From: a virus
IMG/VR virus record: IMGVR_UViG_3300037467_001397
Span: 2,549 to 66,548 of that record
Reading direction: 5' to 3' (one strand)
Length of the DNA stretch: 64,000 nt
The position numbers and the translations under genes were made by a program. The notes below the pieces were generated by a model. The model was given only the letters and a program-made list of their open reading frames with translations, searched no databases and had not been told where the DNA came from. This document shows, piece after piece, positions 1-64,000 of the stretch. How positions within the stretch are numbered: the first letter of the stretch is position 1; each line of letters starts with the position of its first letter.

Positions 1-329
1 CAGCACTCGTGCTGGTAGAGCGGCAGGTTCGACGGCGCGAAGGCCGCGATGTCCGCGGGCTGGATCGTGAAGGTGACCTGCACAGTGCCCGCGCTGGGGA
101 CGCTGACGGCCAGGCCGCTCGTCTTGTGCGCGAACACGGTCGAGAGGGTCGTGGCCTGCGACGGCGCGAGGCCGGTCGGTGGCTTCGGGCCCGCCCGCCA
201 CTCCGCCGTGGCGGAGCCGGTGCTGTAGGCGCCGGTCGGGTCCGGGACCGTGACCGACACCGTCTTGGAGGCGCCTTGGTAGACCGTGAGCGCCTGGCCC
301 AGCATCGGGCCGGTGGTGTCGGCCGGCAT
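1..329 (-). CDS. Hypothetical virion-associated protein, runs off the window edge
   Basis: Not in the ORF track. Manual translation from ATG at 329 (MPADTTGPMLGQALTVYQGASKTVSVTVPD...LYQHEC) is open to position 1. Beta-strand-like composition; follows 340..777 on the same strand. Confidence 0.6.
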   Translation of the reverse strand, partial: MPADTTGPMLGQALTVYQGASKTVSVTVPDPTGAYSTGSATAEWRAGPKPPTGLAPSQATTLSTVFAHKTSGLAVSVPSAGTVQVTFTIQPADIAAFAPSNLPLYQHEC

Positions 330-339
330 GACCTAAGCC

Positions 340-777
340 CTACGCGTGCGAGATCGCAGCGGACGTAACCGACACCGTCTGGCCCGAGGAAATCGAGGCC
401 GAGGCCAGGATCACGTCGGTGGCGGAGGTGCCAGCGGTCAGGCCGCCGACAGTGATCGTGCCGGCGTTGTTGATGATCGCGGCGTTCGCGGCCGTGCCGG
501 AGCCGGTGGCCGAGGCCGACTGCGTCGAGGACACCAGCGTCAGCGTCGTGCCGGAGGCCGAAATGCCGCCGGTCGGCAGCGGGATGATCGCGAGCACGCC
601 GGTCGTGCCGGTCGTGATCGAGGCCGTGCCCGCCGTGTTGACGAACGAGGAGGTGCCGATCACGAGGCTCGGAGCGGTCGCAGAGCCGGTCGAGGCCGCG
701 TAGGTGAGGCCCTTGAGGGTGTCGGCCACGACCTGAAGCCGCTGCGTCTTCGCAGCGGCGATGTAATTCACAGACAT
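340..777 (-). CDS. Phage structural-type hypothetical protein
   Basis: 145 aa, Ala/Thr/Ser/Gly rich, nearly uncharged; AAGGA RBS upstream; tightly packed in a minus-strand operon. Confidence 0.75.
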   Translation of the reverse strand: MSVNYIAAAKTQRLQVVADTLKGLTYAASTGSATAPSLVIGTSSFVNTAGTASITTGTTGVLAIIPLPTGGISASGTTLTLVSSTQSASATGSGTAANAAIINNAGTITVGGLTAGTSATDVILASASISSGQTVSVTSAAISHA

Positions 778-786
778 GGAGGGTCC

Positions 787-1770
787 TTAGAGGGAGAGCC
801 GCCCTGTCAGGCTGGCCGACGTTGGAAGTCTCCCGGCGAGCAGCGCGGGGGTCGGAATGCGACCCGAGAGCCTGGCGCTCGGGATCGGATAGGTGAGCGT
901 CGAGGCCGTCGCTTGGTCAGCCGCCTCCGTCGCCGCGAGGGCCATGATGACGATGCCGGAGAAGCCGACGATGGCGGCCGCGTCCCGAGCCTCGCTCGAC
1001 GCCATGGCGGCGTTCGTGTTGATGCCGAGGCTGGCGGCCGCGGCATCCAATGCCTCGCTCGCCGCCAGGGTCGCTTGGGTCGCGAGCGTGACCGCGAGCG
1101 CGGCCTGATCGGCCGGCTCCGTGGCGGCAAACAACGCAGCCACGCTGATCGTGCCGGCCGCAGCCGCGGTGTCGGCCAGCTCCGAGGCGGTCAACGTCGC
1201 CGCGACCGTGGAGAGGCTGGAGATCGCCGCAGTATCGGAAGCTTCCGTCGCCGAGAAGCTCGCCGAGACGGCTGGCGCCACCGCGATCGAGGCCGCGTCC
1301 GTCGCTTCCGTCGCCGAGATCGAGGCGTTCGTCTTCGCCGAGACCGCCGTGGAGGCAGTGTCGGCCGTTTCCGTCGCCGCTAGGGTAGCGTTGACGCCAC
1401 CGCCGAGGTTGACGGAGGCCGTGTCGGCAGGCTCGGCGGCCGATAGGCTCGCCGAGGTCGTGACAGACGCCGAGACCGAAGCCGCGTCGGCGGATTCTGT
1501 CGCGCTGAGCGCCGCGTTGACGCCGCCGCCGAGGTTGATGGCGGCCGTGTCTGACGCCTCAGTCGCGGAGAGCGAGGCCGAGACCGAGCTGCCCGCGCCG
1601 ATCGATGCCGTGTCAGCCGCTTCCGTCGCGGACAGGCTGACGTTCGTCGAAACGTCAGCGCTGAGCGCCGCGGTATCGGCCGCTTCCGTCGCCGCCAGCG
1701 TCGCGGTCTGCGTGCTCGTGCTGGCCGAGCCCTGCGCGAGCGTGGTGGAAGGGGCTCTGACGCGGAGCAT
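787..1770 (-). CDS. Tandem-repeat protein (13 x ~21 aa, ATEAADTA core)
   Basis: Repeats are directly visible in the translation; C-terminal ARLSGR/LLAGR/LTGR tail. Confidence 0.85.
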   Translation of the reverse strand: MLRVRAPSTTLAQGSASTSTQTATLAATEAADTAALSADVSTNVSLSATEAADTASIGAGSSVSASLSATEASDTAAINLGGGVNAALSATESADAASVSASVTTSASLSAAEPADTASVNLGGGVNATLAATETADTASTAVSAKTNASISATEATDAASIAVAPAVSASFSATEASDTAAISSLSTVAATLTASELADTAAAAGTISVAALFAATEPADQAALAVTLATQATLAASEALDAAAASLGINTNAAMASSEARDAAAIVGFSGIVIMALAATEAADQATASTLTYPIPSARLSGRIPTPALLAGRLPTSASLTGRLSL

Positions 1771-1773
1771 CGT

Positions 1774-2541
1774 TTAGCCTCCGATCAGGGGCGGGCGGTT
1801 CTTGAAGGGGTGCGTGGCGTTCAGCACGTCAACCGAGCCCCATTTCCACGCGAGATAGCCTTCAAGGCGCTGCCGGTCGGTGTCGCTCAATTGGCTGGCC
1901 GAGACGACAATCTCGCCCATGTCTCCGTTTAAGTAATAGCTGTTATTGAACAACGCCCCGATACGGACTTGCGACGCGGCATAAGACGTGACCGTTGATG
2001 TGCTGACCGATCCAGCCGTTCCGTCAAACCAGATGCGACGGCGCGAGAGGGTTTCATCTCCGCACGCCGTGCGCCAACGATTGCCAGCAATCCCACTGGC
2101 GGCCACGGCATCGCCGCTTGTGCCACCGGCCCGCATTTTGATTGTGGACGCTTCGAAGAAGAACGATGCCGTTCTGTTGAGGACGCCGTTGTCTGAAAAT
2201 TCAGAAAAAACCCCGTTACCGCCAGAAACCCTGAAGGCCGAGGCGAATGTCATCCCGGCGTTGGTCGTGAACCCGCTCAGAGCGCTCGTGCGCGCGTAGA
2301 ACTGCGAATTGGCGCTGGCGAACCGAACGCAAGGCAACCCATTGATGCTGATGGCGAGCGCCGGCTGCGATCCTGCGGTTGCCTGCGAGACATCGTTCCC
2401 GAAGCCCGATGCATCGCGCCAGACGCCCGGCGTCGCGTTGACCGCATCCAGCCATAGCCCCAATTGCGATTGGATCTGTGCCGGCGTCCACAACCGCCCC
2501 TGAAGCCGCGCCTCGTCGAGAGCCGAGACACCGCGGGGCAT
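1774..2541 (-). CDS. LamG/ConA-like lectin-fold virion-associated protein
   Basis: LWTPAQ..LGLWLDA N-terminus, IGA..YYLNGDMGEIVV LamG-type motif, RQRLEGYLAWKWG..HPF C-terminus, all typical of phage LamG-like proteins. Confidence 0.7.
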   Translation of the reverse strand: MPRGVSALDEARLQGRLWTPAQIQSQLGLWLDAVNATPGVWRDASGFGNDVSQATAGSQPALAISINGLPCVRFASANSQFYARTSALSGFTTNAGMTFASAFRVSGGNGVFSEFSDNGVLNRTASFFFEASTIKMRAGGTSGDAVAASGIAGNRWRTACGDETLSRRRIWFDGTAGSVSTSTVTSYAASQVRIGALFNNSYYLNGDMGEIVVSASQLSDTDRQRLEGYLAWKWGSVDVLNATHPFKNRPPLIGG

Positions 2542-2969
2542 CAGCTTGCACTCTCGTCGAACGGCACGACGATGACGCTGTTGCCGCTCGCCGCCAGCGC
2601 GACGCCCGCGTTGTTGGTGATCGCGACGTAGATGTTGCCTGGGTAGAGCCGGATCATCGGCACCGTAACCACCTTGGCGCTCGCGCCCGTTGTCAAAGGC
2701 ACGGTGTACGCGTCACCGCCGCCCTGGGCTGCCGTGTTGTCCGGCGCCGTGCCGTTGACGGAGACGAACACCCGCACGGTGATCGAGCCGCCCGTCGTCG
2801 GGGTGATCGAGCCGAGGTTGATCAGCAGGCCGGCGTACAGGTCCAAATTGGTCCCGTTCGCGTAGCTCGTCAGGAAGGCGCTCGTTGAGCCGTTGGCGAG
2901 GCCGTCGAGCGCCGTGCCGGCCAGGTTGGCCGAGGCGGTGCCAGGGGTTGCCCATTTCGCTGTGGTCAC
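2541..2969 (-). CDS. Phage structural-type hypothetical protein
   Basis: 142 aa, beta-rich; overlaps both neighbours (translational coupling). Confidence 0.75.
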   Translation of the reverse strand: MTTAKWATPGTASANLAGTALDGLANGSTSAFLTSYANGTNLDLYAGLLINLGSITPTTGGSITVRVFVSVNGTAPDNTAAQGGGDAYTVPLTTGASAKVVTVPMIRLYPGNIYVAITNNAGVALAASGNSVIVVPFDESAS

Positions 2970-3427
2970 GCCTTAGCTCCCCGAGCGAGGCCGACCGCAC
3001 GCGCATCGACGGGCTGGCCGTTGTTGTTGATGTCGGCCCAGGAGGCCGGGAGGGTTCCGAGCGCCAGGAGCGCGTCGTGCGTCGGCTGGTCGATCAGCGT
3101 CGCGCCGAGCAGGCTATCGACCATGCCCTTGACCGCGGCGGCGGTCTGCGGGTCCGTCATGCGGAAGGTCGTCAGGTACTGATGCGCATCCCGAACCGTG
3201 ACGCACAGCGCGCGGATCTGCGCCGGCTTAGTCGTATCATCGGCGGTGAGGCAGATCGCGCCCCAGGCGCCCGAGGTCATCAGGATCGCGCGGGCGTCGC
3301 TGATCTGCGCGTCCACCGTCTTGGTGCCATTGGCGTCAGCGTCCGGCGCGTTGAGCGCGTCGGCGATCTGCCAATCGGGTTCGTCGGCAGCGAAGGTCGC
3401 GACCTTGTCGGCGAGGGTTTGGGCCAC
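2966..3427 (-). CDS. Hypothetical phage protein
   Basis: 153 aa, GTG start with GGAG upstream, 4-nt overlap with the next gene. Confidence 0.7.
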   Translation of the reverse strand: MAQTLADKVATFAADEPDWQIADALNAPDADANGTKTVDAQISDARAILMTSGAWGAICLTADDTTKPAQIRALCVTVRDAHQYLTTFRMTDPQTAAAVKGMVDSLLGATLIDQPTHDALLALGTLPASWADINNNGQPVDARAVGLARGAKA

Positions 3428-3666
3428 GGGGATCTCCGAAAAATGGCCGCTGGTGGCCGTCTCATGCCCCGGGGCACATATTCCCTGCCCGGACCGCTCG
3501 TCGCCGCCCTTGGCCCGTTTCTGTGGATTCTACGGCCTATCCGTGCGCGCGGGCGTCCATACGTGCGCAGATGCGCGCTCGGATCGCCAGAATTGGCCCG
3601 TGGCGGCGTTCGTGCGGTTTCAGGTGCCGTTGGACGGTTCTCGGGCGTCGGGCGCCTACGGGCTTC

Positions 3667-3864
3667 CTAATGGATTTCCGGCTCTTTGCGCTCGTGCGCC
3701 ACGCAACCGAAGTCGTCGAAGGTCGTCAGGGCGCCGTGCCCCGGGCCGACCGGGACGCGCTCGTCCAGGCTGCCGCACCGCCCGCGGGGATGCTTGGGCT
3801 CCTTCTCGCCCTCGATCGCGCGGTCCTCCGGGCGCCAGAACTTGCAGGTCGAGCAGGTCGGCAT
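3667..3864 (-). CDS. Small Cys-rich (CxxC...C...C) protein
   Basis: MPTCSTCKFW...GRCG...FGCVAH; ATG at 3864 directly follows a copy of the GCGTGACGGAG leader. Confidence 0.6.
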   Translation of the reverse strand: MPTCSTCKFWRPEDRAIEGEKEPKHPRGRCGSLDERVPVGPGHGALTTFDDFGCVAHERKEPEIH

Positions 3865-3904
3865 CAGGGGCTCCGTCACGCGATGGGTCTGGTATTTTTT
3901 CGGG

Positions 3905-4126
3905 TCAGGCAAACAGCGAAGGCCGCCACCCCGGCGACCGGCTGTTGAACTCGCTCGCCGGCTGAACGCGCGGCAAAGGCGCCTCCACCTTGCGGATCGT
4001 GCGCATCACGTAGCTCGTCACCGCCGCCAGGTCGCCCGCGTACAGGACCGCCTTGTCCCGGCCGACGACCGTGTAGCCGCCGTCACGCGCCGCCTCGATG
4101 GTCAGGCGGTCAGGAGTGTCGGACAT
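3905..4126 (-). CDS. Hypothetical protein
   Basis: 73 aa; start preceded by the shared leader/RBS. Confidence 0.65.
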   Translation of the reverse strand: MSDTPDRLTIEAARDGGYTVVGRDKAVLYAGDLAAVTSYVMRTIRKVEAPLPRVQPASEFNSRSPGWRPSLFA

Positions 4127-4310
4127 CAGAGGGCTCCGTCACGCGCGTAGGGTGGTTTTTTGGGGCGCGGGCACCGGGTCGAACGGTCAACCAGGGCTAA
4201 GGAGGCCGATCGCTCCCCCATACAGCCGGCGGTCAGCCTCTCCAGTGAGGCCGCCCTCGCGCTTTGCGCAGACGGATTTCGGGCCTCGTCACGCGCGATG
4301 TGTGGATTTT

Positions 4311-4577
4311 TCAGACCTTCCGACGCACAATCGCAGCTATGGCCTGCTCGGCTGTCGGTGCTGGGGTGATCTTGGCGGTCTCGGCATCCAGGCTGCCGTT
4401 GCGGCGCGGATCGAGCCAATCAGCCTTTGGCGTACAGGCGAACGCTTCCAGCATACGAGCGGCCAAGTCTGGGCACATCTCCATCGCGTGTCCGTAAGAC
4501 ACCCCGAAGTACATGAGCGCCACGACGACGTCTGGAGCGTAGTGGCTCCCGATGGTCTCTTTCGAATCCTCGGCCAT
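4311..4577 (-). CDS. Hypothetical protein
   Basis: ATG at 4577 (MAEDSKETIG) follows the shared leader/RBS GGAGG. Confidence 0.55.
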   Translation of the reverse strand: MAEDSKETIGSHYAPDVVVALMYFGVSYGHAMEMCPDLAARMLEAFACTPKADWLDPRRNGSLDAETAKITPAPTAEQAIAAIVRRKV

Positions 4578-4978
4578 CAGGACCTCCGTCACGCGCGATG
4601 TGGTAATTTTTTCCTAGCCGTCACACACGAGGTGTGCTGTGCGGGGTGGGGTGCGGGCCCAGGCGCGCTCGACCCACACCATGGGGGGGGTGGTCGCCGG
4701 CCTCCCCTGCCTGCCGACGGCAGCCGGCGCCCGCTGTGCCACTAGGCTCAAGACCATGAGGCACGACCGTGCCAAAAGCCCCGATCCGACCCGTGTGGCA
4801 CGGTGCGAGGGCATGCGGCAGGCCGTGCCACTAGAGCCTGCCTATTGGCGCAGTGATTCCGACAGAGGGGCCTGCGCTGCATTGCAGCAATGTGAAGCAG
4901 AACGATGAAAAATATTGGCTTGAAAGCAGTGATCGATGCCGTAATAGAGGCACATATCATCATGCTTGTGGGAACAGA

Positions 4979-5365
4979 ATGTCTAAATCCCGTGATCCGA
5001 TGGTTGCTGCCGAAGCAAGGCGGCTCACCCCATACTGCAAGCGGTGCGGCACACCCAGGGCGCTACACGCGCACCATGTGGTGCCAATGGCAGACGGTGG
5101 CGCCGATGCTGTCGAAAACATCGACGTGCTATGCGAGCGGTGCCACAATGAATGGCACTACCTGCTCGAGGGAGTTGTGCCGTACGATCGCTTCTTCGAA
5201 ACCATTCCCGCGCACATTCTGCAAGCGATGCTGCTGTCAGACGAGGGGCGGCAGCTCTCGCTTGAGCACATTCACGGCGCTTGGGTGGAGTACAGCGTTG
5301 GGCGCGTCGGATTCTATGTGAGCGACGCGCTTCGGGAGGCGTTCAGCACCGGCGCCGCCAAGTAG
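4979..5365 (+). CDS. HNH endonuclease
   Basis: CKRCG..LHAHHVVPMADGGADAVENIDVLCERCHNEWH, a canonical zinc-binding HNH; adjacent to terS. Confidence 0.85.
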   Translation: MSKSRDPMVAAEARRLTPYCKRCGTPRALHAHHVVPMADGGADAVENIDVLCERCHNEWHYLLEGVVPYDRFFETIPAHILQAMLLSDEGRQLSLEHIHGAWVEYSVGRVGFYVSDALREAFSTGAAK

Positions 5366-5373
5366 AGCACAGG

Positions 5374-5985
5374 TCACAGCACAGGCTTGTCGGGGCCAGG
5401 CTCATCCGGGGCGATGACGGTCGCATCCTGCTTGATCGTCGACGCCGCGTCGGTGTGGTCGCCCGTGAGCTTGGTAGCGTCCACCGAGAACGCCTTGGGA
5501 AGGAAGCGTTCCATAAGCCATTTCCGGACTTCGACCCGTGCCTTCGAGCGCTCGACCGCCTCCCTATTGAGACGGGTCTCGGTCGCACCGCCGAACGTGC
5601 GCTTTTCCTCCCAATCGTTCGAGCTGTCGTCAATGATCCGCACGATGATGTCGGCTTGCGCGGTCGCCCAGGACGCCCTTGCGCGCGTTAGGTCCGACGA
5701 AAAAGACTCGTCGCGCTGCGCCCACTTCATCACCGTCGTGCGCTCCGGCATGTGCGGGCTGTCGCACACATCCATGAGCGTCTCGCCCGCACCGATGCGC
5801 TGTAGCAGCTCTGCGCGGACCTCTGGCGTCATCACCGACGGCCGACCGCCCGTGCTGGGCAGTGTCGCGGCGACGGCCCCCGTCGCTTCGGCATGCCGCG
5901 CCGCCTTGCTCTTGGTGGTCCGCTTCGCCTTGGGCGCGTCGCTGGCAACAGCCGGCGCCGTCGCCGGCCTCTTGGTGCCAGCCAT
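5374..5985 (-). CDS. terS: Terminase small subunit (Sf6 gp1-like)
   Basis: HTH (ELLQRIGAGETLMDVC..MPERTTVMKW), F..ARA..ADII.IID.S.ND, and AVERSKARVEVRKWLMER..PK, typical of this TerS family. Confidence 0.8.
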   Translation of the reverse strand: MAGTKRPATAPAVASDAPKAKRTTKSKAARHAEATGAVAATLPSTGGRPSVMTPEVRAELLQRIGAGETLMDVCDSPHMPERTTVMKWAQRDESFSSDLTRARASWATAQADIIVRIIDDSSNDWEEKRTFGGATETRLNREAVERSKARVEVRKWLMERFLPKAFSVDATKLTGDHTDAASTIKQDATVIAPDEPGPDKPVL

Positions 5986-6043
5986 CCGCTCATCTCGCTT
6001 GTGTGGTTGCGCGGCTCGAGCCGCATCGAGCGGCGTCGCCGCT

Positions 6044-6583
6044 TTCTGAGAATTCTAAGAGATTTCTAAGAAAATTCTGAACGTTCGTTCAGAAACAGGC
6101 CATTTACGGCAGCTACGGCAGTTCGTACGGCAGTTCGTTTTAGCCTGGTGCCGTACTGCCGACCCCTTGATCTTAAAGGGAAACGTGCCGCGAAACTCGG
6201 GACCAAAACCGGTACGGCACTTAGAACGCCTATTACCGCTCTACACGGGGAATAAATGCGGGCCCGCGCAACCGCGGCGTGCAGGCGCGCCCCTTTCCTA
6301 TTTTTCTCTCACCCGTGGAGTAAGAGAAAAACTGCCGTACTGCCGGAACCCCCGAGGGCGGGGCGGTGAACTCCTTGCGGATCAACGACTTGGCGGAACG
6401 GCACTAGCTCCGGACCAACTGCCGTACGAACTGCCGTAATGCAAAACGGTGCCGTAATCGCTTTTCCGTTGCGGTTCGCCGCACCACGCTCTTGACGGTG
6501 GAAAACCGCAACACCATTCTCTGTTGCGCAGCCTAGCTCGGCCCAACTGCCGCCGCTCGGCTTCCTAAGAGATTTCTAAGAAA
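6044..6583. repeat. Repeat-rich intergenic region (candidate packaging site or origin)
   Basis: Perfect 22-bp inverted repeat 6114-6135/6417-6438; nine copies of (C/G)TGCCGTA or its complement; 19-bp direct repeat CTAAGAGATTTCTAAGAAA at 6055-6073 and 6565-6583. Confidence 0.85.
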
Positions 6584-6596
6584 CCGGAGCGCGACC

Positions 6597-7136
6597 ATGG
6601 TAGCGACACGCCCGCCGACGATGCAGGAGCTTTTGGACTCGAAGGGCCACGACACGGTGTCCCGCGTCATCGGGTTCCGGCGGGACAGTCCGACGATGTC
6701 GGCAACGGCCATTGCCATGTGGCTCAACATTTCGCCGGCTCGCGTCTCAAAGATCCTTCGCGATGCTGGGATGCCGAAACAGTCCATGGCCGAGAAGCGC
6801 CGTCTACGGCGCGATGCAAAGGCCGGCGTTCGGGTCACGCGCTCGACCGCGCTAGAGTCCGGACATGAGTTCGCCTGCATCGTGCGAGAGTTGGGCCTCT
6901 CGATTGAGGAGGCTGCACGCTTGTTCGGGCGCGATGCCGCGACCATCCGCAGCTACTGCACCGGCAAGCGGGTTCCGCCGTACATGGCGCGGTTCGCCTA
7001 TCTCGCACTGGCCCTTGGCACCGACAGGGCGCGGGAACTCATGCGCCAGGGGCGCACGATGGCGCAGGGCGCGGTCGCCAAGAAAAAAGCAAAAACGCTC
7101 TCGACCCCTGTTGACACCAGAGAATCATCTCGCTAA
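6597..7136 (+). CDS. Tandem double-HTH DNA-binding protein (paralogue of 11176..11616)
   Basis: HTH1 SATAIAMWLNISPARVSKIL; XRE-like HTH2 LGLSIEEAARLFGRDAATIRSYCTG. Confidence 0.75.
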   Translation: MVATRPPTMQELLDSKGHDTVSRVIGFRRDSPTMSATAIAMWLNISPARVSKILRDAGMPKQSMAEKRRLRRDAKAGVRVTRSTALESGHEFACIVRELGLSIEEAARLFGRDAATIRSYCTGKRVPPYMARFAYLALALGTDRARELMRQGRTMAQGAVAKKKAKTLSTPVDTRESSR

Positions 7137-7139
7137 GTT
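7111..7139 (+). promoter_or_regulatory. Sigma70-type promoter P1
   Basis: TTGACA-N17-TAAGTT with upstream A-tracts. Confidence 0.85.
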
Positions 7140-7182
7140 AGCTTCATCGCCACCGGGCAGCAGCCCAACGGGAGACACGGAA

Positions 7183-7338
7183 ATGACCAAGATGATCACC
7201 AAGCTCTTCGCTGACCGGGTCGAGGTCCAGAAGCGACGCTTTATGAACGGCTACACCGTGATGCGGATCACCACTACCTGGAGCGGCAAGGTCCGCTCAG
7301 TCGAGGTCCTCGAGAAGAAGATCCTCTGGACACTCTGA
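7183..7338 (+). CDS. Small basic hypothetical protein
   Basis: 51 aa after P1, leader and GGAG RBS. Confidence 0.7.
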   Translation: MTKMITKLFADRVEVQKRRFMNGYTVMRITTTWSGKVRSVEVLEKKILWTL

Positions 7339-7384
7339 GGGGCTCCGGCCCCTCCCCTTCCCTCATCTCGCACGGAGCAGACCA

Positions 7385-7501
7385 ATGACCTTCTACCGCT
7401 TCATTCTCCCCGCCGGCGGTGTCCTGGATCTCGACTTCCGCACCGGTGAGCAGGCCGCGGCGCATGCCGACTACCTGCGGGCTCGTTTCTTCAAGCTGTG
7501 A
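7385..7501 (+). CDS. Small hypothetical protein (38 aa)
   Basis: Manual translation MTFYRFILPAGG...FFKL; GGAG RBS. Confidence 0.5.
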   Translation: MTFYRFILPAGGVLDLDFRTGEQAAAHADYLRARFFKL

Positions 7502-7526
7502 CCCGAAAAAACTTCACTCGGCCTAG

Positions 7527-7555
7527 TTGACACCACCAAACCAATCGGCTAACTT
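7527..7555 (+). promoter_or_regulatory. Sigma70-type promoter P2
   Basis: TTGACA-N17-TAACTT with upstream A-tract. Confidence 0.85.
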
Positions 7556-7596
7556 ACACCCATCGCAACCGGGCAGCAGCCCAAGGAGATACGGAA

Positions 7597-7899
7597 ATGG
7601 CCAACGTCGACGACCCGCACATGATCTCGGATGAGGCTCTGGACGCGCTCTATAGTGACGAGGACACGCTGGCCCGCGCCTTCGCCTGCGAGCATACCGG
7701 CGAGATGACGCGCGAGACCTGGGAGCGCATCCAGGCGGACAAACCCGCTCAGGCGCGGCCCTTCCTGCTCGCCATGAAGCGCGGGCGCTACCGTGAGACC
7801 GGCGCGTACACGCAGGCCGTCCTGGGGGCTCGCATGGCCAACAAGCGGCGGCCAAAGCCGCGCCTGATGGCTGGCCCATGGTGCGGGTGGCGCTCCTAA
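7597..7899 (+). CDS. Hypothetical protein
   Basis: 100 aa; AAGGAG RBS after the leader. Confidence 0.75.
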   Translation: MANVDDPHMISDEALDALYSDEDTLARAFACEHTGEMTRETWERIQADKPAQARPFLLAMKRGRYRETGAYTQAVLGARMANKRRPKPRLMAGPWCGWRS

Positions 7900-8006
7900 C
7901 CAAGACCGAAACCTAGGGAGGGCCAACCCTCCCGACGGTCGCACCGTGACGCGGTGCCTGATGAGGTCACGCAACCGGGCAGCAGCCCACAATCGGAGAC
8001 ACGACA

Positions 8007-8183
8007 ATGCGCGCTCGCGACTACTGCGCCCATGTGGCGGCCTACTATGACCAGGACGCCCAACGCCTCGCATTCAGCTCAGATCAAGCGGCTTACGATC
8101 GCGCTTGGGCGAAGGCTTGGGCTTGGCATCGCCGGGCGGAGAAGGGGATCTTGATCGGAGCATGGCTCGGCCGGGCGGCATAG
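8007..8183 (+). CDS. Small hypothetical protein (58 aa)
   Basis: Manual translation MRARDYCAHV...WLGRAA; leader copy plus GGAG RBS. Confidence 0.6.
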   Translation: MRARDYCAHVAAYYDQDAQRLAFSSDQAAYDRAWAKAWAWHRRAEKGILIGAWLGRAA

Positions 8184-8214
8184 CCTGTCATCGAAAAAAC
8201 TTCGCTTGGCCTAG

Positions 8215-8243
8215 TTGACACCAAGCGATCACTTCGCTAAGTT
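8215..8243 (+). promoter_or_regulatory. Sigma70-type promoter P3
   Basis: TTGACA-N17-TAAGTT with upstream A-tract. Confidence 0.85.
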
Positions 8244-8284
8244 AGATCTATCGCAACCGGGCAGACGCCCTAGGAGATACGAAG

Positions 8285-8524
8285 ATGGCCAAGCACCCCA
8301 CCATCAAGCTCACCGTCCTGGCCGGCGAGGGCTACATTGTCGAGAACGGCGGCGATGTCGGCAACAAGGTCTTTCACTTCCTGATGGGGATGAGCCGCAA
8401 GGGTTGGCTCGGCCGCGTCGCCTCAATGAAGGGTCACGGCCTGTACCTGGCCGGGATCGATCGGCTGGCCGGCTTCAAGGCGTACTGCGAGGCGCAAGGC
8501 TTCGTCGTGGTCACCTCTGCCTAG
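8285..8524 (+). CDS. Hypothetical protein
   Basis: 79 aa; AGGAG RBS after the leader. Confidence 0.75.
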   Translation: MAKHPTIKLTVLAGEGYIVENGGDVGNKVFHFLMGMSRKGWLGRVASMKGHGLYLAGIDRLAGFKAYCEAQGFVVVTSA

Positions 8525-8618
8525 ACCCATCGCCTCGAGGCCGTGCGCACAACGCGGCCTCGCACGATGTGCCTAGCTCACATCACACCGCAACCGGGCA
8601 GACGCCCCAGGAACGATC

Positions 8619-8723
8619 ATGACAGCCATTATAGCAATCGCGCTCGCATGCGCGGCGACCGCCACCGGTGCCCTCTGGGCGGCGGGTCATACCTACCTCA
8701 ATCTGAAGCAGGGGGACCGCTAA
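8619..8723 (+). CDS. Small membrane peptide (34 aa)
   Basis: MTAIIAIALACAATATGALWAAG hydrophobic stretch; leader copy plus AGGA. Confidence 0.55.
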   Translation: MTAIIAIALACAATATGALWAAGHTYLNLKQGDR

Positions 8724-8724
8724 C

Positions 8725-9057
8725 ATGCGCGCCATCCTGCTAGCCGGCATCGCCGGCCTGATGACAGCTGGCGCGGTCGCGGTCGCACAGCCGCAGGTCG
8801 GCCCGTACTGGGAACCCACCGAAACCTACATGCAACGCCAGTTGCACGGCTACCCTCGCGCCTACTTCATGAACCAATGGGGCGGCCTGAACGATTGCCG
8901 ACGCGCCGCGACCGACACAGAGGTGGAATGGTGCGCCGGCGAGTTGCCGGCCTCATCCTCCGCCAACCCCGCGCGGTTCGATTGCCGTAAGGCTGAGGTG
9001 GATGCGGAATACCGCTACTGCCGCAAGCCGTTCCCGCATCGCGTTCCGGCCCGGTGA
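8725..9057 (+). CDS. Secreted Cys-containing hypothetical protein
   Basis: Signal-peptide-like N-terminus ending AVA; four Cys. Confidence 0.7.
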   Translation: MRAILLAGIAGLMTAGAVAVAQPQVGPYWEPTETYMQRQLHGYPRAYFMNQWGGLNDCRRAATDTEVEWCAGELPASSSANPARFDCRKAEVDAEYRYCRKPFPHRVPAR

Positions 9058-9061
9058 CGCC

Positions 9062-9178
9062 ATGCACGCGCAAACGACGATTGAGATCCTGTCCTATAGC
9101 TCTGGCGTGCTCACGACGTGCGCCATGCTGTTCCTGGCATCGGCCGCGCTCGCATGGCGCATGCGGTACGATCCCTAG
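9062..9178 (+). CDS. Small membrane peptide (38 aa)
   Basis: Manual translation with one hydrophobic helix (VLTTCAMLFLASAALAW). Confidence 0.4.
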   Translation: MHAQTTIEILSYSSGVLTTCAMLFLASAALAWRMRYDP

Positions 9179-9224
9179 GCCGGAAAAAAACGACGGGCCC
9201 CGCAACTTTTTTGTCGGGGCCTAG

Positions 9225-9253
9225 TTGACACTATGAAACCAATGAGCTAAGTT
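9225..9253 (+). promoter_or_regulatory. Sigma70-type promoter P4 (ardA)
   Basis: TTGACA-N17-TAAGTT. Confidence 0.85.
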
Positions 9254-9298
9254 ACATCCATCGCAACCGGGCAGCCGCCCAACGAAGGAACCGCCCCG

Positions 9299-9871
9299 AT
9301 GACCGCTCCCCGCTTCTACGCCGCCTGCCTCGCCAGCTACAACAACGGTGTCCTGCACGGCACCTGGATCGATGCCAGCACGGACACGGATGAGATGGCG
9401 GCCGCTATCGCCGAGATGCTCCGCGCCTCGAAGTTCCCGAACGTGACCGTCGAGCATCCCGAGACCGGCGAGATGGTGCCCAGCGCCGAGGAATACGCGA
9501 TCCACGATTATGACGGCCTGCCGTCATCGTTCGGCGAGTACCCCGGCCTCGACAAGATCGCCGAGTATGTCGAGCTGCTCGAGGCGGCCGAGGATCGCGG
9601 CATGCCGGCCGAGATGGTCGCGAAGGTGGTCGACAACTTCGGCGGCGACATCGGCGAGGCGAAGGAAGCGATTGAGGACAAGTTCTGCGGCGTTCACGAC
9701 AGCCTTGAAGCCTACGCCGAGGACTACATTGAGTCGACTGGCATGCTCGACGGCGTCAACGACACGATCGCCCGGTACTTCGATTTCCAGGCGTTCGCCC
9801 GGGACCTCGAGCTAGGCGGCGATATCTGGACCATCCGGCACGAGGGCGATTTGTACGTCTTCAGCGCCTGA
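9299..9871 (+). CDS. ardA: ArdA-family antirestriction protein (DNA mimic)
   Basis: YAACLASYNNGVLHGTWID, EEYAIHDYD and RYFDFQAFARDL..GD motifs; very acidic. Confidence 0.92.
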   Translation: MTAPRFYAACLASYNNGVLHGTWIDASTDTDEMAAAIAEMLRASKFPNVTVEHPETGEMVPSAEEYAIHDYDGLPSSFGEYPGLDKIAEYVELLEAAEDRGMPAEMVAKVVDNFGGDIGEAKEAIEDKFCGVHDSLEAYAEDYIESTGMLDGVNDTIARYFDFQAFARDLELGGDIWTIRHEGDLYVFSA

Positions 9872-9875
9872 CACG

Positions 9876-9906
9876 AAAAAAACGAGCGGGGCCTCAAAAC
9901 CCCGCT
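9876..9906 (-). terminator. Intrinsic terminator facing the minus strand, overlapping P5
   Basis: Stem AGCGGGG/CCCCGCT (9885-9891/9900-9906) followed on the minus strand by a T-run; a similar hairpin lies at about 9184-9221. Confidence 0.5.
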
Positions 9907-9934
9907 TGACACCACAAAATCAATCGGCTAATAT
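9906..9934 (+). promoter_or_regulatory. Sigma70-type promoter P5
   Basis: TTGACA-N17-TAATAT. Confidence 0.85.
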
Positions 9935-9980
9935 CCAAACATCGCAACAGGGCAGCAGCCCAACGGAAGGAACCCGATCG

Positions 9981-10397
9981 ATGCCCGCTCAGACCGCCAC
10001 CGCCGTCAACCCCGCCACCCTCGCCAGCATGCTGGGCGGCTACATCCGCTGCGCCCTGTGGTCCTCGACGGACAACAGCGATCCGGAGACCGGCGGCGAC
10101 CCGATGGATCAGAACTACAGCCGCGAGGACCTGGCCCCGCGCACCCTGGATCGGCTAGAGCGCGACTGCGCCGCTTTCCTTGCCAAATTCCGGGACATGC
10201 TGGCCGAGCAGCCCGGCGACGCTGAGCAAGCCGGACATGATCTGTGGCTCACTAGGAACGGCCACGGCACCGGCTTTTGGGATCGCGGTGACGATGTGTG
10301 GACGGCGGAAGCCCGCAAGGCATTCAACGCCTACGCTAACCGCCTCGCCCCGCGTGATCTGTACGTTGGTGATGACGGCATGATCTACGTAATGTGA
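9981..10397 (+). CDS. Conserved-looking phage hypothetical protein
   Basis: ATG at 9981 after the leader and AAGGAA; YIRCALWSS..DC.AF..QAGHDLWLTRNGHGTGFWDR motif. Confidence 0.75.
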   Translation: MPAQTATAVNPATLASMLGGYIRCALWSSTDNSDPETGGDPMDQNYSREDLAPRTLDRLERDCAAFLAKFRDMLAEQPGDAEQAGHDLWLTRNGHGTGFWDRGDDVWTAEARKAFNAYANRLAPRDLYVGDDGMIYVM

Positions 10398-10496
10398 TCG
10401 GCCGCCTAACCCGCCACAACGCACCGTTCTCCCCATCGCCCCAGATGGGGAGCGCCGTGCGCTGAAGGTCGGGGCACGAAACCGGAGGATAGGACG

Positions 10497-10775
10497 ATGT
10501 TCTACATCTACAACGAGACTTTCGGCTCTGTCGCTCGCCGCGAAGAACTGACGGGCAAGATCGCGAACCGCTGTTGGATCGATGTCGGTCCAACCTGGAA
10601 CAACCAAGCGCCGCCCCGCGCCTACGCCTCGGACGACATCAAGGATTTCTACGCGCAGGTGAGCAAGTACGGGTGCCAGTGGGCCGGGAAGATTGCTCAC
10701 GCCCTGGAAGAGAAGGGGCTGATCGGGACGTTCACGACCGACGACGAGGGCGATCTGGTCGAGATCAACGCCTAA
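10497..10775 (+). CDS. Hypothetical protein
   Basis: 92 aa; GGAGG/AGGA RBS. Confidence 0.7.
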   Translation: MFYIYNETFGSVARREELTGKIANRCWIDVGPTWNNQAPPRAYASDDIKDFYAQVSKYGCQWAGKIAHALEEKGLIGTFTTDDEGDLVEINA

Positions 10776-10800
10776 CCATCAGCAAACAGGAGACACGACA

Positions 10801-11163
10801 ATGCCGCTCAATCTCTCAGATCTCGAACAGCATGGCCTAGGCTACGTTGCCGAATTGGTCCGCGGCGGCCGCTACGTTCCCGACAGCGTTCTAGTTCCGG
10901 CCGGCGAGGGCCGCTACCAAGAGGCGCTTATGGCATACCACGACTGGTGCTTGACGGACGCATGCCGCGAGTTCGCCAACGATGTGCTCGACAACGTTGC
11001 AGAGTATGGCGGCTGGAAAGACCCGACCGATCGGGCCGAGGTTCGTGAGTACCTCGATTCCGCCTGGGCGGATCATGAGAACTGGCGCGAGATGAGCGAG
11101 GACGAGCGCCGCTCAGCAGCTCGCATCACTGCGCGCATGGTCCGCGACCGGCTAGCTAACTAA
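10801..11163 (+). CDS. Hypothetical acidic protein
   Basis: 120 aa; RBS context GGAGACACGACAATG is identical to that at 7995-8009. Confidence 0.75.
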   Translation: MPLNLSDLEQHGLGYVAELVRGGRYVPDSVLVPAGEGRYQEALMAYHDWCLTDACREFANDVLDNVAEYGGWKDPTDRAEVREYLDSAWADHENWREMSEDERRSAARITARMVRDRLAN

Positions 11164-11175
11164 GGAACCCCACCC

Positions 11176-11616
11176 ATGTCCACAGCAGACCAGATCATCG
11201 CCCTGGCCAAAGTCGCCAAGGGCAAGAACACATCCGCCATCGCGGACGATCTTGGCATATCGCGCGAGCGCGTGCGCCAGGTCCTGAAGGCCAACGGCCT
11301 GAAGTCGGATTTCCGCGGCGAGATCCCGGCGCGGCGTCGGCCGGGCCCGGTGAAGCGGTTCGAGGAACGCGCGCCCTTCGGACAGGTGCTCGACCTGCTC
11401 GGCCTCACCAATGAGCAGGCGGCCGATCTGGTCGGCGCGCATCCGGTCACCGTGGCCAAGTATGCCAACGGCACGTCAACCGCACCGGAGGCCATGCAGC
11501 TCTATCTGCTGGCCTGCCTCGGGCTGGGCGTCGACACCGTGCAAGCGGCTGTGGATGCCGGCCAGCGCAAGCTCAAGTCAGCAGTTGACACGGCCAAACA
11601 AGGCGCTAAGATCTAA
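11176..11616 (+). CDS. Tandem double-HTH DNA-binding protein (paralogue of 6597..7136)
   Basis: HTH1 NTSAIADDLGISRERVRQVL; HTH2 LGLTNEQAADLVGAHPVTVAKYANG. Confidence 0.8.
   Translation: MSTADQIIALAKVAKGKNTSAIADDLGISRERVRQVLKANGLKSDFRGEIPARRRPGPVKRFEERAPFGQVLDLLGLTNEQAADLVGAHPVTVAKYANGTSTAPEAMQLYLLACLGLGVDTVQAAVDAGQRKLKSAVDTAKQGAKI
11585..11612 (+). promoter_or_regulatory. Sigma70-type promoter P6 (recombinase)
   Basis: TTGACA-N16-TAAGAT inside the 3' end of the upstream gene. Confidence 0.75.
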
Positions 11617-11654
11617 CCATCGCAACCGGGCAGACGCCCAGAGGATACCAGACC

Positions 11655-12203
11655 ATGCTGATCGGCTACGCCCGCACCTCCACCGCCGAGCAAGTCGCCG
11701 GCTTCGAGGCACAGATCAGAGACCTGAAAGCGCTCGGCTGCGAGAAGATCTTTCAGGAACAGGTGTCATCGGTCGCGTCGCGCGCACAGCTCGAGGCGGC
11801 GCTGGACTTCGCCCGGGAAGGTGATGCGCTTGTGGTGACCAAGCTCGACCGCCTTGCGCGATCGATGCGCGATCTGCTCGACATCGTGGCCCGGCTCGAG
11901 CGCAAGGGCGTTGCCCTGCGGATCCTGGCCATGAACCTCGACACGGCCACACCTACGGGCAAGCTGATGCTGAACGTGCTCGGCAGCGTCGCCCAGTTCG
12001 AGCGGGAAATGATGCTCGAGCGCCAGCGCGAAGGCGTCGACAAGGCCAAAGCCGCGGGCAAGTACAAGGGCCGTGCGCCGACCGCGCTCGCCAAGTCCGC
12101 CGCGGTCCTGGCGCTCAAGGCCGAAGGTCTAGGCGCGGCAGAGATCGCGCGGCGCGCCGGCATTTCCCGGCGGAGCGCATACCGGATTTTGGAGGCGCAG
12201 TGA
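11655..12203 (+). CDS. Small serine recombinase (resolvase/invertase family)
   Basis: GYARTST catalytic Ser, VVTKLDRLARS, EREMMLERQREG, C-terminal HTH; 182 aa, no large-serine-integrase domain. Confidence 0.95.
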   Translation: MLIGYARTSTAEQVAGFEAQIRDLKALGCEKIFQEQVSSVASRAQLEAALDFAREGDALVVTKLDRLARSMRDLLDIVARLERKGVALRILAMNLDTATPTGKLMLNVLGSVAQFEREMMLERQREGVDKAKAAGKYKGRAPTALAKSAAVLALKAEGLGAAEIARRAGISRRSAYRILEAQ

Positions 12204-12424
12204 TGGCGAAGCGAAAGCCCGAACCCGCCGCGCCACCCGCCCACTATCCGAGCGATGCCGCGGACAGGATACAGCTCCGCCTTCCCGGCGAGCTGCGCGA
12301 TCTGATCCACAAAGTCGCGAAACAGAACTACCGATCGGCGAACAATGAAATCGTCTATCGCCTGATCAAGAGCCTCGAGGCAGACGGCTTTCGTCTGCCA
12401 GAGGCTGAAGAGGATGCCGCGTGA
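12200..12424 (+). CDS. Arc-like ribbon-helix-helix repressor
   Basis: DRIQLRLPGELRDLIHKVAKQNYRSANNEIVYRL. Confidence 0.85.
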   Translation: MMAKRKPEPAAPPAHYPSDAADRIQLRLPGELRDLIHKVAKQNYRSANNEIVYRLIKSLEADGFRLPEAEEDAA

Positions 12425-12753
12425 CCACACCCGAAAAGAACAAGGCCGAGCTGTGCCAGGAATTCCGGGCAGGGCTCGCGCTCCTGAACATGAGCCTGTC
12501 CGAGTTCTCGAACCTGACCGGCTTGCGGTACGACACGGCCAAGAACTTCTACCAGGGCGACAGTATCCCGTCATCGATGGCGCTGTTCTGTCTGCGCCTG
12601 ATGGTGTGCTGGAATATTGATTGGCTGGCCGCGGGTGCGATCAACTCCCCCCGCGGCGTCGACCTGCGAGAGATCGCGAAGCGGCGCCTCGATCCGGAGG
12701 TGTATGACGAGGAGGTGTTGTTTCGTCCTCGGCCAGCATCTCCAGGAAGGTAA
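12421..12753 (+). CDS. XRE-like HTH protein
   Basis: FRAGLALLNMSLSEFSNLTGLRYDTAKNFYQG. Confidence 0.6.
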   Translation: MTTPEKNKAELCQEFRAGLALLNMSLSEFSNLTGLRYDTAKNFYQGDSIPSSMALFCLRLMVCWNIDWLAAGAINSPRGVDLREIAKRRLDPEVYDEEVLFRPRPASPGR

Positions 12754-12782
12754 GAGGCACTCTGCGGGGCGCCTCGACCACC

Positions 12783-13034
12783 TCACGAACTGAGCTTGAC
12801 GCCGCGGTATTTCTTGGCGAGTCGCTGGCAATACTTGAGGAACACTTCGCTGTCGGGCTTTTGGCCCGCAACGAGGCACGCTGCGAACGATAGGGCGGCA
12901 GAAACCGCTTCCGCACTATGGCCATCCTCCAGCGCATCGGACGACGCGGCGATGAACGCCGGGATCAAGTGCGAGATCTCATCCGAGAACGGCGAGCCGT
13001 CGACCGGGATGCTGATCGTCACGGGCTGGTGCAT
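12783..13034 (-). CDS. Hypothetical protein
   Basis: 83 aa, plausible composition. Confidence 0.5.
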   Translation of the reverse strand: MHQPVTISIPVDGSPFSDEISHLIPAFIAASSDALEDGHSAEAVSAALSFAACLVAGQKPDSEVFLKYCQRLAKKYRGVKLSS

Positions 13035-13045
13035 CCCGGTATCCC

Positions 13046-13456
13046 TTACCGTGCAGCGGCGAGAACCTTGCGCGCATAGGCGGATGAGCGGCGGCGGGTT
13101 CCGAGCCCGGCGTTGTAGGCGGTTGCGGCCGCGCTCCAGTTGCCATGCGAATGCGCGAGAGCGGCGCGCAGGTAGAGCACGCCGGCGGTCGCACCGGTGC
13201 GGCAGTCCCGGAGGTTGCCATGAACCCCGACGCTGCGGGCCGTGGCCGGCTTGACCTGCATCAGGCCAAGCTCGCCGGCCCGGCCGACCGCGCGGCAGTT
13301 AAACCGCGTCTCGACATGAGCGACGCCCAGCGCCAGCGGCGCCGGCACGCCGAAGCGGTGCGCGATCTCGCTGACCATTGCCCGAAGATCGAGCGCATGC
13401 GCGGGGGATGCGGCGCACAGAGCGAGCGCCGCAGCGACGAGGCTGCGTTTGAGCAT
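13046..13456 (-). CDS. Lytic transglycosylase (SLT domain) with signal peptide
   Basis: VAHVETRFN catalytic Glu, GELGLMQVKPATAR, AYNAG; N-terminal signal ending AHA. Confidence 0.9.
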   Translation of the reverse strand: MLKRSLVAAALALCAASPAHALDLRAMVSEIAHRFGVPAPLALGVAHVETRFNCRAVGRAGELGLMQVKPATARSVGVHGNLRDCRTGATAGVLYLRAALAHSHGNWSAAATAYNAGLGTRRRSSAYARKVLAAAR

Positions 13457-13844
13457 CGGGGATCCTGATCAGCGGGCGCGCTGGCAACGTGGCGCGGGAT
13501 GGCTCCGAACGGGGAGGCGTTGAAGGGGGTGGTGGTTTCGGTGGGGCACCCAATGCGGTGTGCCTGATGAAGCGCTGAACGCTCCGAAGCGGGCGAGCCG
13601 AGGGCGCCGTGCTCTTCCCAAAAGGCCGCGTTACCGTGACCTGCCACCGAACTTGTGAGCCCGAGACCCCAGACCAGCGGCTAGGCTGGCCCGGGGCTTC
13701 GCGCTGATGCGAACCCGCAAAGCGGGGGCGACACCGGAGAGTGCTGTCCGATGCCGCCCGCGCTCAGCGGCGCTTGCCGGTCTCGGTGTCGATGACGACC
13801 GTCTGACCGGTGAGCGGATTAAGGATCGAGATGAGCGCCATCGG

Positions 13845-14042
13845 TCAGATCCCTTGCATGGGCTGAGCGTAGGCGCGCAGCGGGGCTTGGAATTGTTGCA
13901 GGGCGCGCGAGTCCACCGGCGGCGGATTAAACGCGCCTGCCCTGGCGAGTCTCAGGTACTCGCGGGCCGGGATGTACCCGGTCTCGACCAGGTACCGAAC
14001 CGTCTGCCGACAGAGCGGCGGACATCTCTCTGAGGACAGCAT
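13845..14042 (-). CDS. Hypothetical protein
   Basis: 65 aa ORF only. Confidence 0.35.
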   Translation of the reverse strand: MLSSERCPPLCRQTVRYLVETGYIPAREYLRLARAGAFNPPPVDSRALQQFQAPLRAYAQPMQGI

Positions 14043-14132
14043 CGGGCACCCATGTCAGAGAGAGGGCGTACATTTCCGCCATGGAGATCCAGAGCGAAAC
14101 GAGCTGATCGAGGGTCACATCCTGGCGGGGCA

Positions 14133-14294
14133 TCAATCGGTCCGCACGCGGATGGCTTTCAGCAGCTCGGCGGCGGTGCCGCGCTCGATCGCGTTCGTGC
14201 CGGCATGCGCGACGGCCTCGAGCAGCCGCTTCAGACTGCGGAGCTGTGCGGGCGTGACGCTGAGCAGGATCGCGCGGGCGATATGGTCGAGCAT
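14133..14294 (-). CDS. Small hypothetical protein
   Basis: MLDHIARAILL...; start overlaps the stop of the upstream ORF. Confidence 0.5.
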   Translation of the reverse strand: MLDHIARAILLSVTPAQLRSLKRLLEAVAHAGTNAIERGTAAELLKAIRVRTD

Positions 14295-14389
14295 CACCGC
14301 CCCTGGCGGCGTGCGACGCCCAGAATGATCGCGAAGGTGCCGGCGAGCATGATCGAGGCGAGCATGAACATGGACAGGGCCTCGATCAT
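14294..14389 (-). CDS. Small membrane peptide (31 aa)
   Basis: MIEALSMFMLASIMLAGTFAIILGVARRQGR. Confidence 0.45.
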   Translation of the reverse strand: MIEALSMFMLASIMLAGTFAIILGVARRQGR

Positions 14390-14400
14390 GCCGGATGCCT

Positions 14401-14601
14401 CTAGGATGGCTTACGGTGCTCGCACAGCGTCTTGGCGTAGGTGTCGGGTGCCAGACCATCGCGGGCCGGGATTGCCTGCCCTGCGGCCATACAGGCGTAA
14501 GGCGTGGGCACCGGCTGCGTCTGGACGTCGAGCGCGGTCTGGCGCGTGCAGGCGTCCGGCGACAGGCTCGAGGCGCAGATCAGGATGACGGCGAGCAGCA
14601 T
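14401..14601 (-). CDS. Small secreted Cys-rich protein
   Basis: MLLAVILICASSLSPDAC...PYAC...LC; GGAGG RBS. Confidence 0.6.
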   Translation of the reverse strand: MLLAVILICASSLSPDACTRQTALDVQTQPVPTPYACMAAGQAIPARDGLAPDTYAKTLCEHRKPS

Positions 14602-14927
14602 CACGCCTCCTTCAGTCCGGAGACCGCGACGCACCTGGCGCCGACCTTCAGGTACGGGCGCGGACCCTTGAACGCTTGGGCGCGCAGGAACGCGGCGGCC
14701 TCGTCCTGGATGATCTCGGCGCGACCGTCGCAGGCATACTTGCCGCCCCAGAGATTGGCGGGCGTGCGGATCTGCCGGCAAACCTTCTCGCCGCAGACCT
14801 CGAGGCGGATCCGGTAGCCGATCGTGGCGGCGTGGGCGCGCTCGATCGTGAAGACGAGCAGCTCGCCGGCCGCCAGGACCAGCAACACCATGGCGAAGCG
14901 GACGAGCAGCTCGCGATAAAGCATCAC
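14601..14927 (-). CDS. Membrane-anchored or secreted hypothetical protein
   Basis: N-terminal hydrophobic helix; four Cys. Confidence 0.55.
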   Translation of the reverse strand: MMLYRELLVRFAMVLLVLAAGELLVFTIERAHAATIGYRIRLEVCGEKVCRQIRTPANLWGGKYACDGRAEIIQDEAAAFLRAQAFKGPRPYLKVGARCVAVSGLKEA

Positions 14928-14947
14928 GCACCTCGCGCGCTCGGGCG

Positions 14948-15049
14948 TCAGAAGCGGGTCGAGCAGGTCCAGGCGATGAGCGCGAATACGATGGCCACGC
15001 CAACGACCGCGGCGCCGATGAAGGCGAGGAAGGCGGTGACGAGCGCCAT
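14948..15049 (-). CDS. Small membrane peptide (33 aa)
   Basis: MALVTAFLAFIGAAVVGVAIVFALIAWTCSTRF. Confidence 0.45.
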   Translation of the reverse strand: MALVTAFLAFIGAAVVGVAIVFALIAWTCSTRF

Positions 15050-15052
15050 GGG

Positions 15053-15244
15053 CTAGCCCCGCAGCTTCACGACGTTGTTGACGACGACGGTCAGTTCCGG
15101 GCGGCCGTGCAGCCCCTTGATCAGCTCGTCGAGCAACTGAAACTGGGGCTTGTCGCGCAGGTCGGCATCGTCTGCCATCTGCGTCGTCAGCGTGGCCCAG
15201 AGCCGTTGCAGGTTGTGGATGCGTTCGGTCTGGGTCATCGGCAT
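15053..15244 (-). CDS. Hypothetical protein
   Basis: 63 aa; GGAGG RBS. Confidence 0.65.
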   Translation of the reverse strand: MPMTQTERIHNLQRLWATLTTQMADDADLRDKPQFQLLDELIKGLHGRPELTVVVNNVVKLRG

Positions 15245-15254
15245 CAGCCTCCGA

Positions 15255-15500
15255 TCAAAAGTGACGACGCACCCGCACCAGGCTCTGGTTGAGATTGGCG
15301 AGGGCGTAATCCCAGGCCGCCTCGCGGGTCGGCCAGCGCTTGGCGCGCGCCTTCTCGACGCTCCAGGGATTGGGCCGGGCCCAGTCCGCGTAGAAGAGCG
15401 GATCGGAGATGTCGGAGGCGGCGTGCTCGATCAGCCAGAAGGCGCGCGGCTTGTGCGCGTCGGCCCAGGCATCCGCGGCCGCGGCCGTGACCTTCGCCAT
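15255..15500 (-). CDS. Hypothetical protein
   Basis: MAKVTAAAAD start overlaps the upstream stop; Trp-rich. Confidence 0.6.
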   Translation of the reverse strand: MAKVTAAAADAWADAHKPRAFWLIEHAASDISDPLFYADWARPNPWSVEKARAKRWPTREAAWDYALANLNQSLVRVRRHF

Positions 15501-15613
15501 CAGCCGATGCTCAGCGCGTGCGTGATGTAGGCGTCGAGGTAGGCGTGCAGGCCGAACAGGCCGCAGAAGACCGCAGACGAGGCCGCCGCGGCGTAGAAGG
15601 CGAGCTTGCGCAT
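15500..15613 (-). CDS. Small membrane peptide (37 aa)
   Basis: MRKLAFYAAAASSAVFCGLFGLHAYLDAYITHALSIG. Confidence 0.5.
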   Translation of the reverse strand: MRKLAFYAAAASSAVFCGLFGLHAYLDAYITHALSIG

Positions 15614-15619
15614 GACGGT

Positions 15620-16098
15620 CTCGGGAGATGGGGCAGAGAACCGGGACCATTATCCCGGCCTTACATCAGGGCGACGCCCCCTCGCGGAAGCCGCACTCTG
15701 CATGCCGATGCGGGATCGCCGGGCGCCGGATACCAGCAGGGTACGGCCGCATCGAATAAGGTCGGTCAGAGGCGCGGACTCTTACTGTCCGGCGGATGTT
15801 GTTCCGGCGTGACCGATAGGATTGACGCTGGCCGGCGCTAAACTCGGCTTCTCCCCCGCCGGACAACACAGCAGGGGCGACGGGGGCATTCCGTCCTCAG
15901 CGACAAGAGATTGATGCCAGCTTTCAACGGGTCAATCGGGCAAGACCCCCGCATCGCGCCGGCATCAAACTTGGAATTTCATGGGATCGCGAAGGCATAG
16001 CTTCGCACTTGCGGTCGAGGCGCGCTCCGATCGGGCTGCGCAACGACGGTTCTGTGGGCACTTCGAGGCGTAAGCCTTCTGGCCGCTACGAACTCACA
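15620..16098 (-). ncRNA. Candidate structured leader or ncRNA (about 480 nt)
   Basis: No convincing minus-strand CDS between the promoter at 16105-16132 and the first ORF; inverted repeats TTGATGCC/GGCATCAA (15911-15968) and GTCCGGCGG/CCGCCGGAC (about 15786/15856). Confidence 0.4.
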
Positions 16099-16104
16099 CC
16101 AGCA

Positions 16105-16132
16105 AGTATATGTACGTCGCCGAGCCTGTCAA
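16105..16132 (-). promoter_or_regulatory. Strong sigma70-type promoter
   Basis: Minus strand TTGACA-N16-TATACT, with an AT-rich block upstream (16144-16200). Confidence 0.75.
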
Positions 16133-16339
16133 GCCTGTTGTCGTTAAGAAATTCTTCTCATAAAGTTGAAACTGTTAAATAAAACTAAGTGTATATACAC
16201 GTATTCGGACGCGACAATGCTTGCACGATAGCCGCATCGGGCCGGCGCGCAAGCGGCTATGCGTACAGGAAGGTGGAGGCGTAGACGATCAGAGCGACCG
16301 TGACGTAGCCGGCGGTGGTGCGGACGACGTCGAAGGCGT

Positions 16340-16498
16340 TCACGGTTTAACCGCCTTTAGTTCGGCGAGCTGTTTGCGCACCCACGCCATATCGCTACGG
16401 GCGAGGCGGATGGTGTCCTCCAGTCGCTTGAGCCGGAGGAGGAGCTGCAAGCGGCGCCAGTTGCGCTCCTGCCTGGCCGCAAGCTCCTCGGGGCTCAC
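16340..16498 (-). CDS. Small coiled-coil protein
   Basis: Manual translation MSPEELAARQERNWRRLQLLLRL...; GTG overlaps the stop of the NusG-like gene. Confidence 0.5.
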   Translation of the reverse strand: MSPEELAARQERNWRRLQLLLRLKRLEDTIRLARSDMAWVRKQLAELKAVKP

Positions 16499-17217
16499 GC
16501 CGTCGCCTCGGGCTGCGGCATCGGCCGAAGCATGCTCACCGGCACGCGCATGATGCCGGCCGACTTGAAGTGCCGCAGGACCACGCCGGCCTCGTCGTTC
16601 AGGATCTTGACGACGTCGACCTCGGCGCCCGGCAGGAACGTGCCCTCGCCGAACTGCGCGACGTCGCCGAGCTTGATCCCCGTGGCTGTGACCACTACGG
16701 GCTCGGGCTCGACCGCGGGCTTCGGCAGGTCTTCTTTGCCGCCCTTGAACCCGCCGAAACGCTCGCGGTCGGCCAGCTTGCGCAGGTCATCGGCAGGGAT
16801 AGCCAGCGGCTTGCCGTAGTTCGACAGCACGCCCGAGATGTCATCGTTGAACCGGATCGCGACCCAGTTCGTGCGCTCATCGGTGCCGATGAACAGGATC
16901 GAGCCGAACAGCGGGCGCTGCGCCTCCTCCTTGACGTTCGAGCGGGCGCGGAATGCCCAGCGCGTCTCGACCGGGCAGTAGGTGGTGATCCTGGCGCGCT
17001 TCATGGCGGCCAGCACCCGGCGATGCGTGCCGGGCTTCACCACCATGGCGTACCACGTCAGGTCGTTGGTGATGGCGGGCGGCGAGATCCGTTCATCCTC
17101 GTCGAGCGGCACGTAGCGCACCTGCGCGGCGACATAGGGCGCCTCGATGCGGGAGTTGTGCTGCGGGGTCGCCTTGGCCTCAAGCTTCTTGCGGATCTGG
17201 TTCAGCTTGTTCGCCAC
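16495..17217 (-). CDS. NusG/RfaH-family antitermination factor (NGN plus KOW-like)
   Basis: WYAMVVKPG...TYCP...RPLFGSILFI NGN motifs; C-terminal IKLGDVAQFGEGTF KOW-like segment. Confidence 0.8.
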   Translation of the reverse strand: MANKLNQIRKKLEAKATPQHNSRIEAPYVAAQVRYVPLDEDERISPPAITNDLTWYAMVVKPGTHRRVLAAMKRARITTYCPVETRWAFRARSNVKEEAQRPLFGSILFIGTDERTNWVAIRFNDDISGVLSNYGKPLAIPADDLRKLADRERFGGFKGGKEDLPKPAVEPEPVVVTATGIKLGDVAQFGEGTFLPGAEVDVVKILNDEAGVVLRHFKSAGIMRVPVSMLRPMPQPEATA

Positions 17218-17218
17218 G

Positions 17219-17452
17219 TCACGCCACCACGCGAAAGAGGGCACGGTGCGCGGCCTTCAGGCGGGCGCGCATTTCGTTGACGGTCTCAAGATTGGCCGGA
17301 TGCGGGAACTCGGCGCAGATCTGCTCGGCGTAACCGAGGGCGGCGCGACGGACGAGGAAGGAGCGGACCGAGATGGACCGCATGGCCTCGTCTAGGAAGC
17401 TCTGCTCGACTGCCTCGAGGGTGACCGCATGCAACACGAAACACCCCCGCAT
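17219..17452 (-). CDS. Hypothetical protein
   Basis: 77 aa ORF in the operon run. Confidence 0.45.
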   Translation of the reverse strand: MRGCFVLHAVTLEAVEQSFLDEAMRSISVRSFLVRRAALGYAEQICAEFPHPANLETVNEMRARLKAAHRALFRVVA

Positions 17453-17550
17453 CTCTGATATGGCGAGAACTAAAATCCCATCGTGGCGCTGTCAATCTTA
17501 TTCCAAGAAGCTGAGCATTTTTTTTCAGGATCCTGATACGAGGCCAGCCC

Positions 17551-17844
17551 TCACAGCTCGGCTGGCTCGAGGGCGCACCCCTCGAAATCGTCCTCGTCGA
17601 AGATGTATTCGACGACCCCGTAGGGCGGTCCGTCGAACCAGCCCAACCGATCCGCTTCCGCGCCGGACACGATGCGCGACACGCTCTTCCTGGCCGCGAA
17701 ATCGTGCTCGCTGATCACCGCGCTATCGACGCGGATCGCCACGACGACGCGCGTGCCGACGTCGGTGCAGCGCCACTTTCGGGTCTGGCCGCCGGCGGTC
17801 CGGGTGTAGAAATGCTCGCCGATCTTGAAGTCTGCGTGCTGCAT
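17551..17844 (-). CDS. Hypothetical phage protein
   Basis: MQHADFKIGEHFY..WRCTDVGTRVVVAI..FDEDDFEGC. Confidence 0.7.
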   Translation of the reverse strand: MQHADFKIGEHFYTRTAGGQTRKWRCTDVGTRVVVAIRVDSAVISEHDFAARKSVSRIVSGAEADRLGWFDGPPYGVVEYIFDEDDFEGCALEPAEL

Positions 17845-17849
17845 GAGAA

Positions 17850-18326
17850 CTAAACCGCCTTCACATTCGCGATCGACGACCCACGGAAGGCGCGCTTGAC
17901 CTCGAGCATCAACTTCGCGGCGCGCGACTCCGCGAACAGGGCCGCGATTTCGTCCGGCGTGAACCAAGCGCAGCCCTCGGCCTCGCCGCCGAGCTGCGCC
18001 TGGGCGGGATTGTGCCCGATTACGATCCGCCAGCCGGTCGCGGGGTCCTGGCCGACGAGGTAGTTGTCCTCGGGCTCGCGCTCCTCCTCCATCACTTGGA
18101 CGGCCTTGCGGTAGCCGCGGATGAGCGCCTCGCCCTGGTCGCGCAGCTCGGAGATCGAGCCGCTCGCCTTGGCGGCGTTATAGAGGTCGCGCTGGCGGTC
18201 GAGCTTCTCGGCGATCACCGGGCTGACGCGGTGCAGCGCCAGCCAGGACCAGCGCACCTCATAGGCCGAGGCGGCGCGGGCGATCTCGGCGTTGAGCTGG
18301 TCGAGCGTCTTGTTGAAGGGATCCAT
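17850..18326 (-). CDS. Hypothetical protein downstream of primase
   Basis: ATG at 18326 (MDPFNKT) directly after the primase stop. Confidence 0.7.
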   Translation of the reverse strand: MDPFNKTLDQLNAEIARAASAYEVRWSWLALHRVSPVIAEKLDRQRDLYNAAKASGSISELRDQGEALIRGYRKAVQVMEEEREPEDNYLVGQDPATGWRIVIGHNPAQAQLGGEAEGCAWFTPDEIAALFAESRAAKLMLEVKRAFRGSSIANVKAV

Positions 18327-18328
18327 GG

Positions 18329-21103
18329 TCAGAACTCCGTCTTCGGCTCGCTGGTGCGCCGCGCATCGCAAGCGCGGTTGATCTCATCTTTGCTCGTGGA
18401 CGAGCCCTCGCAGCCCGAGTTGAGCGGCTTGGCCTTGTGGTCCTCCCAGAGCCGCTTACCGTCGTCGTTCAGCTTCAGGCCCATCACCATGCGGATGCCG
18501 CGGCCGTCCTTCTTGCCCTCGACATCGATGCCCAGGTACGCGAAGGCTTCGAGCGCCTTGAGGAAGTGCGCGCCGCCCATCGCCCTGGCGCCGTCACCCT
18601 CCTCCTCCTTCACGTAGCCGTGGAAGGCGCAGCGAAGGTCGGCGCGGGAGACCATGTACTCGGGATCAACCTCGACGCAGGCGTTGAACCACTCCTGCAC
18701 CGGGTTGTTGCTGGCCTTGAACTTCTCAATGGTCTGCTTGACCGACTTCGGCATGTCGTACCGACCGCGCTCGCGCAGCCGGTCGAGGCCGTCGAGGGCC
18801 CAGTTCAGGATGCCCGACGCCTCGTGCTCGGCGATGTACTCTGCGACGCCGGCCTCGGCCGGGATCCCGAGGGCAAGCTTGGCCTCAAGGGATTTCTCCT
18901 CGTCGACCACCGAGCGCATGTCGAGGACGATGCAGCGGTTGTAGAGCGCGTCGGACGAGTCTTTGGCCTTGGGCAGGACGTTGGTCGTGAGCAGGATCGG
19001 GATGTTGCAGGAGTAGGTCAGCGGCGCTTGGTTCTTGCGGTTGATTTCCAGACCTTCGCCGGTCACCAGCACCTTGAAGCGGGCCGGATCGATCCGGTCG
19101 CCCTCGGACACCGCGTCGTCGCGCACCCAAGCGTTGGCGGCGGCGAGCAATTGAAGGCCGAAATCCTTGCCGATGTCGGCGATCGACGGCGAGGCGATGC
19201 GCGAGCCGATGAGCAGGCGCGCGATGGAGCTGAGCACGGTCTTGCCCGAGCGGGACGGGCCGAACAGCAGGAGCGCCTTGCGCTGCTCGCGGTGGAGCGT
19301 CGAGACCGCCAGCATGGAGCCGAAATACTCCTGGAGCAGCACGATGATCTTGGCCCGCTCGTCGGGCTCGCGGTCGGCGAAGGCGCTCTCCAGGAACTTC
19401 AGGAAGATCGGGCAGGTCGCGCGCGGCTCGTAGGGCGTCTTGATCTTCATGCGGCACCACGCCTTTGAGGAGAACGAGCCGAACCGGCGGGTGCGCAGCT
19501 CGAGCATGCCGTTGCCGAGCGCGACGCTGTCGCCCGTGTTCCATGGCACGACCGGCACGTAGAGGGCGGGGCTTTCCAGGAGCAACTTGAGGGCGCCGTT
19601 GGCCGCGCGGGCGTCGCCCTTGTGGCCGAGCGCCTCGCAGCCGCGCTGCACGACGACCTTCAGGAGCTGATGCTCGGCCGGGCCGGCGCCGCACCAGACG
19701 CCCTCGCCGTAGAGGAAGGTGTCGCCCTCGGTGTGGATCATGTCGCGGCCGTCCTGCCGCAGCGCCTCAATGACGCCGTCCGAGATCAGGGCGGCGACCT
19801 CCGAGGGCTTCGGCCCGCCGGACCCTTCGGGGCGGCCGCGCTTCTTCTCGGTCTTGGGCTGGAACGCGACGACGTTCGCCCCGTTGGCGACCGCCTCGAC
19901 GGTCTCGGCCGCGCCGACGACAGTCTCGTCCTTCTGGGTCGTGCGCGCCTGGGCCGCGGATAGCTGGACGACGTTGGTGGTCTCTTCGGTATAGACCTCG
20001 GCGAGCACGTCCCGATGGGAGCCGACTTCGCCAGCGTCGAACTGGCCGGTCGGTAGCTCAATGCGCGGGATGTTTAGGCCGAGCGCCACGTCGATTGAGA
20101 CACCAGTCTTGCATGGGAAGTTGCGGCGCGCGGAGCGGCACTGCCCGCGGATCCGGCGCTCGTCTCCGCGCGCCTGGCGCTCGGTGTACTGACCATCATG
20201 GGCTCGGTTCGCGCGCTCCACATGGGGCATCAGGTATCCGACGATCTCTTCCTCATTGACGCCCTTTTGGGAGAGGGCCAGGGCGAGGCTGCATGTCGTG
20301 CGGTTGATCGCGCCGCGCGCGAGGCTCTCGGCCACTGCCCGGACGTCGATCGGTGGCGTGTAGCCGTTCTCTGCCGCCACTCGCAGGAACGGGTTGTCCG
20401 CCGCTGCGGGGCCGCCGTCGGCGCGCGGCGCGGGCGGCTTGCGCTTCACGACCGGCGACAGCATCGCGACCATTTCCTCGAGGTCGTCGATCTCGTGGCG
20501 CGGTTCGAACTTGGCCTCGACGATCTCGACGGGCTTCCACGCGCCCTTCTTGGTGTTGTGGGTGAAGGGCACGCGCAGCAGGCGGGTCGCGTCCTGCACG
20601 TCGTCGCCGCCGACCAGTTCGCCGAGCTGCTCGTTCAAGCGCTCCAGGCGGTAGATGCTCTCGGAGTCCGCCGGCAGGTTCTCGGACAGGAGCCAGTACA
20701 GGTGCAGGCCGTTGCCGGAGCGGATCGTGATCGACGGCGGGTGCGGCAGGTTCCAGACCGCCTCGATCACCTCGTCGAGCGAGCACAGGATCTCCTTGGC
20801 GTCGACCTCGGCGTGGGCCGTGACCAACTCGGCGAGGTTCTCCTTGTTGCGCCGCGATCCGCCGGGGCGGTTCGGCATGGCGCCTTCCTTGATCGTGCCG
20901 ACGCAGAAGTAGAGGCCGCGCCCCTTGCGGTCCCAGCGCTGGACGAAACCGTCGATGGTCGCGGGGTCGCGCGATAGGACTTCCTTGGGCCCGGCCTGGC
21001 CCTCGCGCTCATCGGTGTTCGGTAGGGAGACGAGGAAGACCGGCGCATCGGAGTACGCCCCGAAGAAGGCGCGCAGGAATTGGGATGGAGTTTCAATCGA
21101 CAT
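18329..21103 (-). CDS. Primase-helicase (RepB-like primase N-terminus, D5/P4-type SF3 helicase C-terminus)
   Basis: AHAEVD..PPSITIRSGNGLHLYW primase motifs; Walker A GPSRSGKT and LLTTNVLP motif C. Confidence 0.9.
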   Translation of the reverse strand: MSIETPSQFLRAFFGAYSDAPVFLVSLPNTDEREGQAGPKEVLSRDPATIDGFVQRWDRKGRGLYFCVGTIKEGAMPNRPGGSRRNKENLAELVTAHAEVDAKEILCSLDEVIEAVWNLPHPPSITIRSGNGLHLYWLLSENLPADSESIYRLERLNEQLGELVGGDDVQDATRLLRVPFTHNTKKGAWKPVEIVEAKFEPRHEIDDLEEMVAMLSPVVKRKPPAPRADGGPAAADNPFLRVAAENGYTPPIDVRAVAESLARGAINRTTCSLALALSQKGVNEEEIVGYLMPHVERANRAHDGQYTERQARGDERRIRGQCRSARRNFPCKTGVSIDVALGLNIPRIELPTGQFDAGEVGSHRDVLAEVYTEETTNVVQLSAAQARTTQKDETVVGAAETVEAVANGANVVAFQPKTEKKRGRPEGSGGPKPSEVAALISDGVIEALRQDGRDMIHTEGDTFLYGEGVWCGAGPAEHQLLKVVVQRGCEALGHKGDARAANGALKLLLESPALYVPVVPWNTGDSVALGNGMLELRTRRFGSFSSKAWCRMKIKTPYEPRATCPIFLKFLESAFADREPDERAKIIVLLQEYFGSMLAVSTLHREQRKALLLFGPSRSGKTVLSSIARLLIGSRIASPSIADIGKDFGLQLLAAANAWVRDDAVSEGDRIDPARFKVLVTGEGLEINRKNQAPLTYSCNIPILLTTNVLPKAKDSSDALYNRCIVLDMRSVVDEEKSLEAKLALGIPAEAGVAEYIAEHEASGILNWALDGLDRLRERGRYDMPKSVKQTIEKFKASNNPVQEWFNACVEVDPEYMVSRADLRCAFHGYVKEEEGDGARAMGGAHFLKALEAFAYLGIDVEGKKDGRGIRMVMGLKLNDDGKRLWEDHKAKPLNSGCEGSSTSKDEINRACDARRTSEPKTEF

Positions 21104-21174
21104 GCGCGCGCCTGGGTGGTTCTTAGGCGCGTCGACCTGGGGGTAGGAGCCCAGGCCGACGCTGGTTGGGTTGA

Positions 21175-21903
21175 TCAGAACTCGGCCGAAACGGGCTTGC
21201 GGGCCCGGCCCGTCGCGCTCACAGGCGCGGCGGGCGCTTCGTCAAAAGGGAGATCATCGTTCTCCGCGGCGGCCTCCTCGGCTGCCATGGCGTCCTGGAA
21301 GCCGGAGTTGGCCGTCCACCCGACCACCTTGAACACCGGGAACTTGATCCGCCCGCGGGTCTTGTCGGGGTGGTTGTAGCTGTCGACCTCGAGCGCCACG
21401 ATCGGCAGGTCGTTCGGATGCGAGCGGACCCGCTTGCCGTATTCTCCGCACAGCTTCGCAATCGCGCCAAGCTGACCCTTCGAGGATCCGGAGAAGGTGT
21501 AGAGCTGGTCGCCCTTCTCGGCCTTGAAGATCAGGGTGTTGGTGAACTGCCACGGGTCGCGAGGCTTCCCGTCGTTGTCCAGGTCCCACTCGCCCTCGTC
21601 GGTATCGCCAAGCGCACCTCGGGCCGGCGGAACGAAGGCATCAGCGACGCGACCCATGCGCGTGTCGGTCGGCTTGCCACCAGACCAGCGAACCCAGCCG
21701 TGCCGAAGGTCAGCGACGTTGGCGACGAGGCGCGTGCCACGGGGCATCTCCTCGCCATTCCGGCCCGACAAATAATCACCTTTGGCAAACTTCAACAGAT
21801 CGCCAATAATTCTGTTGCCGTTTGCAGCATCGGCCAACTGCTCGAACGGGTTTAGCGCAGCAACTGCCAGAGCCCCTGAGGTGTGTACTGTCATATCGTT
21901 CAT
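21175..21903 (-). CDS. Phage single-stranded DNA-binding/annealing-type protein
   Basis: [14 protein letters not shown] and DPWQ motifs; acidic C-terminal DDLPF; lies between exonuclease and primase. Confidence 0.7.
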
Positions 21904-22484
21904 TTGTCTTCTCGTTTCTCTGCTGCTTGCGAGGCGTCCCGATCACGGGGCGCCCATCTCCCATCGGGGAGTCGGGTGCGGGCGGTGTGACCCGGACGCT
22001 TGTTCCGGGCCTGCTCGCTATGGGTTGCCCACCGACAGTTCTCAGGCGCGTACGGCCCATCATTGTCGATGCGGTCAATGGAATGCTTCAGGCTGGGTCG
22101 CTCGCCCATGTCGGCCTCGAAGGCGGCGAAGTCATCGCGCCAGCGGTCGCACATAAAAATTCCGCGCGCGCCGTAGTTCGCGAAGCCCTTGGTGTTTTTG
22201 TTGTAGCACCGCGTCTTAATGCCCATCCAGATACGGTAAAGGTCTTTCTTGGCGCCTCTTTTGCTGCCGCCGTGCTTGGTGCAAGCCTCAATGGTTCGCT
22301 CAACTTGCAAGCACCCGCAGGATTGCACATAACCGGAGGTCAGTGAAAACTTGCGGCGGGTTGTGAGCGAGCCGCAATCGCATCGGCACAGCCAAAAGTG
22401 CTGATTGCTAGGCGACAAGTGGCTGAACTGGATCGCCGTAAGCCGTCCGAACTTCTCGCCCGTGATGTCACGCGCGGTCTTCAT
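21900..22484 (-). CDS. Phage HNH homing endonuclease
   Basis: [19 protein letters not shown]; [18 protein letters not shown]; [20 protein letters not shown]. Confidence 0.9.
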
Positions 22485-23545
22485 TTCCGCACCTCAGTGA
22501 TGACGAGCTGATCGCCCTCCGCACCCCGCGTCTCGAATTGCTTGAGGTCGATGCCGGCGGCGCCCGCGGCCTCGCGCAGGGCGGCGTTGTTGAAGCCCGC
22601 CCTCCCCTTCGTCGAACTCCAGCGCACCTTGACGCCTTCGCCCTCGACCCGGCGCGTGCCGGCTTCGGAGAGCATGTCGCGCAAGATGGACTTGGCCTCG
22701 CGCGCCGCGGCCGCAGCGTCCTCGGACGATGCCTCAAGCGCGCTCACCAGCTTGGCCTGGTTCGCGATCTTGTCCGTCGTGGCCGGATCGAGCGGCTTCT
22801 CATCGCGCGGCACGTAGGCGGCGCGCGCCGACCCGCAGGCGCGGGTGAACGCGCAGTAGTCGCAATCCTTGCCGCCAGCGATGAAGCCTTCCGGCTTCAG
22901 GGCCTGCGCACTCTGCGCCAGCATGATGTCGCGGGCGCGCAGCTTGGCGGTTTCAAGGACGGCGGGGTCGAAGCGGATGGGGAATTCGTAGGTCGTGTCC
23001 CACCATCCGGCCGACGTGTAGGAGATCAGGATCCACTGCGGGCGGTGCTTCGTCAGCGCGTGGAACAGACCGGCCTGGACGTGACCTTGAAAGACGTTCT
23101 CGAACTTCGGAAGATTTTCAGAATTGAAGCGATCATCGAGGCTCTTGCACTCGACCACCAGTTCCGAGCAGCCGATATCCTCGATGCCGAGATGCTTCAG
23201 GCAGTCGCGCGGCTGATTGATCAGCAGCCCGTCCGGCGTCGCCGAGAGCAGGTCGAGGACCATCGTCTTCTGGCTCTCACCCGCATAGAGCAGGTTGTCG
23301 CCGTGGACGTGCCGCAGCGCCGGCACCCACCAGTGATCCTCGATCACGGTGCCGCGGACCTTGGCGCCGTAGCGATCCGTGTACTCGGGATCCGGCTTCG
23401 CGGCCTCGGGGTCGTCGGCGTTCTTCTCGAACCAAGTCTTCCGCGCGCAGGCCCCGACCGACGAAGCGCCGATCGTATGGCCGCGGTCGAGGACCCACTC
23501 CTTGTTGAAGACCGCCGCGTAGGCGTCGTAGGCGAACTTGATCAT
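22481..23545 (-). CDS. PD-(D/E)XK exonuclease (RecB/Cas4-like)
   Basis: [25 protein letters not shown] and CDYC..C motifs. Confidence 0.85.
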
Positions 23546-23994
23546 TTGCCGTCGAGCCCCATCAGTGACTTCAGAACATGAAATGCTTTTGGCGCCTGAT
23601 CCCAAAGAGCATCGTCCAGCGCTGGAAGTCCTGACCTCACCCGCAAATTGACGATCGCCGTATTCAGCACGCGCAGCAGAATGAACTTGTCGTCGACCGA
23701 CATGGTCTTGATCCATTCGGCGCGGGCGACGCGCTCGATCAGCTCGGGGGCGGACTGGAGCGTCATGGTCCGGGCGAAGGACAGCAGCGCCTTGACCTCG
23801 GCGCCGAACGGGCCGGCGAGCAGGCCCTCGCGCTCCTCACGGCGGTGCGCGAGGAACTGCGACAGGAGGATTTTGTCCTCCTCTTCCTGCTTGTTGTTGG
23901 CGCGGGTCTCTGCCGCCTTGCGGGCAGCCTGCTGGCGCGCTTTCACCGGGCGCGGCGTCTGGGCTTCGGCCAATGCCTCGAAGGGGTTGGTCAC
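23542..23994 (-). CDS. Hypothetical protein
   Basis: GTG start (MTNPFEALAE) overlapping neighbours. Confidence 0.65.
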   Translation of the reverse strand: MTNPFEALAEAQTPRPVKARQQAARKAAETRANNKQEEEDKILLSQFLAHRREEREGLLAGPFGAEVKALLSFARTMTLQSAPELIERVARAEWIKTMSVDDKFILLRVLNTAIVNLRVRSGLPALDDALWDQAPKAFHVLKSLMGLDGK

Positions 23995-24215
23995 GCGCCC
24001 ACCCCCGCATCGCGGATTTGACGGCGCACCTGACCCCGGGTGTTCAGCGGCCCGCGTTTGTCGCTGCCGGAGACGGGCACGACCTGGCAGCACGCGCGGC
24101 CGCCGACCGTGTAGCGCAGCTTGATATGCTTGCCGCCGTACTCGACCATGTAGGTGAGCCCGTGCTCCAGGAGCACCGTGATCGCGGCGTCGAGGCAGTC
24201 GTTGCGGCGGCTCAT
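23991..24215 (-). CDS. Small protein with HicA-like GGKH motif
   Basis: VEYGGKHIKLRY..VVPVSGSD.R...N. Confidence 0.55.
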   Translation of the reverse strand: MSRRNDCLDAAITVLLEHGLTYMVEYGGKHIKLRYTVGGRACCQVVPVSGSDKRGPLNTRGQVRRQIRDAGVGA

Positions 24216-24466
24216 GCGACGCCCCATTCGGCATAGACCTGCTCGACGGGGCGCTTGCTCTCGCGCGCCTCATCGCGCGCCAGGCGGCGCAGGTAGCCCC
24301 GGCGGGTTTGCTCGCGGACACGTTCGGGCGTCCGCCGGGCGCGCTCGCGCGCGTTGACCGCCGTCCTGCCGCCTGCCGGCGCAATGAAGCGGGTGCCGCA
24401 GGGCAGGCAGAGCCGCATTCCGCCCGCCGGGATCCAGAGGCCGGAAGAGCATTCGGGGCAGCTCAT
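24212..24466 (-). CDS. Zinc-finger protein
   Basis: MSCPEC...CLPCG. Confidence 0.6.
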   Translation of the reverse strand: MSCPECSSGLWIPAGGMRLCLPCGTRFIAPAGGRTAVNARERARRTPERVREQTRRGYLRRLARDEARESKRPVEQVYAEWGVA

Positions 24467-24555
24467 ATCCGCCCCCGCCACTTCGCCAGCGCGAACGCGC
24501 CGATCACGAACAGGATGTCGAAGCCGACGATGAAGCCGGCGATGTAGGCGATCAT
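24463..24555 (-). CDS. Small membrane peptide (30 aa)
   Basis: MIAYIAGFIVGFDILFVIGAFALAKWRGRI; coupled to both neighbours. Confidence 0.5.
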   Translation of the reverse strand: MIAYIAGFIVGFDILFVIGAFALAKWRGRI

Positions 24556-24785
24556 CTCAGAACCCCGTAGGTTTGAGCGGTGCCATCTCCGAGCAGGTCG
24601 CCGGAGATCGGGGTGACGAGGCCGAGATCGATGGCCTTGCGGGCGCTGGTTGAGCCGCAGGCGATGCCCGACGGCTCGAACCACCACGTCTCGGGGCGTT
24701 GACCGCGGCAGAGCACCTGCCCGCGCTCGCAGCGATCCAAGATGCGCTGGACGCGCTTGCCTGGTTTGGGAGCTTCGTCGATCAT
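24552..24785 (-). CDS. Hypothetical protein
   Basis: MIDEAPKPGKR..., starts 2 nt after the VRR-NUC stop. Confidence 0.6.
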   Translation of the reverse strand: MIDEAPKPGKRVQRILDRCERGQVLCRGQRPETWWFEPSGIACGSTSARKAIDLGLVTPISGDLLGDGTAQTYGVLR

Positions 24786-24787
24786 CT

Positions 24788-25210
24788 CTAAAACCCCGTC
24801 GCGAGGCGCACGGGCGCCACGATCTTGAGCTTGGGGCCGAGGCCGAAGTCGCGGGCGGCCGCGATGGCCTCCTCGACGTTGTCGACGACGGCGACCCGGA
24901 AGCCGCGATCCCGCAGCTCGGGGATGGCGACCTTCTGCGAGGCGGACAGCGACCAGAAGCGGTCGAACGGCGACACCGAGCGCTCGCGCGCCTGGATCTT
25001 GGCCTTGCACTCGATGAAGAACATCCGCTCGAGCCGGCCGAAGACCGACAGATCGGGATAGCCCGCCCAGGTACCGAGATCGGCGAGCGCATACGCCTCG
25101 GTGCGGGTGCGGTAGCCGCCATTGTTGTTGGAGGCGACGCGGCAATCGTACAGCGCGTGCAGTGCCTTCACGATCGGGGTCTGGACCGCGTGTTCGGGAC
25201 CGCGGGCCAT
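24788..25210 (-). CDS. VRR-NUC domain nuclease (Holliday junction resolvase-like)
   Basis: E..VQ, GYPDL, FFIECKA, LS.SQK...LRDRGF.VAVV. Confidence 0.85.
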   Translation of the reverse strand: MARGPEHAVQTPIVKALHALYDCRVASNNNGGYRTRTEAYALADLGTWAGYPDLSVFGRLERMFFIECKAKIQARERSVSPFDRFWSLSASQKVAIPELRDRGFRVAVVDNVEEAIAAARDFGLGPKLKIVAPVRLATGF

Positions 25211-25647
25211 TAGGCGGCCTCACACACGATCGCGCGGTACTCGACGCCGGCTTCCGCGAACATCTCGCGGGCGGCCTCGAACTCCTCGGCGGGCATGCTG
25301 GTTGCGCCGGGGCCGAAGAACACCTTGCGGATACCGGCCTGGATCAGCGTGCGGCTGCACGCGGAGCACGGAAAATGGGTCACGTAGACGTGGCATCCGT
25401 CGGTGCGGATACCGTGCCGCGCCGCGAAGGAGATGAGGTTCTGCTCGGCGTGGCTGGCGAACATGTATTTCCGCGGCCGCTCAAAGCGCTCGGGAAGATC
25501 CTTGACGCCGATCGGAGGCCCGTTGAACGCCGGCAGCAAGCAGGTCTTGCCGTCCGGAGCGATCAGGGCCGCGCCGACCTTGGTCGAGTCCTTCGATTTC
25601 TTGGCCGCTTGCGTGGCGAACCCGTAGAGGTGCTCGACCCATTCCAT
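25210..25647 (-). CDS. dCMP (deoxycytidylate) deaminase
   Basis: SKDSTKVGA, FNGPP, HAEQN and THFPCSAC zinc motifs. Confidence 0.9.
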   Translation of the reverse strand: MEWVEHLYGFATQAAKKSKDSTKVGAALIAPDGKTCLLPAFNGPPIGVKDLPERFERPRKYMFASHAEQNLISFAARHGIRTDGCHVYVTHFPCSACSRTLIQAGIRKVFFGPGATSMPAEEFEAAREMFAEAGVEYRAIVCEAA

Positions 25648-25760
25648 CCCTAAACTGCCGATTTCGGAGGAAAGAGGCCCGGAGCCGAAGCTCCGGGCAG
25701 TCAAGGGAGGAAACGCTCCATAGGGAGCCGCCCCGAGGGGCCTCGTGAGCCGTCAAAACC

Positions 25761-26000
25761 TTAGATTTTGACGCCAATCTCCAGAAATTCGGAAGGCACC
25801 GCCTCCCAAATCAATAAATCCGGCTTGTAACCAGCCTCAATTAATGCTGGATACATGGTATGGAACGTATGGGCCGGCAAACGGTTACGCTTGCGGCGGT
25901 TGGAGACCCAGGGCTTCGACCGCCCAACGATCTTGGCGGCGGCATCGGTGCCGCCAAGGGCGTCGAACGCCTCGCTGGGGGTGGAGATCTGTTTCAACAT
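25761..26000 (-). CDS. Cro-like HTH protein
   Basis: AFDALGGTDAAAKIVGRSKPWVSNRRKRNRLP; divergent from the repressor. Confidence 0.7.
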   Translation of the reverse strand: MLKQISTPSEAFDALGGTDAAAKIVGRSKPWVSNRRKRNRLPAHTFHTMYPALIEAGYKPDLLIWEAVPSEFLEIGVKI

Positions 26001-26143
26001 CCTGAAACGGATATCAGGAAGTTTATATCGAGGCAAGGGGCCTTGGAGGCGATACGGCTATGGTTTACGTTTCTGAAACTGGTGGGGTGTGTCATACATC
26101 TGCGGCCCTCGCGATTCGGGGGCCAGCGGCATATGTTTTGGGC

Positions 26144-26530
26144 ATGCCAAAGAAAGAGGCTCTGGTGATCGACACGGATTTCCCGCCCTCGTCCAGGGAG
26201 GCAACCGCGGCTCGGCTTGGCATCCTGCGCGAAGCCCTCGGGTACACGGTGCAGCAGGATTGGTGCGCGGTCGTCGGGATCAAGCAGCCGGCCTGGTCGC
26301 AGTACGAGCGGGACGTCCACAAGATCACGTCCGACGCCGCCATCGCGATCTGTGACCGATTCCCCGGCCTCACGACCGATTGGATCTATCGCGGCCTCGA
26401 CGGGACCATTCTTCCCTCCTACCGGGAGCGGATCCAGGAGATCCGTCATGCCCGCCGGCGGAAGCGCGACATGATGGGCGGCGGCCCGGTTGCGCCGAAG
26501 CGGTCCAACTCTCTGGCGAGCGCGCGCTAG
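26144..26530 (+). CDS. CI-like XRE repressor (no peptidase domain)
   Basis: RLGILREALGYTVQQDWCAVVGIKQPAWSQYE..TDWIYRG. Confidence 0.8.
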   Translation: MPKKEALVIDTDFPPSSREATAARLGILREALGYTVQQDWCAVVGIKQPAWSQYERDVHKITSDAAIAICDRFPGLTTDWIYRGLDGTILPSYRERIQEIRHARRRKRDMMGGGPVAPKRSNSLASAR

Positions 26531-26913
26531 GCTGCGCCGCCCTCGATCACGCGCAGCAGCTCGCGGATCGGGCCGCGGCCGATCTGGCTCCAGTGCTTCT
26601 GGACGTCAGAGATAAAATACCGGACGACGTGCTCCATGATCACGCGCGTCTCGATGTAGTCCTCCCGCGGTAGCCGGGTGACGATCTCCAGGGCGGCGTC
26701 GACGATGCCGTGGTCGATCTCGTCCGTCGCGAAGGCGTCCAGCACCTTCGTGTCCACGCCCGTTTTGGCCCCCCAAACCTCGGCATAATTGTTATCGAGG
26801 ATCCGGATCACCCTGCGCAGCACGGCTGCGGCCCGGGGGAAATTGTCGATCGGGAGAGAGCCGACGATCTGGTACGCCGCACGGACCCGGATCATTTCCT
26901 CTCTCTCCGACAT
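26527..26913 (-). CDS. Hypothetical protein (internal duplication)
   Basis: Two similar halves (AAYQIVGSLP / AALEIVTRLP). Confidence 0.6.
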   Translation of the reverse strand: MSEREEMIRVRAAYQIVGSLPIDNFPRAAAVLRRVIRILDNNYAEVWGAKTGVDTKVLDAFATDEIDHGIVDAALEIVTRLPREDYIETRVIMEHVVRYFISDVQKHWSQIGRGPIRELLRVIEGGAA

Positions 26914-27238
26914 TGTTTTCTCATGGTAGGAACAAACAGAGAACAAGCCAAGGGTTGGACGGTCGCCTGTGGATGACTTTCTTCGCGCGACCGGGGATTA
27001 AGCGGCGGGGGCTGTACGTGCGCCTCTTTTTATACGCCCACAAGGCGATGCCGCCGCGGGTGGCTACGTATCAGGAGTAGCGAGCGCTATATGTCACACT
27101 CAACCTTCGCTGTGGAGGGGCGGTGGGGCCACATCCCGATATTTTTTTTCACTTCCTGAAACAGCCCTTGCGCTGTTTCACGATCCTGATCTAGGATCAA
27201 GTTGTTGATGGCGCCATCGCCGCCCCGAGACCAATCCC

Positions 27239-27523
27239 ATGCACACGTCCCCGAAGGAGCGTCGGATCTCCGACGCCCACGACCGCTTGTTGGACGCCTC
27301 CACGGCATTGACTGCCCTCCTCCTCTGTCAGGACCGCCGGGACGTCACGTCGACGCTGAGAGGCATCGACGCGGCCCTCGTGAGCCTCAACCAGGCCAGA
27401 AACCTGTACTGGCTGGCCCGTAGAAACGACGAACTCCGCATTTTGGTCTCAGATACCCTGCGCGCGCCAGATCGATGCGACCCCAATGATGAACATCGTC
27501 TGATGAAAGCCGATGTGATTTGA
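27239..27523 (+). CDS. Hypothetical protein
   Basis: 94 aa, helical. Confidence 0.55.
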   Translation: MHTSPKERRISDAHDRLLDASTALTALLLCQDRRDVTSTLRGIDAALVSLNQARNLYWLARRNDELRILVSDTLRAPDRCDPNDEHRLMKADVI

Positions 27524-27628
27524 GCAGTCGCCATAGCCCCTGCGCATAGCCGCGCGCAATGCGCACGAATGCAGGCGAGAGTTCGGCGATCTACTGAACA
27601 GAAACATACAGAAACGCAGGAGGAGATT

Positions 27629-27880
27629 ATGAACTCGAGTTTAGTCGGGGACCGATACGTTTCGAGCATCGTTCGATGCCCAAAAAGCATCGGTGTCTCG
27701 TCCGAGGTCTGGGAAGCGCTCTGCGAGGCGCGGGACGCCTTCGGCGCCATCACCCTGACCAGCAAAGCGATCAGCGGCGCGAGCCTATCCGACGAGGCGC
27801 AGAAGCGCGTCCGGCGCGCCAGGATCGCGATCGAGCGGGCGCTCAACATCGCCATCCCGGAGGGCGACGATGCCCGGTGA
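27629..27880 (+). CDS. Hypothetical protein
   Basis: AGGAGG RBS before ATG 27629. Confidence 0.65.
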   Translation: MNSSLVGDRYVSSIVRCPKSIGVSSEVWEALCEARDAFGAITLTSKAISGASLSDEAQKRVRRARIAIERALNIAIPEGDDAR

Positions 27881-28199
27881 CGTCCGCATGCCGCTGATCA
27901 TCTGGGCGACCCGCGCTGAGTACGGCGAGCTGATCTCCGCCCTCGGTGCCGACGACAGCTTTCATGATGTCCTGCGCCGGGTCGTGCTGGCGCATCAGGA
28001 CCGCCTCGCCACGGTGACGTTCACGCTCACCCAGGACGACGCCGAGCGGATCACCGAGTCCCTCGACATCACCGACTTCGCCGAGATCACCGACCTCATC
28101 GAGCAGATGCGCGAGCAGCTCGAGTGGCTGCGGCGCAACCGGACCATCACCGCCACCCGCTTCGCGCTGCCGAATGTCGGCACGTTCTTCGGAGATTGA
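27870..28199 (+). CDS. Hypothetical protein
   Basis: 109 aa; GGAGG RBS; overlaps the upstream gene. Confidence 0.7.
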   Translation: MPGDVRMPLIIWATRAEYGELISALGADDSFHDVLRRVVLAHQDRLATVTFTLTQDDAERITESLDITDFAEITDLIEQMREQLEWLRRNRTITATRFALPNVGTFFGD

Positions 28200-28200
28200 G

Positions 28201-30366
28201 ATGGGAGCGCCGGCTATTCAGACGGCTGCGGCCGACGATCCTTGGGCCTTTCAGACTGACCTCGTTCATCAGATCGAGGCCGCCCTTGGCAACCATGCTT
28301 CTGTCCTCCTCCAGCTCCCCACGGGCGGCGGCAAGACCCACGTCGCCGCCGCGGTGATCAGGCGCTGGAATGCACGCAAGAAGCGGGTCTGGTTCGTCTG
28401 CCACACTCGCGAGCTGATCCAGCAGACCTGCGGCAAACTGAATGCGCTCCGCGTCTCTCACGGGGTCGTGTCGCCGGAGTATCTGCCAGCCTACGAGCGT
28501 CGCGTGCAGGTCTGCTCGGTAGACACCCTGCGCAGCCGGATCGGCAAGCTCGGCGACCTTCTGCAAGATCCCGATCTGATCGTGTGGGACGAGTGCCAGC
28601 ACGTCGCTGCGCCCTCTTGGGCCGCGATCAAGGAGCGATACGCCAAGGCCAGGCACCTGGGCCTCACCGCAACGCCAGAGCGCCTTGACGGCACGGGCCT
28701 CGGGCAGTGGTTCGACCATATGATCTGCGGGCCGACGACCCGCGATCTCATCGCGCGCGGTCGCCTGTCTCGCTACCGCCTCTTCGCGCCCACAATCCCG
28801 GATCTCCGGGGCGTGAAGACCCTGGCCGGCGATTACGCCGCAGCCGACCTGGATGAGCGGATGGGCGGCCCCGTGCTCGTCGGCGATGTGGTCGAGCACT
28901 ACCGCAAGCTGGCGCCCGGCGCGCGAGCGATCGTGTTCGCAGTCAGCGTGAAGCACTCCCAGGCCGTCGTGGAGCGGTTCCGGGGGGCCGGGATCCCGGC
29001 GGCCCATGTCGACGGAAGAACCTCAAAGGATGACCGTGACGCCGCGGTAGCGCGGCTCGCGTCCGGCGAGATCCGGATCTTGTCGAACGTGCGGGTGTTC
29101 ACGGAGGGGTTCGACCTTCCTGCGATCGATGCCGTGATCGTCCTGCGCCCCACGAAATCGCGGGCGCTGTTCCTTCAGATGATCGGCCGGGGCTTGCGCG
29201 GGGCGGAGGGTAAGGCTGCCACGATCGTCCTGGACCATGCGGGTGTGGTGTACGAGCACGGCCTGCCGGACGATGCCTATGAGTGGACGCTGGACGGACA
29301 GGCGGACCGCGGAGGCAGGCGGAATAAGCCGCTCGGCAGCCGCCTGCGGCGCTGCCCGGAGTGCAACGCGGTTCACGAACGGGCGGCAGAGTGCGTCGAG
29401 TGCGGACACGTCTATGCGCCCGGCGAACGGACGATCGACGAGGTCTATGGGGAACTGAGGGAAATCTGGGGACAGATACCGGACGGCTACGTGAATATGT
29501 CAGACTTCGAGAAGATGGTTGGCATTTCTGACAGGTCGTCTTACGGGCTCATTAAGCGTGGATTGCCCGCCGTAAAATGCTCCGGCATCACTATGATCGA
29601 TGTGTCGGAAGGAGTAAAATGGTTTTACAGCTACGCAGAAGACAGCCAGAGGCTGGCGGGACTTAGAAAGCGCCCAGGAGATCATATCGACTACCTCACT
29701 TCATTTGAGTTAGCGCAGCGGCTTGGCATTCCCGCCACCACGACCGCGCAATGGGTCCGCCGCGGCCTGCCGATCGGGGCAAACGGTTACATCCATTTCG
29801 ATAAAGCAAAGCAATGGATTGCTGAGAATACTAGGTTTTCGACGCACCTTGAGTGCGAAGGACTTGAGAAAATATCAGATTTTGCGAAACGAATACGCCG
29901 AACCGTAAGCGCGGTCTATCAATATGCCAAATCGGGCATGCCAACGTTGGACAATAGTTGGGTGCAAGTGGAAGAAGCACTTGATTGGTGCCGAGAAAGG
30001 GGATTGGGGCATACGCCGGACCTGCTCAGCATCACAGCATTTGCAGAGCACATTGGATGTTGTCAACAAACAGTAACAAAGTGGATGGGCGTGGGTCTGC
30101 CCTTCAAAGGCAACAAAAGAATACCGCTGGATGAGGCCCTCGCCTGGGTCTACTCGGACCCCGAGGCTAGACGCCTGGTGCCCCCGCGCGGCAGCGCCGC
30201 CGGGGGATACGAAAAGCAATATGCCTTCGCGAAGCGGGTCGGCAGTCCAGCCTCGACCGTGGCCCACTGGGTTTCGAAGGGTCTACCCGTTGCCGATAAC
30301 GGCTGGGTCCACGTCGAGAGAGGTCTCGCTTGGTACAAAGACTACAAATCCAAGCAGCGCAAGTAG
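28201..30366 (+). CDS. SF2 (DEAD/DEAH-like) helicase with Zn finger and five C-terminal winged-HTH repeats
   Basis: LPTGGGKT, IVWDECQH, GLTATP, VFTEGFDLP, QMIGRGLR; CPEC..CVECG; five K/R-G-L/M-P-centred repeats from about 29488. Confidence 0.9.
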   Translation: MGAPAIQTAAADDPWAFQTDLVHQIEAALGNHASVLLQLPTGGGKTHVAAAVIRRWNARKKRVWFVCHTRELIQQTCGKLNALRVSHGVVSPEYLPAYERRVQVCSVDTLRSRIGKLGDLLQDPDLIVWDECQHVAAPSWAAIKERYAKARHLGLTATPERLDGTGLGQWFDHMICGPTTRDLIARGRLSRYRLFAPTIPDLRGVKTLAGDYAAADLDERMGGPVLVGDVVEHYRKLAPGARAIVFAVSVKHSQAVVERFRGAGIPAAHVDGRTSKDDRDAAVARLASGEIRILSNVRVFTEGFDLPAIDAVIVLRPTKSRALFLQMIGRGLRGAEGKAATIVLDHAGVVYEHGLPDDAYEWTLDGQADRGGRRNKPLGSRLRRCPECNAVHERAAECVECGHVYAPGERTIDEVYGELREIWGQIPDGYVNMSDFEKMVGISDRSSYGLIKRGLPAVKCSGITMIDVSEGVKWFYSYAEDSQRLAGLRKRPGDHIDYLTSFELAQRLGIPATTTAQWVRRGLPIGANGYIHFDKAKQWIAENTRFSTHLECEGLEKISDFAKRIRRTVSAVYQYAKSGMPTLDNSWVQVEEALDWCRERGLGHTPDLLSITAFAEHIGCCQQTVTKWMGVGLPFKGNKRIPLDEALAWVYSDPEARRLVPPRGSAAGGYEKQYAFAKRVGSPASTVAHWVSKGLPVADNGWVHVERGLAWYKDYKSKQRK

Positions 30367-30412
30367 CGCGCCACAAGCCAATAAGCTGCCGTCCTCATTG
30401 GGAGATCACCTA

Positions 30413-31366
30413 GTGCCCCGCCATGTCTGGAAATCGACTGAGGTTGCGTGGCTGCGCGAGAACTACCTCAAGCTCGGCGCCAAGGCGTGCGCGGAGCACA
30501 TCGGCAACACGACCGCCGAGGCAGTGATCAAGACGGCGCGCCGCTACGGGATCGCGCAGCGCGCCGCCGACATCCAGGACCCCTCGTCCGAGTGGGCCGA
30601 TGCCGTGATCCGGCGGGCGCACGAGAGCGGCAGCCACAACCCGTGGCTTGACGCCTCACGCACCCTTGGCCGGACACGGCGATGGGTGCGGCGGCGCGCG
30701 AATAAGTTGGGGCTGCGGGCGCGGAGCGTCGCTCGGCGCCCCTGGTCGGCCGCCGAGGAGGCGTTCGTCGCACAGCGCCTGCACTGGCCGGCTCATCGCC
30801 TCGCCTCCGCGATGCGGGAGAATGGCTGGCAGCGGACGCAGTTCGCTGTCGAGCACCACCTCAAGCGCCGCGCACTGTCCGGGACCGACACAAGCTACAT
30901 GAGCGGCCTGGGCGCGGCAGCCGCGCTCGGCGTGAGCCTCACGACGATCCGGCGCTGGATCCACACCGGCCTGCTGATCGCCGAGCCGCGCGACCCAGAC
31001 TCCGCCTCGGCCGCCCAGACGGGGGCAGCCAAGGCGGTCTGCATCGCCGAGGAAGATCTCGCCGCCTTCATCCTGCTCAATCCCGAGAAGGTCAATTTCA
31101 CGAAGATCGAGGTGGCACAGACGAAGACTTGGTTCCTCGACCTAGTCAGTCGCTTTCCCAAGCCGCCGTCGCGGTCGGATTTGTACCAGCAGCGGCAGAT
31201 CGAGTCCCTGCACACATTCGAGCCCGACTTCGACGTCGAACGCATCGCGGCTGTGCTGAACACCGAGGAGTCGACCGTGCGCAGTGCTTTGGGCGAGCAG
31301 CGACGGCGGGACCGGGCTCGGGCACGCGAGCGCGCGATCCGTGCCGCTGGGCGGGAGGCGGCCTGA
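30413..31366 (+). CDS. Multi-HTH DNA-binding protein (Myb/AsnC-like repeats plus excisionase-like HTH)
   Basis: GTG after GGAG; W..TEVAWLRENY, WSAAEEAFV, AAAALGVSLTTIRRWIHTG. Confidence 0.7.
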   Translation: MPRHVWKSTEVAWLRENYLKLGAKACAEHIGNTTAEAVIKTARRYGIAQRAADIQDPSSEWADAVIRRAHESGSHNPWLDASRTLGRTRRWVRRRANKLGLRARSVARRPWSAAEEAFVAQRLHWPAHRLASAMRENGWQRTQFAVEHHLKRRALSGTDTSYMSGLGAAAALGVSLTTIRRWIHTGLLIAEPRDPDSASAAQTGAAKAVCIAEEDLAAFILLNPEKVNFTKIEVAQTKTWFLDLVSRFPKPPSRSDLYQQRQIESLHTFEPDFDVERIAAVLNTEESTVRSALGEQRRRDRARARERAIRAAGREAA

Positions 31367-31953
31367 TGCGGAACCGTCAGTTCACGAACCGCGACCTCGA
31401 GCGCATGGAGGCCATGGCGCTGCGCGGGTGCAACGCTCCGACGATCGCAGCAGCGATCGGCTGCAATCGGGAGTCCGTCCGCAAGTACGTCGGCGACATC
31501 ATGCGGAGGGTCCGGCAGCCCCGGACACGCTTCAATCGAGACCATATCCGCCGGCTCGCGCGCGAGCGCCACTCGACCAGGGAGATCGCGGCCAAGGTCG
31601 GGTGCAGCCCGGACACTGCCTACCGCATTGCCGGCGACATCATCCGGCGGAACGCGCAGGACAATCCCATGCGGGAGCAGATCCGCAAGCTGGCGCGGGA
31701 GGGGCGGTCGCGCGAGTACATCGCCACGGCGCTCGGGATCGCTAAGTCGACCGCCCACCGGCACGCGCGCGACATCTTCGACGCCAAGAAGGCGGCCCAG
31801 GAAGCGCGCAGGCTGCACGCCTACGAGCAGGCCGACGCCGACGGCAAGCGCGAACTCGCGGCCGCCTTTGGCTACGCGAACGTGCGGTCGATGTGGGTCA
31901 GCATGCACTTCTTGAGGCGACGGCTGAGCGCCGAGACCAAGCTCGCCGCCTGA
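31366..31953 (+). CDS. Tandem-HTH protein (3-4 HTH units)
   Basis: TIAAAIGCNRESVRKY; EIAAKVGCSPDTAYR; YIATALGIAKSTAHRH; ELAAAFGY. Confidence 0.8.
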   Translation: MRNRQFTNRDLERMEAMALRGCNAPTIAAAIGCNRESVRKYVGDIMRRVRQPRTRFNRDHIRRLARERHSTREIAAKVGCSPDTAYRIAGDIIRRNAQDNPMREQIRKLAREGRSREYIATALGIAKSTAHRHARDIFDAKKAAQEARRLHAYEQADADGKRELAAAFGYANVRSMWVSMHFLRRRLSAETKLAA

Positions 31954-31977
31954 TCCTGCTCCCTCGAAAGGTTACGC

Positions 31978-32340
31978 ATGAGCGTACGGTATAATTGGGG
32001 TCGAACGCCGCTCTCTCCGGAGGAGCGCGCCAGGGCGCGGCTCCTGTGCGGCGCGCGCGGGATGACGACGTACGAAGCCGCCGACGAACTCGGTCGCAGC
32101 CAAGCGGCGGTTGCCAATGCAGTGCGCGGCATTCGCAAACGCGCCGGGCGCGCGCCTGACTACGAGCGGGCCCGGCGGATCGTTGCCGCCTACGAGGCCG
32201 CGGTCTCTGGGCGCGGCGGCACTGTCGCAGGCTTGGTCGAGCGATGGGGCTACCGGAACGCCAGGAGCCTGTCCGGGTCGATCCCGCACTATCGGCGGAT
32301 GCTCGCGGCGCAGGCCGCCCAGACGCGGGAGGCCGCGTGA
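31978..32340 (+). CDS. HTH protein
   Basis: GMTTYEAADELGRSQAAVANAV. Confidence 0.7.
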   Translation: MSVRYNWGRTPLSPEERARARLLCGARGMTTYEAADELGRSQAAVANAVRGIRKRAGRAPDYERARRIVAAYEAAVSGRGGTVAGLVERWGYRNARSLSGSIPHYRRMLAAQAAQTREAA

Positions 32341-32541
32341 CCTTGTCCGTAGTGGCCTCGGCCTGGATCGTCTTGCACCTCGCCTGCACCGCTTTCGTCC
32401 TCGTCCTGATGGTCCTGTCGGACCGCGACTTCGAGAGGGAGCAGGGCATGAACGCCTCCCCGGCGGATGCGACGGGGGCGATCAGCGAGGAGTTCCTAGA
32501 ACGGTTCAGCCGCAGCACTACGAAATCACAACGTCGTGAAA

Positions 32542-32850
32542 CTATGGTTTTTCAGCGTTGGCGATCACCCGGGCGATTGAGCCGTATGCGCGCTTCTTCA
32601 GGACGTGATTCAGTCCTTCCACGAACAGGTCGTGCTCCTTACACCGCTCATGGTAGGCGATGTCGCGCAGCACCTCCTTCACCGCAGGGTGGATGTAGAA
32701 CGGTGTCGGCTTGGGCTTCGCGGTCGTCTTGGGCGGCCGTCCGACTTTGCGGACCGGCAGATCTGTCGGTTCCTCCGCCGGCGCGGCAGGTTTCAGATCC
32801 TCGACGCTCATGCTCTCCGGGTCAAAGATCGAGGGGGCGCGACGGCTCAT
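32542..32850 (-). CDS. Ribbon-helix-helix partition partner (ParG/CopG-like)
   Basis: Flexible N-terminus, then PTPFYIHPAVKEVLRDIAY...HDLFVEGLNHVL; ATGA overlap with parA. Confidence 0.7.
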   Translation of the reverse strand: MSRRAPSIFDPESMSVEDLKPAAPAEEPTDLPVRKVGRPPKTTAKPKPTPFYIHPAVKEVLRDIAYHERCKEHDLFVEGLNHVLKKRAYGSIARVIANAEKP

Positions 32851-33524
32851 GGCTTGCTCTCCGATTGCACGTTGACCCACTGCCAAAGCCTGCGCAACTC
32901 GGCGGCGGCCTTGCCGTCCGGGGCGTACTCGGTCACCCCCTGCCCTGCCGCAAAGGCATCCTGGTAGTCGTTGCGCAGCAGGATCAGCGGCTCGGCCATG
33001 AAGCCGATCGAGGCGAGGCCGATCGCGGTGTCGTTCGCGCGGCTGTTGCGCGGGATCGTCGAGCACTGGTTGAGCACGAACGCGAACGGCTTGCCGCTGT
33101 GCATGATGGCTTGGACGGTCGCGCGCACGGCCAGGAGATCCAGGCGCGTCGGCCGGATCGGAACCAGGCAATAGGTCGAGGCATCCATCGCGGCGCGCGT
33201 CGTCGGGTTGTCGGCGCCGGCCGTGTCGAGGATCGCGAGCGTCACGCCCTTCCCTTCCAAGCCGTCGAGCATCTTCCCCATCTGCCCGATCCGGTCGGCC
33301 GGGAAGCGCTCCACCACGGGGAGGTGGGGCTCGGGCACGGCAGTCGCGTCGGCCTTCCGGCGCATCCGGCCCCATTCGACGAGCGACCCCTGCGGGTCGA
33401 GATCGAAGGCCGCGACGGTCTCTCCGGCCTGCTGGGCCGCGATGGCGAGCGAGGTGGCCAGGGTTGTTTTCCCTGCCCCGCCCTTCTGAGTAACGAGTGT
33501 GATCGTGCGCATGGGCAATGCCAT
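32847..33524 (-). CDS. parA: ParA-family Walker ATPase (short type Ib)
   Basis: QKGGAGKTT, DLDPQGS, ILDTAG; no N-terminal HTH. Confidence 0.92.
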   Translation of the reverse strand: MALPMRTITLVTQKGGAGKTTLATSLAIAAQQAGETVAAFDLDPQGSLVEWGRMRRKADATAVPEPHLPVVERFPADRIGQMGKMLDGLEGKGVTLAILDTAGADNPTTRAAMDASTYCLVPIRPTRLDLLAVRATVQAIMHSGKPFAFVLNQCSTIPRNSRANDTAIGLASIGFMAEPLILLRNDYQDAFAAGQGVTEYAPDGKAAAELRRLWQWVNVQSESKP

Positions 33525-33600
33525 GATGCCGAAACGTTACCGCTTCGTAAAGTTGCGACGCCGTGAATGCATGGTGTCAAAATTTCTCAAAGCCCTGCCC

Positions 33601-33646
33601 TTGCGATATCGCAATTTCACAGTATCATGAAATTGCGATATCGCGA
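33601..33646. promoter_or_regulatory. Palindromic operator or centromere-like site upstream of parA
   Basis: Perfect 17-bp inverted repeat (33603-33619/33628-33644); each arm contains the palindrome GCGATATCGC. Confidence 0.6.
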
Positions 33647-33702
33647 AGTGGTCGGATGATGCTTTCGGGAACGGCACTTATCGAAACTTCGGAGGGAGCG
33701 CG

Positions 33703-33978
33703 ATGAGCGAGATGGTTGAGCGCGTGGCCCGAGCGCTGTGCCGCCGGCAAGTCATGAACAACCTCGGGGCGGAGCAATGGCCAGAGGAGAGGATCCGGGC
33801 CGCAGTCGGCTGTTCGTGGCAGTCGTGGACGTTCGCTGCCCAGGCCGCCATCAAGGCCATGAGCGAGCCAACTGACGCGATGATCGAGGCGGGCGAAGAG
33901 GAAATCCTGTGCCGCCGGCAGGCGGGGGCGGGCGTGTTCGCCGCAGACATCTACGCCGCGATGATGAAGGCCGAGTGA
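33703..33978 (+). CDS. Small phage protein, MSEMVERVA family
   Basis: GGAGGGAG RBS; paralogue of 35097 and 37258. Confidence 0.75.
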   Translation: MSEMVERVARALCRRQVMNNLGAEQWPEERIRAAVGCSWQSWTFAAQAAIKAMSEPTDAMIEAGEEEILCRRQAGAGVFAADIYAAMMKAE

Positions 33979-34272
33979 GACGGGCGGGAGCGCAGAGGAT
34001 GACCGCTTGTGGATCAGCGTTGACAACTCGCCGCAGCCCGGCCGACATGAGCGGCTACGCATCGGGAGATCAACGCCGCGAGATAGCCCACAAAAGCCAA
34101 CAGCCCCGTCCCGGCAAGGACGAGGCTGCTGAAAACCTGATGGTTTGTAGGAGACCACGTGAGACCTCCTACAAGCCATACGGCGCCCCTGGCGTCAAGC
34201 CGGAATGGCAATTCCGGCAACAGGAGAGGCTTGCCTGGACCCTGGACCGCGGCCCGACAGGGACCGTGAAGG

Positions 34273-34821
34273 ATGACCTACGAATTGCCGCGCGCCGTGC
34301 AGGTGCGCTTGCTGACCGCTGCCCGCGGCCTGCGGAACGCCGACGCCGTGATGGCGCTGGCGACCTTCCTGGCGCGCTGGCACACGGGGCCAAAGGTGAT
34401 CGGCCGACCGTTCACGGTGGATCGGATCGCGCTCTCCGCGCACCTCGATCTGGATTTGTCGGCATCGCAGATCCGCGGGGCTCTGGCCGCGCTGGATCGG
34501 ATCGGCCTGCTGGAGCGGCATGTGATGCCGGGATCACCGTATCGCAGGACGGAACACGGCCTGCGGCGGAAGCCGGTGCTCTGGCGGGTCGCGGCGGACT
34601 TCCTCGCCATGTTCGAGAAGGCCAACGCGGCGGCGACCGCCAAGCGCGCCTCGGTAGCCCGTCGAGCCCTTCCGCCGGTCGCGCCATTGGTCGCCAAAAA
34701 GGAAGGCTTCCGCCTGAGTTTGCTTTCTGGCGATCAGCCGAAGCCGAAGCCGGCGCCGCCGCAGTCGGATTCGGGGCTGGAAGCCTCAATCAGTCAGTGG
34801 AAGCGACTTGGCGGGTTCTAG
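34273..34821 (+). CDS. Winged-helix-like hypothetical protein
   Basis: LSASQIRGALAALDRIGLLER helix-wing pattern; AAGGA RBS. Confidence 0.6.
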   Translation: MTYELPRAVQVRLLTAARGLRNADAVMALATFLARWHTGPKVIGRPFTVDRIALSAHLDLDLSASQIRGALAALDRIGLLERHVMPGSPYRRTEHGLRRKPVLWRVAADFLAMFEKANAAATAKRASVARRALPPVAPLVAKKEGFRLSLLSGDQPKPKPAPPQSDSGLEASISQWKRLGGF

Positions 34822-35096
34822 CGATGCCCTGCGAAACGAAAACGGACCCCGCAGGGTCCGCTTCTGGCTCTCGCCGCACCGGGACAACTTGCGCCTCCAC
34901 AGGAGGACCGGCTTGCGCCGGCTTGGTGGCCGTATCGCCCGAAGGCTCACCAGCCCTAGGCCACGGCAGGGATATAGCACGCGCGGCACGGCGCGAAAAT
35001 GGGAGGCGCCAGCGTCTCCCGGTCGTTCGATGGCGGCGCCGTAGCGTCCGGTCAAACGAGCGTTCAACCGGATGAAACACCCCGCAGGAGGGAACG

Positions 35097-35372
35097 ATGA
35101 GCGAGATGGTCGAGCGCGTAGCCGAGGCGATAGCACCCGGCCTGCGGCACTATGAGAACTGCACGGGCAACCCGGCTGAGTTGCGACGCGCCGCCGCCCT
35201 GAAGCTCGCTCGCGCCGCCATCGAGGCCATGGGCGTGCCGACCGATGCTGCTCTCTGGACTGCCGCGGAGCACATCCGGCGAGAAGGCGGCCAAGTCGTT
35301 CTGACCGAGAACGGGCAGCCGGCTTTTCAGATCACGGTCGTCGCCCTCACCCCCACCACCCCGCAGGACTGA
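35097..35372 (+). CDS. Small phage protein, MSEMVERVA family
   Basis: AGGAGG RBS; N-terminus near-identical to 33703. Confidence 0.7.
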   Translation: MSEMVERVAEAIAPGLRHYENCTGNPAELRRAAALKLARAAIEAMGVPTDAALWTAAEHIRREGGQVVLTENGQPAFQITVVALTPTTPQD

Positions 35373-35617
35373 GAGGACGAGATGAGCGAGACCCTGATTG
35401 AACGCCTACGGCAGTGGCCGTCATGCCCGGCCGGCGCGGACCCGATGTCATCGGTCTATGTCGGGGACCTGATGAAAGAGGCCGCCGACGAGATCGAGCG
35501 GCTACGCGAGGCGCTGCACCAGATCGACGCCAGGACGTACAACTCCGCTTTCAAACGGGTTGCCCGCGCCGCCCTCGCCCCCACCACCCCGCAGGACTGA
35601 GAGGACGAGATGAGCGA
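35343..35617 (+). repeat. 47-bp direct repeat spanning stop-RBS-start junctions
   Basis: 35343-35389 and 35571-35617, one mismatch. Confidence 0.9.
35382..35600 (+). CDS. Small phage protein (AADEIERLR motif)
   Basis: 72 aa, bounded by the 47-bp repeats. Confidence 0.7.
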   Translation: MSETLIERLRQWPSCPAGADPMSSVYVGDLMKEAADEIERLREALHQIDARTYNSAFKRVARAALAPTTPQD

Positions 35618-35942
35618 CGTTTTCGAACACCCCGACACCGCCAATGCCGAGTACCTGCGCGGTCTCAATCGCGGCCTGAATGGCTTGCTTGATGCGAAGA
35701 TCGATCAGGTTGCCGACCTGACGGCCCAGAACGCCCGGCTGGCCGCCTTCGCCCGCGAGATCATCGAGCCCGCTTTTGACGGGCAAGACGTGGACGGCGG
35801 CACGATCCAGCGCTTGGCGCTCCACTACGGGCTGCTGACCGAGGGCAAGTACGACCCTGAGAAGCACGGGCCGTCATTCGCTGAGCCGGGCGATCAGTGG
35901 TTCACCTACGCGGGACCGCTCGCCCCGCCGAACGCAAGCTAA
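35610..35942 (+). CDS. Hypothetical protein
   Basis: 110 aa, coiled-coil N-terminus. Confidence 0.7.
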   Translation: MSDVFEHPDTANAEYLRGLNRGLNGLLDAKIDQVADLTAQNARLAAFAREIIEPAFDGQDVDGGTIQRLALHYGLLTEGKYDPEKHGPSFAEPGDQWFTYAGPLAPPNAS

Positions 35943-35984
35943 TGCGCCTTAGCTTGCGTCCAGAACGACCCCGAGGAGGATGAG

Positions 35985-36431
35985 ATGGGCGACGATTACG
36001 TGCTGATGAAGCGGGGGCTCTACTACCGCCCGAAGTCACAGGGGTACACTGGCATTCTCGCCGAGGCTGGCCGGTACACCGAGGAGGAGGCGCGGGCGCG
36101 CGTTGAAGGGGCTGGCGGCGATGTCACGATGCTGCCTGCGCACGACGCCTATCCGTTCTCGCCTGCCTGCTGGCCGGAAACGAAGATCGCGGCGCTTGAG
36201 GCCGAGATCGAGCGACTGCGTAAAGGGCGGGAAGGTTGGGCTTGCGTCCCGCTGCCCGGCACTCTGGTCTCGTCCACGCACCCGCAGACGGTCCTAAACC
36301 CCGACAAGGTGTTCGAGGTGCTGGAGGTGAAGTCGGACGGCGACCGCTTCTTTGTCCGGGGCGAGCGAACCTGCTGGTTCGGGCTTGGGATGATCCGCCC
36401 CGCCGCCAGCGCCCATTCCTCCGACGCATAG
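35985..36431 (+). CDS. Hypothetical phage protein (two-module)
   Basis: YVLMKRGLYYRP.SQGYT..AEAGRYT module, EAEIERLR linker, second module. Confidence 0.7.
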   Translation: MGDDYVLMKRGLYYRPKSQGYTGILAEAGRYTEEEARARVEGAGGDVTMLPAHDAYPFSPACWPETKIAALEAEIERLRKGREGWACVPLPGTLVSSTHPQTVLNPDKVFEVLEVKSDGDRFFVRGERTCWFGLGMIRPAASAHSSDA

Positions 36432-36512
36432 GGCCGGATTGTCGGGCAAACGGTCGGATTGCCGACAGCCAGGGCAACCGAAACTTTTTAGGCCCTAATG
36501 GCCTATTCTCGC

Positions 36513-36541
36513 TTGACTGCTAGGAACTGAGGGCCTACAAA
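36513..36541 (+). promoter_or_regulatory. Sigma70-type promoter
   Basis: TTGACT-N17-TACAAA, followed by CATCG..GGAG and the ATG at 36569. Confidence 0.55.
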
Positions 36542-36568
36542 GGGTCATCGAACGACGGAGACGCACCG

Positions 36569-36763
36569 ATGACCGCCCAGGCCGCCCAGCAGAAGATCAA
36601 CGCCCGCGTCGCCAGCCTCTCGGTTGCTACGCTCAAGGACATGGCCGGCAAGCTGATGAACGACCAGCGCGCCGGCACCGAGATCGTGCTCTCGGCGGTG
36701 ATGGACGCGCTGATGGCCCGCATGCCCGAGGCCGAGTTCGTCAGCTTCTGCGAGGTGCTGTGA
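36569..36763 (+). CDS. Hypothetical protein
   Basis: 64 aa; GGAG RBS. Confidence 0.7.
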   Translation: MTAQAAQQKINARVASLSVATLKDMAGKLMNDQRAGTEIVLSAVMDALMARMPEAEFVSFCEVL

Positions 36764-36990
36764 TGGCGCCCCGCGACGAGTGGCGCGGCCACTTCGAGCG
36801 CCTGAAGGCCGAGGCGGATAAGTTCGCCGCCTACGCCAAGGCGCAACGGGAAATCGCCCTCGCGTGCAAGCGGCGCCGGGACCATCTCGGCGCTCTGATC
36901 GCGGGCAGCAAGGCCAGCGAGTTTCGACGCTCACGGGACGAGCGGAAGGCCGAGGCCGCGAAGATCAAACAGCAGTGGGGCTTCCGTTGA
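36760..36990 (+). CDS. Basic hypothetical protein
   Basis: 76 aa; overlaps both neighbours. Confidence 0.6.
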   Translation: MMAPRDEWRGHFERLKAEADKFAAYAKAQREIALACKRRRDHLGALIAGSKASEFRRSRDERKAEAAKIKQQWGFR

Positions 36991-37220
36991 CTGCCGCCGA
37001 ACTCCGCACCCTGCTGAACTCTCTCGGGCTGTCGCAAGTCGGCGCAGCCCGCCTGATCGGCAAGAACCCTCGCACCGTGCGCAAGTGGGTTCTCGATGAG
37101 GCGCCGGTCGATGAGACCGCCGCCCGCTTCCTTCAATACATCTTGGCGAAGGGCGACAGCGCCGAGGAGGCGTTGCGGGTGCTGGAGCCGTTCCTTCGCC
37201 AACCCCGAAGCCCGGAATAA
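36987..37220 (+). CDS. XRE-like HTH protein
   Basis: TTG start overlapping the upstream stop; ELRTLLNSLGLSQVGAARLIGKNPRTVRKW. Confidence 0.75.
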   Translation: MTAAELRTLLNSLGLSQVGAARLIGKNPRTVRKWVLDEAPVDETAARFLQYILAKGDSAEEALRVLEPFLRQPRSPE

Positions 37221-37538
37221 CGGCCGTTTTCCCGTCATCAGAAATGGAGGCCAAGCTATGAGCGCAATGATCGAGCGCGTCGCGAGAGCGGTCGCCGACG
37301 CCTTCATGGAAGATTACGACGAGGCGCCGAACCTCTACGACGCGATGGCCGAGGCCGCCATTGCTGCCATGCGCGAGTTTAAGATGGTCGTTCGCCATGA
37401 CGGCGAAGTCGTGCACGAGTTGCGCGGCGCCCCGGATGACATCTGGAAAGCAATGATCGACGCCGCCCTGGATAAGGCTGCGGCGTAGGGAAAGCGGTCG
37501 TTTTCACGACATTAGAAATGGAGGCCAAGCTATGAGCG
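37221..37538 (+). repeat. About 44-bp imperfect direct repeat of an intergenic/RBS region
   Basis: AGAAATGGAGGCCAAGCTATGAGCG identical at 37240-37264 and 37514-37538, with similar upstream sequence. Confidence 0.85.
37258..37488 (+). CDS. Small phage protein, MSEMVERVA family
   Basis: MSAMIERVARAVA...AIAAMRE...IWKAMIDAAL. Confidence 0.75.
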   Translation: MSAMIERVARAVADAFMEDYDEAPNLYDAMAEAAIAAMREFKMVVRHDGEVVHELRGAPDDIWKAMIDAALDKAAA

Positions 37539-37801
37539 GCGCAAAGATCATTGAAGGCATGCAAGAGGCGGTAGCGTTCGCTCGCGGCGAGGAGACGGGC
37601 GCCGTCTTGCACGACGTTGGCAGCCTGGAATGGTGGCGCAAGCGGGCGCAGTGGCTATCCGAGCGAGTGGATACGCTGAGCGCGGAGAACCGACTGCTGC
37701 ACAAGGCCCTAGCGGCGGCCGAGATCGAGAATACCGCGTTGAAAGCAGAGCGCCAGGGCATGGCCCAGCCGCCCGTTCGTTCTTCCGGTACGTCGGTTTA
37801 G
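37532..37801 (+). CDS. Coiled-coil hypothetical protein
   Basis: MSGAKIIEGMQEAVAFARGE N-terminus. Confidence 0.7.
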   Translation: MSGAKIIEGMQEAVAFARGEETGAVLHDVGSLEWWRKRAQWLSERVDTLSAENRLLHKALAAAEIENTALKAERQGMAQPPVRSSGTSV

Positions 37802-37903
37802 CGGTCGTTTTTCGGACACCCCGCCGGGGCGCCTTCCGAGCCGGTCAAACCAGCCTCGATCCTGTCGGGAAACCGTGTCGGCTATTCAAATGACGGAGAA
37901 ACG

Positions 37904-38161
37904 ATGATGGCGAGTAATCCCGACGCGATGACCGAGGACGAGAGATACCGCAAAGCTGTCGATGCCAAGTCGCGGCGCTTTATCATCGCGAACGCCAGGG
38001 CGATGCAGGCGAGCAAACAGCGCCGCGTGCCGAATTGGAGTTTTGTCGGGCAGCTGTTCGGCCTCGGGAGCGGCTTTTCGTGGCGCCTATGCGTCGAGGA
38101 GGGGATCGACCCGGATGGCTACACCGTCGCGCATTTCGCGCCGCGTGAAGCCGCCGAGTGA
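37904..38161 (+). CDS. Hypothetical phage protein
   Basis: PNWSFVGQLFGLGSG.S..LC.E.GIDPD; GGAG RBS. Confidence 0.7.
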   Translation: MMASNPDAMTEDERYRKAVDAKSRRFIIANARAMQASKQRRVPNWSFVGQLFGLGSGFSWRLCVEEGIDPDGYTVAHFAPREAAE

Positions 38162-38195
38162 GACGGAGACGGTAGGAAACGAACCGAGGGAGCGG

Positions 38196-38357
38196 ATGAT
38201 CAAGCGGTACAAGACGAAGCGCCGAAGCCTGCGCCCCTGGCACTACAGCCTCGCGACGCGGCTGTTGATGCGGGTCAAGCGGCCGACGCGGGACTACGAC
38301 CGCCGATACGAGGCCGCGCAGATGCGGCTCAACTGGCACTACAGCTTCCGCAGCTGA
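38196..38357 (+). CDS. Small basic protein (53 aa)
   Basis: GAGGGAG RBS; repeated WHYS. Confidence 0.5.
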   Translation: MIKRYKTKRRSLRPWHYSLATRLLMRVKRPTRDYDRRYEAAQMRLNWHYSFRS

Positions 38358-38411
38358 GTACGATTTCTGGGATTGCGGACCTTTTGGCAAGTATTCACTA
38401 GGTAGGCGAAG

Positions 38412-38801
38412 ATGACCGATCTTGTTGCCCAAATTCGAGCAAGTCTGCCGATAGGTTGGGAGAAGAATGCGTGGACCGAGCATGAGCTATTGCTTGCAGA
38501 CGCCATCGCCGAAATCGAGCGCCTGCGCGCCGCCGCTGATGGGGCCAGAGTTGGGGCCGGCTGGCAGCCGATTGAGACGGCTCCGAAGGATGGGACGCCG
38601 GTCCTTATTGCGTGGAGCGGCACGCGGTTCGAGGCTGCAAAGGCTCACTACGAGTATGGCAAATGGGGCGGTCTGAGCCCGACATTCGGGTTCGATCCAT
38701 TCGACCGCGCGCCGACCCACTGGATGCCGCTTCCCGATACCTCGTCGCTTGTTGGGGCCCGTGATGGGGCCGGCGAGCGTCAAGCAACGGCGCCGGCCTG
38801 A
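38412..38801 (+). CDS. DUF551-like domain protein (cassette 1, gene A)
   Basis: WQPIETAPKDG...PTHWMPLP. Confidence 0.8.
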   Translation: MTDLVAQIRASLPIGWEKNAWTEHELLLADAIAEIERLRAAADGARVGAGWQPIETAPKDGTPVLIAWSGTRFEAAKAHYEYGKWGGLSPTFGFDPFDRAPTHWMPLPDTSSLVGARDGAGERQATAPA

Positions 38802-38864
38802 TACTTCAAGGGCTTAACAAACATTCCGAAATTCTGGGATTTCCCCCATACCAGGGAGGACAGG

Positions 38865-39056
38865 ATGAGTGCGTCACCACCAAGTCGCGAGGAGATCGCC
38901 CGCATCGCTTACGAGGCGTGGCTGAGCGTCGGAGAGGGCAAGCCTGGATGGGTGAGTTGGGAGGATCTCCCGCTCATCTCGCCCGAAGATTACGCGGCCT
39001 GCCTCGCCATCGCCGACCGCGTTCTTGATCGCTTCAACGATGCTGCGGTCAGTTAG
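38865..39056 (+). CDS. Hypothetical protein (cassette 1, gene B)
   Basis: 63 aa; CAGGGAGGACAGGATG. Confidence 0.7.
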   Translation: MSASPPSREEIARIAYEAWLSVGEGKPGWVSWEDLPLISPEDYAACLAIADRVLDRFNDAAVS

Positions 39057-39107
39057 ACGGAAGCGATCACGGACATTTCGGAAAGTAATTCAGGAGGGCG
39101 GCAAGCA

Positions 39108-39473
39108 ATGGCAGACCTGTTAGAGCACTTGGTCGAGGTCCGGCACGTATTGAAGTCGTCGGGCTTCAGAGCGGCCGGGGATTGCATTACAGACGCCATC
39201 GCCGAAATTGAGCGCCTGCGCAAAGCCGCTGATGGGGTGAATGTTGGGGCGGAAATGGTGCTGGTTCCGCGGGAGCCGACGCCCTGGATGCGGGCTATGG
39301 GCAGCGATGCAAACCTTCAGGCCGATGACGAAGGGCGCATGGCCGCGATCTACCGAGCCATGATAGCCGCAGCACCTCAACCCGCGTCAGAAGTTGGGGT
39401 GAAAGTTGGGGTAAGCGCCTCAACCGAAACCGAAAAGCCCAAGACTTCAGACGCTTTGTGGCTACTTGGGTAA
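39108..39473 (+). CDS. Modular phage protein (cassette 2, gene A)
   Basis: DAIAEIERLR head, VLVPREPT..IYRAMIAAAP core. Confidence 0.75.
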   Translation: MADLLEHLVEVRHVLKSSGFRAAGDCITDAIAEIERLRKAADGVNVGAEMVLVPREPTPWMRAMGSDANLQADDEGRMAAIYRAMIAAAPQPASEVGVKVGVSASTETEKPKTSDALWLLG

Positions 39474-39503
39474 GAAGCGATCTCCGTCAACAGGGAGGAC
39501 AGC

Positions 39504-39710
39504 ATGAAGAAGCGTTTTAGGATCACCTACACCGACCCGGAGACAGGCGAGAGCAAGGTACACGTCGGCGATTATGAGGACACGCCAGGGCACGGGGTTA
39601 TGGCTGACGGGACAACATTCAATGCCGGCACCATCACAGCCCGCCAGTGGGCCGAGGATCACGCCTACGCCTTAGCCGATCAGGGGCCATACCGGGTCGA
39701 GGTCGCATAG
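39504..39710 (+). CDS. Hypothetical protein (cassette 2, gene B)
   Basis: 68 aa; CAGGGAGGACAGCATG. Confidence 0.7.
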   Translation: MKKRFRITYTDPETGESKVHVGDYEDTPGHGVMADGTTFNAGTITARQWAEDHAYALADQGPYRVEVA

Positions 39711-39765
39711 TTCGACGGACGGTACCACGGAAATTTCGGCAAGTAATTCGATGGAGTGCAAAGCA

Positions 39766-40128
39766 ATGGCCGCCGACATCAACGCGCTTGAGAGGTTGTT
39801 CGACAGACACGTTCGGCAAGATATGATGTCCGACGCCATGCATATCCGCCGGGCTATTGCCGAACTGTCCGCCAATCGCGAGGCAGGGGCTGGGGTAAAT
39901 GTTGGGGCGGGATGGCAGCCGATTGAGACGGCGCCGAAGGCCGGGGTGCGTATCCTTGCTTGGAGTTACAACGACGGCGATTTCATAGGCGCCTGCATCG
40001 ACGGCACTTGGCTTGATGACCACGACGCCCCCTGCGCGCCGACCCATTGGCAGCCGCTGCCCGATCTGCCGTCGAGTGTTGGGGTAAAAGTTGGGGTAAG
40101 CGCCCCGTCAGTAGAGCCCGCCGCCTGA
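39766..40128 (+). CDS. DUF551-like domain protein (cassette 3, gene A)
   Basis: WQPIETAPKAG...PTHWQPLP; GCAATGGC start context as in cassette 2. Confidence 0.8.
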   Translation: MAADINALERLFDRHVRQDMMSDAMHIRRAIAELSANREAGAGVNVGAGWQPIETAPKAGVRILAWSYNDGDFIGACIDGTWLDDHDAPCAPTHWQPLPDLPSSVGVKVGVSAPSVEPAA

Positions 40129-40189
40129 TACTTCAGGCACTTAACGAGCACTTTGAGACGGACGGGGCCTCCGAAATACCAGGGAAAGG

Positions 40190-40384
40190 GTGATGGAAAA
40201 CATGCCAGAACAAGCCACGGGCGAGCCTTCAACCGTGGATGAGCGGGAGGCGCTACGTCATCGCAGGCGCACAGAATTTCGGCCGCTCGCGCTATCGCCA
40301 CGCGAGGTCGAAGTGCTGGACGAGATGCTGAGCATGGCCGAGGCGGCGATTGCCGGCGCCGGGCTCAAGGATCTGCCGAAGTAG
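40190..40384 (+). CDS. Hypothetical protein (cassette 3, gene B)
   Basis: 64 aa after ATACCAGGGA. Confidence 0.55.
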   Translation: MMENMPEQATGEPSTVDEREALRHRRRTEFRPLALSPREVEVLDEMLSMAEAAIAGAGLKDLPK

Positions 40385-40440
40385 GGAAGCGGGGCCGCCA
40401 GTATGGCGGACAGGGGAGAACCCATCCCAGGGAGGGAACG

Positions 40441-40614
40441 ATGCAAACGGTTTGTGTGAACTGCAAACGCCCGATCCACGGGCGCCCATACAACAGCGAG
40501 AGCTTTGTCGGAGCTTGGTGCTCGGCTGAGTGCCAGGAGGCATTCGACGACATGCGGGAGGAGGCTTACGCCCTCAAGAAAGGCGACCTGCCGGCCGAGG
40601 ATGAGGCAGACTGA
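40441..40614 (+). CDS. Small zinc-finger-like protein
   Basis: Manual translation MQTVCVNC...WCSAEC; GGGAGG RBS. Confidence 0.6.
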   Translation: MQTVCVNCKRPIHGRPYNSESFVGAWCSAECQEAFDDMREEAYALKKGDLPAEDEAD

Positions 40615-40750
40615 AAATGGCGGACAGGGGTACCGCCATTGCCGATAACCAGGCCCCAAATCCGGAGCGGCATCCGTGCTGAGCCCGAACTGAAGTCAAA
40701 AAAAATCCCGCTGGCGATTAGGCCATGCGGGATTGGTGATGGAGAGATGG

Positions 40751-40912
40751 ATGAAGATAAGGCTCAAGACACAGCAGGGGCACTTCCCCGCCGGCAGCAT
40801 TCACGAGGTGATCGAGGTTATCCCGCATGGCGGGAACTACGACGATGCCTGCCAGTACCTCATCGCGGACGACATCTACGTGCGCGAGATTGCGGCCGAA
40901 ATCGTCGACTAA
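40751..40912 (+). CDS. Small hypothetical protein (53 aa)
   Basis: Manual translation MKIRLKTQQGHF...; GGAG upstream. Confidence 0.45.
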   Translation: MKIRLKTQQGHFPAGSIHEVIEVIPHGGNYDDACQYLIADDIYVREIAAEIVD

Positions 40913-41286
40913 CCGGACGTCTCGGCCTTCACAGCTTCGGCGAAGCCACCGGCGCGCGGCCGGTTGTCGTTGATCGTGGCGCTGGCTTGCGCGTCCAAGA
41001 TGATCGCGCAGCACGCCATGACGTGTCCGAGGTGGTGGACGCCGCTGTCTGCTGCGGATTCCTCTCCGTCGAACCAAGCCATCAGGTGTCGCATGGCGGC
41101 GTCGTAATAGACCGTCGAGGAGACGGTCTTGTCGCGCCAGTTGAAGGCCCCGTATTTCTGCGCGCCGTCCGCCATTGCCTTCATCAGGGGCACCAGCGCG
41201 GCCGGCGGCACGACGCTCATCGAAGGCTTCTGGACCCCGAATTTGGTCTTCGGGTTGTCGTCTGGGAGCGGGATCACGTCAGCCAT
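40909..41286 (-). CDS. dATP/dGTP diphosphohydrolase (DUF5664-like)
   Basis: NPK..FG..KP..VP, GAQKYGAFNWR, YYDAAMRHL.AW, DSGVHHLGHVMACCAIILDA. Confidence 0.85.
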   Translation of the reverse strand: MADVIPLPDDNPKTKFGVQKPSMSVVPPAALVPLMKAMADGAQKYGAFNWRDKTVSSTVYYDAAMRHLMAWFDGEESAADSGVHHLGHVMACCAIILDAQASATINDNRPRAGGFAEAVKAETSG

Positions 41287-42388
41287 ACGTCTCTTCAAGC
41301 TCCGACATATCCCAGAATTTCTCAGACAGTATCACACCTTTCGCAATACGCAAGATGTAGACACCGTAGCTCCAGCCCGTGACCGACAGTCTTGCGTAGT
41401 TGGCGATGTGCCCCATCGGCATGGCTGTGCCGAGATTTAAGCATGTGATCTGCTTATTTTCGCCGACCTTGCTTGCCGAGAACATGCCGCGGCGATGAGT
41501 GTGGCCCATCACGACGCTGCCAGTCGCGTGATTGGCGACGGAGCGCTCCAAGTGCATTCCGCCCATCTCCCGACCCATGATGTTCAAGGGGACATGGACG
41601 AACGAGCAGCCGCTGAGGGTCAGGAACTTCCCGAACTCGACGCTCTGCCACCGGTGGCGGGCGTAAGCCTGCTCGACGCGATCCGGGATGTCCGAGCAGC
41701 GCCGGGGGTCGAGATTGGCGGCGCGATGCGCCCTGTTCTCGTGGTTGCCCAGCGTGATCCACGTCGGGATCGAGCCGATGCCGAGATCCTTGTGGAATGC
41801 CTCAAGGCTCTCGTACAGGCTCTCCTCGTCCTGCGCGAAGGTCGTCATCGCGGCCTGACGCGCGGATCCGGGTGGCTCGTGCATCGACAAGCTACCGAGA
41901 TCCGCCCAGTCGCCGATGGAGACGATGGCGTCGGGGCGCCTGTCGGCGGCCAGACGACCCATCCAGGTGAAGCGATCTTTCGACAGGCCGGGCTTGTCGT
42001 GCGCGTCGCCGATCGCCAGCACGGTGAGCACGTCATCGGTGTTGGCGCGCGCCTTCAACGCCTCGCCGGGCTTGCGCCACTCCGACATCTTCGGCGCGGT
42101 CCAGCGCGGCGCCTCCGGGACGATGATCGGCTCGGGGGTGACGACCGTCCCCGCCTTGGCCGCCAGCGACCAGTCCGGCATGAGGCCGAAGCGCTGGAAG
42201 TGCCGCCCCGGAATATCCGGCGTGCCGACACGCTCGCGGAAGCCGTTGCGGTCAACGCCGAGCTGGCGCGCCGCGACACGGATGGCGGACGGCTTGGTCG
42301 AGCAGAACCCGAGCCCGCAGCCCTCCATCATGGCGGCATTGACCGCTGCGATCTCGCGCTCAGCCTGCGCGCGCGCCCCGTCCGTCAT
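41279..42388 (-). CDS. Calcineurin-like metallophosphoesterase with N-terminal HTH
   Basis: IGDAH, SIGDWAD, LGNHE, FVH and MGHTH motifs. Confidence 0.9.
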   Translation of the reverse strand: MTDGARAQAEREIAAVNAAMMEGCGLGFCSTKPSAIRVAARQLGVDRNGFRERVGTPDIPGRHFQRFGLMPDWSLAAKAGTVVTPEPIIVPEAPRWTAPKMSEWRKPGEALKARANTDDVLTVLAIGDAHDKPGLSKDRFTWMGRLAADRRPDAIVSIGDWADLGSLSMHEPPGSARQAAMTTFAQDEESLYESLEAFHKDLGIGSIPTWITLGNHENRAHRAANLDPRRCSDIPDRVEQAYARHRWQSVEFGKFLTLSGCSFVHVPLNIMGREMGGMHLERSVANHATGSVVMGHTHRRGMFSASKVGENKQITCLNLGTAMPMGHIANYARLSVTGWSYGVYILRIAKGVILSEKFWDMSELEETYG

Positions 42389-42804
42389 TACTCAGCCCAC
42401 CCCTTCAGGTGCAGGAAGTGCGTGGCGAGGAGCCCGAGGCCGCCGAGGAAGCCGCTGCCGAGTGCGCTCAGCACCCAGTTCCGCAGGCTCTTGGCGGTCT
42501 TGTGGATGTCGCCGAGCGAGTCCTCGACCACGGTCACGCGCGTCAGCACGGTCTCGCGGTTGGTGTCGCAGTGCTCCTTGGTGTCCTGCGCGAGTTCCTC
42601 GGCGTAGGCCCGGATCGCCTTGTGCTCGGCCTCGATCTCGCGTCGCGGCACGAAGGTCTCGATCGCCGCCATGACGTTGCGGTGGCGGTGATCCGCATTG
42701 ACCTGCGCCTGCGCGTCGGCCTGCTGTAGCGCCCGTGTCCGCTCGTCGATCGCAGAGATCTTCGAACTGATTTCGATGATGACGTTGGGATCGAGGTTGT
42801 TCAC
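42388..42804 (-). CDS. Coiled-coil protein with C-terminal transmembrane anchor
   Basis: Heptad-like body; C-terminal VLSALGSGFLGGLGLLATHFL. Confidence 0.7.
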   Translation of the reverse strand: MNNLDPNVIIEISSKISAIDERTRALQQADAQAQVNADHRHRNVMAAIETFVPRREIEAEHKAIRAYAEELAQDTKEHCDTNRETVLTRVTVVEDSLGDIHKTAKSLRNWVLSALGSGFLGGLGLLATHFLHLKGWAE

Positions 42805-42838
42805 GGGCGCGGTCCTTCGCCGGTTGAGGAGGTCGGCG

Positions 42839-43297
42839 TCAGCGTCCGGCGGGCTTGGTCGCGACGATCTTCTGGAGTGCGGGGGCGAGGCTGTTCTCCG
42901 CCGTCGCGTCAGCCGGGAGGTGCAGACCGGCCCAGATCTTCTTCGCCGCGCCCTCGGGGCCGCCGGCCGCTCTCAAGGCGTAGGCGGCGACCTTGTTGAC
43001 GTCGGCTCGGGCGATCATGTGGTTGACGCCCGTGGCGACGACCTCGGGGACGCCCTTGATCTGGATCGTCTGATGCTTGGCCGCGCCGGCGACCGCGTTG
43101 ATGCCGACGTTGCGCGCCTCGTCGAGCTGGGCCCGGACCATGGGCTCGGTGACGATCATGCCGGCGATCGGGCCGAAGCGCTTCGCGACGTAGGCCGGGA
43201 TCGCCACGACCGCGATGGTCTCGACGATCTTGAACAGCAGGTCGCAGGCTTGGACGATGATGTCCCCGTAGGGGATGACGATTTCAGCGGCCATCAT
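42839..43297 (-). CDS. Holin-like membrane protein (tentative)
   Basis: N-terminal hydrophobic segments; lies in the lysis cluster. Confidence 0.5.
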   Translation of the reverse strand: MMAAEIVIPYGDIIVQACDLLFKIVETIAVVAIPAYVAKRFGPIAGMIVTEPMVRAQLDEARNVGINAVAGAAKHQTIQIKGVPEVVATGVNHMIARADVNKVAAYALRAAGGPEGAAKKIWAGLHLPADATAENSLAPALQKIVATKPAGR

Positions 43298-43749
43298 TTC
43301 ACCTTCGTGCCGTCGACCTGGATCAGCTTGCCGTTGACCTCGATCAGCTTCTTCACGGGGTCGCCCGGCTTCGGCTCAGCGGCTTTGGGCTCGGATTTCT
43401 TGAGGGTCAGCGCGGCCGCGGTGACCTTCACGCCCGGCTGGCAGAAGGCGTCGGCGACAGCGGTCGCGGTCACGATCGCGGCCTCGGACGACGGCGCCAG
43501 GGCCGCGGCGATCTTGGCGACGGCCGACATCGACGGCTCGACCTTGCAGGCGGCGGCCGCATAGGCGCGGACCTTGGCGAGGAAGGCGGCCGAACCGGTC
43601 GCGGTCGCCACCGTGGTCGCCTCTGCGCCGGTCGCGGTCGACGGGTTGAGCGCGGCCGAGATCTGCGCGGAGGTCGCGGTCAGGTTGCAGGCAGCGATGA
43701 GCGGGGCGACGCAGGCAAGCGCCAGCGCCGCGCGAATGGCACGGGACAT
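43294..43749 (-). CDS. Lipoprotein in the lysis cassette
   Basis: Signal with lipobox-like LIAAC; directly after the endolysin. Confidence 0.65.
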   Translation of the reverse strand: MSRAIRAALALACVAPLIAACNLTATSAQISAALNPSTATGAEATTVATATGSAAFLAKVRAYAAAACKVEPSMSAVAKIAAALAPSSEAAIVTATAVADAFCQPGVKVTAAALTLKKSEPKAAEPKPGDPVKKLIEVNGKLIQVDGTKVK

Positions 43750-43772
43750 CGTGTTGCTCCGGAATTGAGGGA

Positions 43773-44261
43773 TTAGGCTTCGGAGACGCCCTTCGCGGCG
43801 CCAGCAATCGTGGTCGGCAGGTTCGGCTTAGCCGGGACAGGCACGCCCGCCGGCCAGCGGTAGGCGGTGATCTCGTTGCGCGGGATGCTCTCGATGGAGA
43901 CGCGATCGCCTTGATTGCCCCCGAGCAGGATCACCTCGTGGGCATTCGCGCCGATGACGAAGCCGACATGGCCGCCCCCGACACGCCGCTTCGTGGCGAC
44001 GCAGCCGAGGACCGGCGCCTTGAGGGCGACGCCCCAGTGCTCGTAGGAAAGAGCCAGGAGGCTGCCGGATGGCTTGATACCGGCGCGGTGGAGCATGGCG
44101 CCAACGAAGCCGGCGCACCACGGGACTGAATCGGCTTTGATGCCGGGGAAGCCCGCATCCGCGAAGTAGCGGACCACGCGCGGGTTGTTGGACGCGCCTG
44201 CGCCCTCATGGGTGCCCATCTCGGCGCGCGCCAAGACGAGCCACTTCGGCGAGATGGTCAT
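43773..44261 (-). CDS. Endolysin, TIGR02594/NlpC-P60-like peptidase
   Basis: W...AR.E.G.HE...NNPR, DSVPWCAGFV, GGGHVGFV, LGGNQ. Confidence 0.9.
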   Translation of the reverse strand: MTISPKWLVLARAEMGTHEGAGASNNPRVVRYFADAGFPGIKADSVPWCAGFVGAMLHRAGIKPSGSLLALSYEHWGVALKAPVLGCVATKRRVGGGHVGFVIGANAHEVILLGGNQGDRVSIESIPRNEITAYRWPAGVPVPAKPNLPTTIAGAAKGVSEA

Positions 44262-44269
44262 GGATTTCC

Positions 44270-45253
44270 CTACCAGGCGCTGAGCGCGGCGCGCCGCCAG
44301 CTATTCGGAGCGACGCAGCGGTATTCGTAGTTCTGATCCCAGGCGTGCTCGCCGGTCTCGCAGGGCGAGCTGGACGAGGCCGGGACGTGCGGGATCTGCT
44401 CGACGACGCGGCCGAGGTAGACGGCGCCATCGTCCGCGAGCCGGAAGACCGGCCCGAACGGGGTCATGATGATGACCTGACCGGCGTGGAAGCCGAGGAA
44501 GTGTCCGAAGCCGCCGTTGGCGTTGCCGTCGAGGCCGAGCCACTGCTCGGGCGCCATCAGGATCGCCGCGCCGCTGAACGAGGCGCCGGCGAGGTCGAGG
44601 CCGATGCCGAAGGAGGCGCCGACGTTGGCGGTGCTGAAAGCACGGTCGATGGTCACGCCCGGCGTCGGGGAGACGACGTATCCGTAGCCGATATGGCTGC
44701 CGGGCTGGCCGCTGCCGGCCGCATGGGCGATGACCCGCTGCCGGTTCGGGTCGGGACCGACCGCGCCGCCGACATCCAACTCCGCACCGATGCAGGCCGC
44801 CGTCGGCGGGCTCTCACCCGTGTTGTCGACGCAGTTGCCGTTCAGTCCCCACGAGGAGGATGTCGGGCTGCCGTCGTCGGTCTTGTCGCGCCACGCCGTA
44901 CCGTTGACGGCGACGTTCTGCGCGCCGGTCGAGGCGCGGGTCTGGTTGTGCAGCTCGCCAGTCAGCGTCCACTCATAGCCGGGGCTGGTGTAGCCGCTGA
45001 CGCCGAGCGCCCAGAGCGCCTTGTAGGTCTGGCCGGGATTGCCGGCCGGGACCGCAGAGGCGTCCCGGAAGGCCCAGATCGCGGGCTGCTGCGCGGCTTG
45101 CGCCGTCACCGGCTGCGTCCAGAACATCAGGGGCGCATTGCTGAGCCCCGGCGTGCCGGTGCCGGCGATGCTCGCCTGCCATGGCGGACTGTAGGTCTGC
45201 GCCTGCGCCGAAGCGCAGAGCAGCAGGCCGGCGAGGACAATCGCGACGCGCAT
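44270..45253 (-). CDS. Tail-fibre-like protein with apparent signal peptide
   Basis: MRVAIVLAGLLLCASAQA; C-terminal P.SSS.PC..GE..WD.NY.YRCVA.NSWRR.AL..W module. Confidence 0.6.
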   Translation of the reverse strand: MRVAIVLAGLLLCASAQAQTYSPPWQASIAGTGTPGLSNAPLMFWTQPVTAQAAQQPAIWAFRDASAVPAGNPGQTYKALWALGVSGYTSPGYEWTLTGELHNQTRASTGAQNVAVNGTAWRDKTDDGSPTSSSWGLNGNCVDNTGESPPTAACIGAELDVGGAVGPDPNRQRVIAHAAGSGQPGSHIGYGYVVSPTPGVTIDRAFSTANVGASFGIGLDLAGASFSGAAILMAPEQWLGLDGNANGGFGHFLGFHAGQVIIMTPFGPVFRLADDGAVYLGRVVEQIPHVPASSSSPCETGEHAWDQNYEYRCVAPNSWRRAALSAW

Positions 45254-45277
45254 GCTCGGTTCTCGTTGCTGGAGGGA

Positions 45278-46993
45278 TTAGTGGCCGAGAATGCGCCAGC
45301 CCTTGACCGCGACGCCGAGCGACGTGCCGACCGTGCGAAGCTGACCCTTGAGGGTCAAGCCAGAGGTCAGCCCGGTCAGGTCGACCTCGTTGGCTTCGAA
45401 GTGGCTGTAGCCGTCCGGCAGGGTCGCCGTCAGCGCCAGCGAGACATCGACGGAGTTGCCGCCGCCGATCGTCCCGTTGCGCGAGAGCGAGGCGATGAAG
45501 TTGGTGTTGGGCGTGATCGTGTTGGCCGTTGCCTTGGCGCGGATCCGGATCGAGCCCTTGGTCGGGATCGACTGGAGCGCGTAGCCGATCGACGGCAACG
45601 TGAGGGCTCCGGATGTCCCGTAATTGAACGCCGCTGCGGGAGGGGTGAATGCCGCCGTGTACCGCGCGATGTTCGAGAAGCGATATTCGTCAAAGTAACT
45701 TGCTAGTGCTGCGTTTCCAGCAAAGCTGTTACCGACGATAACTTGGTTGCCGCCAGCGGCTGTGAGATTGTTTGTGTCGGCGGCTGTACCGTTGAGCACG
45801 CCATTCACAAACAAGCGCGTTGTGCCAGACGCACGCGATACAGCGACATGATACCAAGTATTGGCAGCTAAAACTGTAGATCCTGTAATAATGACTGACC
45901 CATTGTTGTAGACATACACAGTTCCCGTTGACCCGCCGTAGTATGCTTGCGTGTAGTTAGAAGAGGTTCCAAACGAAAACAGAGACTGCGACGAAGCAAG
46001 CTGCGTTAGATATATCCAACCTTCGTGCGTGTAGTCGCCAGTGCCGACGTTGAAATCGGTCGAAGCCGCAGATGTAAGGGCGTCAGTCGTGTTCGTAATC
46101 GACAGCGCAGAGCCGCCGAACTTCGACTGCGTTGTAGAGATCTTTGCGGCGCCGGTAGGCGAGAATGTGTGCCCGGCCGCATCGGTAAACGTCGTGCTGT
46201 TGTTGGCCCCGTCGAAGTGCAGCAGCGCCTTGGCGTTCAGATCCGTGGCGATGTTGAGGACGGTCCCGCCCTGCACGTTCGCATTGACCGCGTTCGCTGT
46301 GTCGATGCCGGAGCTGTCGGCGAACCCGTCCGCGATGCCGTCGAGCAGGCCGAAGTAGGAACCCTTGCTGGTCGCGACTTGGATTTCCGTCATCCAGAAG
46401 TTGGTTGCGGACAGCGCGAGGTTGGCGAGCGCCTGCGCCTGCTGCCCAGCGGTGAGGGTCTGCGGCGTGATGCTGACCGCGTTGTTGGCGGTGCCGGCCG
46501 CCGCGATCTGCATCCACTTGGAGGCATCGAAGCTCGTGCTGGACGTGTGGCTCGTCGAGCAGACGTAGCAGCCGCCGTTATACGTGACGCAGGAGGCGGG
46601 CGGGGTCGCCGTGTAGACGGTCGAGGCGAGCCACGCGACGGGCGGAGACTGCCAGGGCTGCGGGCCGGTCGGGCCGCTCGATCCGGGGCTGCCCGCCGGG
46701 ATCGTCATGTTCAGGAACTGGTTGGGCGACGTGCCGCTGAGCGTGACGACGGCCTGCGTGCCGGGCGCGCTCGTCTGGATGGTGCCAACCACAAGGTTGT
46801 TGGCAGGCCCCGCCGGGCCGAGCGAGCCGGCCGAGCCGGCCGGGCCGACGAGGGAGGCGAGCCACTGCTGGACCGTCCCCGTGTAGCCATTGTCGACGGC
46901 CAGCGCGTAGGCGCTCTCGCCCGCCGGGCCGACAAGGGCAGCCAGGGCGGACTGGGCCGTCGGCCCGACGATGGTCGGTCCGGCTGTGATCAT
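45278..46993 (-). CDS. Tail fibre/receptor-binding protein with collagen-like repeats and LamG domain
   Basis: GPAG triplets; ALLHFDG..FTD..AKISTTQSKFGG; WYHVAVSR..RLFVNG; FDEYRFSNIARYT. Confidence 0.8.
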   Translation of the reverse strand: MITAGPTIVGPTAQSALAALVGPAGESAYALAVDNGYTGTVQQWLASLVGPAGSAGSLGPAGPANNLVVGTIQTSAPGTQAVVTLSGTSPNQFLNMTIPAGSPGSSGPTGPQPWQSPPVAWLASTVYTATPPASCVTYNGGCYVCSTSHTSSTSFDASKWMQIAAAGTANNAVSITPQTLTAGQQAQALANLALSATNFWMTEIQVATSKGSYFGLLDGIADGFADSSGIDTANAVNANVQGGTVLNIATDLNAKALLHFDGANNSTTFTDAAGHTFSPTGAAKISTTQSKFGGSALSITNTTDALTSAASTDFNVGTGDYTHEGWIYLTQLASSQSLFSFGTSSNYTQAYYGGSTGTVYVYNNGSVIITGSTVLAANTWYHVAVSRASGTTRLFVNGVLNGTAADTNNLTAAGGNQVIVGNSFAGNAALASYFDEYRFSNIARYTAAFTPPAAAFNYGTSGALTLPSIGYALQSIPTKGSIRIRAKATANTITPNTNFIASLSRNGTIGGGNSVDVSLALTATLPDGYSHFEANEVDLTGLTSGLTLKGQLRTVGTSLGVAVKGWRILGH

Positions 46994-47385
46994 CGCACGA
47001 TCCCCTGGTCGATAATGAGCGTGATTTCCGCGATGCGGCGCTGATAGCCATCGGCGATGGCCAAGACCTCGCCCGCGTAGGTGCCGGGCGGCATGCCGCC
47101 GATCACCGAGACTGGAATGTTGGGCACGACGATGTTGCCGCCCGCGCCGCCCCACGCGATCGTGCCGTTCTGCGCGACGCCATTGATGGCGCCGGAGACG
47201 TTCGAGGCGACGATCAGGGCGGCCGGGTCGCTCGCCGTCGTCCTGACCATGAACTGGAGCGTGATGCCGGCGCCCGAGATCGGGTTGTTTGAGCTATCGA
47301 CGTAGCCCCAGGCATCGGTCAGGGGCTCGTTCGTCCCGATCTCGATCGTGAGCGCGACGAGCGGCAGCTTGAGAATGTTCGACAT
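46990..47385 (-). CDS. Tail-fibre-associated Ig/BppU-like protein
   Basis: Beta-rich 131 aa with G.Y..EV motif, inside the fibre cluster. Confidence 0.55.
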   Translation of the reverse strand: MSNILKLPLVALTIEIGTNEPLTDAWGYVDSSNNPISGAGITLQFMVRTTASDPAALIVASNVSGAINGVAQNGTIAWGGAGGNIVVPNIPVSVIGGMPPGTYAGEVLAIADGYQRRIAEITLIIDQGIVR

Positions 47386-47428
47386 AGGCGCTCTGTTGGG
47401 GCGGGTCGGTCAAGGGCGCGGGGTCGCG

Positions 47429-48127
47429 TTAGGCGTTGATCCCCGCGATGCTGATCTCCGCCGGTGCCGCGATCGTCACGGTCAGGCCCGCGCCGTTGAG
47501 GGCGGCGACCAGGGCCGCGAGGCCGCTCGAGAATGTCTCGAGCGCGGCCTCCAGGGAGCTGACGGCGGCCTGGTAGGCGGCGGCGGCCTTGTCGGCGGTC
47601 GCGGCCGCGACGGATGCCGTCGCTTGGTGGGCGGCGGCCGAGACCGACGTCACCAGCGCAGACAGCGACGCCGACATGGCGCCGACCGAGACCGCGAGCG
47701 TGGCGAAGCCCTGGAGGTCCGCCCCGAACCCGTTGGCGGTCGCCAGGCTGGCGAACGCGGTCTTCCACGGCTCCACGGTCGGCAGCGTCGCGGCCGGGCC
47801 GACGATGGCCGCCACGTTGAGGTATGCCGTCAGGTGCGTGCTGTCCGGCACGACCTGCGCGGAGACCGCAGTGGCTGCGGCGGCGGCAGCGGCGACGAGA
47901 CGGGACGCGAGAGCCTCGATCGGCGTGGGCAGTCCGAGAGCGGTGTTGAGGTCGCTGTCCGACGGCTGGATCTTGCCGTTCAGGCGGGAACTGTCCCAGT
48001 GCGTGATGCTCAAGTGATGACCGTCTGCATCGCTTGAGATCTGGAAGGGCAGGTCCGCCATCCGGGACGCCTGAAACGTCTCGACCGGGATGCCCACGTA
48101 CTGGGCTATAAATTCGATGGGCTGCAT
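47429..48127 (-). CDS. Tail fibre assembly-type protein (XkdW-like N-terminus, helical C-terminus)
   Basis: SITHWD..QPSDSDL motif; follows the fibre gene. Confidence 0.5.
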   Translation of the reverse strand: MQPIEFIAQYVGIPVETFQASRMADLPFQISSDADGHHLSITHWDSSRLNGKIQPSDSDLNTALGLPTPIEALASRLVAAAAAAATAVSAQVVPDSTHLTAYLNVAAIVGPAATLPTVEPWKTAFASLATANGFGADLQGFATLAVSVGAMSASLSALVTSVSAAAHQATASVAAATADKAAAAYQAAVSSLEAALETFSSGLAALVAALNGAGLTVTIAAPAEISIAGINA

Positions 48128-48141
48128 GTCGGGTCTCCGGT

Positions 48142-49620
48142 CTACTTGACGACCATCATCTGCCACGTATTGGTCGACTGAAATCCGTTTGCAGCAGGTG
48201 CCGTCAGCGCATTCGGCACGTCGATATTGGAATAGCTCCAGTAGCGACCGTTCGTGTAGACCTGGATCTTGATCTGATCTCCGACCGCGAGGTCGGCAAC
48301 ATACCCATCGAACTGCGGCGTAAAGCTGCCGTAGGTGTTTGAGTCTGTCGTGTAATACTCCCCCATGGAGTACATGCACGAGAACGAGGCATCGCCTACG
48401 CGCTTGATCATGAGGAACACGGCCGCGTCCGCGAACCCGGAGGCGCTGGAGTAGATGCCGATGTTCAGGTTGGCGGTGACGAGAACGCGACGCGCCTGCG
48501 TCACGGTTAGGACGACGTTGCTCCCGTCGAACGTCGCCCAGCTTGGAGCCGTGTTGCCGGCCCAGGTCACGTCATAGAGCGTCGCACTGAAGGGCAGGCT
48601 CTGCTGGGCGGTCTTCTGGCCGCGCCAGAACTCCGTGTTGAGGCCGACCGCGACGGTGTTGCTCTGCGTCGCGCTGACCCCGCTCAAGCGGAAGTTCGTG
48701 CCGTCATAGATGAGCGTCCGGATGGTGCCACCCAGCCACTCTCCGCCCGTGAGCGCGCCCGCGGCCTCGGTCAGGACCTGGTAGGTCGTGCCGTTGACCT
48801 GAACGGTCAGCGCAGCGGTGTTGGCGCTGGCCGACTTCTTGACCCGGAGCGGCAGCCCCTTCGGCAGCGTCGCCGGCGTGTAGACCGGCAGCGTCACCGC
48901 CATCGCGTTCGCGCTGCCCGTGTCCTCGGCGTAGTTTCCGACCTGCGCCTGGATCGCCGCGCGCACCTGCGGCAGCTTCAGGTCGAGGAACGGCGCCGTC
49001 GGATAGAGGACGACGTTGGCCGAGGTGATCTGGGTCGCGCCGTTGGCGACGGTGATCAGGTAGAGGCCGACATAGCCCGGGTCGGGGCTCGGGGCGACCT
49101 GCGTGCCGGTCGTGGCTGCCGTGCCCGGCTTCAGGCCGACCACGCACTGGCCGGAGCGCAGTGTGAGGCTGGCGTTGCCGGAGTTGTTCGGGCCGTTATA
49201 CGGCACGGCCGGGTTGGAGGCGTTGTAGTATGGCAGGACGGTGAAGCTGTCCTGGTCCTGGTAGGCCGCCTGCACGAGGTAGACCTGGCTGTAGCCGGCG
49301 GTCGAGGGCGGGGTCAGCGTCAGCGGCTGGCCCGGCTCCTGGAGCAGGCCCTGCTTCATCGTGAAGTGGGTCGTATCGGTCCCGAGGTCGCCGAAGGCTG
49401 CGCTCGGATCGACCGCCGCGTAGGTCATGATCGAGCCGGGGCCGACCACGACGGAGAGCGAGGCCGGCGCGGTCGCCGACAGGGCGAGCCCGTCGACGAC
49501 AGTGCCGGTGCCGAGCGCGGCCTGAAGCGCGTAGCCGAGCCCGACGAGCTTGGCCTTCTCGCCGCCGAGTAGGGTGGCGTTCGGGATCAGCGCCCCAGTC
49601 TGTGTTACCTGACGATCCAT
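48142..49620 (-). CDS. Tail fibre protein
   Basis: MDRQ..GALIP baseplate-attachment-type N-terminus, YAEDTGSANA repeat, variable C-terminus; follows the gpI-like gene. Confidence 0.8.
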   Translation of the reverse strand: MDRQVTQTGALIPNATLLGGEKAKLVGLGYALQAALGTGTVVDGLALSATAPASLSVVVGPGSIMTYAAVDPSAAFGDLGTDTTHFTMKQGLLQEPGQPLTLTPPSTAGYSQVYLVQAAYQDQDSFTVLPYYNASNPAVPYNGPNNSGNASLTLRSGQCVVGLKPGTAATTGTQVAPSPDPGYVGLYLITVANGATQITSANVVLYPTAPFLDLKLPQVRAAIQAQVGNYAEDTGSANAMAVTLPVYTPATLPKGLPLRVKKSASANTAALTVQVNGTTYQVLTEAAGALTGGEWLGGTIRTLIYDGTNFRLSGVSATQSNTVAVGLNTEFWRGQKTAQQSLPFSATLYDVTWAGNTAPSWATFDGSNVVLTVTQARRVLVTANLNIGIYSSASGFADAAVFLMIKRVGDASFSCMYSMGEYYTTDSNTYGSFTPQFDGYVADLAVGDQIKIQVYTNGRYWSYSNIDVPNALTAPAANGFQSTNTWQMMVVK

Positions 49621-49703
49621 GAGGTCCTCACGCGCGCACGGCATCGCCGCGCGGGTCACGCACGGGGCTCAAGCGACGGGGTTGAAGGGGATTGGGCGGC
49701 TGG

Positions 49704-50351
49704 TCAGACGATCCGGGTCCAGGCGCGCACGCCGGCCGCGGTGTTGCGCACGATGGTCGCGTAGATCTCGGCGTTCGAGACGCCGCCGGAGCGGGTCGAC
49801 CCGATCGGGGTGAGCGCGCCGACGCCGACGCCGCCGCCGCCTGTCCCGATGCCGGCGACGTTCGGGACGCCGGAGTAGCCGGGCGTGTGGACGGTGACGA
49901 ACACCTGGTTCGGCAGGCTGAGCGATCCAACGGGGAAGCCGATGCCCGCCCCGAACGAGACGCCGACGGAGGCGCAGTCGCCGGTGTTCCACGGCTCGAT
50001 GAGCGTCGGCGCCGAGCCGGTCAGGTCGGTTAGCGCCTTCGCGATGCCGGCCCGGGTCACGCGGTCGCGTTGCAGCTCGGACTGGATCCGCGGCAGGTAG
50101 CTGTCGTCGGTCTCGCCCGCGCGGCGCGGCAGGTTCGCGCCGAAGAAATCCAGCGCGAACAAGTCCAGGAACGCGCCGACCGAGGTCGAGAGCCGCGCCT
50201 GGGCCGTGACGAAGCTGTAGAGGTTGTAAGCGAATGTGATCGGCGAGCCGAGGCCGGCGAGCAGCGCGTCGAGGACGGGGGTTGCGCCGGGCGGGAACCA
50301 CGAGGGCGGCAGAAGCCCCCGGATCCGCCCTGGCATATCGGGTGTGGCCAT
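49704..50351 (-). CDS. Baseplate wedge protein (P2 gpI-like)
   Basis: LLPPSWFP, ARL.TS.G.FLDLFALDFFG..LPRR.GETDDSY. Confidence 0.75.
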   Translation of the reverse strand: MATPDMPGRIRGLLPPSWFPPGATPVLDALLAGLGSPITFAYNLYSFVTAQARLSTSVGAFLDLFALDFFGANLPRRAGETDDSYLPRIQSELQRDRVTRAGIAKALTDLTGSAPTLIEPWNTGDCASVGVSFGAGIGFPVGSLSLPNQVFVTVHTPGYSGVPNVAGIGTGGGGVGVGALTPIGSTRSGGVSNAEIYATIVRNTAAGVRAWTRIV

Positions 50352-50358
50352 AGGCGCC

Positions 50359-51495
50359 TCAGCTTGTCGTCGAGATGAGGACGTTGTTGGTCTTGATCGT
50401 CTGGCCCTGCACCGGCACGAGGTCGGACGTTCCGCCATTCACGGTGATCGCCGAGACGTTGGTCACGCCGGGCGATGTGTCGTAGGCGATCTGCTCAAGC
50501 CGCGTGAACCGCAAAGGGGCGCCGAGGCCGAGGCCGTTGATGTAGTTGGTGATCGCCGCGACCACGGCAGCCTGGACGGCCGGTGCCGAGTAGGTGGCCG
50601 CGACCGTGACCGTCATCTGCACGTTGGCCTGGAGCAGGCTCGCCCCGAGGACGCCGACCCGGACGCCGAAGGCGCGGTAGCCGTCCACCGCGGCGGCGGC
50701 GGCCTGGACGGTGGCAGCCGGCGGAGCGCCCGATCCGTCATCGACGTAGATCAGGTTCATGCCCTGGTTGACCGCGCCGGTCGTGTCGGTGAACTCGTAG
50801 AAGCTGGACTGGAGATTGAGGCCGAGCGCCGAGATCGCGTAGCTCAGCGCATCGCGGGTGGCGCGGCGCAGCGAGGCGATGAACAGCGGGAAGCGGATCT
50901 TGACCGCCTGGTCGCTCTCCTGGCCGATGCCGTTCGTGAACCCCGCCGCGTTGACCACCGCGTCGATGCCGGCAACGTTCGACTTGAGCTTCGTGATCGT
51001 GCCGGCGCTGACGTTGCCACCGGTGCCGGCCGTGAGGGCCTGGACCTTGACGGGCACGGTGAGCGCGCCCGCCAGGAGCCGGTAGCCGTTGCTCGCGGCG
51101 CTGTAGGCCGCGTTGGTCGTGTCGGCGACGACCTGGAAGACCTGCGTGCCGTCGGTGGTGGCGACCTGCGTCCCGACCGGGATCGTGATCGTGCCGATCG
51201 CGCTGTAGCGGGTGAAGTTGACGAGCCCGGTCGCGGCGGCCGCAGCGAGCCGCGTCATCCCGAACGCCGAGACGAAACTGTCGACCCAGACGCCCTGGCT
51301 CGAGGTGAGCCGGGTGACGGAGAGCGCGAACAGGTACAGCTTCTGCAACCACGCCCCGAGACCGGCCGAAGCCTCAGCCAGCGCGAGGAAGACGGAGCCT
51401 TTGGTGAAGTCGAGCGTGGTCTGGCTGGCAGCCTGCGCGGCAGCGGAAAAGTCCGAGACCAGGGTCGCGAGCTTCTTGGTCTTCGGGGCTGCCAT
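50359..51495 (-). CDS. Baseplate J-like protein
   Basis: ATG.V.F, IPVGTQV, V.ALTAGTGGNV, NG...ESD..K.RF. Confidence 0.9.
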   Translation of the reverse strand: MAAPKTKKLATLVSDFSAAAQAASQTTLDFTKGSVFLALAEASAGLGAWLQKLYLFALSVTRLTSSQGVWVDSFVSAFGMTRLAAAAATGLVNFTRYSAIGTITIPVGTQVATTDGTQVFQVVADTTNAAYSAASNGYRLLAGALTVPVKVQALTAGTGGNVSAGTITKLKSNVAGIDAVVNAAGFTNGIGQESDQAVKIRFPLFIASLRRATRDALSYAISALGLNLQSSFYEFTDTTGAVNQGMNLIYVDDGSGAPPAATVQAAAAAVDGYRAFGVRVGVLGASLLQANVQMTVTVAATYSAPAVQAAVVAAITNYINGLGLGAPLRFTRLEQIAYDTSPGVTNVSAITVNGGTSDLVPVQGQTIKTNNVLISTTS

Positions 51496-51499
51496 GGGG

Positions 51500-51892
51500 C
51501 TACGCGCTCACATCGAAAGAGAGGGTTCGCGGGGTCTTGGACGGCGCGTCGGTGTACGAGATCGTCATCGTCAGCGTGCCGAGCTGGTCCTGGGTCGCCG
51601 TGACCGCCGGTGGCGGCGATTGCACGACCGCCTCCTCGTTCAGCATCTGCTCGCGCGACACGCCCTCGGCGCGCGCCGCGACGCCGGGCTGACCGACGTA
51701 GCGCGGCAGGCCAGCGCCGTAGTCCGGGTGGAACAGGTACTCGCCGACCTTCTGGCCGATCGCGTCCTGGCCGTTGGTGCAGAGGCGGCGGATGATCCGC
51801 TGCTCGCCCCGCATGGCGCCCGAGGCGGTCGCGAGGTCGCCGGTCGGGGACAGCGCAAGATCGCCGCCCCAGAAATGAAACAGGTCGGCCAC
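51500..51892 (-). CDS. Baseplate wedge protein (gpW/gp25-like)
   Basis: GDL, QRIIRRL.TN, YLFHPDYGAGL. Confidence 0.85.
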   Translation of the reverse strand: MADLFHFWGGDLALSPTGDLATASGAMRGEQRIIRRLCTNGQDAIGQKVGEYLFHPDYGAGLPRYVGQPGVAARAEGVSREQMLNEEAVVQSPPPAVTATQDQLGTLTMTISYTDAPSKTPRTLSFDVSA

Positions 51893-51901
51893 GCCGCCTC
51901 C

Positions 51902-52687
51902 TTATGGGGTGGTGAGGACCGACTTGCCGCCGGCGAGCATGCTGAGCGCCGAGATCTGGCTGGACGACGAGATGTTGCCCTGCGCCGAGATCGCGCCGTC
52001 GGCCGAGACCGCGCCCTGGAAGCTGTGGCTCGAGCCCTTGTAGGTGATCGAGCCGGAGCCGGCGTCGACCGTCACCGCCTGGTCTTTGGCCTTGATCGTC
52101 ACCGCGCCGTTCTTGTCGACGGTGATCGTCGTGCCGCCCTTATGGGCGAAGCTGAAGCTGCCGTCGGGCGAGACCGTGAAGGTCTGCTTGCCCTGCGGCT
52201 GCTGGTTCTGCTGGCTCGTGCCGTCCTTGCCGGTCGTGGCGTCCTTGCCCTGCCGGTTCGGGATCGAGCCCGCGCCGAGGATGCTGACGGTGCCGTCTTG
52301 CGCGAACTTGATCGCCGAGCCGGTCTCGTGGACGAACCAGTGCTCGCCCTCTTTCATGTTCTGCGGCGGCTGGTTCTGCTCGCTGCTGTGCCGCTGGACG
52401 ATCCGCCCGGTCTCGTGATCGCCCATGTCGAACGCCACCTCGACCGGCTGCCCGACCTTCGGCAGCGAGTAGATCCCGAACCCCTTGCCGTTCGCGACCG
52501 CCTGGATCGGGATCCAGCCGCCCTCGGCGTTGTCCTGGTCGTTCGGGTCGTGCGGCTCGTAGCGCACCTTGGCCGAGTAGGTGTCCGGGTCGACGCTGGT
52601 CACGACCGCGTTGCGGTTGTGCTTGCGCCGCGCCATGACGCGCTCGACCTCAAGGCGCACGAGGCCCTTGATCTGCTCCATGTGCAT
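51902..52687 (-). CDS. Baseplate spike (gpV/Gp5 OB-fold)
   Basis: VTSVDP..AKV, GWIP, PKVGQPVEV, HETGS, beta-helix-like C-terminus. Confidence 0.85.
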   Translation of the reverse strand: MHMEQIKGLVRLEVERVMARRKHNRNAVVTSVDPDTYSAKVRYEPHDPNDQDNAEGGWIPIQAVANGKGFGIYSLPKVGQPVEVAFDMGDHETGRIVQRHSSEQNQPPQNMKEGEHWFVHETGSAIKFAQDGTVSILGAGSIPNRQGKDATTGKDGTSQQNQQPQGKQTFTVSPDGSFSFAHKGGTTITVDKNGAVTIKAKDQAVTVDAGSGSITYKGSSHSFQGAVSADGAISAQGNISSSSQISALSMLAGGKSVLTTP

Positions 52688-52696
52688 GATGGCGCC

Positions 52697-53854
52697 TCAC
52701 AGGCCCTGCGGACGGGTCGGCGGCAGCGGCACGGCCTGCGGCGCGTTCGGCCCGGCTGTCTCGGGGATGCTGGCTGGGTCCGTCCCGCCCGCTCCGGTGT
52801 CCTCGCCGCCCTCGCCGCCCTTCTTGTTCTGCGCGGAGATCCGCATCACGTAGCCGTTGAACGCACTGAACGTGTGCGTGCAGGTGTTGCAGTGATACTG
52901 CTGGTCCCAAGCGGACCCCGTTCCGGACAGCGCGATCATCATCCGCGGGTCGAAGCTGACATCGCCCGGCATGATCACCTCGATCTGCATCTCGTGGCGC
53001 TGGCGCTCGATCTGCCGCTTGGTCGCGATCTTATCGGCCTGATCGTCGGTCAGCCCGGGGATGTGCTCAATGAACTCCAGCGGTTGACCGGAGGCGCCCT
53101 GCGCGTCCTTGGTCACGACGATGTTCTTTTCTTTGCGCGTGTGCCAGCTTCTGACCGTCTGCTTGACGCCCTTGTTCAGGTGGACGTTCTGCGTGAGCTG
53201 GATCGCGATGATATTGCCGTCCGCGATGCTGTCCTCGCTCGGCGGCACGAACCGGATCGGGTAGGTCCCACCGGAACTGTCGCTGCCCGGCAGCTTGAAA
53301 TAAATCGTGTCGTCCTTGAAGTACAAGAACGCGCCCTCGCGCTCGGCGAGCCGCGCGATCGTGTTCCAGGCCGTGTCGTTGTCGACGAGGTGGGCATTGT
53401 CCTGCGTATGGACCTTGCCGGCATCGTCGCCCGTGTCGTCGACCTCAGCCTGAAGCCCGTACTTCTGAGCAAGCTCCTGAACGATCTCGCTGGATTTCTT
53501 GTTCAGGTGCTTGGCCGTGACCTTGCTGTCGATCAGCTTGGCCGAGTTGTCCCGGCCGGAGAAATGGATCTTGGCGCCCTCGCGGGCATCGGCGCGGACC
53601 TCGACCGTGTCGAGGACGCCCTTCAGCAGCGTGACGTAGCCCTCGCCCTCGTCGTTGCAGGCTTGGACGATGCACTCGACCGGCCCGACGCTCGCCCAGT
53701 AGCCGAGGTCGCGCCCCGTCGCTTGCAGCGCGGTCGAGCCCTGGAACGTGTCCGCGCGCGCGTGCCGTGAGGTGTTGACGGTCAACTCGACCAAGGGGGT
53801 CGCCTGGCCGTCGATCAGGATCTGCGCGCGGGGGCTGCGGGCCTCGGATGGCAT
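52697..53854 (-). CDS. Baseplate hub (P2 gpD/Mu gp44-like)
   Basis: GRDNSAKLID, SSEIVQELAQKYGL, W..IARLAEREG. Confidence 0.85.
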   Translation of the reverse strand: MPSEARSPRAQILIDGQATPLVELTVNTSRHARADTFQGSTALQATGRDLGYWASVGPVECIVQACNDEGEGYVTLLKGVLDTVEVRADAREGAKIHFSGRDNSAKLIDSKVTAKHLNKKSSEIVQELAQKYGLQAEVDDTGDDAGKVHTQDNAHLVDNDTAWNTIARLAEREGAFLYFKDDTIYFKLPGSDSSGGTYPIRFVPPSEDSIADGNIIAIQLTQNVHLNKGVKQTVRSWHTRKEKNIVVTKDAQGASGQPLEFIEHIPGLTDDQADKIATKRQIERQRHEMQIEVIMPGDVSFDPRMMIALSGTGSAWDQQYHCNTCTHTFSAFNGYVMRISAQNKKGGEGGEDTGAGGTDPASIPETAGPNAPQAVPLPPTRPQGL

Positions 53855-54114
53855 CAGGTGGTCCCGAAGAGGATCTGCTCTGGCGCGACGCCGACGGTGC
53901 CGTCATCCGATCCGGCATTGGCGCGCGGCAGGATCAGGGTCGCGGGTCCAGTGAGGATGAAGTCCGGGGCGACGCCCGGGACGGAATTGATGTCGGCGAT
54001 CTGCCCCCAGGCGGTGGCGTCACCCAGTTCCTGCTCGGCGATCTGGAACAGGTTGGCGTTGACGACCGTGATCGTCCGCACCCCGCTCGGCGTGCGCGCC
54101 GGGACCGTGGTCAT
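53854..54114 (-). CDS. LysM-like tail protein (P2 gpX-like)
   Basis: NLFQIAEQELGDATAWGQIADIN..G...LILP. Confidence 0.8.
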   Translation of the reverse strand: MTTVPARTPSGVRTITVVNANLFQIAEQELGDATAWGQIADINSVPGVAPDFILTGPATLILPRANAGSDDGTVGVAPEQILFGTT

Positions 54115-54117
54115 GGA

Positions 54118-54870
54118 TCAGCCCCCGTAGAGCGCGACGTTGCCGGCGATCCGGCCGAGATAGCCCGCGGCGGTCGCGGCGTCGGACAGCGCGCCGGCGC
54201 CGACAGCGAGATTGAGGAGCGCCGCGCTCGCGTCCGCCGGCGACAGGCCGGACAGGACCGAGATGTCACCCTCCGGCAGCGCGGCGTCGGCAGCATCCCG
54301 CGCCGCGTAGAGGGTATTGGCCGCAGCCGAGACCGCGCCGGAGGCGTTGATCAGCGCGTAGACCGGCGCGTCGGCGAACTGGCCGGAGGCGGCAGCGGCT
54401 GCCGCGCCCGCGATGGCGTCCTGCGCTGTGCCGACGAGCGCCGCAGTGGCGTCGTCGAGCCCCATCCCGGCCAGGCTGGCGAAGTCGCCGGCGAGCAGGT
54501 CGCCGATCGAGCCGCCCGCCGCCGCCTGGGTGGGCACCACCTCGACGCAGATCGAGTAGCTGACGCGAAACTCAAAGTGGTAGCGCAGCTTCAGATGGCG
54601 GATGACGACCTGGCGGGCGAAGCTTCCCCAGGTGAGCAGGTACTGCCCGCCCTCCAGCTTCATCGCGTCAAGCTCACGGGCGCGGTCCGCAGCGTCGCCG
54701 CCCAGGAACACACCCGTCCACTCGATCGGATCGGGGTTGTCGCCCATGTCATCGAAGACACGGTCGCCACCGATCAGGTGATGCACCATCAGATGCTTGG
54801 GCCCGGAGAAAGGGACTTCCTCCGGGATTTCCATGAAGTTGAAGGCGAAGCCGCCCAATGTAACGGCCAT
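54118..54870 (-). CDS. Tail tube initiator (gpU/Mu DNA-circularisation N-terminal-like)
   Basis: VTLGGF.F..EIPE, H.LIGGDR..D.MG, I.W.G.F; lies after the tape measure gene. Confidence 0.75.
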   Translation of the reverse strand: MAVTLGGFAFNFMEIPEEVPFSGPKHLMVHHLIGGDRVFDDMGDNPDPIEWTGVFLGGDAADRARELDAMKLEGGQYLLTWGSFARQVVIRHLKLRYHFEFRVSYSICVEVVPTQAAAGGSIGDLLAGDFASLAGMGLDDATAALVGTAQDAIAGAAAAAASGQFADAPVYALINASGAVSAAANTLYAARDAADAALPEGDISVLSGLSPADASAALLNLAVGAGALSDAATAAGYLGRIAGNVALYGG

Positions 54871-54887
54871 GAACGACTTGCCTTTTG

Positions 54888-57599
54888 TTAGCCGACGACC
54901 GGATACAGCTCAGATGAATCGGCGATGTTGGCGCCCGTCGCCGGCCTGTTGCCGGTCTTGAACTGGTGCCGGGTCATGATCGACGCGAGCCTCTGGCCGT
55001 CGACGTGCAACTGCACGCTCTGCTCGCCGCGGGCAGGGGCGGGCGGAGGCGGTGGGACAGCAGGACCGTGATAGGTCTCGCCGCGCTGGAGCGCACCGCG
55101 GAGCCGCGGGTTGTAATCCGACCAGTTCCGGATGCCCTTACCGTTGTGCAGCAGGACCTGGGCAACACGGGCCTGATCCGCCAGACTCGCCGACATGGCG
55201 TTGGGCGCCGTGATCCCGAGCCGTGGCGCGATCTTGCGCCAGTTCGAGTTGGTGATCTGGTAGTAGCCCTGCGCCGTGTGCGTCCGGTCGCCGATGTAGT
55301 TCATCACGTTCCGGCCGCCGCTCTCGTACTTCGAGATCAGCCCGAGCAGGTTGGCGTCGCTGCCCGTGATGCCGGGAGGCACGATGCCATTGCCGCCGAT
55401 CCCGGAGCCGAGACCGCCGCCGCCGCCCGGGGTGAAGTTGGCCTTTTGGATGAGGCTGCCGCCCCCTCCCCCGCCGCCGAAGTTGATCTGACCGATCACG
55501 GCCCCGGAAGCATATGCCTTCCGCGCCATGTCCATCATGGCGTCGCCGAGCCGCTCCAGCCACGACTTGGCTTCAGGTGCCTTGTCGGAGATCTGCTTGG
55601 AGCCTTCGGCCACGCCCTTCTGGGCTTCTGCGGCCTTCTTGCCTTCGTTCTCGATCCCGCTGAGGCCCGGCAACAGGTCTCCGGGGTTGGAGGTCACGCC
55701 GGCCGGGCCCTTGCCGCCCAGCCCGATGCCCTCCTTCAGCCCGTTGAACTTCTTGACCAGTCCTTCCCAGTCGGTCGCTGCGACGTAGGTCGCAACGGCG
55801 ACGATGCCGGCGACGAGCACGGCAATCGGGCCGCCGACCGCGAACGCCGCCGCGGCAAGCGCGATGACGCCGAGGGTGGTCGCGCCGGCAGCCGCAGCCG
55901 CAACGCCGCCGAACACCTTGGTGGCGGAATCCGGGTCGCTGTGCAGGGTCTTGGCGAGGTTGGAGATCCCCGTATTCAGGGCATCCAAACCCGTCACGGC
56001 CTCACCGACCTTGGCGTCCGCCAAGACCGAGAGGAAGGTCTTGGTGCTCTGCGTCAACTGCTGGAGCTGGCCGCCCATCGTCTCGTTGATGAGACCATCG
56101 ATGCTGCCCTGCGCGTTGAAGCGCTTCAGGTTGGCGTCGATGTTCTTCTCGTTGGCGTGCATCTCGTGGAACATCTTCGCGTAGTTCTTCGCGAAGCTGA
56201 GATTATCAATCGCCTTGTCGATACCCTCGTCACTGGTGATGCCCTTCGAGGCCAGGGCGGTCTTAAAGTATTGCTTGTACCACTGATAGATGTCTTTCTT
56301 CAGAACATCCGCGCCGACGATGGATCCGGACTCGAAGTCCTTCTTTCCGCGCCGGTTGCTGTCCTTCTGGAGACCGAGGCTGACAAGCTCGTCGGACTCG
56401 GTCGTGTTCGACATCTGCCCCTTGAGCAGGTGCTTGGCGAACATGTAGATCGAGTCGCCCGACGCGCCGCCGTTCATCTGCTCGGTGAACATCGGCAGGA
56501 CGCCGCCGACGAACTCCGGAGACCAGCCGGTGGCCGTGCCGCCCGAGTGCTGGACAGCGTTGAACAACTGCTTGCCGTTGAAGATACCGCGCGTGCCGAC
56601 CACGCCGCGTGTCACGGCGTCGAAGTAGGCGTGCTGCTCGGCCTCAGACTTGGCCATCACGCCCATCTGGTCGAGACCGCGGGCGAGGAAACGCGACTGG
56701 CCCTTGTCGTTGACGCGCGCCTTCACCTCCTCGTCGCCGAGCAGGCTTGTGGCGAAGTTCATCTTGGCGATGGCGGGCAGCAGGGCTCGCGCCTCTGCGT
56801 AATCACCCTTGCCGAGATCGGCCAGGTCGGTGATCGTCTTCATGTTCTCCAGCGGCGTTGTGTACCGCTGCGAGAATGCCGTCGCGTAGGCGAGTTCCTT
56901 GTTGCGCGCGATCTCAGCCTCAAGCTGGGACCTGCCCATCGGGCGACCGCCCGACATGCCGCCCTGGAGGCGCTGGATCGCCGCGACTTGGTCAACGCCG
57001 CCCGCGAGCTTGAGCATCTCCTCGACGCCGTGGATGGCGCTTGTGGGGACGCCGGCCGAGCCGACCATGGTGGTCGCGCTGCGCGCCTCGTGGTTGTAGT
57101 AGTGGCCGTCATGCCAGCCGCCGCGCCGATGGCCGCCGCCAGATCCGCCGCCGCCCGTGACACGCACGGGTGACCCGCCGGGGGCGTGGCTACGGACGCC
57201 GGCCAGGGCGCGCTCCAAGCGCTCCGCCGCGCTGGCGGAGTTGCTCAGGCTCGTCGCCCAAGAGCTGAAGCTGCGTGAAGCGCCGCCGTTGCCCGTGCGG
57301 ACGCCCTTGAGCGCCTCCTGAATCTTCTTGACGTCGTCCAGAACGTGCTTCGCGTTGAACCCGAGCGCGAAAGAATGCGTAGCGTTCGAGCCGCCGTGCT
57401 TGCTCAGCCCGGCCATGGCGCGTGACAAAGAGCGCACTTCGCCAAGCACGCGCTGGATCGAGCCGCCCCACGAGTCGATATGGGTCTTGACGCTCTTGGC
57501 GTGGTTCTCGATCTTCTCGAAAGAACCGAGGATCGCCTTCAGTTCGCGCGTTACGTTGCCGGTGACATCGATGGACGTCGAAATTTTATAAACGTCCAT
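54888..57599 (-). CDS. Tape measure protein with C-terminal lysozyme-like domain
   Basis: 903 aa, helical Ala/Gly-rich; C-terminal ISKYESGG...AQGYYQIT..W. Confidence 0.85.
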   Translation of the reverse strand: MDVYKISTSIDVTGNVTRELKAILGSFEKIENHAKSVKTHIDSWGGSIQRVLGEVRSLSRAMAGLSKHGGSNATHSFALGFNAKHVLDDVKKIQEALKGVRTGNGGASRSFSSWATSLSNSASAAERLERALAGVRSHAPGGSPVRVTGGGGSGGGHRRGGWHDGHYYNHEARSATTMVGSAGVPTSAIHGVEEMLKLAGGVDQVAAIQRLQGGMSGGRPMGRSQLEAEIARNKELAYATAFSQRYTTPLENMKTITDLADLGKGDYAEARALLPAIAKMNFATSLLGDEEVKARVNDKGQSRFLARGLDQMGVMAKSEAEQHAYFDAVTRGVVGTRGIFNGKQLFNAVQHSGGTATGWSPEFVGGVLPMFTEQMNGGASGDSIYMFAKHLLKGQMSNTTESDELVSLGLQKDSNRRGKKDFESGSIVGADVLKKDIYQWYKQYFKTALASKGITSDEGIDKAIDNLSFAKNYAKMFHEMHANEKNIDANLKRFNAQGSIDGLINETMGGQLQQLTQSTKTFLSVLADAKVGEAVTGLDALNTGISNLAKTLHSDPDSATKVFGGVAAAAAGATTLGVIALAAAAFAVGGPIAVLVAGIVAVATYVAATDWEGLVKKFNGLKEGIGLGGKGPAGVTSNPGDLLPGLSGIENEGKKAAEAQKGVAEGSKQISDKAPEAKSWLERLGDAMMDMARKAYASGAVIGQINFGGGGGGGSLIQKANFTPGGGGGLGSGIGGNGIVPPGITGSDANLLGLISKYESGGRNVMNYIGDRTHTAQGYYQITNSNWRKIAPRLGITAPNAMSASLADQARVAQVLLHNGKGIRNWSDYNPRLRGALQRGETYHGPAVPPPPPAPARGEQSVQLHVDGQRLASIMTRHQFKTGNRPATGANIADSSELYPVVG

Positions 57600-57618
57600 G
57601 ATCTACTCTCGCTGCGCG

Positions 57619-58431
57619 TCAACTGTCTGGAACATCATTTAAGCACGCAAACTCGCCGCGATACATCACTGCGGCTTTGTTGTAGGCGCGCGCCGCGTCT
57701 TCCTTGGTTTCGAATGAACCAAGATAGACCATCTTCCTTCCGATGCTTATTTTCGCCTGGAATCTATCCGGCCCGAGAGCGTATACCCCCGTGTACCCGA
57801 ACTTGTTTAGGCGACCCTTGTGGACGTTTCGGTTGTTCTGAGCGCGAGTGGCGAGTCTCAAATTCTCGATCCTATTGTTGCTAGGATCGCGATCTATGTG
57901 GTCAATTTCATTTGGCGGCCATTCTCCATGGTGGAGATACCAAACGATATGGTGCGTATAGCAATAGAATCTGCTTATGCTGACAATTCTATACCCGAGA
58001 GAGTTTGTGCTTCCCGCCTCTTGCCCAACTTTGATCTTATTTGAGCGCGAAACTTTCCAAGATAGTTTGCCCGTTCCGGCGTCGTATTCGAGTAACTCCG
58101 GCAACTGCGGCAAGATATCTGATCGTTGCCCCTTCCTTGCGACCTTCGGTCTCGGTGGGCGCTTGCTGCTCAACAGCCGCTTTACTTCCTCCGCTCGGCG
58201 CTCGCCGTACCCGCGGCGCCGGATGACCGTCTCTATTGCGCCGTGACACTGCTGGCAGAGAGTTGTCAGATCGTCGACGGTCTCTTCTCCCGGCGTCTCC
58301 GCATATCTCCGATGGTGGACAACCAAGCTCGAAGTCGATCCGCATCCCCGGCACGCGCACGAGTCGCGCTCAAGAGCTTGCCGCCTGAGCTTCGCCCACG
58401 CTGGCGAGCAATAATACGGGCGAGCGTGCAT
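57619..58431 (-). CDS. Double-HNH endonuclease with C-terminal AP2 domain
   Basis: CRGCG..VHHRRY..LCQQCH; then EIDHIDRDPSNNRIENLRLAT; then YTGV..FQAKI..YLGSF...AARAYN. Confidence 0.85.
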   Translation of the reverse strand: MHARPYYCSPAWAKLRRQALERDSCACRGCGSTSSLVVHHRRYAETPGEETVDDLTTLCQQCHGAIETVIRRRGYGERRAEEVKRLLSSKRPPRPKVARKGQRSDILPQLPELLEYDAGTGKLSWKVSRSNKIKVGQEAGSTNSLGYRIVSISRFYCYTHHIVWYLHHGEWPPNEIDHIDRDPSNNRIENLRLATRAQNNRNVHKGRLNKFGYTGVYALGPDRFQAKISIGRKMVYLGSFETKEDAARAYNKAAVMYRGEFACLNDVPDS

Positions 58432-58481
58432 CACCTTGTCCCGGTACGTGCTTCGTGATAACACGATACCAAGTGATCGCG

Positions 58482-58676
58482 ATGCAGTCAATCGGTGTTA
58501 ACGTGAAAACACGAAAGCCGCGCGCGGCGCAGGCCGGCGAACTAATCGGCGTGCGCCTCCAGCCGGATCAACTCGCGGCGCTTGACCGTTACAGGGCCGC
58601 ACAGGAGGATGTGCCGACGAGGCCAGAAGCGCTTCGCCGCCTTGCGGCACAGGCGTTACGCGCCCTGGAGGGGTAG
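58482..58676 (+). CDS. Ribbon-helix-helix (CopG-like) protein
   Basis: IGVRLQPDQLAALDRYR..TRPEALRRL. Confidence 0.75.
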   Translation: MQSIGVNVKTRKPRAAQAGELIGVRLQPDQLAALDRYRAAQEDVPTRPEALRRLAAQALRALEG

Positions 58677-58677
58677 C

Positions 58678-58875
58678 ATGTTTGCCGGGATCATAGCGTG
58701 CGTTGTCGCAGTATTTTTCGTCGTATTCGTGATAAGAATACTTGGCATGCCGGTCTACGCACTTCAGGCATTTCGCGATGGACGCCCTTGGCTCGGTTGG
58801 AGCATGGCGATCGTGTCGCTCGCGATCCTCTGGGTCGTCTGGGACGTTGCGAGCAGCCTCATGCACATGCACTAA
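58678..58875 (+). CDS. Small two-TM membrane protein (moron)
   Basis: Two hydrophobic helices; GGAGG RBS. Confidence 0.7.
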   Translation: MFAGIIACVVAVFFVVFVIRILGMPVYALQAFRDGRPWLGWSMAIVSLAILWVVWDVASSLMHMH

Positions 58876-59312
58876 CCCCGCCCCGCCAGATGCGCGTGGA
58901 CGGCTTCGCCGATCAGATGCGCCGCCTCTTTGCCGTGCCGCGCGCCGGTCTCCCCTAAAAAGGAGCGCGGCGGGGCCTTGTCGGTCCCGAGTTCGTTCCA
59001 GACTGCCTTGTCATCGTCGGACCCGACCGCGGCGTGCGCGTGATCCACAACTTTGTGTTGGATCGACTCCCTCAGTCCGCCGGTCCGCAGCAAGGGATCG
59101 TTTGGAGAGAACCCTTTGTTGACGCGGTCAGCCTGGGTGCGATCAGCGAGCTGCGGCCAGCCATAATCATAGCCGCCGATGACCGCCTTGGCCTTTTCCT
59201 CAATGTGCGCCGCCGCCTTCTCCAGCCCGTGCTTCTGGGCTTCGGGGAGCGTTGCGATCCGTCCGTTCATGTAGGCAACGAAGGCGGAGATCGAGTTGAA
59301 CGTGCGCGCCAT
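58872..59312 (-). CDS. HK97 gp10-like/virion morphogenesis protein
   Basis: W.QLA..T, PLLRTGGLRESI, ELGT.KAPPRSFL. Confidence 0.8.
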   Translation of the reverse strand: MARTFNSISAFVAYMNGRIATLPEAQKHGLEKAAAHIEEKAKAVIGGYDYGWPQLADRTQADRVNKGFSPNDPLLRTGGLRESIQHKVVDHAHAAVGSDDDKAVWNELGTDKAPPRSFLGETGARHGKEAAHLIGEAVHAHLAGRG

Positions 59313-59501
59313 TCAACCCTCCCGCCTCGCGTCCCACGCCCACGATCCGAAATTGAACTTGGCCTCGCCCTTCAGCTCGACTGCGACGATGTACATCGCG
59401 GTGCGCATGCGATCGGAGAGGCTCTCGATGACGTTCCAGGGCACGCCGGCCGCCGCGAGTGTCAATGTCTCGACGAGGCCGGGTGCCTCGGTCAGTTTTT
59501 T
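59313..59501 (-). other. -1 frameshift extension of the tail assembly chaperone (gpGT-like)
   Basis: Slippery heptamer A AAA AAC (59495-59501) directly before the chaperone stop; the -1 frame is open to 59313 (LTEAPGLV...GVPWNVI..LSD.MR.A...KFNFGSWAW). Confidence 0.75.
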
Positions 59502-59857
59502 ATCGCGGCCCGCTCGTCCTCGTCATCGACGGGGTTCAGGCTGCGCAGACCATCGTTGACTGCGTCCCAGTCATCGCCGATCCGCTTCACGATCGCCATG
59601 ATCTGGTTCTTGGACGCGCGCGGCAGCGACTCGTCCTCGTCAATCGACTTCACCGAGAAGGCGACGAGGGCATAGGTCAAAAACGGAATGTTCTGGCTGG
59701 CTTCGGAGCCAATGGCCTCGAACACCAGCATTCGGTCGAAGGGGGTCAGGCGCTTGACCTTGTAGGTGCGCCCCGACGGGCCGACGACGCGGGCGGTGCC
59801 GGGCTCGGTGGACTTGACCTCAGCCGCATCGGCGGCGTGGACGGTGACCTTGGCCAT
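59492..59857 (-). CDS. Tail assembly chaperone (gpG-like)
   Basis: 121 aa between tube and tape measure region; ends at the slippery site. Confidence 0.8.
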   Translation of the reverse strand: MAKVTVHAADAAEVKSTEPGTARVVGPSGRTYKVKRLTPFDRMLVFEAIGSEASQNIPFLTYALVAFSVKSIDEDESLPRASKNQIMAIVKRIGDDWDAVNDGLRSLNPVDDEDERAAIKN

Positions 59858-59937
59858 CTGTTTCCTAGGGGTTTAAGCGCTTCAGCGCGGGAAAGCGCGG
59901 GGCCGCCGCGCCTCATGCTCGGCGGCCCCGGAAAGGA

Positions 59938-60366
59938 TTATTGGATCGGGATGCGGCGCGACGCTTCCCAATCGAGCTTCGGGGTGACGTTGCTGTCCTT
60001 GCGCCAGTTGCCGGCGTCGGAGCAGGAGAACACCACGTTGGTGAAGCGCCACTGGGAGATCGAGCCGTCGACCTCGAGGACCGTCTCGGTGATCGAGCCG
60101 TACACGAACGTGCTGCCCTGGTAGTAGGCGTTCTCGTACAGCGTGATCAGGTCATCGAGCGCGCGGTTGGCGCGGTCGAGCGCGACCGAGCCGCCCCAGC
60201 CGTCCGGGACGTTGAAGAAGCGGGTGACGCCGTCGATGGCCGACGACTTCAGCTTCGACACCATCTGGTGCGAGTTGAAGTCGGTGACGATGGACAGGTT
60301 GATGATGCCGTTCGGGCCGGCGATGTCGATCGATACGTCGCGGCCGGTATTAAAAGGACCAGGCAT
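59938..60366 (-). CDS. Tail tube protein
   Basis: 142 aa directly after the sheath; beta-rich. Confidence 0.8.
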   Translation of the reverse strand: MPGPFNTGRDVSIDIAGPNGIINLSIVTDFNSHQMVSKLKSSAIDGVTRFFNVPDGWGGSVALDRANRALDDLITLYENAYYQGSTFVYGSITETVLEVDGSISQWRFTNVVFSCSDAGNWRKDSNVTPKLDWEASRRIPIQ

Positions 60367-60412
60367 AGATGTGCCTCACAATGCAGGTTGAAGGATCGGT
60401 GAAGACGAGCGC

Positions 60413-61957
60413 TTAGCCGTTGAAGCTGACGCTGGTCGTCGTGCGGTCGATCGAGACAGTCTGGCCGCCCTGCATGTTGACGATGAAGTATTCGACCACG
60501 CTCTGGTACGTGACCTCGACGTCGGCCTGCTCGTAGCCGAGCGAGACCCTCGAAAACGGGTTGTTGTTCTTGTCGAGCTGGACCTTCCAAGCGTTCGGAC
60601 CGTTGACGTCGCCAATCAGGCCCTGGCTCTGGAGGTTGGCGAAGAACGAGTCGAGCGTGATCTTGGCCTTGCGCTGCTGACTCTCGGTCTGGAGCGTGCC
60701 GACATACTTGCCGACGCCCGACGCGATGGTAAAGGCAATGAAGTTCGTCATTCTGGTGTAGTTATCACCATGAATGGCAGCATTGCTCGAAGTATTGCGG
60801 CCGTTGCGGCAACCGAAGTAGCTGCCGCCGGGGACCGGGTTGCAGATCACGTCGATGCCGGCTTGGGCGAGCGCCTGAAGCTCGGCCGAGGTGTACGGGA
60901 CACCCGTCTGAGACTTCTGCGTGCCGACGATGCCGAAGATCTGCTTGTTGAGCGTGGACTGGTTGGGAGCGAGGTTGCCGAGCAGACCGGCGACGAACGC
61001 CTGCGGCGGCACGAGACGGGTCAGGCCGTTGGTGCTGTCGAAGAAGTACACCCAGTCGCCCAGCATGAGCTTCAGGGCGTAGCTGTCGATGCCGGCGGTG
61101 GTCTTCACGGTCGTGGCGTTGGTGATCGTGTCGCCCGACGGGCCGACCGCGATCATGTACATGCCCTCGCTGAGACCGAACGCGATTTGCGTCGCCCAGG
61201 TGGTCGAGTCCGTCAGGTCCGTCAGCATGGCGACCGAGCAGCCGGAGCCGCGCAGCGCGTACAGGCCGGTGCGCGGCAGGGTGTCGACGCCGACCATCAC
61301 CGAGGAGGTGATCGTAGCCACGCCGTCGGTGCCGCCGGTCAGCGTGTAACTGGCGGTGGCCGGAACGGTCGTGCCGGCGCCGGCGGTCGCGATCACGTAG
61401 TTCGACGGGCCGCGCAGGCCGGACTGGCCGTTGTTGATCGCCGAAGCGATGTTCACCCACAGGGCGTTGCCGGTGCCGGTGATGTTGTCGAACACCTCAC
61501 CGACCTGGCCGGGGCGGGCCACGACGACGCGGTAGGAGGAGGCGGCCGAGCCCGGTCCGATCGAGATCACGTCGCTGTTGGCGAGCGAGCCGGTGTACTT
61601 GGAGGTGACGGTCAGACAGGTGGTCTGGATCGAGACGGTGGCGGCGACGTCGGTGCCGTCGGTGACGCGCACGAACTTGACCGCCGGGACCGCGCCCTGC
61701 TGGTAGATGTTGAACACCGCCGTGGCGCCGTCGAAGGTCCGGGCCTTCATCGCGCCGTACTGCGCGGCGTGGCTCGGGTAGCTGCCGACGATGCCGGGGG
61801 CGCCGCCGACCGGGCCCCACTGCGCGGTGCCGACAACGCCGATGACGTTGGTCGCGACACCGTTGATCAGGAGCTGGGGCGGAACGACCTGGATGTATAG
61901 ATCGGCCACGCTCAGCGCAGCCGTATTGATCTGTCCCTGCTGGACGACCTGGGGCAT
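60413..61957 (-). CDS. Tail sheath protein
   Basis: GQIN..AL.VADLY.Q, GVVGTAQWGPV, LTGGTDG, GLYAL, PPQAFVAG. Confidence 0.9.
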   Translation of the reverse strand: MPQVVQQGQINTAALSVADLYIQVVPPQLLINGVATNVIGVVGTAQWGPVGGAPGIVGSYPSHAAQYGAMKARTFDGATAVFNIYQQGAVPAVKFVRVTDGTDVAATVSIQTTCLTVTSKYTGSLANSDVISIGPGSAASSYRVVVARPGQVGEVFDNITGTGNALWVNIASAINNGQSGLRGPSNYVIATAGAGTTVPATASYTLTGGTDGVATITSSVMVGVDTLPRTGLYALRGSGCSVAMLTDLTDSTTWATQIAFGLSEGMYMIAVGPSGDTITNATTVKTTAGIDSYALKLMLGDWVYFFDSTNGLTRLVPPQAFVAGLLGNLAPNQSTLNKQIFGIVGTQKSQTGVPYTSAELQALAQAGIDVICNPVPGGSYFGCRNGRNTSSNAAIHGDNYTRMTNFIAFTIASGVGKYVGTLQTESQQRKAKITLDSFFANLQSQGLIGDVNGPNAWKVQLDKNNNPFSRVSLGYEQADVEVTYQSVVEYFIVNMQGGQTVSIDRTTTSVSFNG

Positions 61958-62161
61958 GTTCAAATCCCTGCTTGTGCTTGGGGAATGCGCGCAGGCACCA
62001 CCCCAAGCCGGGATGAATACTTGCCAGCGCTAGGGGAGCAGACCGCGGTCTCGTGAGCACGAGCGGTCTCGCTCCGCCGCTGGCATCGGCCGCGGGGCAG
62101 AGGGCGAGAGGGGTCGCGGGTCTTGAGGAGGGCCGGCGGGCTCACCGCGCCGGAGAAAGGC

Positions 62162-62422
62162 TTAGTGCGACGCGATCCGGATCTCGACGGCGATCTCGCC
62201 GCGGCACAGGGCGTCGTGCGTGTTCTCGGGTAGGTCGACGTTGACCCGGTAGCCCTCGAAGGCGAACGGGGTCAGCGCGCCGGGCGCGACCCGCTCGATC
62301 AGGCCGGGCAGGCGCTCGCCGCGCAGGACGCCCTGTCCGGCGACCGCGTAGGCGATGGCCTGGTTGACCCGCAGGCGCACGTCCATCGGCACGCCGGGGT
62401 CGACGTGACCCACCGCGGGCAT
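62162..62422 (-). CDS. Hypothetical protein
   Basis: ATG at 62422 right after the upstream stop. Confidence 0.5.
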   Translation of the reverse strand: MPAVGHVDPGVPMDVRLRVNQAIAYAVAGQGVLRGERLPGLIERVAPGALTPFAFEGYRVNVDLPENTHDALCRGEIAVEIRIASH

Positions 62423-62423
62423 C

Positions 62424-62615
62424 TCAGTGCTCGTCAGCCGGGGCGGCCTCGGCGGCCGGGGCGGCGGCCGGAGCAGCGGCATGCACGCCGGCGGGCACCT
62501 TGACGACGTGGTGGGCGTGCTCGGAGGCCAGGATCTCCTTGATCTTGGCCGCGTCGGTGATGAAGTCGCCCTTCTGGTAGGACGCGAAGGGGACGCGAAC
62601 GGTCAGCTCAAACAT
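62424..62615 (-). CDS. Small virion-associated protein
   Basis: L.VRVPFASYQKGDFITD..I..IL, typical of small pre-sheath genes. Confidence 0.7.
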   Translation of the reverse strand: MFELTVRVPFASYQKGDFITDAAKIKEILASEHAHHVVKVPAGVHAAAPAAAPAAEAAPADEH

Positions 62616-62622
62616 GGGGTCC

Positions 62623-63465
62623 TCATGAATTCGTGGTCACGATCGGAGCCGCATGGGGGACTTGGCTTCCGGTGGAGTTGGCGATGACGTCGACGACCTC
62701 GTAGGCCGACTGGACCTGCGTCGTTGGGTATTCCACCCAATAAAACAGGTCGCGCCGCCACAGCAGTTCTTTCTGCGGGGCGTCGTCCGACGTTGTCCGC
62801 TCGTAGCGCACGAGGCCGGATGAGCCGTCGGGGAGCGCGATGAAGTTGATCGCCGCCAGCGCGGGGTCGATGACCTGCGCGACGGCGTCACGGTTGCCCG
62901 GCGACGAGCACCACAGAGTCACCTGGATGCTCTTGTTCTGCCGGCGGATCTCGCGGATCACCGCGCCGATGCCAGCCACGCGGGCGAAGGTGAAGCCGCC
63001 AGGCGCGGTCAGGACCGGTCCGGCGGCCGAGCACGCGACACCCTTGGCGCTCAATAGGGCCTGGATTGCGCTAGCGAGGCCGCTGAGCGTGTCCGTGGCT
63101 TGGACGGCATAGACCACCGTCGCGCCGCCTGGCGCCTGCACAGCGACGTTCTGCGGCGTCGAGATTGTACCGCCGAACGTGAGCGTCGTGCCGGAGACCG
63201 CGGTCGTGATCGTGTGGACCGGTGGTGCGATCTGTTGCCAATCCCACAGGTAGCGGGTCTTGACTTGCTCGACACCGTTGCGGGCGAAGATCGAGACGTG
63301 GCTCGTGCCGGCCGCGAGGTCGGCGTCGAGCTGCGCCGCGTTCGGCCAGCCGCGGTAGACCCGGCAGGGCATGCCGGCCGCCGAGGGCTGACCGGTGCCG
63401 TTCGGATAGAGCGCGCCGGCGATGACGCCGACCAGCGTGTCGAGAACCTGGGATTCGTCCGCCAT
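62623..63465 (-). CDS. Tail completion/neck protein
   Basis: MAD.S.V...LV..I..ALYP.G, VYRGWP...LDADL, RRQ..IQVTLWC..P..RD. Confidence 0.75.
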   Translation of the reverse strand: MADESQVLDTLVGVIAGALYPNGTGQPSAAGMPCRVYRGWPNAAQLDADLAAGTSHVSIFARNGVEQVKTRYLWDWQQIAPPVHTITTAVSGTTLTFGGTISTPQNVAVQAPGGATVVYAVQATDTLSGLASAIQALLSAKGVACSAAGPVLTAPGGFTFARVAGIGAVIREIRRQNKSIQVTLWCSSPGNRDAVAQVIDPALAAINFIALPDGSSGLVRYERTTSDDAPQKELLWRRDLFYWVEYPTTQVQSAYEVVDVIANSTGSQVPHAAPIVTTNS

Positions 63466-63468
63466 GGG

Positions 63469-64000
63469 CTAGGTCTCCGCCTGGCGGGTGACGCAGTTCC
63501 AGCCCTGGTCGGTCAACTCAGCCGACGACAGGATGAACCGGCGCCCGAGATCGTCGGTGACGATGTCGGAGGAGCGCAGGATCGCGCCCTCGAAGTACGG
63601 CATGTAGATCGTGTAGCCGGGCGTGCGGACGTCGCCCGGGAGGTTGACCTCCGAGCCCTCGCCGCGGGCCTTGACGCTCAAGACCGCCGCGGGCCAGCCG
63701 CCGGTCATCACGCCGACCTCGGTCGCCGGCACCGAGCCGCCGTAGGGCTGTGCGCCGTAGCCGGCCTGGCCACCCGGCCGCGTCACGCTGACGAGGTTGG
63801 TCGCGCGGATCGCGCGCGGCGGCAGCAGGGGGTCGAGCGCGATGATGAAGTAGGTGCCCCAATCGGCATGCACGAAGATGTCGGTCACCGCCAGGCCGGT
63901 CATGTCGGCCATGCAGTGGTAGTCCGGCACCTCGCGGTCGTTCGACCGATTGAAGTTAAAATCTTGAGTGGTCGCGCTCGTGAAGGTCGCGGGCAGCGCC
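63469..64000 (-). CDS. Head-closure/neck protein, 5' end outside the window
   Basis: Frame is open to position 64000; YFIIALDPLLPP, LRSSDIVTDDLGRRFILSSAELT..GW. Confidence 0.7.
   Translation of the reverse strand, partial: ALPATFTSATTQDFNFNRSNDREVPDYHCMADMTGLAVTDIFVHADWGTYFIIALDPLLPPRAIRATNLVSVTRPGGQAGYGAQPYGGSVPATEVGVMTGGWPAAVLSVKARGEGSEVNLPGDVRTPGYTIYMPYFEGAILRSSDIVTDDLGRRFILSSAELTDQGWNCVTRQAET

Follow-up and report, generated by a model that had tools for sequence, protein, structure and literature searches.

Three tandem genes of a 71,155-bp soil phage record, all within the window (the whole 64,000-nt stretch of DNA that was analysed), carry the same short G-rich sequence on either side of their central domain. 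What holds this sequence in place, and does it direct the exchange of the domains that it borders? A first reading made from the letters alone, the sequence-only reading, had proposed a dedicated, site-directed shuffling or diversification system. The answer to which we give somewhat better than even confidence is a different one: a small early-gene family in which a predicted arm-type motif, selected as DNA, sits in linker codons, and in which domains are exchanged by homology at their borders.

Motif copies and module mosaics

The motif of 19 bases is made of two 12-nt direct-repeat units, each G-N-T-G-G-G-G plus 5 nt. A scan with TGGGG-N7-TGGGG gave six exact matches in the window (38540, 38753, 39233, 39395, 39891 and 40080), all on the plus strand, against 0.18 expected from shuffles; six was reached in 0 of 100 shuffles, and no further copy was found elsewhere in the whole 71,155-bp record. 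All six copies are in frame and, as claimed beforehand, each gene (ORFs 38412–38801, 39108–39473 and 39766–40128) holds exactly two of them, flanking the central domain. The six half-site pairs are identical and are accompanied by six different 5-nt spacers. The copies are the following.

38538–38556, plus strand: motif copy A1-m1, GAT GGG GCC AGA GTT GGG G, peptide DGARVG
38751–38769, plus strand: motif copy A1-m2, peptide VGARDG
39231–39249, plus strand: motif copy A2-m1, found by the motif scan
39393–39411, plus strand: motif copy A2-m2, with its flanks a 29/31 nt match to a bacterial island arm site
39889–39907, plus strand: motif copy A3-m1, the sole copy having four G-tracts in reach (39886–39911)
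40078–40096, plus strand: motif copy A3-m2, 22 nt identical to island arm sites of two bacterial loci (L293 and L354)

The genes and the elements around them are arranged as follows.

38412–38801, plus strand: gene A1, 129 aa; helical head, then a DUF551-like core between two motif copies, and the tail GERQATAPA
38797–38864, plus strand: conserved post-stop element, CTTAAC plus a shared ribosome-binding context; second copy at 40124–40192
38865–39056, plus strand: small gene B1, 63 aa, unrelated to B2 and B3, outside the shuffled unit
39056–39107, plus strand: non-coding leader in front of the A genes, conserved, with further copies at 38366–38411 and 39714–39765
39108–39473, plus strand: gene A2, 121 aa; non-DUF551 core of a type also present in gene a of phage G003
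39504–39710, plus strand: small gene B2, 68 aa, no family
39766–40128, plus strand: gene A3, 120 aa with the ATG at 39766 as start; head of a type of its own, then a DUF551-like core and the tail SAPSVEPAA
40193–40384, plus strand: small gene B3, 63 aa, no family

We confirmed that the A genes share their parts in pairs. A1 and A2 have the head end in common (38494–38557 and 39187–39250, 86% over 64 nt), A1 and A3 the core start (38526–38606 and 39877–39957, 75%), and A2 and A3 the tail start (39393–39419 and 40078–40104, 96%). The upstream leaders match as well, as had been noticed (39051–39112 and 39709–39770, 76%); they are conserved in seven phage loci, and the start of A3 was set at 39766 by aligning them. 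The post-stop element with CTTAAC moves together with the tail module. Of the proposed three two-gene cassettes, the repeated intergenic leaders stand, but the ‘second genes’ at 38865, 39504 and 40193 are mutually unrelated, so that the term fits only those leaders. Similarly, the ribosome-binding contexts assigned to these second genes do match one another at all three places (38845, 39484 and 40421), but the third serves a 57-aa ORF at 40441 and not the gene at 40193. Scans for sigma-70 promoters and terminators stayed at chance level.

Gene A1 matched the Pfam family DUF551 (PF04448) at E=7e-4 with 20.8 bits, under the cut-off of 22, and A3 reached 15.9 bits against the same cut-off; A2 gave no DUF551 match in the Pfam scan. 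DUF551 was matched by five of 13 scanned family members (best E 4.5e-6), and a profile built from five DUF551-type genes retrieved 34,367 proteins at E up to 0.001. A low-confidence AF2 model of A1 showed helices at 2–11 and 23–41 and a beta core, with both motif peptides in coil (pLDDT <50) between the helical head and the beta core.

Twelve further genes of the same build were found in eight related phage contigs, making 15 with those of the window. Each of them consists of a helical head, motif, core, motif and short tail, with at least nine unrelated core types in all and DUF551 in seven genes. Most relatives were recovered through the motif search itself; at three loci whose genes were found by protein homology alone (L010, L393 and L394) the motif was nevertheless perfect at five of six positions, which argues against an ascertainment bias. 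Comparison of the 15 genes gave 31 discordant gene pairs versus four concordant ones, and in all 31 the similarity ended 0–12 nt from the motif edge. Breakpoints in the homologues thus fall at a short conserved sequence present on either side of a variable segment, and head, core and tail modules are combined differently with their joints at the motif, as the sequence-only reading had it. At A1-m2, for example, the tail and post-stop region is identical at 73/75 nt to that of a gene of phage G010 with an unrelated core. The 57-kb contig with the closest tail-sheath relative (75% identity; bin labelled Methylobacterium) lacked the motif, apart from chance-like matches in the bin, which makes the element an accessory one.

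Wider searches were also performed. A generic scan of viral contigs with GTTGGGG-N5-GTTGGGG was discarded, its matches being mostly unrelated low-complexity VGVxVGV repeat proteins; a CC-type pattern gained two relatives but mainly returned an unrelated family with tandem SV[GRW][AD] repeats. Searching the region against GenBank phages by blastn yielded merely two short DUF551 matches, and a word-indexed protein search one useful relative.

Constraint on the motif as DNA and its occurrence in bacterial islands

We then considered the codons of the motif over its 30 copies in the 15 genes. The third base was T in 60/60 cases at codons 1 and 5 and G in 59/60 cases at codons 2 and 6. Outside the motif, these genes use GGG for 23% of their Gly codons and GTT for 27% of their Val codons; in the long ORFs of the phage the shares are 15% and 9%, respectively. 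The second base of the first-position codon is variable, giving V, D or A. Departures from the consensus number seven in the 30 copies; all change the amino acid and none falls at a synonymous site. The sequence-only reading had asked whether nucleotides are conserved beyond the need of the peptide, and they are. This favours, with the modest confidence that we give to the explanation as a whole, a motif selected as DNA and not as peptide.

A peptide or translation feature would make another use of the same codons: a (V/D)-G-x-x-(V/D)-G linker could be needed, or rare GTT and GGG codons or a Shine-Dalgarno-like GGGG could slow translation where one domain ends and the next begins. As this would have it, the motif keeps to a single frame, within linkers predicted to be disordered, and both codons are rare in the phage. 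However, the first-position residue varies under a constant third base, and in one phage gene a stop codon falls inside the spacer with the second half-site still kept. Moreover, 22–31 nt of the phage site match a non-coding site in both att arms of tRNA-integrated Hyphomicrobiales islands, whose copies carry stop codons in the frame that the phage motif uses. We regard the peptide or translation feature as largely refuted by this match and give it very little probability.

In the bacteria, the exact motif lies 5–25 nt upstream of integrase genes in 20 Hyphomicrobiales loci and about 45–60 nt from tRNA 3′ ends in 14. Islands 15.7, 25.5 and 40 kb long have it at either end, and islands with the motif at both ends occur in Ancylobacter aquaticus, A. 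tetraedralis and Bosea. The bacterial copies are direct repeats in the att arms around a core duplication of 14 nt of tRNA-Ala, and the attP reconstructed from this duplication has two motif copies 210 nt apart, similarly to Methylobacterium sp. P31 (209 nt). In the islands, the crossover core proper is 76 and 134 nt away from the motif, which is thus an accessory site there.

The island integrases carry the domains Arm-DNA-bind_3, Phage_int_M and Phage_integrase. Among those at 60% identity or more, 27 of 29 have the motif at the gene start, and more distant ones have other 12-nt-phased repeats at the same position; the arm repeat sequence thus co-varies with the integrase clade. An Rfam scan of the bacterial loci detected tRNAs plus one int-alpA RNA and nothing else. 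An attempt at generalising, made with the repeat from the arms of a different integrase clade (TGTGGGCTG...), was given up, the scan matching unrelated conserved coding sequences. Hyphomicrobiales is the likely host order of the phage.

Since the same site occupies both att arms of integrase-bearing islands and distant clades have other 12-nt-phased repeats, the motif is probably a protein-binding site; the earlier remark that a 12-bp phasing suits such a site agrees well with this paired direct repeat. In the islands it is predicted to be, and probably is, the arm-type binding site of the Arm-DNA-bind_3 tyrosine integrase. By sequence likeness, the phage motif is probably a protein-binding site of the arm type too. 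As a by-product, a probable arm-type site is defined for a widespread Hyphomicrobiales integrase clade, related clades of which alter the sequence yet retain the 12-bp phasing. Arm-type sites are not crossover sites, and reading the motif as one does not by itself make recombination site-specific.

Enzymes and the exchange of modules

No tyrosine integrase was found in the 71-kb phage genome (no match to PF00589 or PF13356) nor in its two 70-kb relatives, and the phage gave no match to the reverse transcriptase family RVT_1 and no RecT or Erf recombinase. The sole recombinase found was a small serine recombinase (resolvase-type) at 11655–12203, 27 kb from the motif genes. The integrases of the temperate relatives (G001–G003) belong to a different type, and no motif lies near them. 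The window holds no tRNA genes, and the search for a tRNA 3′-end-like core between the phage motif pairs produced chance-level matches of 10–12 nt only. The phage copies thus have neither a cognate integrase nor an att core in the same element.

These results bear on programmed shuffling, in which a dedicated system would reshuffle the cassettes purposely and use the motif as its signal for crossover or initiation, be it a recombinase acting at specific sites, exchange helped by an integrase, or template switching that starts where G-rich repeats of two motif copies pair. The very sharp breakpoints of the 31 pairs would suit it, as would half-sites that are invariant around a variable spacer, suggestive of recognition rather than mere homology. 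The phage does encode a serine recombinase, and with two GGGG tracts per copy a bimolecular quadruplex from two copies is possible in principle. Yet the copies are all directly repeated and lack an inverted or palindromic core, whereas serine recombinases use dyad-symmetric sites and this one is distant. The hallmarks of DGRs, shufflons and integrons were absent (no RVT_1, directly repeated motifs, no tyrosine recombinase, resolvase 27 kb off). An intramolecular G4 pattern, with four G-tracts in reach, occurs at only one of the six copies, and at the islands the motif is accessory to crossover. When contigs of two soil runs, the source run included, were compared with the region, no joint could be read as a motif-to-motif swap, in a comparison where unitigs break at repeats and the joints have sides of 20–33 nt, probably from related phages. 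Neither the dedicated diversification system that had been put forward nor G-quadruplex formation as a general trait was therefore borne out, and we consider programmed shuffling quite unlikely.

A host recombination hotspot was examined in the same context. GTTGGGG could be a Chi-like regulatory sequence of the host RecBCD or AddAB that stimulates nearby exchange; it is G-rich and strictly oriented, with all copies on one strand, and resembles the E. coli Chi sequence, GCTGGTGG. But GTTGGGGT is neither over-represented nor strand-skewed in three Hyphomicrobiales genomes with motif-bearing islands (counts of 100, 91 and 55 versus 88, 105 and 67 for the reversed control), and the Chi-like hotspot, ruled out on these counts, retains next to no probability.

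The linkers could also descend from an ancestral attP or from a fragment gained horizontally, be kept alike solely by repeated gene conversion between family members, and no longer bind any protein in the phage. The family has several copies and plainly recombines, and the cognate integrase is absent. Motif copies are decaying in some relatives, and phage G009 has one or two mismatches in three of its four copies. In lambda, the exo–xis region with the analogous ea22 adjoins xis, int and attP. Gene conversion, however, would homogenise the spacers too, and these differ in all six copies of one genome beside identical half-sites. Furthermore, no variation is seen at synonymous sites in nine contigs with cores of only about 35–45% amino-acid identity, and mismatches lie at non-synonymous positions instead. 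We hold such a relic to be unlikely.

The breakpoints are best explained by ordinary homologous exchange at patches held identical for another reason. In this explanation, which we slightly favour, the motif would be placed in linker codons, where a coding sequence tolerates a protein-binding site best. It would be bound by a protein, for which the arm domain of the island integrase is a candidate and, less likely, a phage winged-helix protein; the phage helicase, for one, has C-terminal HTH_17 repeats (29488–30366) that could be the alternative binder. Every family member would keep the motif and 10–40 nt of adjoining conserved sequence identical, and because of this, paralogues and co-infecting relatives would have short homology patches right where the domains meet. 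Mosaics would then arise by ordinary homologous recombination, or by template switching, within these patches, and we infer that exchange between the modules is driven by homology. The decayed copies of some relatives, the accessory nature of the element, the missing cognate integrase and the lack of a RecT or Erf match that could account for exchange at short homology weigh against this explanation.

More tentatively, the phage may be a carrier of pseudo-attP units, i.e. coreless arm-site pairs about 150–330 nt apart in the linker codons of an expendable gene family, which capture the integrase of resident tRNA-integrated islands; or an integrase bound there may bring family members together, so that it assists domain exchange. 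On the pseudo-attP reading the phage may block, time or exploit the excision of islands that are possibly phage satellites. Both readings are doubtful; if one were true, it would amount to a DNA decoy or a hijack of foreign integrases, written into coding sequence.

Comparison with known systems

Lambda Ea22 proteins share their N-terminus and a coiled coil and have mosaic C-terminal domains including DUF551, the ea22 gene being located between exo and xis (PMC10834534). Ea22/Ead is a small early phage protein with a helical N-terminal part, a mobile segment and a swappable C-terminal domain, mosaic between phages (PMC10834534), and resembles the genes studied here in these respects. Although neither the three window genes nor the 13 family members matched Ead_Ea22 (PF13935 / IPR025153) at E up to 1, the alignments and the low-confidence AF2 model (helices within residues 2–41, beta core) show the same architecture, a helical head plus an exchangeable domain with DUF551 among its variants. 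We are thus inclined, within the limits given to the whole explanation, to see A1–A3 as paralogues of a small early-gene family working like lambda Ea22, built from a helical head, a core that can be exchanged and a short tail without fixed structure. The proteins here differ in being shorter and in having a second junction and a common tail, and no junction nucleotide motif has been described for ea22.

The P4-like integrase IntS of ICEMlSym R7A has five arm sites with the consensus TGKTGGTATC in a 283-bp attP (PMC11963761). The likeness lies in short direct repeats on both sides of an att core, in island copies that adjoin an integrase with an arm-binding domain and begin with the same TGTTGG, and in the island copy nearest the integrase, which overlaps the 5′ end of the gene as at the IntS autoregulation site. 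In contrast, the phage copies lie within coding sequence; they enclose no att core, and their genome encodes no cognate integrase.

Gene shuffling in the hyperplastic regions of T4-type phages is mediated by repeated intergenic cassettes (PeSL elements). The locus is similar in its run of small genes with repeated conserved leaders, recurring in related phages with different cargo, but its motif is intragenic and marks domain borders rather than gene borders. Swaps between motifs are also known from the His boxes of the T-even gp37/gp38 adhesins and from the collagen-like repeats that flank the variable region of the Streptococcus thermophilus phage antireceptor. There as here, a variable domain lies between short conserved sequences and is swapped by exchange at them. 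Those are adhesins, whereas these are small early genes, and there the motif is required by the protein, whereas here conservation is stronger at synonymous positions than in the amino acid.

Phage mosaicism is usually accounted for by illegitimate recombination followed by selection, or by exchange at protein-constrained motifs. The junction element described here is constrained as DNA, at synonymous positions more strongly than at non-synonymous ones. It offers a testable case of a protein-binding site in linker codons that would fix where domains swap, and hints that phages may harbour sites bound by integrases that belong to other mobile elements.

The A genes and their relatives

The window contains six copies of the motif (TGGGG-N7-TGGGG), all on the + strand, against 0.18 expected from shuffles, and the rest of the 71,155-bp genome has none. 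A1, A2 and A3 each carry two in-frame copies bracketing the central domain and encoding (V/D/A)-G-x-x-(V/D)-G. Sequence comparison recovered all the pairwise sharings among these genes listed by the sequence-only reading. Its tandem cassettes stood in part: the A gene and conserved non-coding leaders recur, but the downstream genes (38865, 39504 and 40193) are mutually unrelated, and the repeated unit is therefore the A gene with these leaders. The leader (about 40 nt, GACGGA.G.GATCACGGA.ATTTCGGCAAGTA.T) lies upstream of every A gene and is kept across seven phage loci, and no promoter of sigma-70 type was seen in it. We also observed a perfect 14-nt direct repeat, ATGGCGGACAGGGG, in two intergenic regions, each copy contributing to a small hairpin. 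The repeat has 12 bases in common with the reverse complement of a Hyphomicrobiales tRNA-Ser(CGA) 3′ end, a chance-level match (E 0.25), and the string is found again in phage locus L010.

Features of the A-gene region and leader copies in two related loci
38366-38411: leader upstream of A1
38412-38801, + strand: A1
39056-39107: leader upstream of A2
39108-39473, + strand: A2
39714-39765: leader upstream of A3
39766-40128, + strand: A3
40403-40416 and 40617-40630: copies of ATGGCGGACAGGGG
L010 5950-6000 and L393 4940-5000: leader copies

Protein and pattern searches added 12 similarly built genes from eight further phage contigs: loci L010 (via protein P0002), L393 and L394, and records G001 (two genes), G002 (one), G003 (three), G009 (two) and G010 (one). 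The order head, motif, core, motif, tail is constant throughout. The head is helical, typically ending ..AIAEIxxLRAA, and the tail is short and rich in Ala, Pro and Ser. At least nine mutually unrelated core types were found, the DUF551-like core in seven genes (DUF551 Pfam match in 5 of 13 scanned). An AlphaFold model of A1, only indicative at a mean pLDDT of 59, has helices at 2-11 and 23-41 plus a beta core, with both motif peptides as coil (pLDDT <50). An unrelated phage protein family (342-aa protein in L199, 446-1474; also L159, L172, L195, L212, L218 and L227) carries long tandem SV[G/R/W][A/D] tetrapeptide arrays, whose 12-nt coding unit includes GTTGGGGCC.

Nucleotide constraint and breakpoints

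Among 30 motif copies, codons 1 and 5 read GTT (49), GAT (9) or GCT (2), the third base being T in 60/60; the third base of codons 2 and 6 is G in 59/60 (GGG in 54). The second codon base, which switches Val, Asp and Ala, is the variable motif position. Outside the motifs GGG makes up 23% of Gly codons and GTT 27% of Val codons in the same genes, and 15% and 9% in the long ORFs of the phage. All seven departures from consensus change the amino acid: four turn GGG into AGG, one turns GGG into GTG, and two replace G by A at base 1 of the next codon. One extra half-site is entirely lost, in L394. In gene a of G003 (L147 3880-4233), the 5-nt spacer of motif 2 contains a TGA, and the second half-site is kept past this stop. 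Most relatives were found through the motif itself, which raises an ascertainment concern for these counts; three genes found purely by protein similarity carry a perfect motif at 5 of 6 positions and a half-site at the sixth. The encoded peptide, raised in the sequence-only reading as a possible explanation, does not account for such third bases, which point to constraint on the motif as DNA. Gene conversion that simply homogenised the copies is an unlikely cause, since the 5-nt spacers of the six window copies are all different.

Module-by-module comparison showed that module types are freely recombined across the family. A1 and the G010 gene, for example, are alike at 73/75 nt of tail and post-stop sequence with unrelated heads and cores, and the G002 gene has the head of G003 gene a in common, not its core or tail. 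We compared 105 gene pairs at two junctions, calling a pair discordant at ≥70% identity over 36 nt on one motif side and ≤45% on the other. Thirty-one pairs were discordant and only 4 alike on both sides. Rather than at random, likeness ended 0–12 nt from the motif edge, mostly 0–3 nt, in all 31 discordant pairs, drawn from a small gene set in which pairs are not independent events. An additional junction lies about 35–45 nt upstream of motif 1, the patch in common at the upstream junction (conserved head end plus motif) measuring about 55–60 nt. Contigs from public runs could not reveal rare recombinants.

The motif at island ends and the adjoining integrases

A T-rich variant of the motif was scanned in one bacterial genome per species. 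Many Hyphomicrobiales matched (Methylobacterium, Bosea, Ancylobacter, Aquabacter, Labrys, Hyphomicrobium, Starkeya, Microvirga and Methylocella), with non-coding copies bearing stop codons in the frame used by the phage; phage and island copies match over 22–31 nt, past the two heptamers. Among 44 high-GC matches, the motif lay 5–25 nt upstream of a tyrosine-integrase gene in 20 and about 45–60 nt past the 3′ end of a tRNA-Ser, tRNA-Ala or tRNA-Arg gene in 14. These are the two ends of one element in Ancylobacter aquaticus (15.7 kb), A. tetraedralis (25.5 kb) and Bosea sp. (40 kb). A second copy of the final 14 nt of tRNA-Ala lies upstream of the integrase-proximal motif in each of the two Ancylobacter species (at 134 nt in A. 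aquaticus), from which follows an attP of motif, 76 nt, core, 134 nt, motif and integrase, with the motifs in direct orientation and 210 nt apart. Such a junction is intact in Methylobacterium sp. P31, its two copies being 209 nt apart and one of them the GCC-rich variant seen in A1. A string resembling a tRNA-Ser end lies between them. From its sequence this chromosomal junction is attP-like and perhaps the boundary of tandem islands.

Island loci
L384, G006:C4 3113105-3113332: Methylobacterium sp. P31 junction, directly upstream of an integrase gene
L392, G004:C1 214800-230900: A. aquaticus tRNA-Ala island, 15.7 kb

The A. aquaticus integrase has Arm-DNA-bind_3, Phage_int_M and Phage_integrase domains. 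Its island also encodes an amidase, a winged-helix HTH_91 protein, a DnaB-like helicase and DUF1376; no virion structural genes were recognisable in these 15.7 kb, and the island is possibly a phage satellite. A Chi-like role of the heptamer was excluded, as it is not over-represented in host genomes.

Integrases were then gathered by protein similarity alone and the motif scored at the gene start (≤1 mismatch). It was present in 27/29 integrases of ≥60% identity. More distant ones (28–55% identical to that of Ancylobacter) have different direct repeats there, likewise phased at 12 nt and close upstream of the gene, such as TTGTGGAT, ATTTGTGGACTG, TTGTTAGCAT and GGGGGAAC, about 100 nt before position 1501 of each locus (L419, L426, L427, L429, L433-L436, L445, L446, L448 and L454). 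Co-variation of this kind between repeat and integrase clade is characteristic of arm-type sites, and these loci are a ready-made set for studying the evolution of arm-site specificity.

A predicted binding site in linker codons

The phage record, a 71,155-bp IMG/VR entry of which the window covers bases 2549-66548, has direct terminal repeats and a G+C content of 65%. No reverse transcriptase, arm-binding domain, RecT or Erf was found in the phage genome. Nor was a tyrosine integrase, so that the phage may persist as a plasmid.

Other phage genes in the window
11655-12203: resolvase-type serine recombinase with HTH_7
28174-30366: SF2 helicase (ResIII + Helicase_C) with C-terminal HTH_17/MerR-type (excisionase-type) repeats
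Also encoded: myovirus-type tail genes (sheath, Baseplate_J, GPD hub) and a D5/DUF5906 primase-helicase

Among public runs, the phage DNA is best represented in a soil metagenome. The host is likely a member of the Hyphomicrobiales, judging by tail-sheath relatives in bacterial assemblies: the nearest (75% identity) lies on a 57-kb contig binned as Methylobacterium (L577 = CAXDNE010000010.1), and the next are mainly from Alsobacter, Rhizobium and Labrys (about 60%). The motif is absent from the L577 contig, and the A-gene family is therefore accessory to the phage lineage.

In the best-supported reading, the motif would be a DNA site for protein binding that matches the arm-type site of a local integrase clade exactly and sits within the linker codons of a gene family resembling Ea22. 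As all members have the motif and its adjoining sequence in identical form, these would provide homology patches exactly at domain borders, where recombination among paralogues and co-infecting relatives could generate the combinatorial mosaics. Site-directed shuffling, as proposed from sequence, is unsupported as a catalysed process: the copies are all in direct orientation, none has a recombinase next to it, and in islands the motif is accessory, 76–134 nt from the crossover. The suggested G-quadruplexes fared no better, an intramolecular pattern being found in only one copy. Alternatively, a phage-encoded protein may bind the motif, the helicase with tandem excisionase-type HTH repeats being a candidate. 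The phage has twelve half-sites and no integrase of this kind. The spacing of the two copies in a gene (150–327 nt, median 201) resembles the 209–210 nt between attP arms, so that the pairs might serve as pseudo-attP decoys lacking a core, or as sites for hijacking island integrases; we consider this improbable.

Like the predicted binding site, the experimentally defined IntS arm consensus of a Mesorhizobium ICE (TGKTGGTATC) starts with TGTTGG (PMC11963761). The closest described proteins to the A-gene family are lambda Ea22 and its Stx-phage variants, in which the N-terminus and coiled coil are common and the C-terminal domains mosaic, DUF551 among them (PMC10834534). Since the Ead_Ea22 Pfam signature was undetectable in the family genes, the family is, by analogy of build, a functional analogue of Ea22 and not a member of its family.
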